A DNA stretch of 64,000 bases from Candidatus Heimdallarchaeota archaeon (GTDB lineage: Archaea; Asgardarchaeota; Heimdallarchaeia; Heimdallarchaeales; Heimdallarchaeaceae), in assembly GCA_030603365.1 (NCBI GenBank), contig JAUVXV010000004.1, forward strand, positions 192,001 to 256,000. The letters are read 5' to 3'. The stretch's first letter is position 1, and each line of letters begins with the position of its first letter. The position numbers were made by a program, and so were the translations under genes. The notes beneath the pieces are model-generated. The model did no database searches, had not been told where the DNA came from, and saw nothing but the letters and a program-made list of their open reading frames with translations. Below are positions 1 through 64,000 of the stretch, piece by piece.

Positions 1-1
1 A

Positions 2-622
2 TCTCAATCTAGATTCTTTGAGAATATTATTGCAAGTTCAGAGGAATTTTGGAACCATTATTATTTAAAATTTCAAAAAGACACTGATGGGATTTTTGAT
101 TATATATCTTCAAATAATTTCTGTTCTGCACTAAATGCAGTAACTCCCGGTTTTATAAGAATTCAAGCTGATGAAGTAACCTATATTCTTCATATCATTA
201 TCCGCTTTGAAATTGAAAGAGATTGGTTTGCTGGAAAAATAGAAACCAAAGAAGTACCACAGGTTTGGAATGAGAAATATAAACAGTATTTGAGTGTAGA
301 TGTTCCGAATGATACACTTGGTTTGATGCAAGATTTACATTGGTACAGTCAATATTATGGTTATTTCTTTGGCTATGGAATAGGCGATTTAATCTCTTCG
401 CAGATAACTGTCAAGATGTCTAAAGACCTTCCTGATTGGAAAACCTCTTTACAGGATGGTAAATTTTCACCAATTCGACAATGGCTTGAAAAAAATGTAC
501 ATCAGAAAGGTGGAACTCTCGATTGCCTTGATATGGTGAAAAGTATAACAGGAGAAGAACTTACACCAAAATATCATATAAATTACTTAAAAGAGAAATT
601 CTCAGACATTTACAATTTATAA
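2..622 (+). CDS. M32 carboxypeptidase (Taq-type), 5'-truncated by window edge
   Basis: Frame is open from base 2: SQSRFFEN, IRIQADEVTY, GLMQDLHW, YGYF motifs of M32; the 290 start in the ORF track is internal. Confidence 0.9.
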   Translation, partial: SQSRFFENIIASSEEFWNHYYLKFQKDTDGIFDYISSNNFCSALNAVTPGFIRIQADEVTYILHIIIRFEIERDWFAGKIETKEVPQVWNEKYKQYLSVDVPNDTLGLMQDLHWYSQYYGYFFGYGIGDLISSQITVKMSKDLPDWKTSLQDGKFSPIRQWLEKNVHQKGGTLDCLDMVKSITGEELTPKYHINYLKEKFSDIYNL

Positions 623-654
623 AAAACTGAAAAAGGGATAAGATTTTCTTATCC

Positions 655-2478
655 TCATTCTTCGATTCTTATTGTTGCTTGTTGTTGTCTTAGAGGACCA
701 TCGGCTCTGATGTTTAGATTTATAGTAATAGTTTCTCCCTGATTTATTCTCTTTATATGACATTTGACATTAGAAGCTTCAGTTGTTACATCAACAGTTG
801 GGGGAGAATGACTGATATACTCAGCTGTAAAAATTGGTTGAATAACTATAATATTGTCCAGAGGAACGTCTCCTGTATTAGTTATTGGAATTTCAATATT
901 ATACCCGTCTTCCACTTTTTTAGTGAAGATTGAAGTAGCTTTGTAAGATCTCTGTTTAAATTCAACAATTATTACAGGTATTTTACCTTCCATCATTGCT
1001 TCTGATACATACGGCAATGTTGGTTCAATTGCGTAAGCTCTTATCTCTGTAGATGCTGAATGACTACCTTCAATTCTTGGTTTATTTGCCTTGCCTTTAA
1101 TTTTGACTTTTATAATCTGGCCTGGTTCTATGTTTAGATCAGAAATGACATAGTGATATTGTCGTTCTCGAGTTAAATCTTCAATAATTGAAATATGTTC
1201 TTCATCTAGTTCGACTGGTTCTTCTTCCTCATCTAGTGTTTCAAATGTAGCAAAATCTCTATCTTCAACCAGAGGTTTTGGTTTCTGTGTTGGTCTTTCA
1301 AGAAAATCAATTTCCAACAATCTTTCTGCTGTTTCTGCAGTAACTTCTTCAACTTCAATATAACTTGGAATAGTATCTTCAATTTCAATTTTACCTACAG
1401 TTGCTGAACCTGTATTTGTAATATCCAAAATCGAAACAATATCTGTTACTGCATAAGTTGTTACTTCTGTTGGTTCAAAGATTTTTGCTGTTCCAATTTT
1501 TAAAACAAAGATTTGATCGCTTTCTCTTTCATAGGTAATTGATGAATGGCTGGTAACATCATATAATACGTAGTAATCAAACTTTTTAGTGATTTCAGGA
1601 AATGATTCGGATTCAACAACTATTTGTTCTTTCCATATTGGTACATCTAAATTACCCTCTAATTCTTGACTGGTGTCTCTGAAAAACGCCTCTTCCCCAT
1701 TTACGTCAATTTTAACGTTTTTAAGAAAAATCTCAAATTCGCTTGCATTTCTTAACCCCAAGTTAAGTTGCCATTGTTTTGGAGTGACGGTTTCTTTTGT
1801 TTCGATTGAGAGATCTATATTGTCACAATCTCCATCAATTGTAGGTTTTAATGAACTTATTTTACTGTTAGTTTCAAATCTACTTATGATTGTTCCTGAT
1901 TTGTATGGTTGCAGATTTACAGGTATACAAAGTGATGCAATAATTATTGATGCTTCTTCTCCTGCTCTTAATTCGGGAATTATCCAACTGACAACTCTTT
2001 CTTCTTCAACAATATTGACCTCACCTGGAAAAGGATCTACGGCTCTAATCTCTTTTGTGTCTGGTGGAAGTTGTTTTTCAACTGTAATGTTCTTTAATTC
2101 TGTTTCATAATTGTTCTTGACTCTAATACGAAAAGCTAGTGTCTGAGATGTGTTGAATACTAAATCACTGTTAAGAGGGTTAAATTCATCTCCTGAGAAG
2201 TTAGTATCTCTCTCTTCAGTCACTTCAACTTTTATTTGAGCACGTGTATTATACTCAATAGCATGGAACCCTCCAGCATCCACGTGAGGAACTGTTGAAT
2301 TAACAAAATCAATGACATCATCCCCAAATTCTGCTTTTAGTTCAATACCCCATAACATCGTAGAACTACTTGGGTTTAATATTTTCAAAACACCTTTGGA
2401 TTCAGATGAAAGAAGGTCTCCTTTAGCATTTACTTTAGCACTTAAATTTTCTTCTAATTGGATTGTAGCTTTCATCAA
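655..2478 (-). CDS. Cytoplasmic beta-sandwich protein; N-terminal mu-homology-domain-like region plus DUF11/Ig-like domains
   Basis: No signal peptide or TM; beta-rich; NTG...IEIEDTIP DUF11-like motifs; N-terminus resembles adaptin mu/delta-COP MHD. Confidence 0.5.
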   Translation of the reverse strand: MMKATIQLEENLSAKVNAKGDLLSSESKGVLKILNPSSSTMLWGIELKAEFGDDVIDFVNSTVPHVDAGGFHAIEYNTRAQIKVEVTEERDTNFSGDEFNPLNSDLVFNTSQTLAFRIRVKNNYETELKNITVEKQLPPDTKEIRAVDPFPGEVNIVEEERVVSWIIPELRAGEEASIIIASLCIPVNLQPYKSGTIISRFETNSKISSLKPTIDGDCDNIDLSIETKETVTPKQWQLNLGLRNASEFEIFLKNVKIDVNGEEAFFRDTSQELEGNLDVPIWKEQIVVESESFPEITKKFDYYVLYDVTSHSSITYERESDQIFVLKIGTAKIFEPTEVTTYAVTDIVSILDITNTGSATVGKIEIEDTIPSYIEVEEVTAETAERLLEIDFLERPTQKPKPLVEDRDFATFETLDEEEEPVELDEEHISIIEDLTRERQYHYVISDLNIEPGQIIKVKIKGKANKPRIEGSHSASTEIRAYAIEPTLPYVSEAMMEGKIPVIIVEFKQRSYKATSIFTKKVEDGYNIEIPITNTGDVPLDNIIVIQPIFTAEYISHSPPTVDVTTEASNVKCHIKRINQGETITINLNIRADGPLRQQQATIRIEE

Positions 2479-2629
2479 TAATCATCTGTAAATATGATGT
2501 TTTAATAAGCATGAATCAATTAATATTTGTATTGATGGTACCAAGCCATTTTGATGCTTTTTATATCTGGTTTAATCTTTTATTTCTGATATAAAATAAA
2601 TACTTGAAAAGTAAAAAGAATCAAGAAAG

Positions 2630-3541
2630 TTAGAGTTTAAGCTCTTCTTGTGAGATTTTTTTGGGTTCCTTAGTTAATTTAACACTATCACTTAGAAACA
2701 GATCTTCGACATAGTAAACCCTTCCTTCAACTTGAGTGTTTGGTCCTAATTTAACATTTCTGCCTTTGATGCTTTTATGAACATGAACATCTTGGACATC
2801 AACTTCATTTTGAGCTATAATACTACCCATAACATTAACTAATTTCTTGTGTTTTCTGAAGAACCAAGATTCAAATACTGTTCTTCTACCTTCAATAAGG
2901 ATATTTTCACAAAGAATACTTTTTTCTATCCGAGCTTTCCCACCAATCTTTATTGAATTTTCTGAAAGTAAATTGCCAGAAATAGTTGTCGAACCTATTA
3001 AAGATGCTCCTCTTACAGCTTGAGTGTTTTTACCACTTCTATATGATCCTGAAATTGTAAGATTACCTTTAACTACTACTTCACCAGTTGTTTTTGAAGA
3101 ACCGTTGAATGTTACATTTTCATTAGCATAAAGATTACCATCACACTTGAATGATCCCGAGCATTTTACTTCACCATGAGCAGTGATATTCCCAAATGCT
3201 TTTACTGCTCCAGAACATCGTAAAGATTTACATTCAACATCACCTAAAATTCTCCCTACTCCGGATATTCGAATATCCCTCATTATTTTTCCCCCTGTAA
3301 TTTTAGCAGATCCTGAAACTGTTAAAGCATCCTGAGTTAAAGTTTTTTCTCCTGCTACTCTGACTAATGGAGCATCTTTCTGGAATTTGAACTCTTCTTT
3401 TGTTCTTCTTAGTTTTTCAGTATATCTTTCTTTTAATTCTGAATAACTTGCTTTGTCAATCTCTCCGTTATCAAATCGTTTTTCTAAGAGTTGCAAGAGC
3501 TCTTCATACATTCTAATGTCACTTTGGCTCACATCTGTCAC
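2630..3541 (-). CDS. Bactofilin-like (polymer-forming) beta-helix protein with N-terminal SHOCT-like domain
   Basis: LEKRFDNGEIDKASYSELK (SHOCT-like); repeated xSGSxKxxGN beta-helix units; IKGRNVKLGPNTQVEGRVYY. Confidence 0.7.
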   Translation of the reverse strand: MTDVSQSDIRMYEELLQLLEKRFDNGEIDKASYSELKERYTEKLRRTKEEFKFQKDAPLVRVAGEKTLTQDALTVSGSAKITGGKIMRDIRISGVGRILGDVECKSLRCSGAVKAFGNITAHGEVKCSGSFKCDGNLYANENVTFNGSSKTTGEVVVKGNLTISGSYRSGKNTQAVRGASLIGSTTISGNLLSENSIKIGGKARIEKSILCENILIEGRRTVFESWFFRKHKKLVNVMGSIIAQNEVDVQDVHVHKSIKGRNVKLGPNTQVEGRVYYVEDLFLSDSVKLTKEPKKISQEELKL

Positions 3542-3600
3542 CTATTCCATAAATGTAATCTCTTTATATAATGTTTTTTTTAAATAATTAGCATATATTG

Positions 3601-3638
3601 TTAAACTCATAGTTTGAAGCTTAAACCAAGCAGTTTAA
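3601..3638. promoter_or_regulatory. Tandem imperfect palindromes in a divergent promoter (candidate operator)
   Basis: TTAAAC-N5-GTTTGA (3601-3617) and TTAAAC-N6-GTTTAA (3621-3638). Confidence 0.3.
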
Positions 3639-3680
3639 ACCGACAACAATTTATAATAAATTAAAAGATGTGTAAACGTT

Positions 3681-4124
3681 ATGTCAGATTTAGATGACGA
3701 AACAGCGAAAGAATCACCTATTATTGATAGAATATATTCAATTTTCAGAGATTCTACAAGACGAACAATACTAAAGCTACTTAGTAACATAAAACTTACA
3801 GCTGATGAACTTACAAAAGAGCTAAAAATCTCAAGACCTGCTGTCGAAAAACATCTTAAACAGATGTTGGAAATCGGTCTTATTGAAAGAAAAGCAGATA
3901 CCTATCCCACTTTAAAATACATCTATACCATCCCTACTCCAGGTATTGATTTATTATCAAATGTTAACGATGCAATTCATACTTTCATAACATCACTTAG
4001 AGAAGAGTATGGTAGAAGACTAGAAAATGAAGAACAAATGTATGTTTTAGGTATGTCTTCTAAAGATAGATATGATGCAATAAAGAAATCTTATGGATCA
4101 ATTTTAGAAAAATTACAAAAATAA
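3681..4124 (+). CDS. ArsR-family winged-helix transcriptional regulator
   Basis: DSTRRTILKLL...LTADELTKELKISRPAVEKHLKQMLEIGLIE. Confidence 0.85.
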   Translation: MSDLDDETAKESPIIDRIYSIFRDSTRRTILKLLSNIKLTADELTKELKISRPAVEKHLKQMLEIGLIERKADTYPTLKYIYTIPTPGIDLLSNVNDAIHTFITSLREEYGRRLENEEQMYVLGMSSKDRYDAIKKSYGSILEKLQK

Positions 4125-4146
4125 ACATCTTCTGAGTTGTATTCAC

Positions 4147-4638
4147 GTGTTAATTAAATCAAGAAATTTATTATCTAATAAAGATAAGAGGAATTTAAAA
4201 GAAAACCTTGCTGAATTATATGGAGAAACAATACTCGCTCTCTTTGAAAAAACATTGAATATTGAGGAAATTAGAACAGATGAAGGAACATTTCTAGCCA
4301 GAGATGGTAGAATATGGTTTTTTAATTATGAAAAGCAACAAATACCCTCAATTCATTTCTTGAGAGAGAGTCAAGTTGTCATGCCGAAGATAATTGTTGA
4401 TACTGGTGCAATTCGTTTTATCACTAAAGGAGCTGATGTTATGGCACCAGGAATTATTCATTTTGATAAACAAATAACTAAAGGATTAGTGGTAGCTATC
4501 CATGAAGAAAATGCAAATAGCTTATTGGGAGTGGGGGTTTCTTTAGTAGATTCTAATGAATTTGAAAAAACAAAAAAAGGGAAGGTAGTTAAAACAATCC
4601 ATCACCTTACCGATGATATTTGGAAGTTCAAGCTCTGA
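4147..4638 (+). CDS. PUA-domain RNA-binding protein (Tma20/MCT-1-like)
   Basis: IIVDTGAIRFITKGADVMAPGI...KGKVVKTIHHLTDDIW. Confidence 0.85.
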   Translation: MLIKSRNLLSNKDKRNLKENLAELYGETILALFEKTLNIEEIRTDEGTFLARDGRIWFFNYEKQQIPSIHFLRESQVVMPKIIVDTGAIRFITKGADVMAPGIIHFDKQITKGLVVAIHEENANSLLGVGVSLVDSNEFEKTKKGKVVKTIHHLTDDIWKFKL

Positions 4639-4639
4639 T

Positions 4640-6583
4640 CTATTTTAACCGTATAGTTGTTCCATTGGGTGGAGCAAGACTTTCACGTTTTGTAGTCTTA
4701 TATATCCACGAAGCGAATTTTGTTACTTTTGTTTCATCACCATGGATTACAACAACTCTTTCTGGTTTGGGTGTAACTTTGTTGATATAATTCTCAAGTT
4801 CTCTTCTATCGCTATGCCCTGTAAATCCTGATATGCTGTGAACAGCCATTTCAATATGATGCATCACAGTTCTCCCATTTTCAACCATTTGAATTTCTGT
4901 AATTCCCTTCTGGATTTTACTTCCTAAAGTTCCTTTACCTTGATAACTTACAAAAATCATTGAATTGTTTGGATTTGTACAAAGCGCTTTAAAATATTGG
5001 ACACTGGGACCTCCATTTAACATTCCACTAGTTGCCACAATTATAGCAGGATCTCCTTCTATTATTAAATCACGTTCTTCAGAAGCAGAAACATGTTTCA
5101 TTTGTTCTGCTAGAAATGGATTTTCTCCATCATGAAAAATTCTCTCTCTTACCCCTTTAGAAAGAAATTCAGGATGAGCTGTTGTAATGGCTGATGCTTC
5201 TCTAATCATACCATCTGTATAGATTGGGATACTTGGTAATTCACCTGATCTCATCAAACTTTCAAGAATAACAAGAATTTCTTGGGCTCTTCCTACAGCA
5301 AGTACTGGAATTAATATCTTACCACCTTTCTGGATTGTGTCAAAAACTATATTTCTTAACATTTTGGTACATTCTGCTCTAGATGGAAGAATGTCCTGAG
5401 GTTTTCCATAGGTTGATTCAATAAATAAGGTTTCTAATCTAGGAAATCTGCAATTTGCAGAATCTAATAGGTTTGATTTAGCAAATTTAATGTCTTGAGC
5501 AAAGGCTAAATTGTATACTCCTTCACCAATGTGAAGATGAGGAATTGCACTTCCAACAATATGCCCTGCATTGTGGAAAGTTAATCTAATATCGGGAGTT
5601 ATGTCTGTAACTTCACCATATTCCAATACTATTGTATGTAAAACCGATTCTCGTATGTCTTTTTGTTCATAAGGAAGTGTTTTACCTTCTTTTTGTGCAA
5701 CATCAAGATAATCAATCTGTAGCATTGTCATTAAATCTCTTGTGGGTCTTGTAACATAAACAGCCCCCTTATATCCATACTTGAATAGATAGGGAACAAA
5801 TCCTGAATGATCAAGATGGGCGTGAGAAATGACCACTGCATCAAGATTTTCGATATCAAACTCAGGTAGATCAAATCTTGGAAAAGTATTGTTCGGAGAA
5901 TTGCTTCCAACATTTATACCACAATCTACCAAAATTCTGCTCTCTCCTGTTTGGATTAAGGAAGAACTTCTACCTACTTCTGCATATCCTCCTAGAGCTG
6001 TTACACGGATTGTATCATCTCTATAGATTATTGGTCTATGAATTCTCTTGCCTATTAATCTGAGAATTTCTTGTCTTTTCTTTGAATGCTCTTGATAAAG
6101 ATGTCTTATTGTTTTAATAACTCGAGATTCTATTGGTGGTGTTCTCATAACTCTTGGGCGCCATAGTGTTTTTGCTATTATTGTTCTAAGCATTTCACCA
6201 GCTTTACCAATTATAACACCTGGTTTCAAAGCCTCAATAATAACTTCACCTAGAAGTTCATCAAAATCGATTGAAGTTATTTCTCCTTCTTTACCAACCA
6301 ACTCATTTATGGTGAATATTGTTTCATCCTTTGGAAGTCTAACACTGGGGTCTGATCGTATAACTATCCTCTTTCTAAGTTTTTTAGCCAGTTCTTTAAC
6401 AATGGTTTCATCATCTACTAACACGCGTGGGTTTTTTGAGAAGACAGCAACTTCTGGTCCCTCAAATTCAATTTGTGTAATTTCTGAATTCGACGGTAAT
6501 TCTTTGTGAATATCTTTGGATATCTGTTTTAATACTTCTCTGAAGCTCAAGTTCTCCAACTCTGTATGCTTAATCAAAGACAA
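4640..6583 (-). CDS. fttA: aCPSF1/FttA KH-domain beta-CASP ribonuclease (transcription termination factor)
   Basis: N-terminal KH domains (EFEGPE, GVIIGKAG), LGGYAEVGRS, SHAHLDHSG, NAGHIVGS, ESTYG, FTGHSD. Confidence 0.95.
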   Translation of the reverse strand: MSLIKHTELENLSFREVLKQISKDIHKELPSNSEITQIEFEGPEVAVFSKNPRVLVDDETIVKELAKKLRKRIVIRSDPSVRLPKDETIFTINELVGKEGEITSIDFDELLGEVIIEALKPGVIIGKAGEMLRTIIAKTLWRPRVMRTPPIESRVIKTIRHLYQEHSKKRQEILRLIGKRIHRPIIYRDDTIRVTALGGYAEVGRSSSLIQTGESRILVDCGINVGSNSPNNTFPRFDLPEFDIENLDAVVISHAHLDHSGFVPYLFKYGYKGAVYVTRPTRDLMTMLQIDYLDVAQKEGKTLPYEQKDIRESVLHTIVLEYGEVTDITPDIRLTFHNAGHIVGSAIPHLHIGEGVYNLAFAQDIKFAKSNLLDSANCRFPRLETLFIESTYGKPQDILPSRAECTKMLRNIVFDTIQKGGKILIPVLAVGRAQEILVILESLMRSGELPSIPIYTDGMIREASAITTAHPEFLSKGVRERIFHDGENPFLAEQMKHVSASEERDLIIEGDPAIIVATSGMLNGGPSVQYFKALCTNPNNSMIFVSYQGKGTLGSKIQKGITEIQMVENGRTVMHHIEMAVHSISGFTGHSDRRELENYINKVTPKPERVVVIHGDETKVTKFASWIYKTTKRESLAPPNGTTIRLK

Positions 6584-6737
6584 ATGTACAGCAAAATAAA
6601 TTCATATATTTGCATATAACACGCTTTAAAACTAAATTACAACTCTGTAGATTATTTATATACTTTTTGATTTTGCTTGAAGTTCAAATTCTATCGTTAG
6701 AATATCAAAAAACCATTAAATAAGGGAAATTGTATTA

Positions 6738-7286
6738 TTAGTTTCCCCTACGTAAATACCATCCTCTATCTAGTGGTTTATCTTTTAAACCCTTTACAAG
6801 AATTGTGTTTTGTTTAGCTTTATCAATATCTTTAGCTCCAATTTCTGCTTTTCCAATTCCATAATGTAGATTGTTTTTTCCTAAGATTATTAGATAATCA
6901 CCTTTATCGAAATTGTAACTATAAGATTCAAGATTTTCTACAAAAATATGTTTTCCATATAAAAATTGACTTGTTTTAATCTTAATCTTGTTGTTTGTAA
7001 AAGGTAGAATTAAGGAAGAACCTTCAATTTCTAATTGAAATTCGTTTTCCACTATACTCCCAATTGGAGTTCCTGCATAGTATATTTCTCCAGATAGTTT
7101 CAAAATAATTTTTTCTTGTTCTTCAGGAATCAAGAAAACTTCCTTTATTTTTCCTTCTTTTATCCATAAGTTTCCGTTAGATAAACTTTGTATGGTTTTG
7201 GAACCAAACATCTCCTTAAGGTGATTCAAAACTAAAGTCTCTTCCATTGCTGAAGATTTACGAAAAACAAAATCGTTATTTTCCAT
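6738..7286 (-). CDS. nip7: Nip7-like PUA-domain ribosome biogenesis protein
   Basis: QFLYGKHI, DRGWYLRRG C-terminus; ATG at 7286 overlaps the upstream stop (TAATG). Confidence 0.8.
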   Translation of the reverse strand: MENNDFVFRKSSAMEETLVLNHLKEMFGSKTIQSLSNGNLWIKEGKIKEVFLIPEEQEKIILKLSGEIYYAGTPIGSIVENEFQLEIEGSSLILPFTNNKIKIKTSQFLYGKHIFVENLESYSYNFDKGDYLIILGKNNLHYGIGKAEIGAKDIDKAKQNTILVKGLKDKPLDRGWYLRRGN

Positions 7287-8257
7287 TATTCTTTCACCAT
7301 TTTTACAATAAAGAATCCTTCTCCACACGTTTTATGAGGATACAACCGTTTTGCTTTTACCATTTCTGAGTCAAAATTATAAGTTTCAAATTTTGTCAAA
7401 CCGTTTTCTCCAATAATATTTATTTCTTCGATTTTCATATCTTTGGATTCCAGAACCTTAGTAATAACAAGTTCATTCTCCTCAGGTTCAAGTGAACATG
7501 TGGAATACACTATCTCACCTTGAGTTCTTAGTACATTTATTGCATTTGTAAGTAATGATACTTGAAGTTCATGGTATTTTAGAAGGTCATCAATTGTTTT
7601 TGATATTTTTCTAGTTGGATCTGAAATAATGGTTCCAGAACCTGAACAAGGGGCATCAAGAAGGATTTTGTCAAATTCTAAATTTAAAGATTGTATATTT
7701 TGAGAGTCCATATTAATAACTATTGAATTTTGAACACCCATCCTTGCTAGATTAGATTTCAGACTTCTTGATCTGAACGCACTTATCTCAATTGCTACAA
7801 TAGTTCCCCTGTTATTCATTAGCTGGGCAAGATGAGTTGTTTTTCCTCCTGGAGCCGCTGCAAGATCACCAACCAATTCTCCATTTTTTGGATTCAATAT
7901 GCTAGACGGATATAGAGAATTTTCACCTTGTAACATATAAAAGCCATTCAAATATTCCTCAGTTGCACCAATGGGTACTGGTGACCTTATAACTCTTCTA
8001 GCTTCAGGAAAATTCTTGACTCGTTCCATTACAACTTGCTTTTTTTTCAGCAACATCTCTGTTTCCGCATGAGGTTTTCTCAAGGAATTAAATCTTATTA
8101 TCTGAGGAAGTTTAGTTTCATTAAACTGAAGAAGCTTTTTAGTTTCTTCCTCTCCAAGAATTGATATATATCTTTCAATCATGTAAGGAAGATATCCAAG
8201 ATCTTTGCCAAATTTACGTATATTTGTGGCTTCATTCAATGTGGACATATGCATCAT
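7286..8257 (-). CDS. NOL1/NOP2/Sun RNA m5C methyltransferase (Nop2-like)
   Basis: DLAAAPGGKTTH, ILLDAPCSGSG, YSTCSLEPEENE, GFFIVK. Confidence 0.93.
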   Translation of the reverse strand: MMHMSTLNEATNIRKFGKDLGYLPYMIERYISILGEEETKKLLQFNETKLPQIIRFNSLRKPHAETEMLLKKKQVVMERVKNFPEARRVIRSPVPIGATEEYLNGFYMLQGENSLYPSSILNPKNGELVGDLAAAPGGKTTHLAQLMNNRGTIVAIEISAFRSRSLKSNLARMGVQNSIVINMDSQNIQSLNLEFDKILLDAPCSGSGTIISDPTRKISKTIDDLLKYHELQVSLLTNAINVLRTQGEIVYSTCSLEPEENELVITKVLESKDMKIEEINIIGENGLTKFETYNFDSEMVKAKRLYPHKTCGEGFFIVKMVKE

Positions 8258-8320
8258 TCAGCTAATTTGTAATGTTTTTAGTTAAAATATAAAAGCAACC
8301 TATTAAAATACATCTTTGAG

Positions 8321-9388
8321 ATGAACAGTGTTATAAATGAGTACAAATTCATTGAGCTTCCTACTCTTCTCTGTTTAGGAGCAGATATGCTCAATAGTGT
8401 TCCAGAAGTAATAAAACGACTTTCCTTAGGGAAAAAAGTATTATTATTGACTGATGAATTTCTTAGAACAAGGATTGCAAAAGACGTTGAAAATATCCTA
8501 ATAGATGGTAATATAGAAGTTTTCACTAACACCATCCAGGATAGTACAATGGATGAAGTAAATAAACAAATTGAATTTCATAAGGAAATTAAACCAGATT
8601 TCGTCATTGGTTTGGGAGGAGGAAGACCTATAGATATCGCAAAATCTGTATCTTTCCAAGTTAACCAAAGATTCATCTCTGTACCAACCATTGCAAGTCA
8701 TGATGGGGTCGCCAGTTCTAGAGCTTCAATCATGGGTTCTAAAAAGAGACATTCTATACAGGCTCTCCCCCCTATTGCTGTAGTGGCTGATACTGTTATC
8801 CTTGATAAATCTCCATACAGGTTTACAGCATCTGGATGTGGTGATTTAATAGCTAAAAGAACTGCAATTGCAGATTGGATGCTTTCTCATCGATTGAAGA
8901 ATGAACTAATTAGTGAATATTCAATCGCTTTATCTGATATGACTGCTCAACTCATTACTAAGAATGCTGATATAATTAGAAGTCAAGTTGAGGGCTATAG
9001 TCGAATTGTTGTCAAAGCACTTATCAGCAGTTCACTAGCAATGTGTGTTGCAGGTTCATCTAGACCTGGAAGTGGATCTGAACATATGTTCAGTCATGCT
9101 TTAGATTCATTTGCTGAAACCCCTGCTCTCCATGGAGAACAATGTGCTCTTGGAACTATTTTAATGGGCTATCTTCATGATCTTGATTGGGTAGAAATAA
9201 AAAATATTATGATTAATTTAGGATTACCTGTAACCTCTAGAAACTTAGGATTAAAGGATGAAGAAGTAATCAAAGCACTAGAAATTGCTCATACCATAAG
9301 ACCAGAACGATTCACTGTTTTAGGTAAAGAAGGATTAACAAGAGATGCAGCAATAAAAGCTGCGACTATTACTGGTGTGATAAATTAA
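8321..9388 (+). CDS. egsA: sn-glycerol-1-phosphate dehydrogenase
   Basis: GLGGGRPIDIAK, PTIASHDG, SRPGSGSEHMFSHALD, HGEQC. Confidence 0.95.
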   Translation: MNSVINEYKFIELPTLLCLGADMLNSVPEVIKRLSLGKKVLLLTDEFLRTRIAKDVENILIDGNIEVFTNTIQDSTMDEVNKQIEFHKEIKPDFVIGLGGGRPIDIAKSVSFQVNQRFISVPTIASHDGVASSRASIMGSKKRHSIQALPPIAVVADTVILDKSPYRFTASGCGDLIAKRTAIADWMLSHRLKNELISEYSIALSDMTAQLITKNADIIRSQVEGYSRIVVKALISSSLAMCVAGSSRPGSGSEHMFSHALDSFAETPALHGEQCALGTILMGYLHDLDWVEIKNIMINLGLPVTSRNLGLKDEEVIKALEIAHTIRPERFTVLGKEGLTRDAAIKAATITGVIN

Positions 9389-9437
9389 GCTCTACTTTGA
9401 GAATATTAAAAAACGCAATATCTTTACTTACTGCGAA

Positions 9438-9869
9438 ATGGTAATTTCTTTAATCCCTAAGAATGTTGCAAATAAAGGCTATCAATTTACACATCTTGGT
9501 GGTACTGAAACTTGTCAAAAATGCAAATTTCTCACTGTTTGTGTGAATTCACTAGAGGTTAATTTTACCTATGAAGTTACGCAAATTAGGGAAAAAGAGC
9601 ACCCATGTTTAATTGATAATAGTATGATGGTAGTTTGTGAAGTAAAAGAAATAAATGATATGCTATCAGTTAAACATCAGAAATATTTAGATGATGTAAT
9701 TCTTACCAGAGAACCAATTGAGTGTGTAGAAATATTATGTGAAAACTATGATTTCTGTGTCTCTTCAAAATACAATAAACCAACCAAAATCAAAATTCTT
9801 AAAAATTTAGGAAAAATTGACTGCCCTCTTAGTTATCAACTTGTATTAGTAGAAGGTAAAAAGATATAA
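9438..9869 (+). CDS. UPF0179 family protein
   Basis: CQKCKFLTVC...HPC...CxxxxC...CP pattern; usual egsA neighbour. Confidence 0.8.
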   Translation: MVISLIPKNVANKGYQFTHLGGTETCQKCKFLTVCVNSLEVNFTYEVTQIREKEHPCLIDNSMMVVCEVKEINDMLSVKHQKYLDDVILTREPIECVEILCENYDFCVSSKYNKPTKIKILKNLGKIDCPLSYQLVLVEGKKI

Positions 9870-9890
9870 TGATATAGTTAGATTGAATCA

Positions 9891-10586
9891 TTACTTCTTT
9901 TCTATATCATAATGCTCAATAAATGTTATCCTATCAAATTTATTTGAAATCTCCCCTAAATCTCTTGAAACTCCATTTCTAATAAATTGTATGTATTCCA
10001 TAAATCGAGTATCTTTGGGTAATTCAACCTCAACAACTTTGTTTCTTATATTAATTTTTGTTGATGAAAAATCTACTCCTGGTAATCTCTTTTCAAGTAA
10101 GCAGACAAATTGTTCTTTAATGTCTGTAACTTTTTTTACAATCTCAACATCATATATTAATTCCAATCCTGCTAGGTCGTGATTAAAATCAACTTTTACT
10201 CTACTACTTGATACTTTAAGGATTCTACCCGTTTGACCACCTATCTCTACTTTCATATCTTCCTTTGGTTTTATCTGGTGTCTCTGAAATTCTCTTCTTT
10301 GAATAAGTCTAATCTTCGAACGATCTCTAAGTCCAAATCCGTTTTTTGCATCAATCTCTATTGTTTTCTTGTCTCCCTCTTTCATACCCACAATTGCATC
10401 TTCCAAACCAACTGGCAACCAATTTTTACCAATAATTAATGTGAAAGGTCTGTAGATTATTTTTTCATCAAAAATATCTTCTTTCTTTGCAATGCTTTCT
10501 ATTGTAGTGTCAACTACTTTGTTATCTTCTTTAGTTCTACCAGTATAGTTTAAATTCACAATGTCGCCTTTATTGAGAGTGGTCAT
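9891..10586 (-). CDS. Long-type archaeal FKBP peptidyl-prolyl isomerase (SlyD-like)
   Basis: YTGR...VVDTT, GLEDAIVGMKEG, VDFNHDLAG. Confidence 0.9.
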   Translation of the reverse strand: MTTLNKGDIVNLNYTGRTKEDNKVVDTTIESIAKKEDIFDEKIIYRPFTLIIGKNWLPVGLEDAIVGMKEGDKKTIEIDAKNGFGLRDRSKIRLIQRREFQRHQIKPKEDMKVEIGGQTGRILKVSSSRVKVDFNHDLAGLELIYDVEIVKKVTDIKEQFVCLLEKRLPGVDFSSTKINIRNKVVEVELPKDTRFMEYIQFIRNGVSRDLGEISNKFDRITFIEHYDIEKK

Positions 10587-10667
10587 ATGTTCACCTAGTT
10601 CTACTCTTATTCAAGTTAAAAATATGATTTAAGGTATATTTAAAATTCTGCTTTTCTGCCATATAAT

Positions 10668-11330
10668 CTACAATCTATTCAATATTCTTTCAAAATCTGA
10701 CTTTTCTTTCTCTGAATCTATGCCTTTAACAAACTCTAGTAGAATTCTTTCTCTTTCTTCAGCCATCCTTTTAGTTATAGGAAAATGCATCCTTGCTGAT
10801 AATTTGAGAAGTTTGTTTTGAAAATGTTCTAAAGCTTCCTCAAGATTCAAACCTTTTTCAAAACTAAAACTTAAAGTTCTGTAAAGACCCATAGCTCCTA
10901 AAGCATCGAGTGCATCAGCATCTTGGAGTATTTTAGCTTCTAGAGTGGAAGGTTCAATGTTCTTACTATATCTATGTGATTTTATTGCATCGCAAACATC
11001 AGTTATTAATTCATCTAGTTTTTCTTGTTGTAAGAATAGTTTAGCTCTTTCTGCACCTACTTCAGCATGACATCTGCCTGTCTTGATCTCAGTAGGTCTT
11101 CCTATATCATGAAACATTGATGCTAACACAACTATGTCTACAAATGCATTTAACTCTAAAGAAATAGTAAAACATGTATCTACAACTCTTAAAATGTGCT
11201 CAAATGAATGGGATCGTTTTCTGTTAAACGAACATAATTCTTCTTCTACTATTTTATAAGCTTTAGAGAGAATATCTCTTAGTTCTGACGATGATGAAAT
11301 ATGCTTCATTTTATATTCTTTGTTTACCAT
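10668..11330 (-). CDS. HD-domain phosphohydrolase
   Basis: HSFEHILRV, FHDIG, HAEVGA, SHRYS, QDADALDALGA. Confidence 0.9.
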   Translation of the reverse strand: MVNKEYKMKHISSSSELRDILSKAYKIVEEELCSFNRKRSHSFEHILRVVDTCFTISLELNAFVDIVVLASMFHDIGRPTEIKTGRCHAEVGAERAKLFLQQEKLDELITDVCDAIKSHRYSKNIEPSTLEAKILQDADALDALGAMGLYRTLSFSFEKGLNLEEALEHFQNKLLKLSARMHFPITKRMAEERERILLEFVKGIDSEKEKSDFERILNRL

Positions 11331-11336
11331 TTCTTC

Positions 11337-11984
11337 TTACAACTCATATAAATTGAATATTTTTCCCTCAACATTAAAATCCTTATGAACCTCAATTATT
11401 GCAAAGTTACCTATAGTTACAGGTCCCGGATTTATAATTGTACAATTGTTTAATTTTGATATAGCGGGTGATTCATGAATGTGACCTGAAATTGATAAAA
11501 ATATGTGTTCGTTCTTTTCTATGAACGCACGAAGATGTTTAGATCCTGTATGTCTGTTAAGAGAAACAATATCTGTTGTAGTATTGAAAGGAGGTGCGTG
11601 AGTAAGAAGACATACTTTCTTGCCAACCTTATTCAATTTTTTTAACAATTTTTGATCCAATTGAGGTCTATGTGTTCCAAACCCTACAATTGAAAAGAAA
11701 CCTATATTGTGTGGTTGTTTTTCCACGTTTATTGCTAAAGATTCAACGTTCTTGGATTTAACAAACGGATCACAATTCCCTATAACGTAAAATGTATTCG
11801 GAATTCTACTTACTATTATGTTCAAAATGTTTCTCATGTCATCTGAGGTTCCGAAATTTGTTATATCTCCAGCTACTAAACAGAAATCTGGGGAGACACC
11901 CATTGTGTCTAAAGAATTTAAAATACTCTTCAATGTTATATCTTGATTGTGGATATCAGACAGTATTAATAATTTTATAGACAA
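11337..11984 (-). CDS. Calcineurin-like metallophosphoesterase
   Basis: SDIH, AGDIT, GNCD, THAPP, GHIHE, INPG. Confidence 0.9.
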   Translation of the reverse strand: MSIKLLILSDIHNQDITLKSILNSLDTMGVSPDFCLVAGDITNFGTSDDMRNILNIIVSRIPNTFYVIGNCDPFVKSKNVESLAINVEKQPHNIGFFSIVGFGTHRPQLDQKLLKKLNKVGKKVCLLTHAPPFNTTTDIVSLNRHTGSKHLRAFIEKNEHIFLSISGHIHESPAISKLNNCTIINPGPVTIGNFAIIEVHKDFNVEGKIFNLYEL

Positions 11985-11994
11985 TCTTTGTCAC

Positions 11995-12630
11995 CTAATA
12001 ATAGTACCATAATTGTAAGAAAGTGAAAATTCCAGAGTATTCAAAACTACTACTAGACGTATCAAATTCCCATAATTCAAAGACTATTTTCATATAATTA
12101 TCCCCGTCCAGAATAGCTTCTAATTGTGCATTGGAAGATAAAACAACACTTATTGGACCCCAAATATAGTCTCCTGAAAAGACTCCACTTTCTCTTTTTT
12201 CTATTTCTGTTGCAGGAGAAAGAATTTTTTCATAGGTTTCATTCTCGTTTAGTAGATAGGAATTGAATTCATCCAACGGATATTCAGCTGTTGCATTTTG
12301 AGAAATTTTTGTGGCTTTTATTTGAATTTGATAATACTTAATTTCATTTTCAAAATTCTTAACCATGAAGAAAAGAGATATATTTTCCCCAGATTCAAGT
12401 ACATAGGGATATCCGTCTGCCTCAAATGTTTGTGATGTTTCATTATACATTAAGAGTGATAATTCACTAAAACCATTACTAGAAAAAGGGAAAAAAATAC
12501 TCGAGGCTATTGATATTATAGTGATAATAAGAATAGAAAAGATTGTTATTGTGAAGAACCTCTTCTTTTTTACAGGTGATAGTTTCTTCTTGCTAAGTGA
12601 GGTAACAATGGTTTTTATTCTTTTATTCAT
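11995..12630 (-). CDS. Membrane-anchored protein resembling the C-terminal part of DUF1616
   Basis: TM then FSELSLL...ADGYP...VKNFE...KIVFELW...FLQLW; likely start MNKRIK at 12630. Confidence 0.55.
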   Translation of the reverse strand: MNKRIKTIVTSLSKKKLSPVKKKRFFTITIFSILIITIISIASSIFFPFSSNGFSELSLLMYNETSQTFEADGYPYVLESGENISLFFMVKNFENEIKYYQIQIKATKISQNATAEYPLDEFNSYLLNENETYEKILSPATEIEKRESGVFSGDYIWGPISVVLSSNAQLEAILDGDNYMKIVFELWEFDTSSSSFEYSGIFTFLQLWYYY

Positions 12631-13147
12631 TTTTAGCAACCTCTTCTTCTTTCTTATATTGTATTTCCAACTTACTATACTCTTCAATACGTTTTTCTAA
12701 ATACCACGGATAAATTTTTTTAATGAATATAATGATAAACAAGATTGCTAGAATGGCAGAAAATACACCGAGAAGTGAAAACAAAAGTATGTTATTCTGT
12801 TCTTTTTTATTTTCCCTTAATTCTAGTTCATTGATTACTGCAACAAGTTGTTCATTTGCATCATTCGCTTTCCCATAAGCTGCGGTATAGTTCGCTTCTT
12901 CGAATTCTTTCTTTGCATCTACAATTAGTTGTCGCGCAATGTCTGTGTTAATTACTAAATCTCGAATATTTATGTTGGTTTTTGAAGCTTCCTCCAACAA
13001 AACTATAGTTTCGAATAATCTTTCATCAGCCTGTTGAATAGCAAGAAGAGCGTTTTGCTGGGTTTGTGAAGAAACAGACAATATCGTGGGTATTAGGAGA
13101 GAAAAACAAAAAACTGCAATTATGTTAAACTTAACCTTTTTTCTCAT
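12623..13147 (-). CDS. Exported helical protein with C-terminal TM anchor
   Basis: Signal peptide, amphipathic helices, TM followed by charged tail. Confidence 0.6.
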   Translation of the reverse strand: MRKKVKFNIIAVFCFSLLIPTILSVSSQTQQNALLAIQQADERLFETIVLLEEASKTNINIRDLVINTDIARQLIVDAKKEFEEANYTAAYGKANDANEQLVAVINELELRENKKEQNNILLFSLLGVFSAILAILFIIIFIKKIYPWYLEKRIEEYSKLEIQYKKEEEVAKNE

Positions 13148-13817
13148 CTAATTCACCCTTCTTGAATATTTTACATCGTATTCTTAGATTTTCTAAAGAT
13201 ACCTTCTCTGAACCGATAATAATTCGTACTAATGCAGATAAGATTAATGCAATAATTGTAAGGGAACCAAGAGTAATCACAAATGCTAGATTTTCTATTG
13301 CCCAAATTTTATCTAAAATTAACCCTCCAAAAATCATAGCTCCAATATTGATCCCAATTGCTAATAATGTTCTTTCAATTTGATCGATAGTTTCATAGAG
13401 TTTGGGAAATATGACGTTACTAATAGCCCAACCAGGTATCACAATTCCATAAATAATCCCCATAATAACTCTTAGAAAATACAGAGGAGAATCTGTAGAA
13501 ATTAGAAGAACAACTAAAAAGAAAATGATTGATAGACCAAACAAAATCCAAAATTCTAAGGAATAATAATGAACCTCTAGGAAATACTGTTTGATTGTTT
13601 TAGGTAATTTTCTCTCAATTTTTGCAGATCCTAAATGTATCTCTCCTTTATTTTCCATTTCTCTAATTATATTATATACAAATAATTTGTCTTTTTTTGA
13701 AAGCTCTATTACCCTTTCGGATAATTTTCTTACTGTTTTAGGTTTTTCTTCAGTCAAAATTTTTTGAATTATCTGTTTGACTTTAGAGCTTTCATTTGCA
13801 CACATGCTTTTGGACAT
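13131..13817 (-). CDS. Membrane protein resembling the N-terminal part of DUF1616, with wHTH-like N-terminus
   Basis: LRVIMG...IPGWAISNVIFP...IDQIER motif, 4 TM segments. Confidence 0.6.
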   Translation of the reverse strand: MSKSMCANESSKVKQIIQKILTEEKPKTVRKLSERVIELSKKDKLFVYNIIREMENKGEIHLGSAKIERKLPKTIKQYFLEVHYYSLEFWILFGLSIIFFLVVLLISTDSPLYFLRVIMGIIYGIVIPGWAISNVIFPKLYETIDQIERTLLAIGINIGAMIFGGLILDKIWAIENLAFVITLGSLTIIALILSALVRIIIGSEKVSLENLRIRCKIFKKGELDEKKG

Positions 13818-13867
13818 AATAGTTTATAGATAAAAAATGTTTGTGAATAGAAAAATAATTAGATATT

Positions 13868-15037
13868 CTATTCCATGTTAAACGCTTTTCTCAATTCATT
13901 GATTCTATCAGTCTTTTCCCAAGAAAATTCAGGCAAATTTCTTCCAAAATGACCATAGCAAGATGTTTTTTTGTATATAGGTCTTCTCAGTTCAAGCTGA
14001 TCAATTATTACTCCTGGTCTAAAATCAAATATTTCCAGAACAGTTTGTTGAAGTTTATCCCTATCTACTTTTTCGGTCCCAAAGCACTCAACATTAACTG
14101 CTAGAGGATTTGGCTCTCCGATTGCATATGAAACTTGGATTTCACATTTATTTGCTAAACCTGCAGCTACTACATTTTTTGCAACATATCTAGCAGCATA
14201 AGACGCAGAACGATCAACTTTGGAAGGATCCTTTCCAGAAAAAGCTCCTCCTCCATGAGAATCCACCCCACCATATGTGTCCACTATAATCTTCCTGCCA
14301 GTTAAACCAGCATCTCCATGCGGACCTCCTATCACAAATCTTCCTGTTCTGTTGATTAGAATTTTTGTATTTTCATCAATTAGATTCTTATCAATAATGG
14401 GTTCAATAACTTCTTTTTTTATTCCCTCTTCTATTTCCTTCCTTGAAGCTTCTGGTTTGTGTTGTGCTGCAATTACAACTGCAGCAATTCTGAAAGGAAC
14501 ATCATTTTTGTATTCGACTGCTACCAAAGATTTACCATCTGGTCTTAGAAATGGTAATATTCCCTTTTTACGAACATCAGCCAGTTTTTGTGTAAGCTTA
14601 TGAGCTAAAACAATTGGGAGGGGCATAAATTCTGGTGTTTCATCTGAAGCATATCCATACATTATGCCTTGGTCTCCAGCCCCTTGTTCCTGTATTTCTT
14701 CTTTTCTTACTCCTTGAGCAATGTCAGGGGATTGAGAGTGTATTGTATTTATAATTGCACACCCTCTATAATCAAATCCTATCCTAGAATCATCATAACC
14801 AATTTCCTTGATTGTTGAGCGAACAATTTTTTCATAATCTATAATAACTGGTTTGGTGGTTGTTATCTCTCCACCTATTAGTACAAGTCCTGTAGTTACA
14901 AAACATTCGCAAGCAACATGGGCTTTAGAATCTTTTTCTAAAATCGCATCTAAAATTGCATCTGAAATTTGATCACATATCTTATCCGGATGTCCCTCCG
15001 TTACTGATTCTGATGCAACTGTTCTAAATCTGTTCAA
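13868..15037 (-). CDS. metK: S-adenosylmethionine synthetase, bacterial/eukaryotic type
   Basis: [48 protein letters not shown]. Confidence 0.97.
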
Positions 15038-15144
15038 CTACTATCTCTCCAAAAATTAACTTTAAACATTAGAAATATAGTTGATTATAAAATAATTGTG
15101 ATAACAAAGTGTGATATAAAAAAAGACAACAAATTGATCTCACA

Positions 15145-15807
15145 CTAACCATTATTGGAAACTCCTGAACTGATTTGTATTTCATTTAGCTTTGAAATTA
15201 GCTCTTCTTTAGTATGTTGATCATTAGGGTCATTACTTTTAGAAGCAAAAATCATTTTGGTTGACATCTTCTCTATTTCGTGCAATAGCATTGGACTCTT
15301 ACCTTGTTCAAGAAAAACATCTCTTATTTCAAGTAATTGATTTGAAATCTTAAGATACTCATGTGACAAATCAGCACTTTCTTCTATTATGCTTCTAATA
15401 AAAGAAAAAGCTTCACTAACAGTAGATACATTAGGGCGTAGAGTTGAATGAAGATGTTCTGATATTTGTGAGACCAGATGATTTTCTAAATCTTCTTTTC
15501 TTGTTTCTGCTTCTTTGTATTTCTTTCCAAATACAACGTTGGTAAGGTGCTTGAGTGTTTTTTCAACTACTTCTTGTGACTGTAATTCAGGTATAAGGTG
15601 AATAAGTTGGGTTTTCACCAAAACTCTTCTTTCGTTCTTCAGCAGATAATTATATTCGTCTTTTGTTAATATCTCATCTGATACTAATTTTTTAACCTCT
15701 TCTCTGAAAGTTTGTCTATTCCCCCTGCCTTTCCAATAATATAATGCAATGTTATCTTTAAGCTTCTGTGAGATTTCATCCAACATTGATGTTCTAGACG
15801 CATCCAT
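15145..15807 (-). CDS. Hypothetical alpha-helical protein
   Basis: 220-aa ORF, no recognised motif. Confidence 0.6.
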   Translation of the reverse strand: MDASRTSMLDEISQKLKDNIALYYWKGRGNRQTFREEVKKLVSDEILTKDEYNYLLKNERRVLVKTQLIHLIPELQSQEVVEKTLKHLTNVVFGKKYKEAETRKEDLENHLVSQISEHLHSTLRPNVSTVSEAFSFIRSIIEESADLSHEYLKISNQLLEIRDVFLEQGKSPMLLHEIEKMSTKMIFASKSNDPNDQHTKEELISKLNEIQISSGVSNNG

Positions 15808-15943
15808 GATTAATATACATGGTTTCAGAGTTAATAAGAATTTCTTAAGCTGAAATCACTATGTTAAGTTTTTTCTCATCATCTAGTTTAAACATGTGCT
15901 AATCACAAGAAATATCAGTATCATAATTAATCTTCCATCTGAA

Positions 15944-16675
15944 ATGACAGATACGACAGGAGTTCTATTTTGTGGTGGAGAAGGCACAAGAATGCGACCT
16001 TTAACTTATTACATGCAAAAGGTAATGTTGCCTATTGGAACAGACCAACAACCTTTACTCGAATATGTTCTGAAGCACTTTAAAAGGCATAAAATAAATG
16101 ATGTAGTCTTATTAGTGAATTACAAAAAAGAACAAATTGAAGGTTATTTTGGGGAAGGTGACACGCTTGGTATGAACCTGACTTATGTCCCAGATAAACC
16201 TGGTCCTGTAGGTACAGGGACCGCTTTATTAAATGCTAGGGAATACTTAGAAAATAAGAGATTGTTAATTTATTATTCAGATATTATTACAAATGTTGAC
16301 TTTACTGATATGTTATCTTACCATCTCAAATTAGAAAAATGGGCTACAATATTGGTATCAAAAGGGTGGAAAATAAGGGTTGGAACAGCTAATATTGATC
16401 AAGATAATAAAGTGACAAAGTTTGTAGAAAAACCTGAGATTCCTCTTTTTGTAAACACTGGCATTAGTATTTTGGAACCAATCATCTTTGAATATCTTGA
16501 TGAATATGATGCAAATACTAGTGTAGATTTATCCAAAGATATATTTCCACAGTTTGTTAAACATGAACAGATGTATGCTTATACACCTAAGGATGTTTAT
16601 TGGGAAGATATAGGGTCCTTAGAACGTTATGAAAAATTGGATCATAGTTTTATTACATCAATTATGAAACAATAA
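15944..16675 (+). CDS. Sugar-phosphate nucleotidyltransferase family protein
   Basis: CGGEGTRMRPLT...KVMLPI, GTGTAL, FVEKP, WEDIGS; likely start MTDTT. Confidence 0.9.
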   Translation: MTDTTGVLFCGGEGTRMRPLTYYMQKVMLPIGTDQQPLLEYVLKHFKRHKINDVVLLVNYKKEQIEGYFGEGDTLGMNLTYVPDKPGPVGTGTALLNAREYLENKRLLIYYSDIITNVDFTDMLSYHLKLEKWATILVSKGWKIRVGTANIDQDNKVTKFVEKPEIPLFVNTGISILEPIIFEYLDEYDANTSVDLSKDIFPQFVKHEQMYAYTPKDVYWEDIGSLERYEKLDHSFITSIMKQ

Positions 16676-16740
16676 CGTAGAAAAAATGGAAAGGATTTTT
16701 GACAGTAAAGTTATTAATCATGCTCTTCCAGAAAATAATA

Positions 16741-17148
16741 ATGAAACATAGATTGATGGATCTACTTGCTTGTCCTATTGATAAATCCTGGCCTTTAAAG
16801 TTAGAAATCTCTGAAGAAGTGAAGGAAATTGATACAATATCTCTACCTTTAGAAAATCCAAATACAGGAGTAGTGTGCGGATTCTACTGTAATTTTAAAC
16901 AATATTCGTTAGTTATAGTAAATGATGCAGACGAAGAAGAAAATAAATCCATAAAAGAAATAAAAGAAAATGTTAAACTAGAAGATTGCCAAAAATGTTT
17001 TCAGATCGACATCCAAAGTGGAAAGCTTCATTGTAATATGGATAAAAGCCACGAGTATGAGATTAAAGAAGGAATTCCAGTTATGTTATCAAAGGAAAAA
17101 ATTGAAGAAATCTATGGAAAAAGAAAGAGTAAAAGCAAGAAAAAATAA
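16741..17148 (+). CDS. trm112: Trm112-family methyltransferase activator with Cys-rich insertion
   Basis: MKHRLMDLLACPIDKSWPL...GKLHC...YEIKEGIPVML. Confidence 0.85.
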   Translation: MKHRLMDLLACPIDKSWPLKLEISEEVKEIDTISLPLENPNTGVVCGFYCNFKQYSLVIVNDADEEENKSIKEIKENVKLEDCQKCFQIDIQSGKLHCNMDKSHEYEIKEGIPVMLSKEKIEEIYGKRKSKSKKK

Positions 17149-17154
17149 TCATTA

Positions 17155-17487
17155 TTAATCTTCTTTCGGAGCTTCTTTTTCATGTTCTTGGTTTTCGATT
17201 TCTGATATCTTGTTTTCTTTCTTGGGAGTTTCTTCTTTTCCTTGTCTATTAGTGTGCCAAATGAAATATCCAAACTCAATTAGTAATCCAACACCTAGAA
17301 GGATATTGACAACTACAAGCTTTGATTGAGCGCCTTCAAAACTTGGCAGATACTTCTGGATAGATAGAAGTAAAATATAGGCAGCAAGTGTCATAAAAAT
17401 CATCACAAGTTGAATCCCTGCAGCTCTGTCAATCTTATTCACGAATTCTTTCAACTTAATAACAACTTTATTTTCCATATCTCTCAC
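17155..17487 (-). CDS. Small two-TM membrane protein
   Basis: Two hydrophobic segments and charged tail; immediately follows mutL. Confidence 0.6.
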   Translation of the reverse strand: MRDMENKVVIKLKEFVNKIDRAAGIQLVMIFMTLAAYILLLSIQKYLPSFEGAQSKLVVVNILLGVGLLIEFGYFIWHTNRQGKEETPKKENKISEIENQEHEKEAPKED

Positions 17488-17489
17488 GT

Positions 17490-19310
17490 TTATCTATAAT
17501 CTCTTTTGAAAAGTTCTTCTATGTAATCTTCAATCAGAATTATGACAGTGGGTCTACCATGGGGACAAGTAAAAGGTTCTTCGAGTGAAAAAAGGTTCTT
17601 AAGTAGTGTCTCAGCTTGATCTATTGAAATCTTATCTCCTGCTTTAATCGACCTCCTACATGCAAAAATGGATACTAAATCCTTAATGAAATTTAAATCT
17701 TCAATTTGAAGATTCTGTTTTATTTCTGAAATATTCTCCTTGATAATGTCAATGATGTCTTTTGCAACAGTATAATCAACGGTAACACCCATAATCAATG
17801 GAATTGATCGTAATATGATTTCATTCTTACCGAATACATCAATATCAAAACCAAACAACCCAAGGTTCTCTCGAATTTCATCAAAAACCTCAAACTCAGA
17901 TGGTTTAAGTGTAATGTTGACAGGAGCGAGTAATTGCTGTATGCTTACTTTCTTTTTCTTAAGCTGTTCAATGTATTTTTCATAATTGACCTTCTCATGA
18001 GCAGCATGTTGATCACATAAGAATAACCCTTCTTCAATCTCAGCTACAATGTAAGTATTCTTTATGACCCCAAGAACTCTAATGTCTTTTTTATGTTGAA
18101 TTATTTCTTCTATCTTAGATTCTGTTTCTCTAGAAGGAGGTAGAAAGGAATCAATACTCTGTTCTTTACCTCTAGTAATCCGATATTCTGGTTGTTTTAT
18201 TCTTCTAGTTGCGGTTGAGATTGTTTTTTTATCTGCTTCAACTTTAGATTTTACTCTGTCTATGTCTACAAGAGTAGTAGGTTTGAATCTAGTTTCTAAT
18301 GTTCTTTCAAATATCTCCAGACCAATATTTTCTAAAGACTCTATAATTGCAGATTCAATTAAGCTATATACTTTTGAATCTTTACTGAATCTTACTTCCT
18401 TTTTGGTTGGATGAACATTAACATCTACTTCTTCAGTAGGTAGAGAAAGGTATAGAAAAATAACTGGAAATCTTCCATGTGGAACTGAAGTACCATATCC
18501 TCTTAATGTTGCATCTACAATAGTTTTATTGGAGATAGGTCTCATATTAACGAAAGTATAAAGATAATCTCTTGATTTTCTAGAAAATTCCGGTTTTGTG
18601 ATATATCCTTTGATTTGATAACCTTCTTCTTTTTTATCTATTGGGATACATCCTTTAGCAATCTGTTTGCCAAAAATCGCTGTAATTTGAGTAATTAGGT
18701 CACCTTTAGGTGCAGTAAGGATATCTTTTCTATTGTGAGTTAGAGAAAATGCTATTGCTGGTTGTGCAAGAGCTAAACGAGTGATAAATTCAGTTATGTG
18801 ATTGATTTCGGTTGAAATTGTTTTGAGGAATTTTCTTCTAACTTGAACATTAAAGAACAGATTCTTTACAATAATTCTTGTCCCTACAGCTGTAGATATT
18901 TGTTTATCTGTGATTACTTTTCCTCCCTCAATAACAAGGTGTGTGCCTAGTTCATCTTCTTTAGTTCTAGTAAATATCTCTACTTGAGCTACACTTACAA
19001 TACTGGCTAAAGCTTCCCCTCTAAACCCTAAGCTATTGATAGAAAAAAGATCATCTGCACTCTTTATTTTGCTTGTTGTATGACGATTTATAGATAACAA
19101 AGCATCATCATGTGACATTCCAATACCATTGTCTATGATTTCGATAAGTTTCTTTCCTCCCTCTTGAACATTAATTGTTATCTTGTTACTTTGAGCATCA
19201 ATTGAGTTTTCTACAATTTCTTTAACTACCGAGGCAGGTCGTTCTATTACTTCTCCTGCTGCAATCTTATTGATTGTAAGAGTATCAAGCTCAACTATCT
19301 TCATATTCAT
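17490..19310 (-). CDS. mutL: DNA mismatch repair endonuclease MutL
   Basis: IAAGEVIERPASVVKE, GFRGEAL, DVNVHPTK, DQHAAHE, ACR, CPHGRP. Confidence 0.97.
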   Translation of the reverse strand: MNMKIVELDTLTINKIAAGEVIERPASVVKEIVENSIDAQSNKITINVQEGGKKLIEIIDNGIGMSHDDALLSINRHTTSKIKSADDLFSINSLGFRGEALASIVSVAQVEIFTRTKEDELGTHLVIEGGKVITDKQISTAVGTRIIVKNLFFNVQVRRKFLKTISTEINHITEFITRLALAQPAIAFSLTHNRKDILTAPKGDLITQITAIFGKQIAKGCIPIDKKEEGYQIKGYITKPEFSRKSRDYLYTFVNMRPISNKTIVDATLRGYGTSVPHGRFPVIFLYLSLPTEEVDVNVHPTKKEVRFSKDSKVYSLIESAIIESLENIGLEIFERTLETRFKPTTLVDIDRVKSKVEADKKTISTATRRIKQPEYRITRGKEQSIDSFLPPSRETESKIEEIIQHKKDIRVLGVIKNTYIVAEIEEGLFLCDQHAAHEKVNYEKYIEQLKKKKVSIQQLLAPVNITLKPSEFEVFDEIRENLGLFGFDIDVFGKNEIILRSIPLIMGVTVDYTVAKDIIDIIKENISEIKQNLQIEDLNFIKDLVSIFACRRSIKAGDKISIDQAETLLKNLFSLEEPFTCPHGRPTVIILIEDYIEELFKRDYR

Positions 19311-19368
19311 AGAACCTCAGATAATTATTGTTTGTGTTAGGTTGAACACTTATTCCTAGTTCTTATTT

Positions 19369-22011
19369 TTATTTATCTTTTAGAACCTTTTTACTTCTTT
19401 CTGTAAGCTTATCTAAGATGTTTAACGCATCTATTGGTTTTAATTCATCCAAACTTATATCTGAAATTTCATTAATAAACTCTTCAAATTTATTCATCTT
19501 CTTTGAGGTGGAATCCTTATCAGTTATTGTTGATGGGATTATCTTCTCTTTTTCATCCTCTGCTCTGTGAAATTGTGAAAGCAATTTGTTGGAATTATCA
19601 ATAACATCTTTTGGCAAACCTGCAAGTGATGCAACATGAATACCAAAACTTTCACTAATTCCTCCTTCTTTTAATTTATAGAGGAAATGGATGTCTCCAT
19701 TCACATTTTTAATAGAAGCATGATAATTTTTAACTCTTGGAAGTTTGGTTTCTAATTCTATTAGCTCATGATAATGAGTTGCAAATAAAGTTCTAGGACC
19801 TAACTTTCCAATTTTATTGTGCAGAAACTCAGTAATTGACCAAGCTATTGAAACACCATCGTATGTTGATGTGCCTCTACCCACTTCATCGAGAATGACT
19901 AAACTTCTTTCAGTTGCGTTATTGAGAATATTTGCACATTCATACATCTCAACCATGAAAGTAGATCTGTGTTCAACCAACATATCATGAGCTCCAATAC
20001 GAGTAAATATTCTATCGGTTAATCCTATTGTTGCTGAACTTGCAGGAACAAAACTACCTATTTGTGTCATTAAAACAATAAGAGCAACTTGTCTCAAAAT
20101 CGTGCTTTTTCCTCCCATGTTGGGACCTGTTATAATCAAAATCCTTTCTTTGTTTTTACTTAGACTAATATCATTGGGGATAAAAACTGATTGGGAGAGT
20201 AATCTTTCAACTACAGGATGTCGTCCCTCTTCTATTTTGATAATATCATCCTTCGTTATATTTGGTTTTGTGTAATTATAATAAACTGCATTCTGAGCAA
20301 ATGTGGATATTACATCTACCAATGCAATAAAATAAGCATCTTGCTGGATGATTGTTGCATATTCAGCTATTTGCATTAATACATTGTAAAACAACTCCTC
20401 TTCCAAGACTAGAATCTTTTCTTCAGCATTAAGGATTTTTTCCTCATATTCCTTTAGTTCAGGGGTAATATATCGCTCAGCGTTCACCAATGTTTGTTTT
20501 CTTTCATATTGTGTGGGAACCTTATCACTTGAGGCTTTTGGGACTTCAATATAATAGCCAAAAACTTTGTTAAAACGCACCTTTAGATTTTTAATCCCTG
20601 TTTCAACTCTCTCTCTAGCTTCTAAAGATGTTAAGAAAGTTTTACCTCCCTTTTGAATTTTTCTTAATTCATCTAACTCTTCATTATAATCTCTACGAAT
20701 AACATTTCCATCCTTAATGTTTGCGGGGACTTCATCTTCTATACCATTAGCAATAATTTCTACTACTTCTTCTAAGGGATCTAGGTTCTTGTGTATGTCT
20801 TTAAGAAGAGATGAAGTGAATTTTGATATAATAGAACGTATTCCTGGAATTAACTCTAGTGAGTTTTTTAGTGCAATTAAATCTCTTGGTTTGCTTCTTC
20901 CAAGACATATTCGTCCTGTAATTCTTTCTATATCACTAATGTTTGTTAATATGCTCCTGATTTCTTCTCTTGAAATGCTGTCATTCACTAATTCTTCAGT
21001 TGCATCTAATCTACCTTGAATTGTTGAGATATTCAAAATGGGTCTTAAAATTAAAGAAGTAAGAAGCCTGGATCCTGGAGGTGTTTTCGTATTGTCTAAT
21101 ACTTGTCTTAGAGTACCATGCTCTGTTCTAGCTTGCAAATTTTCAATGAGTTCCAAATTTCGTATTGTACTCGAATCCAATATCATATAATCTTGACTTT
21201 TAAGTTGACTAATTTTAGTTATATTAGGAAATTTCTCTCTCATTTGTGTTTCTCTAATATATCTAAGAACTGCTCCTGCAGCTCCAATAGAAGGGTAAGT
21301 CTCATTAACACCAAAACCATCTAAACTAAGAACTTCAAAGAGAGAACGGAGGTCCTTTGAGCCTTGTTCAATGTCAAAATAAAAGAAATCTCTATAGGTT
21401 CTTATTGTTCTACTTTGTTCTCCAAATTCCTTCAAATCAGTACTTAATTGTTCTTCCAATATTATTTCCGAAGGATTTAGACGAGTTAATTCAACGTTAA
21501 GAAGATTTAGAGCTTTTTTTCCCTCAAAATCTGAGACTAAGAATTCTCCTGTGGATAAGTCAAGAGCTGATAAACCATAGATATTGCTTACTTTATTTAT
21601 TGCAACAAGATAATTATTTTGTCCCTTAGTAAGAGACTCAGGAAGAGTTATTGTTCCTTTTGTTACTAACTGCACAACTCCACGCCTAACAATTTTCTTC
21701 GTTGCTTTAGCATCTTCAAGTTGTTCCACTATAGCGATTTTATACCCGTTTTCAACCATTTTAGCAATGTAAGAATCTACTGCATGAAAAGGAACACCTG
21801 CTAATGGAAACCTTCTGTCTGCGATCGTTCTCGCTGTAAGTGTGATGTTCAAAACTTCTGAAGCAACTTTTGCATCCTCATTAAAAGTTTCATAAAAATC
21901 TCCTGCTCGAAAGAAAATGATATAATCTGGGTGTTGTTTCTTAATGTCCTGCCACTGTTGCATCATTGGAGTTAACTTAGGCTTAAGCTTCCGATCATCA
22001 AATTGCTTCAT
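19369..22011 (-). CDS. mutS: DNA mismatch repair protein MutS (MutS1)
   Basis: TPMMQQW, GDFYETF, GRHPVVE, TGPNMGGKST, STFMVEM, DEVGRGTST, FATHYHEL. Confidence 0.97.
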   Translation of the reverse strand: MKQFDDRKLKPKLTPMMQQWQDIKKQHPDYIIFFRAGDFYETFNEDAKVASEVLNITLTARTIADRRFPLAGVPFHAVDSYIAKMVENGYKIAIVEQLEDAKATKKIVRRGVVQLVTKGTITLPESLTKGQNNYLVAINKVSNIYGLSALDLSTGEFLVSDFEGKKALNLLNVELTRLNPSEIILEEQLSTDLKEFGEQSRTIRTYRDFFYFDIEQGSKDLRSLFEVLSLDGFGVNETYPSIGAAGAVLRYIRETQMREKFPNITKISQLKSQDYMILDSSTIRNLELIENLQARTEHGTLRQVLDNTKTPPGSRLLTSLILRPILNISTIQGRLDATEELVNDSISREEIRSILTNISDIERITGRICLGRSKPRDLIALKNSLELIPGIRSIISKFTSSLLKDIHKNLDPLEEVVEIIANGIEDEVPANIKDGNVIRRDYNEELDELRKIQKGGKTFLTSLEARERVETGIKNLKVRFNKVFGYYIEVPKASSDKVPTQYERKQTLVNAERYITPELKEYEEKILNAEEKILVLEEELFYNVLMQIAEYATIIQQDAYFIALVDVISTFAQNAVYYNYTKPNITKDDIIKIEEGRHPVVERLLSQSVFIPNDISLSKNKERILIITGPNMGGKSTILRQVALIVLMTQIGSFVPASSATIGLTDRIFTRIGAHDMLVEHRSTFMVEMYECANILNNATERSLVILDEVGRGTSTYDGVSIAWSITEFLHNKIGKLGPRTLFATHYHELIELETKLPRVKNYHASIKNVNGDIHFLYKLKEGGISESFGIHVASLAGLPKDVIDNSNKLLSQFHRAEDEKEKIIPSTITDKDSTSKKMNKFEEFINEISDISLDELKPIDALNILDKLTERSKKVLKDK

Positions 22012-22028
22012 AATTCTTACTCTCTTAG

Positions 22029-22844
22029 CTAACTTTTCTTAAAATCTTTACTCTTTTGAATATAAAAATCATATACATCTTTAGGTTGTTTTTTCAAGTC
22101 AGCAGCTCCCCAAGAGTATATGTTTTCAGGTTTATCTTCACTTGTAAGAAACCATCCACCTTCTTCTATGATTTTAGATAACTGATTAACAATAGTTACT
22201 CCTGCACTAGCACCTAATCTGTCTGCACCAGCATTAATCAACCTAACAGCGGTTCTAGCATCTCGAATCCCCCCAGCAGCTTTTACACCTAAATCTTTGC
22301 CAACTGCCTGACGCATCAGAACTATGTGATCATGAAAAGCTCCCATAGGACCAAAACCTGTTGAAGTTTTAACATAATGAGCTCCAGAATTCTTGGAAAT
22401 TTCACATGCTTTTACAATTTGATCATCTGTTAAGAATCCTGTTTCAAAAATAACTTTGACACAAACACCATTTGCTGACTGTACTACTTGTGCAATGTCA
22501 TTACCAACAGCAAAATAGTTTCCTTCTCTGAAACTACCAATGTCCATAACCATATCAATCTCATTTGCACCATTTTGTACAGCTTCAGCTGTCTCAAATG
22601 CCTTTGTTTTGGAAGTACATGCTCCTAATGGGAATCCTACAACAGCTGCTAAATCAACTTCTGATTTCTTCAGTATTTCTTTACAAAAAGAAACATGGTT
22701 TGAACTAACACACACAGCAGCAAAATTGTATTCAAGTGCTTCCACGCATAATTTATTGATGTTTTTCTTTGTAGAAAATGGTTTTAGATTGGTATGATCA
22801 ATCATTCGAGCAAGTTTTTCTGGTGAAATTCTTAGGGAATACAC
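22029..22844 (-). CDS. deoC: Deoxyribose-phosphate aldolase
   Basis: IDHTNLKP, VGFPLG, EIDMV, VKTSTGF, VKAAGGIR. Confidence 0.95.
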   Translation of the reverse strand: MYSLRISPEKLARMIDHTNLKPFSTKKNINKLCVEALEYNFAAVCVSSNHVSFCKEILKKSEVDLAAVVGFPLGACTSKTKAFETAEAVQNGANEIDMVMDIGSFREGNYFAVGNDIAQVVQSANGVCVKVIFETGFLTDDQIVKACEISKNSGAHYVKTSTGFGPMGAFHDHIVLMRQAVGKDLGVKAAGGIRDARTAVRLINAGADRLGASAGVTIVNQLSKIIEEGGWFLTSEDKPENIYSWGAADLKKQPKDVYDFYIQKSKDFKKS

Positions 22845-22906
22845 ATAATAGTGAAGTAATCTAAATAAAAAAAGATTACGAAAGTTTGGTAAAAGTAATT
22901 TTAAGA

Positions 22907-23311
22907 TTAAATGCTAGCTACATATTCTTTTTCTATTAATCTTCGAAATTCTTCGATTTTTTTATGGATTGTAACAGCTTCCTTCTTGACGATGCTTGGT
23001 ATTTTTCCAAAACCAAGAGCTTTTTCATAACATTTAGAGAAATAATTTAATTGAAAAACTAGTTGAACAACTCTGGCATATTGAAATACTTGATCAGGAT
23101 TAGTAACAAGTGCTACCTTTAAGGAGATTTCATTTTGTTCCTCTGGACTCAAATCAATGTTTAAACCTAATCGATTACATAAATCAAATAACTTATTGAG
23201 CATGAGTCTTCCTTTCTTTAGAACTTGCGCCAGCTCTGAAGCGACGTCAGAAAGTCCAGGTACTTCTTTGCCAATTGTTTCGGCACTCTCGGTTATACTT
23301 TCAAGATGCAT
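22907..23311 (-). CDS. Hypothetical helical protein
   Basis: 134-aa ORF, no recognised motif. Confidence 0.55.
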   Translation of the reverse strand: MHLESITESAETIGKEVPGLSDVASELAQVLKKGRLMLNKLFDLCNRLGLNIDLSPEEQNEISLKVALVTNPDQVFQYARVVQLVFQLNYFSKCYEKALGFGKIPSIVKKEAVTIHKKIEEFRRLIEKEYVASI

Positions 23312-23415
23312 TTTTCACACTAACGTTTTGTAAATTAAAGTTATTGAAGGTTCTTATAAGTTTTTTTCAGATTACTTATGGTGATAAAAAAGAAAGAAGA
23401 AAAAAGAAAGAAAGA

Positions 23416-25506
23416 TTAAGGTTCTAAGAGCATTCTGAGATATAATAACTCACCATCAATATCATTTTTTAGTTTTTCAATGGTTTGTTGTCTATCTTGG
23501 AACATTTTAACATATGACTCTCTAGTCATAATAGTCTTCTTAACTCTGTATTCTTGTTGAAGCACACGTAGATTCCTTCGTTCTTCATAGAGTTTTCTTT
23601 CAGCAATTTCAATCTTCTGGACAGCTTGCTTGTATCTTCCACCATGTTTCACTAGAGTTTCTTTGGTCTGTTTTAGATTAACTTCTTCAGCTCTTAGACG
23701 TTTTTCTAGTTTAGCAATCAAATCCTTTCCTTCTTTAGCTTTCATTTTCTTTGAAGCGACTTTGATTCTAGTTTCTCTCAACCTTTCCTTAATTGAAAGA
23801 ACCTCTTCATACTGTTTAACAAATTCTTCAATTTCATCAAATGGAATAAATTCTTTATCAGAATCGCTTATAACTAGATCTTTAGTTTTCTTTGATGACC
23901 ATCTAATACCCAAATAAATAGCGAATACGACTCCAACTGTAATTACTTGGAAGAAATATGTGATAAGTACATTTAATCTTGAATATGTAAATTCAATGAT
24001 TAAGGGAGCATTATCATTCCCTGTAAAGGTAGTAAATGAAAAACTAAGGATTCTTCTGAAACCTAGAGAAACAAAATCGAATTTTTTATTGTAGTTAATA
24101 ATCAAGTCTTGATAAGGATCGGGGTTATTGTATCTAATCTCGTGATATACTGCTCCTTTTGGAAGAATTACATCTACATTTAATTTTTCTACGGTCCAAT
24201 TAATGATTGAACAAGGCTCAAATCTCATCCTGTAATTTATACTTCCTTGTTCTTTCTGTAGATATACTTCCATAGGTACAGTATAAACAATTGTAAAAGT
24301 AAAATCTTCTCCATGGAATAAAGGAGTTCGTGGAAAAATGACTAATGCGTCATGACCAATAAATACACTTGGTCGTTGATTATATGATCCAGGTTCGAAA
24401 ATTAGATTATCATCTAGTTGATAATTTTGATTTAGTCCACCAACATCATCATAAAGTTCTAGAACCGTTGCATTCTTGGGTAATATAACTGGAAAAGAGT
24501 TCAGAGCCCACAATTTAAGGCTGTAAAGAGCCTCATTATCAGGTCTTTTAGGACCGAAGTAATAGAGTGATTGCTCTTCAGTAATCTTAATCAAACCAAA
24601 AGGATCAACCTCAATTCTTCGGTTTATCTCTGTTGCCTTGAACAGCATTGTATTGGCAGGATTTTCTATATCTCCACCTGCTGCAATCGCTGTAAGATAG
24701 ACATTCATGTGTACGTCGTCTTCATATGATTGTGAGTAATTGAAAGGTTGTCTTGTTATATTGTACCATTTAACTAAACCTTGCTCATTATCAACTGTTT
24801 TGAAAATACCTCTCGTTCCATTGGTTGGAGTAATTCTGTCAGTTAAGAAAACATCTCCACCTTGTCTTTGCACCCATACTGAACAATTAATTATTGGTAA
24901 ATTGTTAATTAATGGGTAAATTAGCTCTTGGTAATGAAGAACTTGTTCTCCCCCTTCTAACCAGTATGAATATGGGTATGCAAACTCAATGTAGGTATTA
25001 ATGAATATTTCTTCACCTTGTCCATAGCTTGTTTCATTAACATGTAATGGAATGATAAAAGTTGTATAATTTATTCCCTTTTGATAAGTATAAGTTCTCA
25101 TAGATGTTGAGTTACCTATCGACTCATATGATTCATTTGAAACACGGAATCCTGCAAATGTAATGTTCTTGTTGTTAATATTAGGCAAGGTATAATTGAA
25201 GTAAGTTATATTCACATTTCCAATAATATCAAGTTTTATTGAGTCAACCAACGATAATACGCCAAAAGTTTGAATTTCAATAGTCCTGTTAACTGATGTT
25301 GTGGCATTCATCCCGTAATCATATACAAAATCACTTGTTAGAGACAATTCGTCTGTTGAGGGAACGGGTATGTTAATTCTATCTGGTTGAATAATTGGTA
25401 AATCTGTAGATTGATTTGCTTGTATTAGACCATACATTACTGAAAATGACATGGAAACTGCAAATAATATAGCTAAAGTAACAATTGTACTTCTTGTTTT
25501 CTTCAT
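23416..25506 (-). CDS. Ribophorin I (OST1/RPN1) homologue, oligosaccharyltransferase accessory subunit
   Basis: Signal peptide; NRRIEVDPFG, LPKNA...YDDVG, PRTPLFHG, VDVILPKGA resemble ribophorin I blocks; TM plus cytosolic coiled coil; SD-like GAGGT before ATG 25506. Confidence 0.8.
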   Translation of the reverse strand: MKKTRSTIVTLAILFAVSMSFSVMYGLIQANQSTDLPIIQPDRINIPVPSTDELSLTSDFVYDYGMNATTSVNRTIEIQTFGVLSLVDSIKLDIIGNVNITYFNYTLPNINNKNITFAGFRVSNESYESIGNSTSMRTYTYQKGINYTTFIIPLHVNETSYGQGEEIFINTYIEFAYPYSYWLEGGEQVLHYQELIYPLINNLPIINCSVWVQRQGGDVFLTDRITPTNGTRGIFKTVDNEQGLVKWYNITRQPFNYSQSYEDDVHMNVYLTAIAAGGDIENPANTMLFKATEINRRIEVDPFGLIKITEEQSLYYFGPKRPDNEALYSLKLWALNSFPVILPKNATVLELYDDVGGLNQNYQLDDNLIFEPGSYNQRPSVFIGHDALVIFPRTPLFHGEDFTFTIVYTVPMEVYLQKEQGSINYRMRFEPCSIINWTVEKLNVDVILPKGAVYHEIRYNNPDPYQDLIINYNKKFDFVSLGFRRILSFSFTTFTGNDNAPLIIEFTYSRLNVLITYFFQVITVGVVFAIYLGIRWSSKKTKDLVISDSDKEFIPFDEIEEFVKQYEEVLSIKERLRETRIKVASKKMKAKEGKDLIAKLEKRLRAEEVNLKQTKETLVKHGGRYKQAVQKIEIAERKLYEERRNLRVLQQEYRVKKTIMTRESYVKMFQDRQQTIEKLKNDIDGELLYLRMLLEP

Positions 25507-25643
25507 TGTTGAAACCTCGTGTTTCTCGTCTTTGTGCAATTGATATGAAACGATTTTAAATATTTTGGCTTTTAATACATTTTATTTCTTAAATATCAGA
25601 AAGATTATTGAATTCTTATTTTATTTATAATTTGATTGACAAA

Positions 25644-26414
25644 ATGTTGGACGAAAGAGAACTCGAAAAATACAATCGTCAGATAATAATATCACATTTT
25701 GGAACTAAAGGACAAGTGGCACTAAAAACAAGTAAAGTGTGCGTAGTTGGATTAGGTGGTTTGGGTTCAAGTATTGTCTATTACTTAGCTGTAGCAGGGA
25801 TAGGGTCCCTTGGGTTAATTGATCAAGACCAAGTTGAATTATCAAATTTAAACAGACAAATCTTGCACTACGAGAGTGATAAAGGAAAATTAAAAACAAA
25901 ATCTGCTTCAGAAAAGGTGACTAAACTTAATCCAGATATAAAAATAGTTGAGCATTCAATTATTCTAGATTCATCTAATATTGAGGACTTATTATCTGGA
26001 TATGATTTTGTTGTCGAAGCCAGTGATAACTTTGAAACTAAGTTTTTGGTGAATGACACTTGTTGTAAACTTCGTATCCCTTTTGTTATTGGTGGTGTTT
26101 ATCAGTTTGAAGGTCAGATGATGACAGTTATACCTGGTGAAACTGCATGTTATAGATGTATGTTTAAAGAAATTCCAACGCCTGGTTCATATCCTACAAC
26201 GAGTGAAAATGGTGTGATGGGAACTACAGCTGGTTTGTTGGGGATTATTGAGGCTAATGAAGCGATTAAATACCTAGTCTTCAAAAATCATGAGAAACTG
26301 CTAGTAAACAAAATCTTGTATGCGGATTTACAATACAATTCATACGAAACCTTTCGTATTGAAAGAGATAAAACATGCAAAAGCTGTTCTGAACTTCAGC
26401 TTGACCAAGCGTAG
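25644..26414 (+). CDS. ThiF/MoeB/UbaA E1-like adenylyltransferase
   Basis: KYNRQI, GLGGLGS, DQVELSNLNRQILH, SDNF, CYRC, CKSC. Confidence 0.92.
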   Translation: MLDERELEKYNRQIIISHFGTKGQVALKTSKVCVVGLGGLGSSIVYYLAVAGIGSLGLIDQDQVELSNLNRQILHYESDKGKLKTKSASEKVTKLNPDIKIVEHSIILDSSNIEDLLSGYDFVVEASDNFETKFLVNDTCCKLRIPFVIGGVYQFEGQMMTVIPGETACYRCMFKEIPTPGSYPTTSENGVMGTTAGLLGIIEANEAIKYLVFKNHEKLLVNKILYADLQYNSYETFRIERDKTCKSCSELQLDQA

Positions 26415-26449
26415 TAAACTTTTATATTGTTCATTTTGAATTTAAAATT

Positions 26450-27019
26450 ATGAGCGAAGAAAAGAACTATTTTGTTCATCCTTCAGCTTTTGTTGAAGAA
26501 AATGTTACTATTGGTGAAAGAACCAAAATATGGCACTTAGTTCAAGTAAGAGGGGGCGCTAAAATAGGTGAAGATTGTAATTTTGGAAAATCAGTATTCA
26601 TTGATTCAAACGTTTCTATTGGAAATAATGTTAAAATCCAAAACTTTGTCTCTGTCTATCAAGGAGTTACTATTGAAGATGATGTTTTTATTGGACCTCA
26701 TGTTTGCTTTACTAATGATTATCTTCCACGATCTTTCATTTCTGATTGGAAATTGGTTAAAACTGAAGTGAAAAAAGGTGCATCTATTGGTGCAAATGCA
26801 ACCATTGTGTGTGGGATTACAATCGGTGAGTATGCGATGATTGGAGCAGGTAGTTTGGTTTCCAAAGATGTACCTCATCATGCATTGGTTTATGGTAATC
26901 CTGCTAAGTTCAAGGGATATGTTTGTTCCTGTGGAAACATAGTGAAGAAAACTCAAGACTATTTACTAGAAGGGACAATATTGGAATGTGATAAATGTAA
27001 CAAAACAGTCGTAATTTAG
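26450..27019 (+). CDS. Hexapeptide-repeat sugar N-acetyltransferase (WbpD/WlbB-like) with C-terminal Zn ribbon
   Basis: TKIWH, KIQN, FIGPHVCFTND, GNPAK, CSCG...CDKC. Confidence 0.88.
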   Translation: MSEEKNYFVHPSAFVEENVTIGERTKIWHLVQVRGGAKIGEDCNFGKSVFIDSNVSIGNNVKIQNFVSVYQGVTIEDDVFIGPHVCFTNDYLPRSFISDWKLVKTEVKKGASIGANATIVCGITIGEYAMIGAGSLVSKDVPHHALVYGNPAKFKGYVCSCGNIVKKTQDYLLEGTILECDKCNKTVVI

Positions 27020-27226
27020 CTTTCATTTTCTTCATTTTCTATTTCTCTATTGATTTTGTTAAATTGCGTTTTCTTCAACTAGGTTTTTATCGTCGGTGAG
27101 GTAAACCTTAAATAACATTTTCAGTTGGAGTTAAAATGCTGGGTATTCTAGACAACTAGTGTTACAAATCTATAAATGGGTTAACGAACACTACTAGATA
27201 ATTTAATACTTGTATGGGGTTATCAA

Positions 27227-27436
27227 ATGAACTTAATTTCAATAAGGCTTCCGAGTGAATTTGTAGAGATTTTGGATGAGATGGTTCTTCAGGGGCGATA
27301 TGCTTCGAGGTCAGAGGCAATTAGATTAGCATTAAGAGATTTTTATAGAGAACATTATGCTTCAAAACAATCAACAGACTTTCGTTTTCCAAATGTTGAT
27401 TATACTTATAGCAATATAGTTTTTGAAGATGACTAA
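27227..27436 (+). CDS. Ribbon-helix-helix regulator (CdrS/CopG-like)
   Basis: ISIRLP...LDEMVLQGRYASRSEAIRLALRD. Confidence 0.88.
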   Translation: MNLISIRLPSEFVEILDEMVLQGRYASRSEAIRLALRDFYREHYASKQSTDFRFPNVDYTYSNIVFEDD

Positions 27437-27524
27437 TCTAATCTCATAATAAAAGCAGATATATGCCATTTGAAGAAACGCTAGGTTTAACAAATGGGGA
27501 ACCATAATTTTTAGTAATAAGTAG

Positions 27525-28613
27525 TTGATTCAAATGACAGACATGGTTGATTCTAAAGGTAGTGACGAAGTACAAACTTCTACTGAAGAATTATCTGAAG
27601 ACAAACCACAAACACCATTGTCAAGATTCATCTCAAAATCAAAAAGAGAGGTCTCAACTTTTTCATCTAAAGCATATCAGAAACTTGAACCAATCATTTT
27701 TCCTTTGAAAAATAAATATGTTAGGTATACTCTTTCTGCAATCCTTTTTGGTCTAGTTATTGCGCTCTATGTTCTATATGAAACATATCCTGGAGTTGAA
27801 AATACTGCATTACGTGCTTTTCTTGTTCCGATAGGATTGGTTCTTGCAACAATTCTAGTCTTCTATATAACTTGGGATGATCCCTATTTCAGAAAATATA
27901 GATCTCCAGGAATATATGTTGTAGTATTAACTACTATCTTTTACATTTTCATCTTTACAGACATTTCCGACCTATTGTTTAGCACAACACTTGCAACCTG
28001 GTTAACGAAATCTACTGGTTTTCTTACTTCTTCAATTGTAGAAGCTTTTGGGATAAACATATCTGATGTAGCTTGGCAATCTTTTCCCACATACGAGAAA
28101 GTAAATTGGATGAATAGAACTACATTCTTCCTTAGTTCACCTGAAGAATTAACATCGTATATGTCACTTGTGAGTATAAAATGGATGACTAGAATAGTAT
28201 TCTTTAACGCCCCCAGTGAACAAGGATCTCTGTATATTGACGCTGCTTGTAGTGGTATTCATTCTTTAACAGTTTTTACTGCTGTATTTCTTTTAATGCT
28301 TTTTGAGGCTCGTAAACGCCTTCAATGGACTTACACAACTATCTTAGTAACTCTGATTGGAATCATTGGAACCTACATCATGAATCTAATTAGAATTATG
28401 ATAATAATCTCACTCTATTATTATCAAGGTTCCTCCATTGCTGGTCCAGTGCATAATTATCTGGGCTATGTAATTTTGATTATTTGGCTTCCTATTTTCT
28501 GGTTATATGTTCTCCCTCTTGGTGAGAAGAAGGAAGTAAAACAAGAAAGAAAGTTAAGAAGACAAGAAAAGAAGGAACAAAAGAAGAAAAAGACAGATTT
28601 AGAGCAATTGTAG
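27525..28613 (+). CDS. Exosortase/archaeosortase family protein
   Basis: Multi-TM; IDAACSGIHS (Cys), MNLIRI (Arg), VHNYLG (His) triad. Confidence 0.88.
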   Translation: MIQMTDMVDSKGSDEVQTSTEELSEDKPQTPLSRFISKSKREVSTFSSKAYQKLEPIIFPLKNKYVRYTLSAILFGLVIALYVLYETYPGVENTALRAFLVPIGLVLATILVFYITWDDPYFRKYRSPGIYVVVLTTIFYIFIFTDISDLLFSTTLATWLTKSTGFLTSSIVEAFGINISDVAWQSFPTYEKVNWMNRTTFFLSSPEELTSYMSLVSIKWMTRIVFFNAPSEQGSLYIDAACSGIHSLTVFTAVFLLMLFEARKRLQWTYTTILVTLIGIIGTYIMNLIRIMIIISLYYYQGSSIAGPVHNYLGYVILIIWLPIFWLYVLPLGEKKEVKQERKLRRQEKKEQKKKKTDLEQL

Positions 28614-28614
28614 C

Positions 28615-29763
28615 TCATAGAAATTTTTCATAAACTTCAAGCGTTAATTTTGCAGTATTATCCCAGGTATATTTCTTTGCTATTTCTCTTGAATTCTTTG
28701 CAATTGAGGATAATTGTTGTTTATTGTTCATTACTTCAACTATCTTCTCTGCAAAAGAGCTAACGGTTCTTTCTGTAGTGAGAATTGTATTATCATGTTC
28801 AAAAGTAACAGCTTCGGGGGCTGCTAGAATGGGGGTTTGGCAAGATAATGCCTCTAATAAAGTTAAATTCATTCCTTCATAGTTTGAAGGAAGTAAGAAC
28901 AAATCAACGGAGCTGAAGTAACTATTCTTCATATTGTCTTCAATATAACCTAGATCTATAACTGAATCGGTAAGATTATTTCTTTTCAAACCCTTTGTGA
29001 ATATCTTTCTTTGTTTCAAATCATCGCCAGCAAATAGCAATTTAATGTTTGGATTTTTATTTTTCACTTCTTTTAGTAGTGGTATAAGCATTTCAGAACC
29101 CTTTCTAATCATCATTCTTCCAAGGAATCCTAAAACAAACTCCCCTTCCTTTTTTTCATAAATACACTTTTCATCCTTAGTGTATTTTGTTGTATCTACT
29201 CCATTAGGTACAACAGTGATTTTAGATTCTTCAATAGGATAATTTTCTACTATCTCTTGTTTTATTGGTTTACTAACAGCAATAAGATGATCTGCCTGTT
29301 TCATAAGCTTGTTTTCTATCCTTCTCAATAGGGGATAAGCAACAAGTAATCTTCTTTCAACCCAATTCAAAGTAGCAGATGGTTGTGCTATTATAGACCT
29401 TTGTTCTCCAAAAAAGGTTGTATGAACTGTTTCAATTCTAGGCGTTTTTGTTTTTATTTTCCTAGTAGAGAGCATTGGGAGATTACCATGTATTATTGAG
29501 GGGTTTATTGAATTTAAAACAGAATTAGTTCCCCTCCAATAGCTACTAGAATAAAAGAACCTTGAAGAAATTGTTTTGATGAATTCAATTTTAACGTCTG
29601 ATTTTGTGGGTTTTGGAGTAAGTACTTCATCCCTTAAAGCAGTAACCAAAACAGGATTCCAACTGCTTTGTTTTATGATAGATTTTGCCAATTCTTCACT
29701 ATAAATCCAGGTTGCTCCTCGTCTGTATTCCTGAGTAAGTATGCATGCAGTATTATTATTCAT
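28615..29763 (-). CDS. GT4 glycosyltransferase
   Basis: VPNGVD, FLGR...KG, PSNYEGMNLTLLEALS. Confidence 0.92.
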   Translation of the reverse strand: MNNNTACILTQEYRRGATWIYSEELAKSIIKQSSWNPVLVTALRDEVLTPKPTKSDVKIEFIKTISSRFFYSSSYWRGTNSVLNSINPSIIHGNLPMLSTRKIKTKTPRIETVHTTFFGEQRSIIAQPSATLNWVERRLLVAYPLLRRIENKLMKQADHLIAVSKPIKQEIVENYPIEESKITVVPNGVDTTKYTKDEKCIYEKKEGEFVLGFLGRMMIRKGSEMLIPLLKEVKNKNPNIKLLFAGDDLKQRKIFTKGLKRNNLTDSVIDLGYIEDNMKNSYFSSVDLFLLPSNYEGMNLTLLEALSCQTPILAAPEAVTFEHDNTILTTERTVSSFAEKIVEVMNNKQQLSSIAKNSREIAKKYTWDNTAKLTLEVYEKFL

Positions 29764-30652
29764 TTTTCAAACCTCTAGTAAGTATATCATTTAAGTTAAT
29801 TGTAGGATATTGATTCTTTTGATTATAAAATTCTGACTGACCTATTGGTTTCATGTCATATTGTACTACCAATTCAAAAATGCTCTCCATCAATGAACGC
29901 AATTTAAGTGGTTCAAATACTGCATGAACGTATAAACAAACATAAGTGGCACTGCTATCAATATGCTCCTGAAACCGTTGTTTGTAGAATTGGATAATTT
30001 CGTTCTTTGTTTTTCCTTGGATCATTAATTCTTCAATCGTTATCTCAGTTACAGGTAACTGCACAATAGATTCATGAGAAGATTCATTCTCTTTATCAAA
30101 TGTAAGTAGAAAAGGAGAATGATAAATAAAATCTGATGCGAATTTAAACTGCTTAGAAGTAAGCATTTTCAAATAAAATGGGTTCACAATGAAATTAGGG
30201 GCAGCATTTGATTGAGGTTGTTTTTCAAATATTCTGTTATACTCTCTTATGGTTAGATCTAGATACTCAGAAGTTTCATCCTTGTTGAACTGAGCAAAAC
30301 GATTTGCCCAACGTATGTGATTGTATCCGTGAGGATGGAATTCAGTGAGTTTATTTGCTTCATACTCTCTTAGCTCCTTCATGATGCTTTCATCAATGTT
30401 CTTAGGTGGGAGCAAAACTCCTCGTAATAAATCTTTCCAGTGATTTCTCTTCCAGATTGGAATTCTTCTTTTAATTGGTTCTCTATTTTTGATTATTCTA
30501 AATATATTTCTTCCTGTAGCATATTTCCCTAAACTTAGATAGTAGGTGAAAGGAAATGAATATTTCTTAGAAAGGTTAATACTCTCAGGGAGAGCTTTAT
30601 GTAACCCCTCCCATGTATCTATGTCGACTCTAAAGCAAAAATTCGTCTCCAC
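29756..30652 (-). CDS. Polysaccharide deacetylase/deformylase (ArnD-like NodB fold)
   Basis: FRVDIDTWEG, HGYNHIRW, AAPNF, QLPVT, YVHAVFE; likely GTG start at 30652 after GGAG. Confidence 0.75.
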   Translation of the reverse strand: METNFCFRVDIDTWEGLHKALPESINLSKKYSFPFTYYLSLGKYATGRNIFRIIKNREPIKRRIPIWKRNHWKDLLRGVLLPPKNIDESIMKELREYEANKLTEFHPHGYNHIRWANRFAQFNKDETSEYLDLTIREYNRIFEKQPQSNAAPNFIVNPFYLKMLTSKQFKFASDFIYHSPFLLTFDKENESSHESIVQLPVTEITIEELMIQGKTKNEIIQFYKQRFQEHIDSSATYVCLYVHAVFEPLKLRSLMESIFELVVQYDMKPIGQSEFYNQKNQYPTINLNDILTRGLKNE

Positions 30653-30659
30653 TTCTAAG

Positions 30660-31877
30660 TCAGCTCCTTTCAAGCACTCTCTTATAGAGTACCTCAGTAT
30701 CTTCTGCTTTTTTCTCCCAACTGAATTCTTTAACAGCCATGTCATAACCTAATTTGGATAATTCAATTGAACGTTCTTCGGAATCTAGTAATTTCACAAC
30801 CCCTTTAGCTAATTCTTTGGGGTTTTTAGGAGGAACGAGAACACAATTTTTTCCTTGGTCAGTTATCTCTCTTATACCAGGGATATCAGAAGCCACTATC
30901 GCTTTTCTCATCGCCATAGCTTCAAGTACACTTATACTGGATGCTTCAACTATACTTGGAACAACAACTACATCTGCTAAAGCTAAATATGAGGGAATTT
31001 TCTTATTAGGTACCATCCCAATTAACTTGACGTTCTTTTGTAGTTCCCTTTGTTTTACTTCTTTTTCAATCGAGAATCTTTCTGGACCATCACCTACAAT
31101 GATCAATTTTGCAGTAGAATATTTTTTCAATATTTGTTCAAATCCACGAATCAGATGAATTACACCATTTTTGACTACTAATCTTCTAGTGGTCATAATA
31201 ATAGGTCCCTCTTCATTATTTATTTTGGCTTCAGGTAATATATCGGGTTTAAATATCTCTATGTCAACTCCGTTTAAAATAGTGTGAATTTTCTCCTTTG
31301 TTTCTTCTTTACACCAACTTTTTACAATCTGAGCATAATCATAATCTGTGTGAATCTGACAGTCACTTTTTCTTGCTAAATAGGGAGCAAGCTTTCTTTC
31401 CATTTTTCTATAGAACCCAACTTTAAGACGGTTTTTTACCAGCTGATTCCAGTATTTGTAGTAGGATCCATGCATTGTATTGACTATTTTTTTATGATTT
31501 CTCTTTCCTAGAGATACCGCTACTAAACCAGAAGAATAAACATGACCATGAAAAAGGTCAAAATCACTACCATCTATTTCACGTCTTAATAATGGTAAAG
31601 TATTTTTGAATAAGAAGAAGAGCTGACGAGAAAATTTTAGCTGTTGTGGATTATAACTATGCTTTATTGTAGATAACAAATCTAATCTTCTAATCTCTAC
31701 TCCATCAATAGTTGTTTTCTTTTCATTGTTGGGTATAGAACCTGTGATATATGTCACTTTATGTCCTTTTTTTACTAGAGCTTTTGATAGGTTTAATGCA
31801 TGAAGTTCCACGCCACCGCCTATTGAAGAATCGTCATGAGGGCCCAGTTCAAATATCATTGCAATGTTTAAGGACAT
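30660..31877 (-). CDS. GT4 glycosyltransferase
   Basis: GGVELH, ILNGVD, RRLVVKNG, PSIVEASSISVLEAMA. Confidence 0.92.
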   Translation of the reverse strand: MSLNIAMIFELGPHDDSSIGGGVELHALNLSKALVKKGHKVTYITGSIPNNEKKTTIDGVEIRRLDLLSTIKHSYNPQQLKFSRQLFFLFKNTLPLLRREIDGSDFDLFHGHVYSSGLVAVSLGKRNHKKIVNTMHGSYYKYWNQLVKNRLKVGFYRKMERKLAPYLARKSDCQIHTDYDYAQIVKSWCKEETKEKIHTILNGVDIEIFKPDILPEAKINNEEGPIIMTTRRLVVKNGVIHLIRGFEQILKKYSTAKLIIVGDGPERFSIEKEVKQRELQKNVKLIGMVPNKKIPSYLALADVVVVPSIVEASSISVLEAMAMRKAIVASDIPGIREITDQGKNCVLVPPKNPKELAKGVVKLLDSEERSIELSKLGYDMAVKEFSWEKKAEDTEVLYKRVLERS

Positions 31878-31882
31878 CTATA

Positions 31883-32872
31883 TCACTCTTCTTTCATTGG
31901 TTGAAAAATGGCTTGTAATATTCCAATACTCCATGAAATGTGCCCTTCGATAAACATGATAGGTAATAAAAAGATAAATTTCCATTGTTTAAATCTGTAA
32001 GCTTGAATCAAAGAAGTCAGTTTTATAGTTACTAAGTAAAGACCAAAATATGTTACTAATGCTGGCCATATCCATAGACTAGCAAACAGTGCAAATACAA
32101 GAAAGATTCCTGTTATGAAGTAAAAAGTAGGTAATAAATGCCAAAGTTCTAGGCCTGTTTTATGCTCCTTAAAAAATTGTATCTTGCCTATAGCATATTT
32201 TCTTGACTTCGAGCGGAACGATCTGTGATTTTGCGGTCGTTGATGGTAAACAATGGCATCTGGTGTGAAATAAAGCTTAAAACCTTTTTTTAAGAGTTTG
32301 AAATTTATGTCAGTATCTTCAGCAGTTAATAATGCTTCATTAAATGGAAGAGCTTCTTTTAACACCTCTTTTCTATAAACTACGTTACATCCCGCTGCAC
32401 TCTCGACAAATCTACCTTCTTTGTTAAATATACTCCTAGCTTGTTCAGACCACCCACCTCCTAGAAAAGTATTATAGATAGCTGTAACAGCTTTGCCAAA
32501 CAAGCTCTCATTTGGGTATTCAATATTGGGACCAGTGATGCAAACAACGTTTTCCTCTTTCATCTCCTCTAAAGTAGAAACTAAAATTTCCAACCAATCT
32601 TCTTTTGCAATTACATCAGAATCTGTAAAAGCTATTATTTCCCCTTCAGCTATCTCAAGCGCAACATTACAAGCAGCAGCCCTCGTTCCCCCTTCTTCAT
32701 ATACAATTTTACAATCAAACTCTTTTGCTATCTTAATAGTATCATCAATTGAATGACCATCAGCTATGATTATTTCTGTTGGAGCTAAAGTTTGTTTCTT
32801 AATAGAATCTAAACAAGCTCTTAATGTAGGAGCGTTGTTATAGGTGGGGATTATAAGGGACACTGTGGTCAT
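31883..32872 (-). CDS. GT2 glycosyltransferase with C-terminal TM helices
   Basis: IIPTYN, DGHSID, FTDSD, AEDTD. Confidence 0.92.
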   Translation of the reverse strand: MTTVSLIIPTYNNAPTLRACLDSIKKQTLAPTEIIIADGHSIDDTIKIAKEFDCKIVYEEGGTRAAACNVALEIAEGEIIAFTDSDVIAKEDWLEILVSTLEEMKEENVVCITGPNIEYPNESLFGKAVTAIYNTFLGGGWSEQARSIFNKEGRFVESAAGCNVVYRKEVLKEALPFNEALLTAEDTDINFKLLKKGFKLYFTPDAIVYHQRPQNHRSFRSKSRKYAIGKIQFFKEHKTGLELWHLLPTFYFITGIFLVFALFASLWIWPALVTYFGLYLVTIKLTSLIQAYRFKQWKFIFLLPIMFIEGHISWSIGILQAIFQPMKEE

Positions 32873-32889
32873 GATTCCGGATCACTCTC

Positions 32890-33408
32890 TTATATCTTTA
32901 AACGTTCTTCCTTAAAGAAGTGTTTCTTTTTATACCCTTTAGAAATATGCATAGCTTCTTGATATTCAAAAATCTGATTTGGATTTTCCGAAAGCTTTGA
33001 GATTAGAAGTTTTTTAGCTTCTTTCTTAAGAGATTCAATACCCTTCTTTTCTGTTAACGGACAATACCATACCAACCATTTAACTTCATATTCTCCTCTA
33101 CTCACTTGTTTGATTTTAATGAATAAAGGAAATAACATGCAATCCAAAGGTCTGTCACTGTAAATGGCACATACCCCATCATCTGATAGAAAAAAACAAT
33201 CATCTGAGTCTTTTTGTTTTGCAACAACTAATGCTTTCTTTTGGTTTGTTTCTATAGTATTGTACCAATTGCTTTCCTTATTCTTCTCACTTATCCTTTC
33301 AAAATCAATCTTGGTTAATGCGGGAGGAGTACTTCTGCAACATTTACTCTCACAATGTTTTGAACAAATTTCAAGGCTATCAGAAGTTATTTTCATGTAT
33401 TCCCCCAA
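32890..33408 (-). CDS. YkgJ-family Cys-cluster (Zn/Fe-S) protein
   Basis: CSKHCESKCC...CFFL...CAIYSDRPLDCMLFP. Confidence 0.85.
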   Translation of the reverse strand: MGEYMKITSDSLEICSKHCESKCCRSTPPALTKIDFERISEKNKESNWYNTIETNQKKALVVAKQKDSDDCFFLSDDGVCAIYSDRPLDCMLFPLFIKIKQVSRGEYEVKWLVWYCPLTEKKGIESLKKEAKKLLISKLSENPNQIFEYQEAMHISKGYKKKHFFKEERLKI

Positions 33409-34667
33409 AAAGACTCTTTAACCATTTTCTCGATATCATCCGCAGGTTTGATCAATTCCATTTTCTTTTCTTGATTCAAAGCAAATACGGCAGGTCTTGG
33501 ATATCCAAATTGCTCACTCATCGATATCGTGTATGCACCGCAATTCAAAACAACTAACAGATCTTCTTCATCTATCTCAAAGTCAACTGATTCATCAGTT
33601 AATACATCTACAGGAAGACACAAAGGGCCACCAACGTTTGTATATTGACCTTTGCCTTTATATCTCTCAGGAATTACTTTGTAATGAGTATATCTCATTG
33701 GAATAAGTGTATTTGCACCAATATCTGTAAAAGCCCACTTTCTTCCCCATGATTTTTTTGTTCTCAAAACTTTTGTTATTGCAATAAAACTATCTTCTAT
33801 CAGATATCTACCGGGTTCAAGAATTATCATTTTATCTTCAATATTATCGATTAAAGATGAGATTTGTTTACCTAATTTAGTGATTTGAAATCCGCTTTCA
33901 TCTAAAGTAGACTTACTAGCCAAACCACCCCCAAGATTAAGGGTCTTAATTACAATACCTTGTTTCTTCTCTAAATCTTCAATGTATTTATTCAAAAAAA
34001 CTAATAGTTCTTCATAAAATTCATGAGATGTTAGATTCGTACCTATGTGAGTATGAACACCTACAGGATTAAGATTGACACTTTTCTTTGCATACTCAAA
34101 TAATTTAATCCCTCTTGAGTAATCTATTCCAAGTTTGCTGTTTTTCTTAATCAACATCTTTTTTTCTGTTTTTTCATCTAATAAAGGATGAATGCGAATT
34201 GTTATTGGTTGAACTATCCCCTTCATTTTTGCTATTTTTTCAATTAGAACTAGTTCATTCATTGAATCGATATTAAGATATTCGATCTCATTATTAATCG
34301 CATATTCAAGTTCTTCTTTTGTCTTAGCAGGTCCATTAAAAATTATATCCTTGTTGGAAATTCCTGCTTCATGAGCCAATTTAAGCTCAAAGAGAGACAT
34401 AACTTCTATTCCTAAACCTAATTGCTTTGCATTGTGTAAAATTCTACCCAGAAAGTTGGCCTTTATTGCATAAGATATAAACAAATTTGGTAAATTCTTC
34501 TTGAGATCTTTTTCTAACTCTAGAGCATTACTTCGAAATCTCTCCTCTAGATATACAAAAATTGGTGTTTTATTCTTTTCTAGAATTGAATCAACCATTT
34601 TGTTGTATATGTGAAGTTTATTGCTCTTGTACTCAAGATAAGGATAGTTTTTTACAGTATCTAACAT
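33393..34667 (-). CDS. PLP-dependent fold-III amino-acid decarboxylase (LysA/ODC/BtrK superfamily), substrate uncertain
   Basis: YAIKAN, FNGPAK, HTHIG, LNLGGG, LEPGRY, GPLCLPVD, GAYT. Confidence 0.88.
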   Translation of the reverse strand: MLDTVKNYPYLEYKSNKLHIYNKMVDSILEKNKTPIFVYLEERFRSNALELEKDLKKNLPNLFISYAIKANFLGRILHNAKQLGLGIEVMSLFELKLAHEAGISNKDIIFNGPAKTKEELEYAINNEIEYLNIDSMNELVLIEKIAKMKGIVQPITIRIHPLLDEKTEKKMLIKKNSKLGIDYSRGIKLFEYAKKSVNLNPVGVHTHIGTNLTSHEFYEELLVFLNKYIEDLEKKQGIVIKTLNLGGGLASKSTLDESGFQITKLGKQISSLIDNIEDKMIILEPGRYLIEDSFIAITKVLRTKKSWGRKWAFTDIGANTLIPMRYTHYKVIPERYKGKGQYTNVGGPLCLPVDVLTDESVDFEIDEEDLLVVLNCGAYTISMSEQFGYPRPAVFALNQEKKMELIKPADDIEKMVKESFWGNT

Positions 34668-34791
34668 AACGCTCTTGCTCTTACAATATTCTTTACTTTA
34701 AAAAATATTATCACTATAAAACAAATATTAAGGTAAGTGAGTTATTTGTCAATATCCAGCATATTTTTGAATATATTATGAAACTTACTTT

Positions 34792-35952
34792 ATGGATAGA
34801 GATACAGTTTTTGCTTCATTCTCTGCAATCCAAAAGAATGTTGATTTAAAGGAAGGCATAAACGGATTAGTAAAACTTTTTGCAGCAATAGACAGATTCC
34901 CTTACTCTTCAACTCAAAAATTATCACAAGAAACTGGGTTTCCAATTCCTGTATGCGTTGCAATAAGAAATGAGATTGAGAAATTAGGGTGGTGTAAACG
35001 AGAAGATAAAGGAACTATAATGACCGCCCTAGGGAAAGAAGTTATTTCTTCTATATCTATCTTAAATGAGAATTTTTCTTGCCCAAACTGTACAAAACCA
35101 GGTTTATTGTTCCCACTTGAAGCATATAAGGAACAGTTATCCATTTTAGAAAAATACTCTGATTTGCGCGGAAAACCTAATACTGTAATTGACCAATCAT
35201 TTGCTACATCAAAAACTAGTATTCTTCGAGTTCTTACTATGGGGAATAACTATGATTTGTTCTATGGTAATTATGCGCTTATTGGAGATAGTGATTTAAC
35301 CTGTATATCATTAACTCTTTTCCTTCATCCTTCCTCCCGAATTGTTGTTTTTGATATTGATCCTAAATTAAGAGAAATTATCAATTTAGTAAATAAAGAA
35401 CTAAACTGTAAAATTGAATTTGTTGAACATGATCTTAGAAAGAACATCCCAGAAGAATTTCAAAATAAATTTGATTGCTTTTTAACAGACCCACCCTATA
35501 CTGTAGATGGGGTGAAACTATTTGTCTCTCGTGGTATTCAAATGCTTTCAAGTAAAAGAAATGGCACATTCTATTTGTCGTTTGGAACAAAACCTCCAGA
35601 TGATTTGTTGGCAATTCAAAAGGACTTAACTGATATGGGTTGTTTACTTACAGATATTTTACCCCGTTTCAATGAGTATATAGGGGCTCAAAAATTAGGC
35701 GGTGTTTCAACTTTCTATAGATTTCATGTGAGTTCTTCAGCTCAACCTCTAATTCTTGGCAACTATGAAGGACGATTATATACAGGTGATATGAATCCTT
35801 TAGTCAGAACATACATTTGTACAAAATGTAAAAGAGAATTTCTTGTTGGAAAAAATCAAGATTTCATAACTATTGAATTGCTTAAGGAACATGGCTGTTC
35901 TCATTGTGATAATAATAAATTCCAAAAGATACGAGAGAAAAAGATGGAATGA
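34792..35952 (+). CDS. bpsA: Branched-chain polyamine synthase (BpsA/DUF43)-like aminopropyltransferase with N-terminal wHTH and Zn ribbons
   Basis: DQSFAT, GDSDLT, FDID, HDLR, FDCFLTDPPYTVDGVKLFVSRG, FNEY. Confidence 0.8.
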   Translation: MDRDTVFASFSAIQKNVDLKEGINGLVKLFAAIDRFPYSSTQKLSQETGFPIPVCVAIRNEIEKLGWCKREDKGTIMTALGKEVISSISILNENFSCPNCTKPGLLFPLEAYKEQLSILEKYSDLRGKPNTVIDQSFATSKTSILRVLTMGNNYDLFYGNYALIGDSDLTCISLTLFLHPSSRIVVFDIDPKLREIINLVNKELNCKIEFVEHDLRKNIPEEFQNKFDCFLTDPPYTVDGVKLFVSRGIQMLSSKRNGTFYLSFGTKPPDDLLAIQKDLTDMGCLLTDILPRFNEYIGAQKLGGVSTFYRFHVSSSAQPLILGNYEGRLYTGDMNPLVRTYICTKCKREFLVGKNQDFITIELLKEHGCSHCDNNKFQKIREKKME

Positions 35953-36033
35953 TTTTAAAACTGGAAATAATAATAAAAAGTAACTTGAACCTGAAAACGC
36001 CATAAAAGTTTATTTAGAATAATATAGTTAGGT

Positions 36034-37755
36034 GTGAATGTGGCTAAGAAATCCTTATTTGTTCCTACTTTGATCATTGGGAAAATTCTACTCATTTTCC
36101 TTATACTCTATTTTAATCTAGGAATGTTTGGGTTTGATTCATACATTCATTTACAGTATATTGACGCAATAATAGAAAATAAACACATATTTGAGTTCTC
36201 AATTTCTCCTTCATATTATGATTTTGCAGGTTTTCATATTCTTGCTTCTGGTATATCATTAATGACAGGTATAAGTTCAGAGATTCTTTATGAATTCATT
36301 AGTATAATAATTCCAATTCTTATATTTGATTTAACTATTGTAGCTTTCATACGTCATACTGAAAAGAAAAAAAAAGGTTACATTCCTAATAATATGAAAT
36401 CCCAATATCTAGCTCTTATCCTTCTATTTCCAGCATTAATTGGGATTCAAATGTTTTTGGGGCGTCCTAATTCTTTAGGGATTAGCTTATTCAGTTTATG
36501 TTTGTTTCTGTATCTTTGCAAAACTGAAAGTTTCAGAGCTCAAATTGTAGCAAGCATTCTTGCAGTAGTTACAGTTCAAATTCATCATTTATCGGCTTTG
36601 TTTCTAGTTCCAATTATAATATTTGTAAGTTTATTCCTGATAAAAGATTTCAAATCAATAGTCTCCCTAACATATGCAATTCCTGTAGTTTTGATCATTG
36701 ATACAATTTTAAAATCCCGTGAGTTTGAAAAAGTTAACTATTTCTTATCTCTTAATCCAGCTTATGAAAACATTTTCAACACTTTCATAAAAAATAAATT
36801 CATTTTCTTCTTTCTTTGGATGTCCTTCATCTTTGTTTCATACTTCTCACGGGTACACTTTAGAGATTACATTACCAGAAAATATCGTAATTTAGTGAAT
36901 AAATTTGAGCAAAATAAACATTATAGGGGATTTAGTAAGGTTTCAACAAAGATCAACTTAAACAGAATTGCTTATCTTGGCATAATTGGGATTTTGATAC
37001 TTGTTGAAATAATTGGTCTTTTTTCATATTCCACAAGTTTATCATCATGGTATATTTCTGTTGAATTAGTACTCCTTTTCATTCTAAGTGGACTTGCACT
37101 AATCTCAAGAAATACAGTTAAAATCTCCCTATTCATACTAGGTTTCTTCTTCTATGGAATGACTGTTGTTTTCTCGCTACTATTTTCTAGCGAACCAGAA
37201 CTTTCTTGGGTTGCTCCTAGAACTTTTATATTTACTGTTATCTTTATCTCGCTATTGGCTTATCTAGTGATATCTGATTGGTTACCAAAACTTAGGAAAT
37301 ATTGGAAGATAATCTTTCTTTCCATTCTTGTTTTCAATTCTTATCTGAGTTTTGCTTATATAGGAAGCCAATATCTTCCTAATTACAATCTTACCAATAA
37401 TTACCAGAATCTCACAATCGCAAAAACTATGGAATCATTAATAGATTTTAATGTTTCAACTTCCAGCATACCTTTTTCTATATCCAAATTCATCAATGGA
37501 ATCAATATATACACATTACCCATTATCTTAAGTTCAAGATTTACTATAGACGAAAATGCTTACCATCTTGTACACACGGGTTTCAAATACATCGTAATTG
37601 GAACTACTATGGATCAATGGTTGGGTTTGCCTTATCACTTAACTCAAGATGAGCTGACCTATCTTCTAAACATTTACTATTTTAATGACTTGTCATTTCA
37701 TGTTGTGATAAGCAATGGTAATAGTTATTTGCTTTACAATCTGTGGTGGATCTGA
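36034..37755 (+). CDS. Polytopic membrane protein, GT-C-like putative glycosyltransferase/polymerase
   Basis: More than 10 TM; first loop GFDSYIH...YYDFAGFHIL; IHHLS. Confidence 0.55.
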   Translation: MNVAKKSLFVPTLIIGKILLIFLILYFNLGMFGFDSYIHLQYIDAIIENKHIFEFSISPSYYDFAGFHILASGISLMTGISSEILYEFISIIIPILIFDLTIVAFIRHTEKKKKGYIPNNMKSQYLALILLFPALIGIQMFLGRPNSLGISLFSLCLFLYLCKTESFRAQIVASILAVVTVQIHHLSALFLVPIIIFVSLFLIKDFKSIVSLTYAIPVVLIIDTILKSREFEKVNYFLSLNPAYENIFNTFIKNKFIFFFLWMSFIFVSYFSRVHFRDYITRKYRNLVNKFEQNKHYRGFSKVSTKINLNRIAYLGIIGILILVEIIGLFSYSTSLSSWYISVELVLLFILSGLALISRNTVKISLFILGFFFYGMTVVFSLLFSSEPELSWVAPRTFIFTVIFISLLAYLVISDWLPKLRKYWKIIFLSILVFNSYLSFAYIGSQYLPNYNLTNNYQNLTIAKTMESLIDFNVSTSSIPFSISKFINGINIYTLPIILSSRFTIDENAYHLVHTGFKYIVIGTTMDQWLGLPYHLTQDELTYLLNIYYFNDLSFHVVISNGNSYLLYNLWWI

Positions 37756-38900
37756 TGCAATCTCTCAATATAGTACAAGTTACGCCTTTCTTTGAATCGC
37801 AAAGTTATGGGGGGACTGAGAGATATGTAAGTCATTTATCGCGAGAATTGGTTAAGCGTGGTCACCATCTCGATATCTTTACCACAAAGAATAGAACTGA
37901 CATTCCATACCAGAGTTATTATGAAAATATGACTATTCATAGATTTTACAGCCCTTGGAACGTATTTGGAATTAATCCTGCATGTTTTATGCTTCATAAG
38001 ATGCTTCAACTAAAGGAAGTGGATGTATTTCATGTTCATTCATATATCTACTTTACAACAATTCAAGCAGCATTAACTAAATTTCTCAGACGTATTCCAA
38101 TGCTTTTACATGTTCATGGTGGTGTTGGGAGACCTCCTTATAAAACGGGTTTTCTTAAAGAATTTGCTAAGTTATTTTTTGATTATACTCTTGGACGTTT
38201 TGTAATTTCACAAGCTGATGCGATAGCTTCTGTGAGTAATTATGATGCTGGTTTACTCAAAGAAATTGTGCATTCTAATCCAGAAAGAATTACAATAATC
38301 AATAACGCAATAGACCCACAATTATTCAAAGAAATTGATCCAATTTTCTCAAAAGAGTGTATAATATCATATGTTGGTGATTTAGAACCATGGAAAGGCA
38401 TCCCATATTATGCTAGGGTTGTTCAAAGTCTCCTAAAACTTACAGATAAAGCTACTTTCTGGTTTGTAGGATACGGATCACTCTATGACTCATTGAAAGC
38501 AAAATTCGAAAATGAAAAACGAGTTAAGCTATTCGGTGCAGTTGAGCATTCACAAGTTCCAGATATCTTATCTCAAACCAATATACTTGTACAACCAAGT
38601 TTTTGGGAGGGTTCTCCTACTACTATTATTGAAGCAATGTCAATGGGTATTCCAGTTATTGGAGCTAGAATAGGTGATATTCCACGTTTGTTGGAGGATG
38701 GTAGAAGTGGGTTGTTGTTCAAAGCTGGGGATGAAAAAACTCTTGGGAAGTTAATTCTCGAAGCTATAGAAGATTATGATACTATAGCTAAAACTGCAAA
38801 GAAAGCTAGAACAAGAATACGAGAAGAGTTTTCTTTTGAAAGAATCACAGATAAAATTGAGCAATTGTACTTTGAACTAGCTTCAGACAAGAATGGTTGA
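37743..38900 (+). CDS. GT4 glycosyltransferase
   Basis: YGGTERY, INNAID, WKG, PSFWEGSPTTIIEAMS. Confidence 0.92.
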   Translation: MVDLMQSLNIVQVTPFFESQSYGGTERYVSHLSRELVKRGHHLDIFTTKNRTDIPYQSYYENMTIHRFYSPWNVFGINPACFMLHKMLQLKEVDVFHVHSYIYFTTIQAALTKFLRRIPMLLHVHGGVGRPPYKTGFLKEFAKLFFDYTLGRFVISQADAIASVSNYDAGLLKEIVHSNPERITIINNAIDPQLFKEIDPIFSKECIISYVGDLEPWKGIPYYARVVQSLLKLTDKATFWFVGYGSLYDSLKAKFENEKRVKLFGAVEHSQVPDILSQTNILVQPSFWEGSPTTIIEAMSMGIPVIGARIGDIPRLLEDGRSGLLFKAGDEKTLGKLILEAIEDYDTIAKTAKKARTRIREEFSFERITDKIEQLYFELASDKNG

Positions 38901-38950
38901 AAATAGAATCAATTAAGTTTTTAAATAATGAATAGGGGAGTTCTAGTGAT

Positions 38951-39140
38951 GGTAAAGTGTTTTCGAGGGATCAAGAAATGGACTCCCATAAAGAGATTTG
39001 AACTCTTTTTATTGAATTTGATTAATGTGAAGTTTAAACCACCTTCAAATCCGGATTCTTTCCAAAAGACACAAAAACCCTTAGTTTTTCTGAAGTCTAC
39101 AGAAGAGAATCGGTGTACCTCAATAATATTTACTAGGTGA
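38951..39140 (+). promoter_or_regulatory. Long structured 5' leader of metG (candidate cis-regulatory RNA)
   Basis: TATA TTTAAATA at 38920-38927; several hand-found helices; anti-SD TACCT (39116-39120) can pair with SD AGGTG (39135-39139). Confidence 0.45.
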
Positions 39141-39146
39141 TTAATA

Positions 39147-41198
39147 ATGTCTGAAGAAAAATGGGTAATAACGGCTGCTTGGCCATACGTAAATAACGTT
39201 CCACATTTGGGAACCTTTTCCCAATTACTCTGGGGCGATGTAATTACTCGTTATCATAAATTAAGGAAACATGATGTAGTCTATGTTAGTGGTTCTGATG
39301 CTCATGGAACCCCAATAGTGGTAGCTGCGGAATCTGAAGGTCTTACTCCTAAAGAACTTGCATTCAAATACCACAACCAAGTTCTCCATCTTTTGAATGA
39401 GTGGAACATTGAATTTGATAAATACACAGTTACACATAATCCAACCCACATATCATTTGTTCAAAACTTTCATAAGAAAATCCATGAAAATGGATATTTT
39501 AATCTAAGAGAAACAGAACAGTTCTATTGTGAACACGATAATAGATTCCTTCCAGATAGGTTTGTGGAAGGAAGATGTCCAAAATGTGGTTTTGAAGGAG
39601 CAAGAGGGGATCAATGTACTAATCCAGAATGTGAAGTAATTCTAAAACCTACAGAATTAATCAATCCTTATTGTATAACTTGTAAAAGAGAACCATCACT
39701 TAGGAAGACTAGTCATTGGTATTTTGATCTTCCAGCATTTACAGAAGAGTTACAAAAATTTCTTTCTGAAAATAAACATATTCCTCCATTCGCAAAACAA
39801 AAACTTCTGAGTATGATTGATGAAGGATTAAAAGAACGACCAATATCCAGAGATATGACTTGGGGTATTTCAATAGATCCAATTTTCGGTGAGGAATTTG
39901 CAAATAAGGTTCTTTATGTTTGGTTTGAAAATGTTCTTGGTTATATTAGCACTGTCAAATTACTTGCAGATGAACAAGGAAAACCTGAAAGATTTGAAGA
40001 ATTTTGGTTTGATAAAAATACAAAAACTGTTTTCTGTATTGGAAAAGATAATATCATCTTCCATGCTCTGCTTTTTCCAGCAATGCTTTTAGCAACAAAA
40101 GATCCTTATCCTTTACCTTATGCTGTAGCAACTACGAATTTCATAAATTTCAAAGAAGGACCTTTTTCAAAATCGCAAGGTATAGGTATCTGGTGTGATG
40201 AAGCTATTGAAATACTTCCTGCTGATTATTGGAGATATTACTTAAGTGTAAATCGGGCAGAGCTCAAAGATTTCTACTTTGATTGGGACGTCTTTGCTTC
40301 AAATGTCAATGTTGATCTAAATGATGTTACTGGGAATTTCATTCACCGAACGATTACTTTCATTAATCAACATTTTGAAGGGAAAATACCTGAGAGAGGT
40401 GATTTACTCGAAGAAGAAAAACTATTGATTAAGAACATCAAAAATAGCCTTCTCGAATACATTGAAGCCATGGATAATTTCAAGATTAAAGATGCAACAA
40501 ATATAGCCATAAATATTGCTCGTTTAGGTAATCAATATTTCTCCTCAACAGAACCCTGGCATCTAATCAAAAATAACAAGGAAAAAACAGCTACAGTTCT
40601 TAATATTTCAGCAAAAATAGCAGAAATAATATCGGTTCTACTTTGGCCAATAATTCCAGAAACATCAGAAAAAATCTGGACAGCTTTAGGATTTAATGGC
40701 AGTCCTACAAATAAAGGAATTGACCAAATAGATTTGGAAGAATTGAATGTAGGACAAAAAATTGAGAAAATTAAGCCAGTTTTCTATAAGATTAAAGCTG
40801 ACGATACTCGAAAGAAACTAGAAGAGATAAGAGCTAAAACAAAGAAGAAAAAACAAAAAAGTGATACAAAAATGGACAGGATAAGTTTCGATGAATTCAA
40901 AAAGATTAACCTCAAAGTTGCGACTGTATTAGAGGCAGAATCAATTGAAAAAAGCAAGAATCTAATAAGACTTCAGATTGATTTAGGTGATGAGAAACGT
41001 CAAATTCTTGCTGGTATAAAGAAATACTACAAACCTGAAGATTTAGTTGGTAGACAAATAATTGTTGTTGTAAATTTAGTACCTGCTACTTTAATGGGTG
41101 AAAAATCTGATGGAATGCTTCTAGCAGCTGATATTAATGGGGAACCAATTTTACTAGATGTTGACAAAGAAGTTCCACCTGGAACAGGTATACAATAG
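39147..41198 (+). CDS. metG: Methionine--tRNA ligase with C-terminal tRNA-binding domain
   Basis: AWPYVN..PHLG, GSDAHG, Zn knuckles, YVWFE, GKDN, FSKS, C-terminal OB domain (SDGMLL). Confidence 0.97.
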   Translation: MSEEKWVITAAWPYVNNVPHLGTFSQLLWGDVITRYHKLRKHDVVYVSGSDAHGTPIVVAAESEGLTPKELAFKYHNQVLHLLNEWNIEFDKYTVTHNPTHISFVQNFHKKIHENGYFNLRETEQFYCEHDNRFLPDRFVEGRCPKCGFEGARGDQCTNPECEVILKPTELINPYCITCKREPSLRKTSHWYFDLPAFTEELQKFLSENKHIPPFAKQKLLSMIDEGLKERPISRDMTWGISIDPIFGEEFANKVLYVWFENVLGYISTVKLLADEQGKPERFEEFWFDKNTKTVFCIGKDNIIFHALLFPAMLLATKDPYPLPYAVATTNFINFKEGPFSKSQGIGIWCDEAIEILPADYWRYYLSVNRAELKDFYFDWDVFASNVNVDLNDVTGNFIHRTITFINQHFEGKIPERGDLLEEEKLLIKNIKNSLLEYIEAMDNFKIKDATNIAINIARLGNQYFSSTEPWHLIKNNKEKTATVLNISAKIAEIISVLLWPIIPETSEKIWTALGFNGSPTNKGIDQIDLEELNVGQKIEKIKPVFYKIKADDTRKKLEEIRAKTKKKKQKSDTKMDRISFDEFKKINLKVATVLEAESIEKSKNLIRLQIDLGDEKRQILAGIKKYYKPEDLVGRQIIVVVNLVPATLMGEKSDGMLLAADINGEPILLDVDKEVPPGTGIQ

Positions 41199-41397
41199 AA
41201 ATAAAATTCAAGGTAATTTTGTAATATCTCTAAAACAATGACTTGTGCCAGTTATGGGATTTTTAAACCCCTTCTCTTCCGTTTTTTTCTCACAAACACT
41301 ATACCAGAAAAACACATGAAAATAGAGAAGTATATTTCCCTAATATTACATCTCCTTTAAATACAACTCGAGGTTGAAAATTCAGAGGTGTAAAAGA

Positions 41398-41553
41398 ATG
41401 AAACTGGTCACAGTACATCTACCGGATGAATTCCTTCATGATCTGGATGAGCTTGTAAGATTAAAACGATATCCTAATCGAAGTGAATGTATAAGAGTTG
41501 CAATTCGTGATTTATTAAAAGAAGAGATGTGGAATAAGACTAACGCCTTTTAG
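41398..41553 (+). CDS. CdrS-like ribbon-helix-helix protein, 51 aa (below ORF-track cutoff)
   Basis: MKLVTVHLPDEFLHDLDELVRLKRYPNRSECIRVAIRDLLKEEMWNKTNAF; upstream TATA (TTTAAATA) and SD GAGGTG. Confidence 0.9.
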   Translation: MKLVTVHLPDEFLHDLDELVRLKRYPNRSECIRVAIRDLLKEEMWNKTNAF

Positions 41554-41583
41554 TTCCACTTCTAATTCTTCTTTATTAGAGTA

Positions 41584-42222
41584 TTAAAAGTGAATTTGAA
41601 AAGCTCTAATGAATTTTTCAGATAAAGTTAGATGTGTTCCACCGACTTGTGTTTTTCTCTTTCGAATTTGTTCAATAACCTCATCGATGTTTCTCACTTC
41701 ATTTTCGAAAACAGTATAAGCCATACCTGTGTCCTTTACCCGGTGTGCATCTGATCCTCCGGTTATAGGTAAATTATTCTGCGCTGCCCATTTTCTTGCT
41801 TTTTCATTAAAATAATCAAATGGAGAGGAACCATTTAGTGTTTCAACAGTGATATCCTTTAAACCATAGATCTTTCTTCCAATTCCTTTTCGGGTAAAAT
41901 CAAAAGGATGGGAAGCGATTGGCAAGCCGTTCAATTCGATAATTCTTTCAACAGTTTCTTCAGTAGATAATCCTTTTTTTACAGATTCTTTAATACCCAG
42001 TCCAATGATATGACCGCTCTTTGTCGAAATCTCTACTCCTGGTAATATAAGTAATCTATCATCTTTGTAATTTTGGTGATGAAACTTTGTAGTATTGTGA
42101 TCTGTAATTGCTAATCCAGATAATTTCATCTGAATTGCTTTTTTTATGATGTCTTTTGGATGACTCTTACAATCCCTAGAATAGTGACTATGTGTGTGGA
42201 GGTCAAAAGTGTATCTTTTCAT
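41584..42222 (-). CDS. PHP-domain phosphoesterase
   Basis: DLHTHSHYS, ITDHN, GVEIST, SHPF, GGSDAH. Confidence 0.92.
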   Translation of the reverse strand: MKRYTFDLHTHSHYSRDCKSHPKDIIKKAIQMKLSGLAITDHNTTKFHHQNYKDDRLLILPGVEISTKSGHIIGLGIKESVKKGLSTEETVERIIELNGLPIASHPFDFTRKGIGRKIYGLKDITVETLNGSSPFDYFNEKARKWAAQNNLPITGGSDAHRVKDTGMAYTVFENEVRNIDEVIEQIRKRKTQVGGTHLTLSEKFIRAFQIHF

Positions 42223-42239
42223 TTCAGAAGGACCTCTTC

Positions 42240-42893
42240 TCAATCTTGATTATCTTGATCTTCTTCTTCAAAAATCAGTCTTTCTAGTTCATCAAGATCT
42301 GTAATTCCAACTAAATCCTCTTCCTTGTCCTGAGAAACCCACAATTTATCTTTGTCTCCCTTTAAATCCCTCATTTTCTCTTCTAGATATTTGTATACAG
42401 TAGACTGCTTTGAACCGTTTATCAATCTGATAATACCCTCACGTATAATCTGTACTTTTCTTTGTTCTGAAATTATTCCAACTGTATTTCCAAAAACAGA
42501 AAGATAACATCCAGCTGTTTGTTCGATGATATGCCTTGTTCGTCCATTTTTTCCTATGAGTCTCGATTTTACTTCTCTTAGCGCATTAGGTGATGTTCCA
42601 ACAAAGTCCCTGAGTTGCAGTAAATCGAATCCAAACCCTGAAATATTTATTTGTAAAGCCTTTTGAGGACTAAATCCTCTACCAATTGCTTTAACCATAT
42701 CTCTAGATTTCCATAAGCTAATTGGATCTTCTAACTCTTCATCTTCAACTATTATAATTACGTCTCCACTTTGGCTGTCAACAAGTATTTTTGTATCTGT
42801 TAGTTCTTCGATCTTTTTCTTTGTGCTCCCCTTAGGACCGATAAGCACTGCAATTCTTTCCAAAGGAATTCGCACGAGAAACTCACTAGGCAT
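42240..42893 (-). CDS. pno1: KH-domain pre-rRNA processing protein Pno1/Dim2
   Basis: IAVLIGPKG, AIGRGFS, RLIGKNGRTR; adjacent to rio1. Confidence 0.9.
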   Translation of the reverse strand: MPSEFLVRIPLERIAVLIGPKGSTKKKIEELTDTKILVDSQSGDVIIIVEDEELEDPISLWKSRDMVKAIGRGFSPQKALQINISGFGFDLLQLRDFVGTSPNALREVKSRLIGKNGRTRHIIEQTAGCYLSVFGNTVGIISEQRKVQIIREGIIRLINGSKQSTVYKYLEEKMRDLKGDKDKLWVSQDKEEDLVGITDLDELERLIFEEEDQDNQD

Positions 42894-42903
42894 TTTATCA
42901 CCA

Positions 42904-43713
42904 TTAAAATTCTATAGACTTTATTTTTGGACTTGGAACTGTTCCAGTTATCTGTTCATAAAGTTCGTCATTTGGTATAACTTCAACTCTAAGAGAACTA
43001 AAATATCTATTTATATTAAGAATATCTCTATACAGAAATACGGGGGCATAAGGGTGCCCTAGAAGTACTGATTGAGAAACGTCGATAATAATTGGTTTCT
43101 TCTTGTAGAATAGAATGTTATACTCACTTAAATCAGCATGTACCATAGTAGCATCTTCATAAAGCTTGAAAAAGAAGTCAATAATATTCGAATAAATATT
43201 GTTTGGTTTACTAAGATTGACATCTTTGAGAAGAGGGGCTGCTTTTTCTTTCTTACCTATAAATTCCATAACTAAAACATTTTTCTCAACTATAATAGGA
43301 ACAGGGACTCTGATTTTTGCATTGTTCATGCGTTTTAGATTTTTATATTCTTTTCTCGCCCAAGTGTAAATAAAGGAATAAGTGCCTTTTTTATACCCTT
43401 TAAATCGTGGATCTCCTTCAACATACATCCAGTTTCTCTTGAATTCAGCTGTTGTGGTACGGTAGATTTTAATCGCTAACTCTTCTTTTTTATAACCAAC
43501 ACCATGATACACGTTAGCCTCTTTTCCAGTTGAAACACAAAAACCGATGTCTTTGATAATCCCTTTATTCATAAGTTTAACAATTAACATACTAGTTTGA
43601 AAATCGAACACACTCTCAATTACTTTAAGGGTATCCCTATCTTTTTCGCGGATACGCTGTTTATCTATTTTGTCATCTATTCTGCCAATTTCTTTGTCTG
43701 ACATTGCCTTCAC
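42904..43713 (-). CDS. rio1: RIO1 atypical kinase
   Basis: STGKEANVY, AIKIY, WARKEYKNL, VHADLSEYNIL, IIDVSQ. Confidence 0.95.
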   Translation of the reverse strand: MKAMSDKEIGRIDDKIDKQRIREKDRDTLKVIESVFDFQTSMLIVKLMNKGIIKDIGFCVSTGKEANVYHGVGYKKEELAIKIYRTTTAEFKRNWMYVEGDPRFKGYKKGTYSFIYTWARKEYKNLKRMNNAKIRVPVPIIVEKNVLVMEFIGKKEKAAPLLKDVNLSKPNNIYSNIIDFFFKLYEDATMVHADLSEYNILFYKKKPIIIDVSQSVLLGHPYAPVFLYRDILNINRYFSSLRVEVIPNDELYEQITGTVPSPKIKSIEF

Positions 43714-43859
43714 TGAAATTTATTTTGAGAGTGAGTTTTCGTTTACATAGAGTAAATAATCTAGGGGGCGATTGAACGTTATATACCTTAAAACAATATC
43801 ATATAGAAGCTAAATAAGACTATTGTTGAAGCTTAAAGACAAGTGTAAAGATATTAATC

Positions 43860-44231
43860 TTACAGTACAAAATCTTCAGGAATATGCTTGTTATTAACTA
43901 GCCATCTTACTTCATTCCTACGGAAGCGATGTACGAGTTCACCTTTTGCATCTGGATTCATCCCATAAAATGGCATGATGATTACTATATCCCCTATTCT
44001 GCACCATAGTCTCTTTCTATACTTTCCTGGAATTCTTATTTGTCTTGTAAATCCATCTAGACACTTAACAAGAAGAATACTTGCACCTAAAATTTGGAGA
44101 ACAATACCGAATATCTCTCCTTCCTTTGGAAGTTGAGCTCTGATTGCATCGGAGTCTGCAATAACCCAGTCTTTTGCTCCGGTTCCTTTTGGTCTTTTTC
44201 TTGGCTTTGTCGGTCTTTTCCTATTGCTCAA
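43860..44231 (-). CDS. eif1a: Translation initiation factor aIF-1A
   Basis: LPKEGEIFG...LGA...CLDG...RIPGKYRKRLW..GDIV. Confidence 0.9.
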   Translation of the reverse strand: MSNRKRPTKPRKRPKGTGAKDWVIADSDAIRAQLPKEGEIFGIVLQILGASILLVKCLDGFTRQIRIPGKYRKRLWCRIGDIVIIMPFYGMNPDAKGELVHRFRRNEVRWLVNNKHIPEDFVL

Positions 44232-44362
44232 ACGCTAACCTCAATTTAGAGAACTAACTTAGGTTAAAATAGTTTTTGATTAAAGGAATTCTCAAACATT
44301 TTAAAACATCCAGAACGAAACAAACAAAAAGGATAGAATGAAGAAAGGTTTGAGGTACAGAA

Positions 44363-44773
44363 ATGGACTATAAAGACTTATACGATAGAGCTAGAAATCA
44401 ACTTCCTGAGAAAGTATTTGAACAATCAAGATTAGAAATTCCTAAAATAAGCTCAGTAATTGAAGGAAATAAAACCTTTATCGTAAATATTAGAGATGTT
44501 TTAACTACAATCAATAGAGAAGCTAATCATTTTCTTAAATTCTTTGCAGGAGAGTTAGCAACATCTGTTACTATGGAAGGAGTAAGGGCAGTTTTTGCAG
44601 GAAAACATGCAAAAGTAACACTTCAGAATCTATTAGAGCGATATGTCAAAGAATATGTTATCTGTGGTGAATGCAGTAAACCAGATACAGTTCTTGTCAC
44701 CGAAGTTCGTATTCTAAGGAAGAGATGCGATGCTTGTGGAGCTTCTATGGCAGTAAAACCTCTAAGAAAGTAA
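44363..44773 (+). CDS. eif2b: Translation initiation factor aIF-2 beta
   Basis: EGNKT, ELAT, EYVICGECSKPDT, CDACGA. Confidence 0.95.
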   Translation: MDYKDLYDRARNQLPEKVFEQSRLEIPKISSVIEGNKTFIVNIRDVLTTINREANHFLKFFAGELATSVTMEGVRAVFAGKHAKVTLQNLLERYVKEYVICGECSKPDTVLVTEVRILRKRCDACGASMAVKPLRK

Positions 44774-44785
44774 TATGTAAAAAGA

Positions 44786-45115
44786 GTGTGCATTCATATG
44801 ACTGATTTCTTTATGAAAATAATAGAGCATCCAAGAGAGAAACTCATAGCAGCTTGTGATAAAGAAATCATAGATTTAGAGCTGCTTTTTAATGGAGTTA
44901 AAATTAAAGCAAGTTCCACGTTCTATGGTAAAGAACTCGTAACAGAAAAAGAATTTTTAGACGCAGTTAAATACTGTACCTCAGCTAATGTAATTGGAAT
45001 TAAAATTGTAAAACTACTAGTAAAGAATCGAATGATACACCAGGATGCCGTTTTGTGGATTGAACATCCTGATGATAAGAAGAAGAAGATCGGTCATGCG
45101 ATTCTAATAACTTGA
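44786..45115 (+). CDS. DUF424 family protein
   Basis: LIAACDKE, FYG, ANVIG; usual neighbour of aIF2-beta and nmd3. Confidence 0.8.
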   Translation: MCIHMTDFFMKIIEHPREKLIAACDKEIIDLELLFNGVKIKASSTFYGKELVTEKEFLDAVKYCTSANVIGIKIVKLLVKNRMIHQDAVLWIEHPDDKKKKIGHAILIT

Positions 45116-45161
45116 AGATACAAATGCTTATTTTACTGTAAGGGAAGGAATTTACTAGAAG

Positions 45162-46268
45162 GTGATTAAAATTTCGCAAAGAGGTCGTTTTTGTGCAGTA
45201 TGTGGAACCATAACTGGTCCTTTCTTAAACAATCTTTGCGAGACGTGTTATAAAAAAGAACATCCCTTGGATATTGAAATTATTAAAATAATTAATGTAG
45301 AAATTTGTCCTTTATGTGGAAATCTAAAAATACAAGGAACTAATATATCTACATGGAATAAAGAAGAAGGGTTAGAATCTATAGTCCGTGAGGTTGTTAG
45401 AAGGGCTATTATGGAAAAAATTCAAACAGAATTATTTTATGATTGCGAGTTCGAAGATACCATAGAAGAAGATAAAATTATGAACTATGGAGTAAAAGAA
45501 TTTGAGATTCGAACAACTATAACAGCAACTCCATTTGAAGAGTTCTCTAATTTTGAAAAGGAATTCATAACAAGGATAAAATTACTTCGAATGAGCTGTG
45601 GGGAGTGTTCTAAATACAAATCAGGTTATTTTGAAGGTATTTTGCAAATCAGGGCAGATAATAGAAAATTATACGAACGAGAAGTAGAAAGATTAGAAAG
45701 TCATATTGAAAAGATAATGGAAAGATATGCAGAATCTAATATGATGTATTTACTTGATTTTGAAATAGATCAAGATGGAATAACCTGTAAAACTAGTACA
45801 AAATATCTCGCTGAAACTCTTGCTAGAGAAATAAAGAGCATTACAGCTGGAAAGTTATCTGTTGCTTATGAATTGAAAACTATGGCGCGGGATGGTACTG
45901 ATGTTTATCAAAACACCTACCTAGTTAGACTGCCACAATATACTGCTGGAGATATAGTTGAATTTGAACGTATTTTTTGGGTTGTAAAACACATATCTGA
46001 AACAAAAATCAGATTAGAATCACTTGAAAATCGTGAGATAAAGAATTTTGCCAGAAAGATAGTTAAAGACCGTGGATTAAAAAAAAGCGATTCAGTTGTG
46101 AGTCGTGAGTATATGTTTGTTTCCTCTGATGGAATCAATGCCGTAATTATGGCCTTAGATAACTATGAGAATTATGATGATGTGTTAAAGCGCTTACCAC
46201 TAAACAAGGTAGCAGGAGATAACATCAAAGGATTCATCTATGAGGACAAAAACTACTATCTGGAATAG
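45162..46268 (+). CDS. nmd3: NMD3 large-subunit maturation factor
   Basis: Four CxxC motifs, SGYFEGILQIR, TYLVRLP. Confidence 0.9.
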   Translation: MIKISQRGRFCAVCGTITGPFLNNLCETCYKKEHPLDIEIIKIINVEICPLCGNLKIQGTNISTWNKEEGLESIVREVVRRAIMEKIQTELFYDCEFEDTIEEDKIMNYGVKEFEIRTTITATPFEEFSNFEKEFITRIKLLRMSCGECSKYKSGYFEGILQIRADNRKLYEREVERLESHIEKIMERYAESNMMYLLDFEIDQDGITCKTSTKYLAETLAREIKSITAGKLSVAYELKTMARDGTDVYQNTYLVRLPQYTAGDIVEFERIFWVVKHISETKIRLESLENREIKNFARKIVKDRGLKKSDSVVSREYMFVSSDGINAVIMALDNYENYDDVLKRLPLNKVAGDNIKGFIYEDKNYYLE

Positions 46269-46337
46269 AAACTTACTAGACTTCTGTAAATCAGATAACT
46301 TTTTTACTTATTCATTTTCATTTCTTTTTGACTATAA

Positions 46338-48128
46338 ATGACACAAGAAGACATTGCTTGGGATTTAAGTGAAATGTTCAAAGGAGCAGAAGATCCCCAA
46401 ATAGATGAATCAATGAAGGATTTAGATAAGAGGTCGGAGGAACTTAGCTCAAGATATAAGGGAAAAATAAATACCTCTGATTTCACACCTGCAGATTTAC
46501 TTGAACTTTTTCAGAAACAAGAACTGTTTATGTCCGATCTTTTTGAGTTAAGCCAATTTGCACGATTATCTTTTGCAGGTAATATGACTAAAACAGAATA
46601 CAAAACACTTCAGAACAAAGCAGAAGAATATACAACTAAAATAAGGAAGAAAATTACTTTTCTGGATTTAGAAATCAGTAAGTATGTTTATGAACATGAC
46701 AATGTTTTACAAAATCCCATTCTGACCAATTACAAACACTCACTCGAAAGAATAAAGCGAGCATATCCTCATCAATTGACAGAAATTGAAGAACAAATTA
46801 TATTAGAAAAAGATCAACACGGTATTGTAGCGTGGCAACAACTGCAATCAAAATGGTTGAACACACGCAAATTCAATGTGGAAGTGGAAGGAGAACTCAA
46901 AGTTTTAACTTACGGAGAAGCTAATGGTTTACTTGGTCATCCTGATAAGGCTACAAGGACTTCAGCTAATAAAGCAATTTATGGTTCATTAGGTAGGGAT
47001 CAAGAAATATTCTCCTCTGCCATGAAAAGCATCTGTGGAGATTGGATGAAGATTTCAGAAAGAAGAAAATATGATTCTCCAATGCATCAGAGTTTAATTG
47101 CTAATGATGTTGATAAACAAACTATTGACAACCTTATGGTCGCAATAGAAGAACATGTGGAAATTTATCGAAGATATCTGCGACTAAAAGCAAAATTACT
47201 TGATTTACCAAAACTAGGGTGTGAAGATGTGGTTGCACCTCTTCCAGACTCTCCAAATATTAAGTACACTTGGGAACAAGCTCAAGATATAATACTAGAA
47301 GCTTATGGTAATTTTGATGAGGGTTTCCATTCGACTGTAAAGGATATGTTTGACCGTAATCATATTGATGCAAGTCCTAGATTTGGGAAAAGAAATGGTG
47401 CGTTTTGCTCAACTTGGTATAATGGAAAAACCTCGTATATTTTACAGACCTTTACAGGAGCTTTATCTAATATTTACACTCTAGCTCATGAACTAGGACA
47501 TGCTGTACATGGATACTTAGTCACAAGAGAACAGACTTTCAACAACACTCGCTATCCAATGGTAATAGCTGAAGTAGCTTCTATCTTCGGAGAGTTACTA
47601 GTTACAGATCTTCTATTATCAAAAGCTAAGTCAAACGAAGAGAAAAAGGCTATTTTGAGTAGGGTTTTAGATGGTGCAGGGATGGCTACTTTTCAAGTAA
47701 GTGCAAGAGTTTGGTTTGAGCAGAGCATGTATGAAGCAATAAAAGATGGAAAACTTTTGGATGGAAAAACAATTTCAAAACTTTGGACTACTGCAAGAGA
47801 CAGAATTTATGGAGACGAGGTGGAATGGTTTGAAGAGATGGACTGGGAATGGTCTATGAAACCTCATTATTATAAATCTAATTTCAGGTTCTACAACTAT
47901 CCCTATGTTTTTGCTCAAATGTTTGTTTATGCTATGTACCAATTATATCTTGAAGAAGGAGAAGGTTTCATTCCAAAATTGAAAGAAATCCTCGAATCTG
48001 GCAGCAGCAAATCACCAAAGGAATTTGGAGAGATAATGGGATTAGATATTACTCAACCTAATTTCTGGAAGTTAGGATTAAAGCAATACGAAAGATTTGT
48101 AGATGAACTAGAAAAAATAGTCAGTTGA
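46338..48128 (+). CDS. pepF: Oligoendopeptidase F (M3B)
   Basis: WDLS, GKRNGAFC, TLAHELGH, AEVAS, FYNYPY. Confidence 0.93.
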   Translation: MTQEDIAWDLSEMFKGAEDPQIDESMKDLDKRSEELSSRYKGKINTSDFTPADLLELFQKQELFMSDLFELSQFARLSFAGNMTKTEYKTLQNKAEEYTTKIRKKITFLDLEISKYVYEHDNVLQNPILTNYKHSLERIKRAYPHQLTEIEEQIILEKDQHGIVAWQQLQSKWLNTRKFNVEVEGELKVLTYGEANGLLGHPDKATRTSANKAIYGSLGRDQEIFSSAMKSICGDWMKISERRKYDSPMHQSLIANDVDKQTIDNLMVAIEEHVEIYRRYLRLKAKLLDLPKLGCEDVVAPLPDSPNIKYTWEQAQDIILEAYGNFDEGFHSTVKDMFDRNHIDASPRFGKRNGAFCSTWYNGKTSYILQTFTGALSNIYTLAHELGHAVHGYLVTREQTFNNTRYPMVIAEVASIFGELLVTDLLLSKAKSNEEKKAILSRVLDGAGMATFQVSARVWFEQSMYEAIKDGKLLDGKTISKLWTTARDRIYGDEVEWFEEMDWEWSMKPHYYKSNFRFYNYPYVFAQMFVYAMYQLYLEEGEGFIPKLKEILESGSSKSPKEFGEIMGLDITQPNFWKLGLKQYERFVDELEKIVS

Positions 48129-48174
48129 AATACTATAATCACTTGTATGATTAAGAATGTGATGTGAAACAATT

Positions 48175-48807
48175 ATGAAGTTAAAAGAACTGTATTTTAT
48201 TCAAAAGAAAGATATAGAAAAAGCTACTGAAGTATTAATACGAGCTTTTCATGAAGATCCGCTAATTCAACTAATTTATCCAGATCCTTTGGAGAGAAAG
48301 AGATATTCCTCAGTTCTGTGGAAATTCATGATAAGAGATGGAATAACTTACGGGGAAGTTTATTCCCCTACAAGTAAAATAGAAGGAGTAGCAAAGTGGT
48401 TGCCTCCAGGAAAAGAACATATGGGAATATGGAGAACAATCAGAAGTGGGGGGTTAAAAATGGGTGTTGCTCTTGCAAAACAGAAGGATGAACGAAAACT
48501 TCCCCCTAGAAAAATTCAAGAAATTACAGATTATATTTTACAATCTCATAAAGAATTAATGAAAGAACCTCACTGGTATTTGGCAAATATAGGTGTAGAC
48601 CCAGATCATCAAGGAAAAGGATATGGTAGCAAGTTAATCAAACCTATGTTAGAAAGAATAGAAAAAGAAGGATACTCTGTATTTCTCGAAACAAACTTCG
48701 AAGGAAATGTGAGTTTATATGAACATCTAGGTTTTGAATTAGTAGATGAAATGAAAATTCCTGAAACAGAAATAATAAACTGGGCTATGATTAAGAAGAT
48801 TGAATAA
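48175..48807 (+). CDS. GNAT acetyltransferase
   Basis: HWYLANIGVDPDHQGKGYGS, NVSLYEHLGF. Confidence 0.9.
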   Translation: MKLKELYFIQKKDIEKATEVLIRAFHEDPLIQLIYPDPLERKRYSSVLWKFMIRDGITYGEVYSPTSKIEGVAKWLPPGKEHMGIWRTIRSGGLKMGVALAKQKDERKLPPRKIQEITDYILQSHKELMKEPHWYLANIGVDPDHQGKGYGSKLIKPMLERIEKEGYSVFLETNFEGNVSLYEHLGFELVDEMKIPETEIINWAMIKKIE

Positions 48808-48865
48808 GCAATAGAATAAAGAAAACCTTAAAAGAACATAAACGAGAAAAAATCGAGCACTGGTC

Positions 48866-48974
48866 GGGGACTTGGCTCAGTCCGGTAGAGTGGTTGGCTC
48901 CAGAGAACATTGCTTAGGCAATGACCACCGAAGAAACCAATTGGTCGGGTGTTCAAATCACCCAGTCCCCACCA
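48866..48974 (+). tRNA. trnW: tRNA-Trp(CCA) with 32-nt intron at 37/38 (48904-48935) and encoded CCA end
   Basis: Acceptor GGGGACT/AGTCCCC, anticodon stem GTTGG/CCAAT, anticodon CCA at 48900-48902, T-arm GGGTG-TTCAAAT-CACCC. Confidence 0.95.
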
Positions 48975-49044
48975 ATAACACTTATTTTTTAGAACTGTTT
49001 ACAGTTAGTTAAGTGCATTCAAAATAGCTCTCAAAATGTATCTT

Positions 49045-49110
49045 GGTGAGTGATGATTTCAAATTGGTTAGATGATAAATATGATTCATCTCTGGAGAAA
49101 TGAGCTCAAC
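49045..49110 (+). ncRNA. Box C/D guide sRNA predicted to 2'-O-methylate C34 and C39 of the adjacent pre-tRNA-Trp
   Basis: C GTGATGA 49050-56; D' ATGA 49072-75; C' ATGATTC 49081-87; D ATGA 49100-03; guides AATTGGTT and TCTCTGGAG antisense to the pre-tRNA; terminal TGAG/CTCA stem. Confidence 0.8.
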
Positions 49111-49156
49111 TAATACATGAGAAAAGCTATTTTGATTTCTACTTTTCATACATTAG

Positions 49157-49417
49157 TTATTCCACAAAAATCTTTTCACAACATTTCACAAAAGAATAAG
49201 GCATTTTTCTCTTTTCAGTATCTATCTCCCACATATAGCTGACATATTCTTGTAGTTCCTTTGGTAATAGTTTGAAAAGAGGAGCTAGTAGAGAATAACC
49301 TATTTTTCTTTGTATAATATCATCTGCCTCTAGAAAAACTACAGCATATTTGTAACAGGGAAATTTATCCTTGATTTCTTCTGATTCTAATATCTGCTTA
49401 GAAGCTTCTTCTTTCAT
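49157..49417 (-). CDS. Small hypothetical helical (HEAT-like) protein
   Basis: 86-aa ORF with upstream TATA-like TTTAAATA. Confidence 0.5.
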   Translation of the reverse strand: MKEEASKQILESEEIKDKFPCYKYAVVFLEADDIIQRKIGYSLLAPLFKLLPKELQEYVSYMWEIDTEKRKMPYSFVKCCEKIFVE

Positions 49418-49479
49418 CTACTATTAAATCTTAAAAATAGTATTTAAAGACAAAAGAAGTTAATCAGATTATCTAAAGA

Positions 49480-50316
49480 TCAAACATCTTCCTTCATTTT
49501 TTTCATCATAACCCATAAATGGTGATGAAGCCTATACCCTCTTTTATCACAGAATTCAGATAAACCCTTGTTCCTGTCAAATGTGATCCGCAGATAATCT
49601 TTCGTTTTATATTCGTTTAGTCCAACGATGAAATCATCTAAGTATTCAATATCTGTAATCTCAAAAGGCCTACAACCCGGAAATTCAGGATTAAATCTAC
49701 CATATACCATTAATCCATTTACTGTAAATAATCCAAGTGGGATAGATTCTCCACCACTCAATCCTTTTGTCTTAGGTCTGCTTAGATGAACTCTAAGCTC
49801 TTTACAATTGATGTCTGGAAAAGCTTTGACCATTGTATCAAAGTCCTCAGGAGTTAAGATTCGAATTTCTAGTTTTTCTTTATTTTGATAATTCTCTAGT
49901 ATATTTCCAAACTGTTCTTCATTTATCCAATAGTGCCAAGATTCGAATTGTTTTTCAAATCCATACTTTTTGTAGAGAGAAATAGCTGTATTGTTTTTTG
50001 TTTCAACATATAATCCAATGTTTACAACGTCTTTCTCGCTATAATACTTGATTGCATGTTCCATAAGATTATTTCCATAACCTTTGCCTCTTTCTGATTT
50101 TTCAACTGCTATTTGCCCCAGATGACCATATTCATCCATAAGTAACAATCTTAGATATCCAATCAATTTTCCATCTTTGAATGCACCAATTAAACCTTCG
50201 TCATCAAGTAACTGTAAGAAATTTTCTTTCTGAATATTCTCTCTAGCAAATGCTTCCATAGCTATCTCTTCAAAACTATTCCAATCCTTATCAGTAAACT
50301 TTCGGAAATTCAACAT
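49480..50316 (-). CDS. GNAT acetyltransferase (two-domain)
   Basis: IAVEKSERGKGYG, NNTAISLYKKYGF. Confidence 0.88.
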   Translation of the reverse strand: MLNFRKFTDKDWNSFEEIAMEAFARENIQKENFLQLLDDEGLIGAFKDGKLIGYLRLLLMDEYGHLGQIAVEKSERGKGYGNNLMEHAIKYYSEKDVVNIGLYVETKNNTAISLYKKYGFEKQFESWHYWINEEQFGNILENYQNKEKLEIRILTPEDFDTMVKAFPDINCKELRVHLSRPKTKGLSGGESIPLGLFTVNGLMVYGRFNPEFPGCRPFEITDIEYLDDFIVGLNEYKTKDYLRITFDRNKGLSEFCDKRGYRLHHHLWVMMKKMKEDV

Positions 50317-50367
50317 AACTTCAACATATAACTAGAAATAAAATAGATTTTGATTTTGAACAGAAGT

Positions 50368-50685
50368 TTATTTCATCTCAAAATCTGTAGCAAATTCAAT
50401 TTCATCATCAGTTACTTCAACCACCATATGGTGTAGTTGTTTATATAATTCAAAATATTGATATCCCCTGTTCGTACCAAGATATAATATGTTCGGACGT
50501 TTCTTAGGGTTTTCTTGTTTTAATATCAACCCTCTAGCTACCATAAATTCAACTAACCCTTTGGCTCGATCAATAGGTAGGTTTGCCCTTCTGGCAATTT
50601 GAGATATGCCTGCCTCACCATAAAATTGCACAACAGAAATTATATCTGCATAGATATCATATCTTGACCTATTAACAGCTGGCAT
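50368..50685 (-). CDS. Archaeal winged-helix DNA-binding protein
   Basis: RSRYDIYADII...ISQIARRANL...LVEFMVARGLI...TNRG. Confidence 0.8.
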   Translation of the reverse strand: MPAVNRSRYDIYADIISVVQFYGEAGISQIARRANLPIDRAKGLVEFMVARGLILKQENPKKRPNILYLGTNRGYQYFELYKQLHHMVVEVTDDEIEFATDFEMK

Positions 50686-50721
50686 TTTGATGACCTATAT
50701 TGTTTAGAAAAAAGGGGAATA

Positions 50722-50748
50722 TTAAGTCTCCGATTTTCAGAGACTTAA
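50722..50748 (-). terminator. 9-bp inverted repeat followed by a pyrimidine tract on the minus strand (terminator or operator)
   Basis: TTAAGTCTC-N9-GAGACTTAA just downstream of the bactofilin-like gene. Confidence 0.45.
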
Positions 50749-50764
50749 ATTGTTGCTTCTCCTC

Positions 50765-51961
50765 TTAAGCAGTATTGAATTTTGCTGAAGAATCAGCATC
50801 AATATTTGCAGATTTTACTGTAGTAATTTTAGCTCCAGCTTCAATCCTCACTTTATCAGCAACTACATGGTCAACTCTTGCATTTTCTTCGATGGTAACT
50901 TCTCCACCTATTAATTTTCCTCGAACTCGGGAATTCTCCTTAATTAGGATTGTTTCTCCCTTTGTCTCGGTACATTCAAGACCACCAGCAATTTCGATTT
51001 CTTTAGCTTGTATCAGATCTCCACTCAATTTACCATTTACAATTAATGCTTCATGTATTTTTAATGAGTCACTGGAAGCACAAGCGCCATTAACATGAAG
51101 ATTGTCACCTATAGCATTGCTTCCAAAAGTGAATGCTCCATTAACATGGATGGTTTTAAACAGGAAGTTATCTCCAACTTTGGTAGCACCGTTTGCTTCC
51201 AACTTATCAATTTTGGAATCATCTCCGAAAACACAAGATCCTCCACAATTAACTACGTTTGCAGAAAAACTCTCACTACATTTGAATGAACCACCAACTT
51301 TCAAGGCTTTTTGGATTTGACCAAATTCAATTTTTGCAGATCCTCCAATACCAATTTCCTCACATTTTATTTCATTGCATTTTAAGGAGCCCCCAACACT
51401 GATCTCTTGAGCTTCTAAATCTCCTTCAATTTTTGCAGAACCCGATATTTCAAAATCGGAGCTGGAAGTAACATCTCCCTCAACTTTCAGAGAACCACTT
51501 ACTTCAATATCGGTAGCAGTTAAATTCATGCCATGTTTGGCAGATCCACTTAAGTCATAGTCCTTAACATTTGTTTCTCCATGCACAATACAACTACCAC
51601 TAATTTCAACATCTCCAGCTGTAAGGTCTTTGTCTACTTCTAAGCCACCATCGATGTCTATCTCTTCACATCTTAATGAGCCTGTAATTATCAGTTTTGA
51701 TCCATTGCTTGATCTTCTACTTGAAACACGTACATGTGATGCTTCAACATCACCGCCTATCTCAAGATATCCCCAGTCATGTTTGATATTATCAACCTTA
51801 ACTGAGCCATTAATTATAATATCTCCCTTACTAATAAGATCTCCAGAAATTACTAGGGTACCAGTAGGAACAGTTATTGTTGCTCCATCTCCAACCTTTA
51901 GATTTCCATCAACCTTTGAAAGTTCGACGTTTTCATCTTCTTTTACGAGTATATCACCCAT
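50765..51961 (-). CDS. Long bactofilin-like beta-helix repeat protein
   Basis: Many ~15-16 aa repeats of type L(T/E)AxDIE(V/I)SGSxK(V/I)EGD; acidic; no signal peptide. Confidence 0.7.
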   Translation of the reverse strand: MGDILVKEDENVELSKVDGNLKVGDGATITVPTGTLVISGDLISKGDIIINGSVKVDNIKHDWGYLEIGGDVEASHVRVSSRRSSNGSKLIITGSLRCEEIDIDGGLEVDKDLTAGDVEISGSCIVHGETNVKDYDLSGSAKHGMNLTATDIEVSGSLKVEGDVTSSSDFEISGSAKIEGDLEAQEISVGGSLKCNEIKCEEIGIGGSAKIEFGQIQKALKVGGSFKCSESFSANVVNCGGSCVFGDDSKIDKLEANGATKVGDNFLFKTIHVNGAFTFGSNAIGDNLHVNGACASSDSLKIHEALIVNGKLSGDLIQAKEIEIAGGLECTETKGETILIKENSRVRGKLIGGEVTIEENARVDHVVADKVRIEAGAKITTVKSANIDADSSAKFNTA

Positions 51962-52028
51962 TTACTTCACCAATTTATTGTTCTATCTTCTCCTTCTCCT
52001 CCATATATAAAAAGAAAAAACACAAGTT

Positions 52029-52054
52029 GTGACCAAAAGGTGTACCTTTGTCAC
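52029..52054. promoter_or_regulatory. Imperfect inverted repeat in a divergent promoter (candidate operator)
   Basis: GTGAC-ca-AAAGG-tgta-CCTTT-GTCAC. Confidence 0.35.
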
Positions 52055-52099
52055 TAGTCATATAGTAAATCTTTTCAAATTTCATGAAGACTTTAACCT

Positions 52100-53920
52100 A
52101 TGTCGGCAGAGCTAATTGAGAAAATTGCTCGCATTCCCCAATTCTACCTGACCAGCTTAAATCATTCTAAAGACAAAATTGCGTTTTACTGGGATATAAC
52201 TGGTAGAGTTGAATTATATGTGATGGATCTCAAAACTAAGAAATATGATCAAATCAGTCACGGTGAGGTGCCAAGAGCTTTGAGAGCTGGTTTTGTCTGG
52301 ACACGTGATAATAAGAATATAATATTTGCAAAAGACAAAGATGGAAACGAGCAACACGATCTCTATATTATGAATTTAGAAACAAAAAAAGCAGAACAAA
52401 TAACTGAAACCCCAAATTTCCAAGAACATGTTGCTCATACAAGCCCTGATGGTAAAGAACTTCTATTTACTTCAACCAGAAACGGCCAAAGGAATATATT
52501 TAGTTATAACTTCAAGAGTAAAGAAATTCAAGAATTAACAAACTACAAACGACCGGTTCTTGGAGCAGTTTGGAGCCCCGCTAATGATTATATTGTTTTT
52601 GGGTATAATGACTCTGAAAATCTCCAAAATGGGGATATTTGGATTATGAACACAGATGGGTCAAATCAAAGAAAATTATTGAGTTTTAAGGATGGCTCTC
52701 AAGATGGAGTTACAGATATTTCAAAAGATGGAAAAATACTTGCTATAACCTCTGATTTCGATGGTAATTCAAGAGCTGGGGTTTATAATTTTGAAATTGA
52801 TGAGGTAAAATGGTTCGGAGATGGTTCATCAGAAGAGTATTCAGGTAAACTTTCCGAGGATGGGAAATTTCTAGTTTGTGCTAGGAATTCAAATGCAGCT
52901 GTATACCCTATGATCTATGATATTAAAACAGGTAAGGAAAGAAAACTTGATTTTCCACCAGGAGTTGTAGCAGGCACAGCAATTACAAAAAACGATGAAT
53001 TCTTGATTGTAACCTTGAATTCTTCTACAAGTCCAAGCAAATTAATTAAATATGATTTAAATAAAAATGCTATTGACGAACTTATTCCTGCTGAACTTGG
53101 TGAGTTAAGTCCAGATTTCTTTGTTGATGATGATTATGTAGAATATCCTTCCACTAATAATCTCACAATTGGTGCTATTTTGTATAAACCCAAGAACATA
53201 GAGCAAGGAAAGAAATTGCCAGCTCTTGTTCAAGTACATGGTGGTCCCACAGGTCAATATTTCAGAAATTTCAGTATGTTTGACCAAATTTTAGTAAATA
53301 ATGGATTTGTGGTTCTTAAGCCAAATTTCAGAGGTTCAACCGGATATGGGAGAGAGTTTCAAGATATGAACATTGAAGATATTGGTGGTGGAGACCTAGA
53401 TGACATAGTTGCTGGTGTCGAATATCTGAAAACTCTCGATTGTGTAGATCAGAACCGAATTGGGATTTTTGGAGGTTCATATGGTGGGTATATGACATTC
53501 TGGGCAACAGTTAAAAGACCGGAACTATGGAAAGCAGGTGCTGCAAGTGTAGGAATAACAGACTGGAAGTTATTATACGAAGAAAGCATGCCACACTTTA
53601 AACATTATCTCCATATGATGTTTGGCAAACCTGAAGAAAAGGAAGATTTGTATAATGAAAGATCACCAATAAATTTCGTAGAGAATCTAGATACTGCTCT
53701 ATTGATAGTTCATGGAGCCCATGATCCTAGATGTCCAATTACTCAAGCAAGAATATACAGAGATAAACTGCTGGAACTAGGTTGGAAAGAAGGTACTGAA
53801 GGAGAAAAAACCTTTGAGTATATCGAGCATACTGACATAGGTCATGGTGGATTCACAGATCAAACTTTTCGTATTAGATCCTTTAAAACCATTTTGGATT
53901 TCTTCAAAAGACGTCTTTAG
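52100..53920 (+). CDS. S9 family peptidase (acylaminoacyl-peptidase-like)
   Basis: Beta-propeller repeats; VHGGP, NFRGSTGYG, GGSYGG, HDPRC, GHG. Confidence 0.93.
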   Translation: MSAELIEKIARIPQFYLTSLNHSKDKIAFYWDITGRVELYVMDLKTKKYDQISHGEVPRALRAGFVWTRDNKNIIFAKDKDGNEQHDLYIMNLETKKAEQITETPNFQEHVAHTSPDGKELLFTSTRNGQRNIFSYNFKSKEIQELTNYKRPVLGAVWSPANDYIVFGYNDSENLQNGDIWIMNTDGSNQRKLLSFKDGSQDGVTDISKDGKILAITSDFDGNSRAGVYNFEIDEVKWFGDGSSEEYSGKLSEDGKFLVCARNSNAAVYPMIYDIKTGKERKLDFPPGVVAGTAITKNDEFLIVTLNSSTSPSKLIKYDLNKNAIDELIPAELGELSPDFFVDDDYVEYPSTNNLTIGAILYKPKNIEQGKKLPALVQVHGGPTGQYFRNFSMFDQILVNNGFVVLKPNFRGSTGYGREFQDMNIEDIGGGDLDDIVAGVEYLKTLDCVDQNRIGIFGGSYGGYMTFWATVKRPELWKAGAASVGITDWKLLYEESMPHFKHYLHMMFGKPEEKEDLYNERSPINFVENLDTALLIVHGAHDPRCPITQARIYRDKLLELGWKEGTEGEKTFEYIEHTDIGHGGFTDQTFRIRSFKTILDFFKRRL

Positions 53921-53922
53921 TT

Positions 53923-53944
53923 GGGGTGCTACCCCTTTATTTTT
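53923..53944 (+). terminator. GC hairpin plus T tract
   Basis: GGGGT-GCT-ACCCC-TTTATTTTT directly after the peptidase stop codon. Confidence 0.6.
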
Positions 53945-55762
53945 CTAATCTGTTTGGGTTGTGAGAGAATCTGTTCTTGTCTTGACAATCCTTTCTTCCC
54001 ACAACCTTCTCATTTCTGTACTGATTTCTAGTAGGTCATCGAGCTTACCTTGAGCTTCTATTCTCCCATCCTTTAGTACAATAACATTATCTGCTCTTCG
54101 CAAAGCAATGGGTCGATGAGATACTGCTAAACAAGTTGATGTTCCACTTCTTTCAAACACTCTTTTCCATAACTTTTGCTCGGTTTCAACATCTAGAGCA
54201 CTTGATAAATCATCAAAAATGAAAATCTCTGATTCATGAGCAAACATTCTTGCAGCTGCCAACCTTTGCCTCTGACCACCTGATAATTTAACACCCTTTG
54301 GTCCGATTATAGTATCCAACCCCTTCTCGAATTCTCCAACTTCTTCTTCAATTACAGCAAGTCTCAAGGCTTCTTCAATATCCACAGATTCTTCAGGTAA
54401 TCCCATAAGAATATTTTCTTTGACTGTTTCACTAAAAAGTCTAGGAACTTGGGAAGTGTAAGCTGTTATTGGAGGTACAAAGAATTCTGCTGGATCTTCA
54501 ATACTCTCACCATTCCACAATAATTTCCCTTCATCCTTGGGTAGCAAACCCAGTAATGTTCTTAGAAGTGTTGTTTTACCTGAACCAATTCTACCAGTAA
54601 TTACAGTAAATGATCCTTTTGCTATTGAAAAATTAACATCTGTGATCCCCTTATTAGAATCTTTATATGAATAGGATAGGTTTCTGATGTCAAAGTTCAC
54701 AAGCTTTTTTGAATCTTCGATTTTCAATGCAGGAATTGGTGGAAATGGTTCTTTGATATAGATGGGTCCATGTCTTACCAATTCAAACTCTGTAACTTCG
54801 ATATCTTCTCTCTTTATTAGTTTGAACATCCTTTCAAGTGAAACTTTTGTACGAATGTATCTTGGAACTAAATCTCCCATGTTCCAGATAAATTCTCCTA
54901 GTTCACCTAATAAGCTAACAAAAAAGGCTAGTTCTCCTACAGAGAATAAATTACCTTGCATATTGTTTCCAACAAGTAATAGAACAGTACCTATTCCTAA
55001 ATAGATGGTAACACGGTAAATAGAATGAAGTAATTGATGGAAAAACTCGTCCTTTACTTCTGCTATTCGTCTTTTACGATTGATTTCTCCAAAATAATCG
55101 AGCACATAATCTTCAGCTACTGCAACTTTGATTGATTGAACAGACCTGAAGATTTCTCCAATTGTTCGAGTTACTGCTCCTGCGGCTTTTCTGCGGTTTT
55201 TTCTTAGTCTGGTAAAAACCGGTCTAGTGAAAAACACCATTATCATCATAAACAGAAATGGAATACTCACGAATACTGTTACTTTCCAATTAATATTGCT
55301 CATTAAATAAAAGGAAATAGCAGTAAATATTCCCAGACTAAAGAAGGCAGTAAGATGGTAAGTAAACCACATAAACTCTTCCGTATCTCCTCTAAACCTA
55401 GAGATTGCTTCTCCTGGAGAGTCAGGAAGTGCAACTGCACCAGGTTTTTTGAAAATGCCTATTAACATGTTTTTTCGAAGTAAAACTCTACTGACCAGAG
55501 CAAAAACCCACATTGTAAAAACAAAAACAAAATCTCCAATGAGTCGCATACTGAGTGTAAGTGGAAGTATTAGAAGTACAAGAACCCAGATATTTACGTC
55601 TATTTGCCATCCAGGAAAATCTTGGAGTTTGTTGAATATTTCCATTATAATAATACTGGCTGCTAAAGGTTGTAGAAAGAATAATATATCTGAGAGGAAC
55701 CCAACAAATACCAATCCTGGCCTATATCTTATCATTCTCCAAGATAGTTTTAGCACTTTCAT
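53945..55762 (-). CDS. ABC exporter subunit (TMD+NBD), degenerate Walker B
   Basis: [22 protein letters not shown]. Confidence 0.92.
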
Positions 55763-57576
55763 TTCAACAACTCCTCAATTTCACCTGTTTGTAATAACTG
55801 ATAGAACTTTGATTGTGGATTTTGGGCTAATTCTTCTCTCCTCCCGTATTCAATGGTTTTTCCTTTATCTATTATCAAAACATCATCAACTCTTTCAAGA
55901 GTTGCTAGTCGATGAGCAATTACTATCCCTGTTCTGTTAATTAGTAGTTTTTCAATTGCTAGATCAAGTAAGTTTTCAGTTGCTGGATCCAATCTTGATG
56001 ATGCTTCATCCAAAACAACTAAATTAGGACTCTTAATGAATACTCGAGCAAGAGCTAATAATTGAGCTTCACCAGCTGAAATACCGTGTTCACTTGACGA
56101 GATGATTGTATCTAGTCCTTCTGGAAGTTTTTCTAACCAATCCCCTAAACCAATATCAAGAAGAATTGATTCAATTCGAATGTCTGGTATCCTTTTATCA
56201 AATAGGGTTACATTATCTCTCACTGAAGCTTGAAATAGTTCCACATTTTGTGTTACATATGAGATTTTGTCTCTTAAGTCTAGAAGGGATAGATCTGTAA
56301 TATTTGTGTCATTCACTCTAATGGTACCATCGTTCTGTTTCGCATCATATAATCTGAAAATCAATCTAGATATGGTTGTTTTCCCACTTCCAGTGTGACC
56401 TACAATCCCTAAAGTTTGTCCTGGTTCAAGTTTGAAAGAAATATTGTTAAGCACATAATCGTCTTCATTGTAAGCGAAGCTTAATTTGTTAAATTCAATG
56501 TTAAGAGGACCAGGGGATAATTTTTCCAAACCTGTATCATGAATTTTAGTTTCTATCTCAAAAAGCTTGTTTATCCGATCAATTGATGCTCCTGCTATTT
56601 GAAGATCTTGCATTTGTCTTGTAATGACAAATATTGGTCGCAACAATATTCCAGCAAACATTTGAATTAGAAATACAGTAGGTAAATCTATCACACCGTT
56701 TCTAACTAAGGGAATGCTGGGTGCAAAAATCAATGTATTAATAATCGCAATAACTCCCCAAATTGCCATCACAAAAACTTGTCCTCTTACTAATGCTCTT
56801 TTAAAGGCTTTGAAGTCCTTTCTTGAAGCATCAAAGAATTTTCGCATAGAATTCTTGATTCCTCTATTTGCACGGATATCCTCAATTGCACTCAAACTTT
56901 CTTCTATTGTTCCATACAAATCTGCACTGGTTTGTCTTTGTTTTTCCCATGCTTTAACAGAGAAGTTTCTAAGAATATACATTATTATTATTGCTAAAAA
57001 TGTAAAAGCAGTAAATGATAAACCTATTATCCAATGTTTTGAGAACAACAAAGCTAAAGATCCGGTTATTATAAGTAATGAAGTTACTAATTGAACAGAG
57101 AATTGTGATAAGAATGTAGCTAAAGTATTTACATCTCCATCAATTCTCTCAATCATTTCTCCTGGTTTATGTTCATTATGAAATGTCATGTCCAAATTAA
57201 TACAGTGCTTAGTCAAGTCGAATCTTAACATATTTGTTGATGACCAAGATAGAGTTTGACTCAAGTATACTGAGCCTAAAGTAATTATTTGTTGGATAAC
57301 CATCAAAACAGTGAATATTGCCGCTAATAAGAGGAGTGTTTGATAGATATTACCAATGTCCAGTACTAGAATCGACTGTGACTCCCAATATATATTTGGA
57401 TCTTGTAAAGGATGGCCATTTGTTGCTAGAAATATGAATCTTTCAATGAGTAAAGGGGAAAGAATTAGTAAAACAGTTCCACTACCCAATAGGAGAGCTA
57501 ACAATAACACTCTTTTCTTGAAAGGTGCGAGGTACTTTTTCTGTACATCCCAATATTTCTGTAGTGGAATTTTCAT
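55759..57576 (-). CDS. ABC exporter subunit (TMD+NBD), heterodimer partner
   Basis: GHTGSGKT, degenerate ISAGE signature, VVLDE, AHR; ATGA overlap with partner. Confidence 0.92.
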
Positions 57577-57649
57577 TATTACGGGTACTTCTGCCTTAAT
57601 GCATTTATAAATTTAAGTTTAAACGATTGTGCCCACAAAATTTGAAAGT

Positions 57650-58384
57650 TTATGAAATTTCACTAGTCTCTCCTTCTGGTAATCTTGGTCTAAGTGTGAG
57701 ATAGATTAATCCTCCTATTAAAGGGATACAGAATAATATAAACAAGATATTATTTTTCCAGTTTCTTCTCTTCATGTCATCCCAAATTACGATGGGATAA
57801 AACAAACAAAGAAGTGAGAAGTCGATTGTCATTACATGAACAAAACTACTTTCCATAAACAAAGTACTATAATTAGCCCAATCACCAATTAGGCTTCCCG
57901 CTATGATTCCATACAACGCTAATCCTAAAGTTAAAGCTGCTAGAATGATACCAAGAATACGAGAATCCATAATTTTTGTAAACCAAGTTTTTTTTGTTTT
58001 AGGATTCTCTTTCCATACACCTCTTAAGGCAAAATATGGCATCAAAACATACATCCCCAAACCAAAGGCAGCTAAAACAAAAATCCAAGCAGGAATGAAT
58101 CTCTCTCTACTTTCTATGAAGAGTATAGCGGCATATAACAGAGCCATTGCTCCAACAAGGTTAAACAAGCTCCAAGATACTGGTCCGACTACACTGATTT
58201 TGAAATCACCAAAGGAAAGACCTCGTTGATCTTCTGGTGCCCAAACGAATGAATACAGGAGGAAAAAAGTCCAGATAACGAGAAACAGTAAGTTAAAACT
58301 AAGAAATTCCTTCCAAGGTATTTTTATTTCTTTGATTGAAGCCAAGATTCCACTTTGTTTTTTTTCAGATTCATTATTTTCCAT
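57650..58384 (-). CDS. Integral membrane protein (DUF2834-like)
   Basis: Multiple TM; LMPYFALR, FVHVMTIDF, DDMKRR, YLTLRP. Confidence 0.6.
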   Translation of the reverse strand: MENNESEKKQSGILASIKEIKIPWKEFLSFNLLFLVIWTFFLLYSFVWAPEDQRGLSFGDFKISVVGPVSWSLFNLVGAMALLYAAILFIESRERFIPAWIFVLAAFGLGMYVLMPYFALRGVWKENPKTKKTWFTKIMDSRILGIILAALTLGLALYGIIAGSLIGDWANYSTLFMESSFVHVMTIDFSLLCLFYPIVIWDDMKRRNWKNNILFILFCIPLIGGLIYLTLRPRLPEGETSEIS

Positions 58385-58404
58385 TTGTTCTCACGCCTTT
58401 GTTT

Positions 58405-59067
58405 TTATGTGTTAAATGCTCTATCCCCGGCATCACCCAAACCAGGTACAATGTATCCCTTCTCATCAAGTACCTGATCAATATCACCAGCGATAATTAT
58501 CGTTTGAGGATATTTTTCTAAAATTCTATTTATAGCGTATTCTGTAGCAATTGCACACAGTACGATTATACGTAAAGGCTTCTGATTTTTCAATTGCTGT
58601 AGCGTAAATAATAATGTTGAACCACTTGCTAACATTGGATCAACTACAATTGCTATTCTATTTTCAAGATAGGGTACTTTAAAGTAGTCACTATCTATTC
58701 TAAAATCCCTACCATTTTCTTGAATCATTTTACCTCGTGCAGCAGATACGATTCCTACTTTTGCATTGGGGATTACTTCTAGAACACCTTCAGACATAGG
58801 TAAAGCTGCTCTAAGGATGGTTATGATTACAATCTCCTCGCTTATAGTTTCATATTCAGCCTCACCCAATGGAGTTTCAGTTTTTACGCTAGATTTTCCA
58901 AAATACTTTGCAGCTTCATAAGTCAAAAAATTACCCAAACGTCGGAGATATTCTCTAAAATCTGCTGGAATTGTTTTTTTATCTCTTAATTTCCCAACAA
59001 TCTCTGAAATGAGAACATTTGCTTCACTTGCATTAATACACATTCCAACTAAAGAAAGAGAGAACAT
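58405..59067 (-). CDS. upp: Uracil phosphoribosyltransferase
   Basis: ILRAALPM, VDPMLASG, YIVPGLGDAGDR. Confidence 0.95.
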   Translation of the reverse strand: MFSLSLVGMCINASEANVLISEIVGKLRDKKTIPADFREYLRRLGNFLTYEAAKYFGKSSVKTETPLGEAEYETISEEIVIITILRAALPMSEGVLEVIPNAKVGIVSAARGKMIQENGRDFRIDSDYFKVPYLENRIAIVVDPMLASGSTLLFTLQQLKNQKPLRIIVLCAIATEYAINRILEKYPQTIIIAGDIDQVLDEKGYIVPGLGDAGDRAFNT

Positions 59068-59168
59068 AATTAAATATGTTATTCACTGCCAAATTTACAA
59101 ACAAGGCAAGCGAAATTGCGCTATCTATTAAATATGGGCAAGATATATGAGTGTCAGTTATAAAAACA

Positions 59169-59455
59169 ATGCATGTTTAAGTCAAGATTTTTCATATTAT
59201 TTTTGTTATGATTATATTTTATTTCTTACTTCCAATTCAGAACAATCTTTCCTCAAACATCACTAAGAATGATATTCAAACTCTAAAAGAAGAAGATTTC
59301 TTTGTGGATATTGTTTTTGTGGGATTTGATGAAGATATAGTCCTGGGAAATAATATCGAGTTTATAATGGGAAGTATTATTTCGGATCCGTTGCTGTAGC
59401 TACTGTGGTATTTATTATGATTAAATTTGTTAAGTTTCCAATAAAGAAGAAGTAA
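59169..59455 (+). pseudogene. Internally deleted remnant of an exported protein with C-terminal TM anchor
   Basis: MHV*VKIFHIIFVMIIFYFLL signal-like start with in-frame stop; VDIVFVGFDED; shifted frame ends YFGSVAVATVVFIMIKFVKFPIKKK*. Confidence 0.5.
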
Positions 59456-59506
59456 ATGCATACCTATATAGAGACAAAAATGATAGATGGATATTAGGTA
59501 ATCAGA

Positions 59507-60580
59507 ATGAAAGATGATTTTGATATCAATAGAATTGAAATAAATCCTGCAGATTTGCTGAATTATTCAAAAGAAGATTGGAGTTTGTATCATGAATTTA
59601 GAAAGAAAAGACACTTTCAGATATATCCAGATGATCCTTTTATAGACAATGATGCTTCTGAAAAATCCTTGAAAATGCAAGTAACTCATCCTGAATTTGT
59701 ACTACACTTTTTTACTGTTATCGATAATTCAACCAAAAAGCTTGTAGGTCAATTTGTCTATGGCGGTTTTCGTGAAACATCTCCATCGTACGAAGGAAAT
59801 AAACATCTCATTCAATTTGATTTAGCCCTTCTACCAGAGTATCGGAAGAAAGGAATAGGAACTTTAGTGCTGAAACAAGTATATGATTTTGCTAAAAAAA
59901 ACAGTTATTCTCTTGTAATTTCAGGTTCTGAAGAAGAAGATGGTAAAGCTTTTCTAAAGGCTATTGGTGCTCAAACAGCTTTATCCGGTGTTGAAAATCG
60001 TTTAAAACTCGATGATGTTGATTGGGTTATGGTTGAAACTTGGGCTAAGGAGGGACCAGAACGTTCTCCCGAGTCAGAACTTAAGCTAGTTGATTCAATA
60101 CCTGACAATATTATAGAAAAATATTGCAATGTTTACACTGAAACCCTTAATCAACAACCCTTAGGAGATTTGGATATAAGCAATATGGTTTACTCTCCAG
60201 AGCTATTTAGAGAAATGGAGAAACGAAGAGCATCGCTAGGAAGAACACATATAACCTATTATACTCAAGAACCAAACGGAGATATTTCTGGTTTAACAGA
60301 GATGCTTTATATTCCAGAAAGAGACCATTTGATTGAACAACTACTTACAGGTGTTCAACAAGAGTACAGAGGTCGTGGTCTTGGGAAGTGGTTAAAAGCT
60401 GAAATGCTTCTAAAAACAAAAGAACAATTTCCGCAAGTAAAAATAATCTCTACAGGAAATGCTACAACCAATAAACCCATGCTTTCTATCAATGATCGAC
60501 TTGGATTTAAGCCACATAAAGAAGGAATAACTGCTCAACTTAAGCTAGAAGATTTAGAAAAATACTTGGCTGGAAAATAA
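59507..60580 (+). CDS. Tandem GNAT acetyltransferase
   Basis: LLPEYRKKGIG and TGVQQEYRGRGLGKWLK...NKPMLSINDRLGF. Confidence 0.9.
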   Translation: MKDDFDINRIEINPADLLNYSKEDWSLYHEFRKKRHFQIYPDDPFIDNDASEKSLKMQVTHPEFVLHFFTVIDNSTKKLVGQFVYGGFRETSPSYEGNKHLIQFDLALLPEYRKKGIGTLVLKQVYDFAKKNSYSLVISGSEEEDGKAFLKAIGAQTALSGVENRLKLDDVDWVMVETWAKEGPERSPESELKLVDSIPDNIIEKYCNVYTETLNQQPLGDLDISNMVYSPELFREMEKRRASLGRTHITYYTQEPNGDISGLTEMLYIPERDHLIEQLLTGVQQEYRGRGLGKWLKAEMLLKTKEQFPQVKIISTGNATTNKPMLSINDRLGFKPHKEGITAQLKLEDLEKYLAGK

Positions 60581-60740
60581 CCTTCTGTCCCCTTTTCTCT
60601 TTATTTTTTATGAATAGTGCATTCAAAGCTCTAAATTTGGGGAATTACGCTCCAGTAGCCCTTTGATACTTTAACAGAATAAGATTTAACCACTCATTTA
60701 AAATTTATTAGAGATTGGGATAGAAGCTTACAGGTTGTAT

Positions 60741-61742
60741 TTAATTCTTGACTTTAACTTTCCCAAATTTTGAAAGCCAATCATCTTCATCATATAAATC
60801 TAAGAAGAACAGATTCTCTAAATAATCTCTGAGAAAATATACTTCTTTACCGAGCTCCTCAGCAAATTTCACTTCTATATATGCCCCTTTGCCAACAAAA
60901 TACTCATTATTATACTCCATCGCAGAGAAAATAACAATGTCGCTTTTACTCAAAAGATCAAGACATCTCTTCATAATTTCGTTTCTCGAAACATCTTTCC
61001 ATTTCTTCTCATACTTGGCTGGATTTATGATTTCAGCTTCAGGAAAAGTTTTTTTAATTATCTTCAGTTCTCGTTTTTCGTGTTTTGTGCTATATATTTT
61101 CATTGAATGAGCATAATATATCTGAGGAATGATTCTATATTGCTTCCGCTTATACAGTTCTAGAAGTATGCACGCAGTATAAAACGCATCATAGCTCGCT
61201 CGGTGTTCTTCGAACTCTCCAATTTTTTCTTCAAGTTCTTTGTTAGTAATAATGCTTTCCGTATTCTCACTAAGAAGATTTTTTCTGGAATAAGCTAAAC
61301 TGTAAATTCTCTTTTTGTATTTTCTACCTGAAGGTCTAAGATAATCTGAAGCTACCAACATGATACAGGGAGCTGTTTTTGTTTTACTACTTTTCTTGTT
61401 AATGTTCCATGGATCATGATTCAGAAACTTATCGAAATCAAATGCGTTGTTATATGCAGCAATATACTTACCTGAAAGAATTTGACGTACTTCCTCAACT
61501 ACAGTAGGTAAATCTTTCTCAGCGTTTTGAATATCTTCAACTGACAGAACACCTTTGCGAAATATCCATGAGTTATGAAGGTTGTCATCCCAAGTATCGG
61601 TTTCATAATGAATCAGTGAATGATAAACTTGACTAATTTTCTGTTTCAACACATTAGCTCGCATAATTGATATCTCAACAATAAGATCCTTTGGAAACCC
61701 ATCAAGTCCCGTTGTTTCAATATCCAACACATAAATATCCAT
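60741..61742 (-). CDS. DEDDh 3'-5' exonuclease fused to a nucleoside-deoxyribosyltransferase-like domain
   Basis: LDIETTG, AYNNAFD, HRASYDA; C-terminal IYYAH...INP...SDIVIF...GKGAYIEVKFAEELGKEV. Confidence 0.75.
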   Translation of the reverse strand: MDIYVLDIETTGLDGFPKDLIVEISIMRANVLKQKISQVYHSLIHYETDTWDDNLHNSWIFRKGVLSVEDIQNAEKDLPTVVEEVRQILSGKYIAAYNNAFDFDKFLNHDPWNINKKSSKTKTAPCIMLVASDYLRPSGRKYKKRIYSLAYSRKNLLSENTESIITNKELEEKIGEFEEHRASYDAFYTACILLELYKRKQYRIIPQIYYAHSMKIYSTKHEKRELKIIKKTFPEAEIINPAKYEKKWKDVSRNEIMKRCLDLLSKSDIVIFSAMEYNNEYFVGKGAYIEVKFAEELGKEVYFLRDYLENLFFLDLYDEDDWLSKFGKVKVKN

Positions 61743-61816
61743 TAAGTTACAAAATATGCTAATCCTTTAAGTTTTTACCCCACCTAAAACAAAGTGAAAA
61801 AAACGATGAAGTATTA

Positions 61817-62359
61817 TTACGATGCTCTGTAGTCATCATATTTCTTTAATCCAGCAGGAATAGGAGTTTGTAGTATGTTTTCCTCGGGTACTTTGGTGCA
61901 GTTCCACAGATCATTGTATGCACATAACGGATTGTAAGCTTGATTGAAGTCCACTTCATATTTTCCTTTTGATACTCTTTCTATCTCTAAATACCTTCCC
62001 ACGTAGTAGGTTTCTTCACCAGTAGTTGTGTCTTTGAATGGTAAGTAATAATAGTCACCTTCAAGAGGTTTGAAGACCGTAAGTTTATGCATTTGACCAT
62101 CAATTTCAAATTCTATAGACGCAAATCTAGTATAATGTCTTATTTCATTCAGTGTCGTGGGAATTGCTACTTCCTCTTGATTTTCGAATTCTTTTAACTC
62201 AACAATGAATCTATATTTCTCATCCATCGGAAAATAGGACAATCCTTTGAAATCTACTTTCTGTTCTGGAGTCAGAGGAGAATTTGGGGATTTTAGATAG
62301 AGTATATCTGTACGTTCTCTAATCCTGTCTATTTTCTCCTTATAGGTTTTCTCTGCCAT
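61817..62359 (-). CDS. DUF1684 family protein
   Basis: SPL...FKGLSYF, PFKDTTTGEETY..GRY, DFNQAYNPLCAY. Confidence 0.9.
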   Translation of the reverse strand: MAEKTYKEKIDRIRERTDILYLKSPNSPLTPEQKVDFKGLSYFPMDEKYRFIVELKEFENQEEVAIPTTLNEIRHYTRFASIEFEIDGQMHKLTVFKPLEGDYYYLPFKDTTTGEETYYVGRYLEIERVSKGKYEVDFNQAYNPLCAYNDLWNCTKVPEENILQTPIPAGLKKYDDYRAS

Positions 62360-62405
62360 AATGTAACTAGCGGTTCATTCTATTTTAAAGATGAGTTTGA
62401 ACAAT

Positions 62406-62693
62406 TTATTCAGGCTTGTAATCCTTGTTGATTATTTCGAATATTTCATTTGCTAATTCTTGAGAACCACTTGAATCATCCCAAACACCTGTTGGCGCAA
62501 AAATATACCATAACTTTGAAAGTTCTTCTAATTTTCCCCCTCTTGCCCTATCAGCTGCTTCTTTGATATAATTACCCACATCAGCACAAGAGTCAAAAAA
62601 TGTTAATGTGGATCTGTCTCCATAGGAAATCATCTCAGCTGCTGCTTTGTCTAGAAGTGAAAGAAGGCGTTGTATTTCTTCGTTGTTTGTCAC
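62406..62693 (-). CDS. Hypothetical protein
   Basis: 95 aa; LWYIFAPTGVWDD motif, function unknown. Confidence 0.6.
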   Translation of the reverse strand: MTNNEEIQRLLSLLDKAAAEMISYGDRSTLTFFDSCADVGNYIKEAADRARGGKLEELSKLWYIFAPTGVWDDSSGSQELANEIFEIINKDYKPE

Positions 62694-62793
62694 TGGTATC
62701 AGTTATCTCCAAAGTATATTGATACTTATAAGGATAATCTATTAGAAACAATCTACATAGCTTTAAATATGCTTTTTCGCAAATATAATGTGA

Positions 62794-63687
62794 TTGCTCA
62801 TGAGAGCAGCTTTGAAAAATTACTCTTATGGAATAGTACTAGTTTTGTTTTTGGTTTGTTCTAGTGGTATTCAAACCCAAGGTGCTACTTGGGATAGTTA
62901 TGCTTCAGAGTATGAATATACTCAATTGACAAAAGGAATCCTTTATCCAGGTGGAGAACCTCATGAGGTAACAATAGAGGATACATTCAAAGTGTGGAAT
63001 GTAACTACAGTTAGTGATAAAGTGTATTTCAGAACGAATTTTACTCCTTACTTTATGGGATTGATGCATTTTGAAAATCAAGAGGAGTATGATACTTATT
63101 TATCAGAACATTATTGGTACGATAATGATACCGATAGTATGTCCCTTGCATATTCAGTTGTAGGAACAAATTTCTACTTTGTAGATATGTTAGATTCTAC
63201 TCTTCATTATAATGGAACAATGTCTGATTTTGATATTAGGTTAATTAAACATCATATGTATGGTTTGTTTTTACCTGTTAATCATCCATCTTTCAACTTC
63301 AAAACTGTTTATGCAACGAGTTTTCCTATTGAAGAACCACTACATGATGTAAACTTTCAGCAAAAAGACACATTCACACTGGATAAGATGAGATATAATG
63401 GATATTATTTGTATTTGGAATATTCTTATTTCTCTACATTTATTCGAATTGATTATAGTATAGAGCTGATGTATTCTTCTATAGGCGAGTTATATTTCTC
63501 CAAAATTACTATTTTTATGTATAATGAAGACTTTGAACAACCTGTGGAAGATTTTGAAGTTACATTTTCACTGAATCCAGAATACAGATTTAATGGTACT
63601 GAAGTTACTTGGGCAAGTTCATTAGTTATTCTAAGTTCACTCATGATTGTGACTTATGCATACATCAGATTCAGAAGAGATCATTAG
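62794..63687 (+). CDS. Exported surface glycoprotein with C-terminal TM and basic tail
   Basis: Signal peptide, N-x-S/T sequons (NVT, NFT, NDT, NGT), TM followed by RFRR. Confidence 0.7.
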   Translation: MLMRAALKNYSYGIVLVLFLVCSSGIQTQGATWDSYASEYEYTQLTKGILYPGGEPHEVTIEDTFKVWNVTTVSDKVYFRTNFTPYFMGLMHFENQEEYDTYLSEHYWYDNDTDSMSLAYSVVGTNFYFVDMLDSTLHYNGTMSDFDIRLIKHHMYGLFLPVNHPSFNFKTVYATSFPIEEPLHDVNFQQKDTFTLDKMRYNGYYLYLEYSYFSTFIRIDYSIELMYSSIGELYFSKITIFMYNEDFEQPVEDFEVTFSLNPEYRFNGTEVTWASSLVILSSLMIVTYAYIRFRRDH

Positions 63688-63954
63688 AACTCTTCTTTTC
63701 TATTTTTAATCCTATTTTAAACTGATTAAGAGAGCCTTGTATCTTTGCAGCAAGGTTATCTTCTTGTAAGTGCATCCTTTTTGGAAGAGTAATAAAACTC
63801 TTGTTTCTGAAGGGCTCTTTCTACCTTTTAGAAATTTGCACTATTGATATCTAACGACTTTAATTTGCACTTTTAATACCTAAACAAAATACAAATTAGG
63901 TTTCGGCTACTGTAATTACTTAATTTATATAAGGAAATACTAAGCTATAAGTAT

Positions 63955-64000
63955 ATGTCATCCGAAGAGGCTAGAACAGGGTGGCACTATCGCGAAAAAG
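63955..64000 (+). CDS. Start of a CDS truncated by the window end
   Basis: ATG after a TTTATATA box; MSSEEARTGWHYREK open to the end. Confidence 0.45.
   Translation, partial: MSSEEARTGWHYREK

Follow-up and report, generated by a model that had tools for sequence, protein, structure and literature searches.

The segment at positions 49047-49108 on the plus strand of the DNA analysed here, a 64,000-nucleotide stretch from a Candidatus Heimdallarchaeota archaeon that we call the window, is supported by its boxes, guides and stem as a free-standing, double-guide box C/D sRNA. Comparison of its guides with those of known systems likewise supports its description as the free-standing equivalent of the guide located within the tRNA-Trp intron in Haloferax and Pyrococcus. 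The function, that of the tRNA-Trp Cm34/N39 guide, is a known one, and this guide is the textbook example of a functional tRNA intron; the genomic and biogenetic form in which it appears here is new. In the full reading, which we consider likely, the RNA would address C34 and C39 of pre-tRNA-Trp, would be transcribed from its own promoter, excised by way of a BHB splice motif that encloses it, and closed into a ring by RtcB.

The tRNA-Trp gene upstream of the sRNA is matched by Rfam RF00005 over positions 48866-48971 (53.9 bits), an insert of 36 nt interrupting the anticodon loop; ARAGORN calls it as tRNA-Trp(cca) when introns are allowed and misses it in its default run. The cloverleaf places C34 at 48900, G37 at 48903, A38 at 48936 and C39 at 48937, and its anticodon stem pairs G27-G31 with C39-U43. 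The features of the locus are collected in Table 1.

Table 1. Features of the tRNA-Trp and sRNA locus, in window coordinates.
Feature	Position	Strand	Basis or remark
tRNA-Trp(CCA) gene, CCA encoded (48972-74)	48866..48974	+	Rfam RF00005, 53.9 bits; ARAGORN with introns
Exon 1	48866-48903	+	Cloverleaf reading
D-guide target: C32-G37 and intron +1 to +3; C34 at N+5	48898..48906	+	Exact complement of 49089-97
tRNA-Trp intron, 32 nt, no C/D boxes	48904-48935	+	Cloverleaf reading
D'-guide target: last intron nucleotide and A38-U44; C39 at N+5	48935..48942	+	Exact complement of 49062-69
Exon 2	48936-48974	+	Cloverleaf reading
T6 run after tRNA, likely archaeal terminator signal (putative function)	48985..48990	+	Sequence reading
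Weak TATA-like element GTTTACAG (putative)	48997..49004	+	~30 nt upstream of central BHB helix
BHB motif enclosing the sRNA	49019-49135	+	MFE fold, BHB scan
BHB outer helix, 5' strand, 11 bp	49019..49029	+	Pairs with 49125-49135
BHB central 4-bp helix, 5' strand CUCA	49030..49033	+	Pairs with UGAG 49118-21
5' three-nt bulge AAA; predicted cut 49035/49036 +/-1	49034..49036	+	Fold, scan; BHB rule
Predicted excised 88-nt RNA, probably circular, whole C/D unit	49036..49123	+	BHB geometry
BHB inner helix, 5 bp, 5' strand	49037..49041	+	Pairs with 49113-17
Double-guide box C/D sRNA	49047-49108	+	Boxes, two guides and stem, read from sequence and relatives
k-turn C stem, 5' strand UGAGU	49047..49051	+	Pairs with GCUCA 49104-08
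C box AUGAUUU, conserved register	49053..49059	+	TGA at least 90% conserved; U58-A100 and U59-A99 extend the non-canonical stem
D' spacer, 12 nt; guide pairs via 49062-69	49060..49071	+	Relatives' alignments, guide/target pairing
D' box AUGA	49072..49075	+	Conserved; degenerate only in G009 (AUAA)
C' box AUGAUUC	49081..49087	+	U86-A72 and C87-G71 close the k-loop
D spacer, 12 nt; guide pairs via 49089-97	49088..49099	+	CTCTGGAG invariant in 21 genomes of the genus
D box AUGA, not CUGA	49100..49103	+	ATGAGC invariant in the genus; CUGA in sister-family homologues
k-turn C stem, 3' strand	49104..49108	+	Pairs with 49047-51
Inner and central helix, 3' strands	49113..49121	+	Inner 49113-17, central 49118-21
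3' three-nt bulge AAA; predicted cut 49123/49124	49122..49124	+	Fold, scan
BHB outer helix, 3' strand	49125..49135	+	Fold, scan, alignment

The terminal stem of the sRNA comprises five base pairs, is closed by U51-G104 and abuts the GA of the D box directly. The k-turn loop of three nucleotides (G52-A53-U54) is followed by the sheared pairs G55-A103 and A56-G102, and these in turn by U57-U101, U58-A100 and U59-A99. By this sequence logic the RNA would possess the stem, the 3-nt bulge and the tandem sheared G-A pairs of a terminal C/D k-turn. The three inner pairs of the stem are present in 21/21 genomes of the genus, 18 of which have C:G and 3 U:G as the closing pair, and both pairs that extend the C box are U:A in 20-21 of the 21. 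An internal C'/D' motif is also present. With the C box in the register given in Table 1, both spacers are exactly 12 nt long in the window; the same length is found in most homologues, with 11 to ∼14 nt in a few.

Every sequence string quoted in an earlier note on this DNA lies where that note placed it, and the note was right to recognise a C box and a terminal stem. The register of the former and the length of the latter have to be revised. The string GTGATGA at 49050-56, which had been taken as the C box, is not conserved, relatives having GCGGTGA, GCAATGA or GCTGTGA, and the conserved xUGAWUU motif lies 3 nt to its right, at 49053-59. The stem, described as TGAG/CTCA, has a fifth pair in addition to these four, in place of an unpaired G.

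The boxes themselves depart from the consensus for this class of RNA, which is RUGAUGA for box C and CUGA for box D. The window has AUGAUUU and AUGA, most congeners have RUGAAUU as the C box, and the entire genus conforms to xUGAWUU/AUGA. The departure is a concerted one, since the A that replaces C in the D box is matched by the U that replaces G in the C box and the pair between them is kept (U6-A1 in place of G6-C1). Box compensation of the same kind is seen at C' (AUGAUUC) and D' (gAUGA). Homologues from the sister family carry canonical boxes, AUGAUGU or AUGAUGA with CUGA, the copy in G046 reading AUGAUGU ... CUGA ... AUGAUGA ... CUGA with 12-nt spacers, and these tie the odd boxes of the window to ordinary C/D RNAs. 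No Rfam RNA family reaches its threshold on the sequence, the best (sR5, sn2343 and Afu_294) having E values of 2-7, which is chance level, although this is a weak test for C/D RNAs because their families are guide-specific. The genome encodes L7Ae, fibrillarin and Nop5, the latter two in adjacent genes, and the sRNA would assemble with these three proteins.

The earlier description did not include a further structure, in which the whole sRNA is enclosed. Its flanks pair to give two 3-nt bulges on opposite strands with a 4-bp helix between them, the hBHBh' geometry of a canonical BHB, and the polarity of the motif is that of a tRNA intron. The MFE fold of positions 49017-49137 (−33.5 kcal/mol, z = −4.4) reproduces the BHB exactly. 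RNAalifold, applied independently of the proposed structure, recovers both its central and its inner helix. A scan of the whole genome gave 10,089 loose hits, of which the present motif, with 20 pairs, ranks first among canonical BHBs free of G-U pairs; when G-U pairs are allowed, chance matches within coding sequence predominate. Matches to a loose C/D regular expression number 16 in the real genome and 18 in its shuffled counterpart, and of the matches in this genome only the present locus has a convincing enclosing BHB.

Comparison across the genus shows that the motif is maintained through sequence change. A mechanical scan finds the canonical geometry in 18/21 congeners, the remaining 3/21 deviating through a single mismatch or an outer helix that is weak. 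In the alignment of 21 genomes, 100% of the cells of the central helix are paired, and its third pair is U:A in 13 genomes, C:G in 7 and U:G in 1. Also preserved with covariation are the inner helix and those four pairs of the outer helix that adjoin the bulge; for example, the A:U pair of the inner helix in the window (49040:49114) is G:C in 18 relatives. For the structure as a whole, 80% of cells are paired, compared with 36-45% in slid controls. Homologues outside the genus, both in the rest of the family and in the sister family, have simple terminal stems of 6-8 bp, from which we conclude that the canonical BHB is a feature of this genus only.

The same genome encodes two EndA-domain paralogues, at C13:113944 and C1:60945, and RtcB. 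A short transcript would fold into the canonical BHB around the sRNA, the splicing endonuclease would cut at about 49035/36 and 49123/24, and RtcB would join the ends to form a ring of ∼88 nt, as with a tRNA intron. The cuts are placed after the second nucleotide of each bulge, a rule derived from the canonical 37/38 intron geometry, and their register can slide by one base. From the conserved geometry, it is probable that the sRNA is excised and closed into a ring in the manner of an intron. The flanks of the motif, CUCA/AAA and UGAG/AAA, resemble the CUCC/AGA and GAAG/AAA of the pre-tRNA in the window. Descent of the flanks from tRNA-Trp exon stubs was considered, but the likeness is not shared by relatives and the idea is left as speculation.

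The plain stems of other genera, together with the imperfect motif in three congeners, lend some weight to a simpler account of these flanks, in which a genuine C/D sRNA has an extended terminal or processing stem that is trimmed by other nucleases to give a linear RNA or an Rnl-type ring, with no part played by the splicing endonuclease. We consider this rather unlikely. An ordinary stem has no reason to keep two bulges of fixed size, and the exact geometry is retained, with compensatory changes, in 18/21 genomes. There is also no clear Rnl gene, the best PF09414 match, at 23.4 bits, falling below the cut-off of 27 in a genome that is 89% complete.

The two guides correspond with those proposed in the earlier note. 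The D guide TCTCTGGAG (49089-97) matches 48898-48906 by exact complementarity; G49095 within it, the fifth base upstream of the ATGA at 49100-03, faces C34. Complementarity of the D' guide AATTGGTT (49062-69) to 48935-42 is likewise perfect, with G49067 facing C39. Both duplexes in the window are short, at 8 bp (D') and 9 bp (D). By the N+5 rule, the D guide would direct 2'-O-methylation of C34 and the D' guide that of C39, on the intron-containing precursor.

Pairing of the guides in each genome with that genome's own pre-tRNA-Trp was compared across 28 genomes, the D' guide of G017 being read separately. The D guide places C34 at N+5 in 28/28, with 9-11 contiguous base pairs, and positions 32-37 and intron nucleotides +1 and +2 are paired in every case. 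The D' guide places C39 at N+5 with 7-11 bp in 24/28; the last intron nucleotide (−1) is paired in 28/28 and positions 38-44 in 26-28 of the 28. Compensatory changes are found at both ends of the intron and in the exon that follows it. At the 5' end of the intron, A:U becomes U:A at +1 in G014, G:C becomes U:A at +2 in G046, and A:U becomes U:A at +3 in G025, G029, G027, G028 and G046. At its 3' end, A:U becomes U:A at −1 in G014 and G027, and G026 has U:A at −2. Within the exon, A:U becomes U:A at position 41 in G027, together with a change at tRNA position 29, U:A becomes A:U at position 44 in G046, and A:U becomes G:U at position 42 in G027, G028 and G046.

Several of these covarying nucleotides exist solely in the unspliced precursor, which points to the precursor as the selected substrate, as in Haloferax. 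The earlier suggestion that the RNA acts before splicing is borne out to this extent, with intron positions +1, +2 and −1 paired in all 28 genomes and compensated where they change, and unspliced pre-tRNA-Trp is most likely the form on which the sRNA acts. The pairing at N+5, its conservation and its covariation together uphold the proposal of a free-standing double guide for positions 34 and 39 of tRNA-Trp.

Conservation of the two guides is unequal. Four congeners have a mismatch in the D' guide: G001 and G011 at N+5, G017 at N+6 and G019 at N+4. These mismatches indicate that Cm39 guidance is not universally kept. Judged by these pairings, the function of the D guide at C34 is better kept than that of the D' guide at C39. 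In G016, only the 3' 45 nt of the sRNA gene is left, and the RNA is therefore dispensable. This loss fits with the viability of Haloferax from which the tRNA-Trp intron has been deleted (PMC4090602).

The guides were also scanned against the full-length 16S rRNA, 42 tRNAs and the only assembled part of the 23S rRNA, 2 kb long, of this genome, a match requiring at least 8 bp through N+5 with no more than one G-U pair. The D guide has a single match, C34 of tRNA-Trp. The D' guide has three: C39 of tRNA-Trp, C39 of tRNA-Met(CAU), which is an equivalent site on an anticodon-stem strand shared with tRNA-Trp, and one 23S site (8 bp, with one G-U). The uniqueness of the D-guide match, and the conservation of the element in relatives with its C/D pattern, agree with the view in the earlier note that the two N+5 matches are unlikely to be due to chance.

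It is very improbable, in our view, that the selected target is an rRNA or some other RNA and that the matches to tRNA-Trp are secondary. The guides covary with positions specific to tRNA-Trp, including intron nucleotides that are found in no other RNA, and everywhere in the family the sRNA gene is linked to tRNA-Trp, at a distance of 75 nt to 5 kb. Although most archaeal C/D guides address rRNA, the 16S rRNA has no match for either guide under the above thresholds, and the assembled part of the 23S rRNA has none for the D guide and only the one 8-bp site for the D' guide. The limited 23S sequence and the fit of the D' guide to C39 of tRNA-Met(CAU) are the points in favour of such a target.

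The distribution of the sRNA follows the family. BLAST against 60 relatives gives separate hits to the tRNA and to the sRNA segment in almost every genome of the genus. A covariance model of 25 sequences (R1) finds exactly one copy per genome in 30 genomes, with E ≤4e-7; these comprise 27/30 relatives from the family, covering five genera, the window genome (G000) itself, and two members of the sister family, G046 (E = 1e-10) and G032 (E = 5e-8). R1 finds no sRNA in 22 genomes of a third family. For the distant families f5 and f6, a pattern search gives no tRNA-Trp and R1 gives no sRNA. The alignments show little or no variation in the guide cores (AATTGG and CTCTGGAG), in the UGA of each box or in the ATGAGC at the D box; variation is found in the D'-C' loop, the flanks and the sequences of the stems. 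Conserved boxes and guide covariation, for which the earlier note had advised searching the relatives, are thus both found, in the alignments, the R1 search and the 28-genome pairing. Chance resemblance in UGA-rich, AT-rich intergenic sequence, or the dead relic of a tRNA-Trp intron, is the least probable explanation of all, since, for all that UGA motifs are common in an AT-rich genome (the 16 real and 18 shuffled matches above) and the boxes are non-consensus, neither accounts for a single copy per genome in two families whose guides stay invariant while loops vary and stems covary, and a relic would decay, as in G016.

The arrangement of the locus argues against the earlier idea that tRNA and sRNA form a dicistronic unit. 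A 45-nt spacer separates the tRNA from the outer stem of the BHB and contains the T6 run and the TATA-like element; the distance from tRNA to sRNA is ∼75 nt. An element at the same distance is present in most relatives, as TTTATATT, CTATAAAAG or GTTTATCTG. If transcription starts where this element predicts, the outer helix in the RNA would be only ∼4-7 bp. The ∼75 nt distance itself is found only in the window genome and five congeners; in the rest, the two genes lie 1.2-5 kb apart on the same contig, and most congeners have one or two ordinary protein-coding genes in between. The three gaps that were examined encode an amine oxidase, an S15 peptidase, a phosphofructokinase and an LTD/Ig protein; a mobile element as the cause of the separation was considered and rejected, as these are ordinary genes and the gaps contain no integrase. 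Linkage of the sRNA to tRNA-Trp is kept across the family, in varying orientation, and is absent in the sister family. The distance and the intervening genes imply that joint transcription with the tRNA is not conserved, and from its upstream sequence the sRNA is likely to have its own promoter. No RNA sequencing run was listed with the sRNA, and four metatranscriptome contig sets contain only relatives' tRNA-Trp with its intron; these results give no verdict on expression of the sRNA.

One congener, G014, carries the guide in a different place. Its tRNA-Trp exons and promoter are orthologous to those of the window, and its 37/38 intron, of 85 nt, contains a C/D unit with the order AUGAAUA - 11 nt - AUGA - 7 nt - AUGAUUA - 12 nt - AUGA and a 7-bp stem, GCACGUG/CACGUGC. 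The boxes are of the same type as in the window, the D guide addresses position 34 and the D' guide position 39, and the guides are adapted to G014's own intron ends. Among 24 congeners this intronic arrangement is found only in G014. R1 finds no other copy in this genome, which is 82% complete, and the syntenic spacer, from the tRNA to a conserved downstream gene of 86 aa, is unrelated sequence with no free copy. An alignment that might have identified a relic of the free sRNA in that spacer was unconvincing.

In a tree of RtcB, G014 is one branch of an unresolved radiation of the genus, and the outgroups have the free-standing form. The M3 peptidase was discarded as a tree marker, an assembled orthologue being absent in G014. 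With free-standing outgroups, parsimony favours passage from free gene to intron, and this outgroup comparison suggests that the guide moved from a free-standing gene into the intron and that the G014 form is derived. The kinship with intron-encoded guides that the earlier note had proposed is supported by the G014 unit, which lies inside the intron, whereas its suggestion that the window form could be an intermediate is doubtful as to direction, the free form being common to the family and the sister family. That the genus offers a natural case of a guide moving between an intron and an independent gene, with biogenesis of the intron type kept, is a reading that we favour slightly.

Comparisons with known systems show which elements of this arrangement are shared. 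In Haloferax, Singh et al. (2004) reportedly assigned position 34 to the D guide and position 39 to the D' guide. The euryarchaeal tRNA-Trp intron guide addresses positions 34 and 39 in trans, on the intron-containing precursor, and is released at a BHB as a ring (PMC3326292, PMC4090602, PMC11408192). In Haloferax, Sulfolobus and Thermococcus, the excised tRNA-Trp intron is a stable ring produced by EndA and RtcB (PMC3326292, PMC9014305). Like the intron guide of Haloferax volcanii and its Pyrococcus equivalent sR50, the window sRNA is a double guide for 34 and 39 that pairs across the exon-intron junctions. Unlike them, it is encoded by a separate gene outside the tRNA, its tRNA-Trp keeps a short intron of 32 nt without boxes, position 39 is C and not U, and its boxes are AUGAUUU and AUGA.

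Free-standing guides for the anticodon loop are also known. The wobble guides for tRNA-Leu and tRNA-Met in Pyrococcus, and sR-tMet in H. volcanii, are independent genes that place position 34 at N+5, and sR-tMet acts on the intron-containing pre-tRNA (PMC7994747). The window sRNA resembles these in being an independent gene that follows the N+5 rule on tRNA position 34, but none of them has been reported with a canonical BHB or with both guides directed to positions 34 and 39 of one tRNA. Their circular forms are Rnl-dependent (PMC9014305).

Splice motifs outside tRNAs, cut by EndA and ligated into a ring by RtcB, occur in the pre-rRNA stems, the permuted SRP RNA of Thermoproteus, the HVO_1309 5' UTR and Cbf5 mRNA (PMC7714728, PMC4731332, PMC7994747). 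The present motif shares with these the succession of helix, 3-nt bulge, 4-bp helix, 3-nt bulge and helix outside a tRNA, its cleavage being predicted; it differs in that its cargo is a C/D guide RNA, and reviews state that such RNAs do not as a rule have BHB termini. Tandems of tRNA and sRNA are represented by the tRNA-snoRNA units of plants and by sRNAs directly 3' of a tRNA in Ignicoccus, Thermoproteus and Nanoarchaeum (PMC7994747). As in such co-transcripts, the window sRNA gene lies just 3' of the tRNA on the same strand. It is set apart from them by the T6 run and the spacer with its TATA-like element, by an adjacency that is not conserved, and by a 5' end that is predicted from the BHB cut and not from 3' processing of the tRNA.

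These results extend the tRNA-Trp guide system to the Asgard archaea, the closest archaeal relatives of eukaryotes, and indicate that the partnership between guide and target survived while the location of the guide gene changed. The covariation between guide and intron provides evidence, at the level of sequence, that methylation would precede splicing. The BHB offers a splice-motif route, through EndA and RtcB, to circular C/D RNAs; the known route for free sRNAs is through the Rnl ligase, by a mechanism that reviews describe as unclear. Intronic residence is the normal state of animal snoRNAs, and the occurrence of free and intronic forms of one guide within a single genus provides a tractable comparison for how guides come to reside in introns.

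The tRNA-Trp gene of the window (48866-48974) has a splice motif that is relaxed by comparison with the perfect bulge-helix-bulge (BHB) motif around the free-standing box C/D guide RNA (sRNA). Its helix of 4 bp includes a C-A mismatch, C34 against A48931, and the inner helix consists of one pair only. The genome (G000) encodes two paralogues of the splicing endonuclease EndA, a make-up that accompanies broad BHB specificity in other archaea. The sequence GAAAACCTTAAAAGAA recurs upstream of the orthologous tRNA-Trp gene in G014, the congener with a C/D unit inside the tRNA-Trp intron, and is likely to be a BRE/TATA promoter element.

Additional introns at non-canonical sites are found in the tRNA-Trp genes of congeners G016, G010, G022 and G014; G022 has two tRNA-Trp copies (C87:16096 and C87:19801).

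Locations of features in the window, elsewhere in G000 and in congeners
Feature	Location	Strand	Remark
GAAAACCTTAAAAGAA	window 48822-48836		~35 nt upstream of tRNA-Trp 5' end
86-aa ORF	window 49157-49417	minus	converges on sRNA
14-bp inverted repeat GTATTTGTAACAGG / CTTGTTACAAATAC	G000 C15:56914-57185, outside window	minus	
Multi-intron tRNA	G000 C14:73493-73627, outside window	minus	ARAGORN call 'Ser(aga)'
Extra tRNA-Trp intron	G010 (L016)		T-loop
Extra tRNA-Trp intron	G014 (L029)		T-loop
Extra tRNA-Trp intron	G016 (L023)		after position 43
Extra tRNA-Trp intron	G022 (L025)		D arm

The multi-intron tRNA on contig C14 reads as tRNA-Met(CAU). Since the 3' strand of its anticodon stem, ACCAATTGG, is identical to that of tRNA-Trp, the D' guide could also serve this tRNA, placing its C39 at N+5 in a duplex of 8 bp that includes one G-U pair. 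The D guide does not match this tRNA.

The top score in a genome-wide BHB scan of G000 fell on the inverted repeat of contig C15, whose arms flank ~240 nt; its geometry resembles a BHB, many of its pairs are G-U, and it may be due to chance. For the ligase RtcB, five relatives (G020, G007, G025, G030 and G027; L145, L147, L148, L149 and L150 respectively) have open frames of ~1000 aa, in which the match to G000 RtcB (494 aa) begins at residue 103, pointing to an intein, or a large insertion of another kind, in the enzyme of some relatives.

The 86-aa ORF has no Pfam match, and in many congeners it is syntenic, lying beside the sRNA or beside its former site. In G016 the sRNA locus (L050, G016:C141:1800-2140) is reduced to its 3' 45 nt, comprising the D box and the 3' half of the BHB, and this congener appears to represent a natural loss of the guide RNA.
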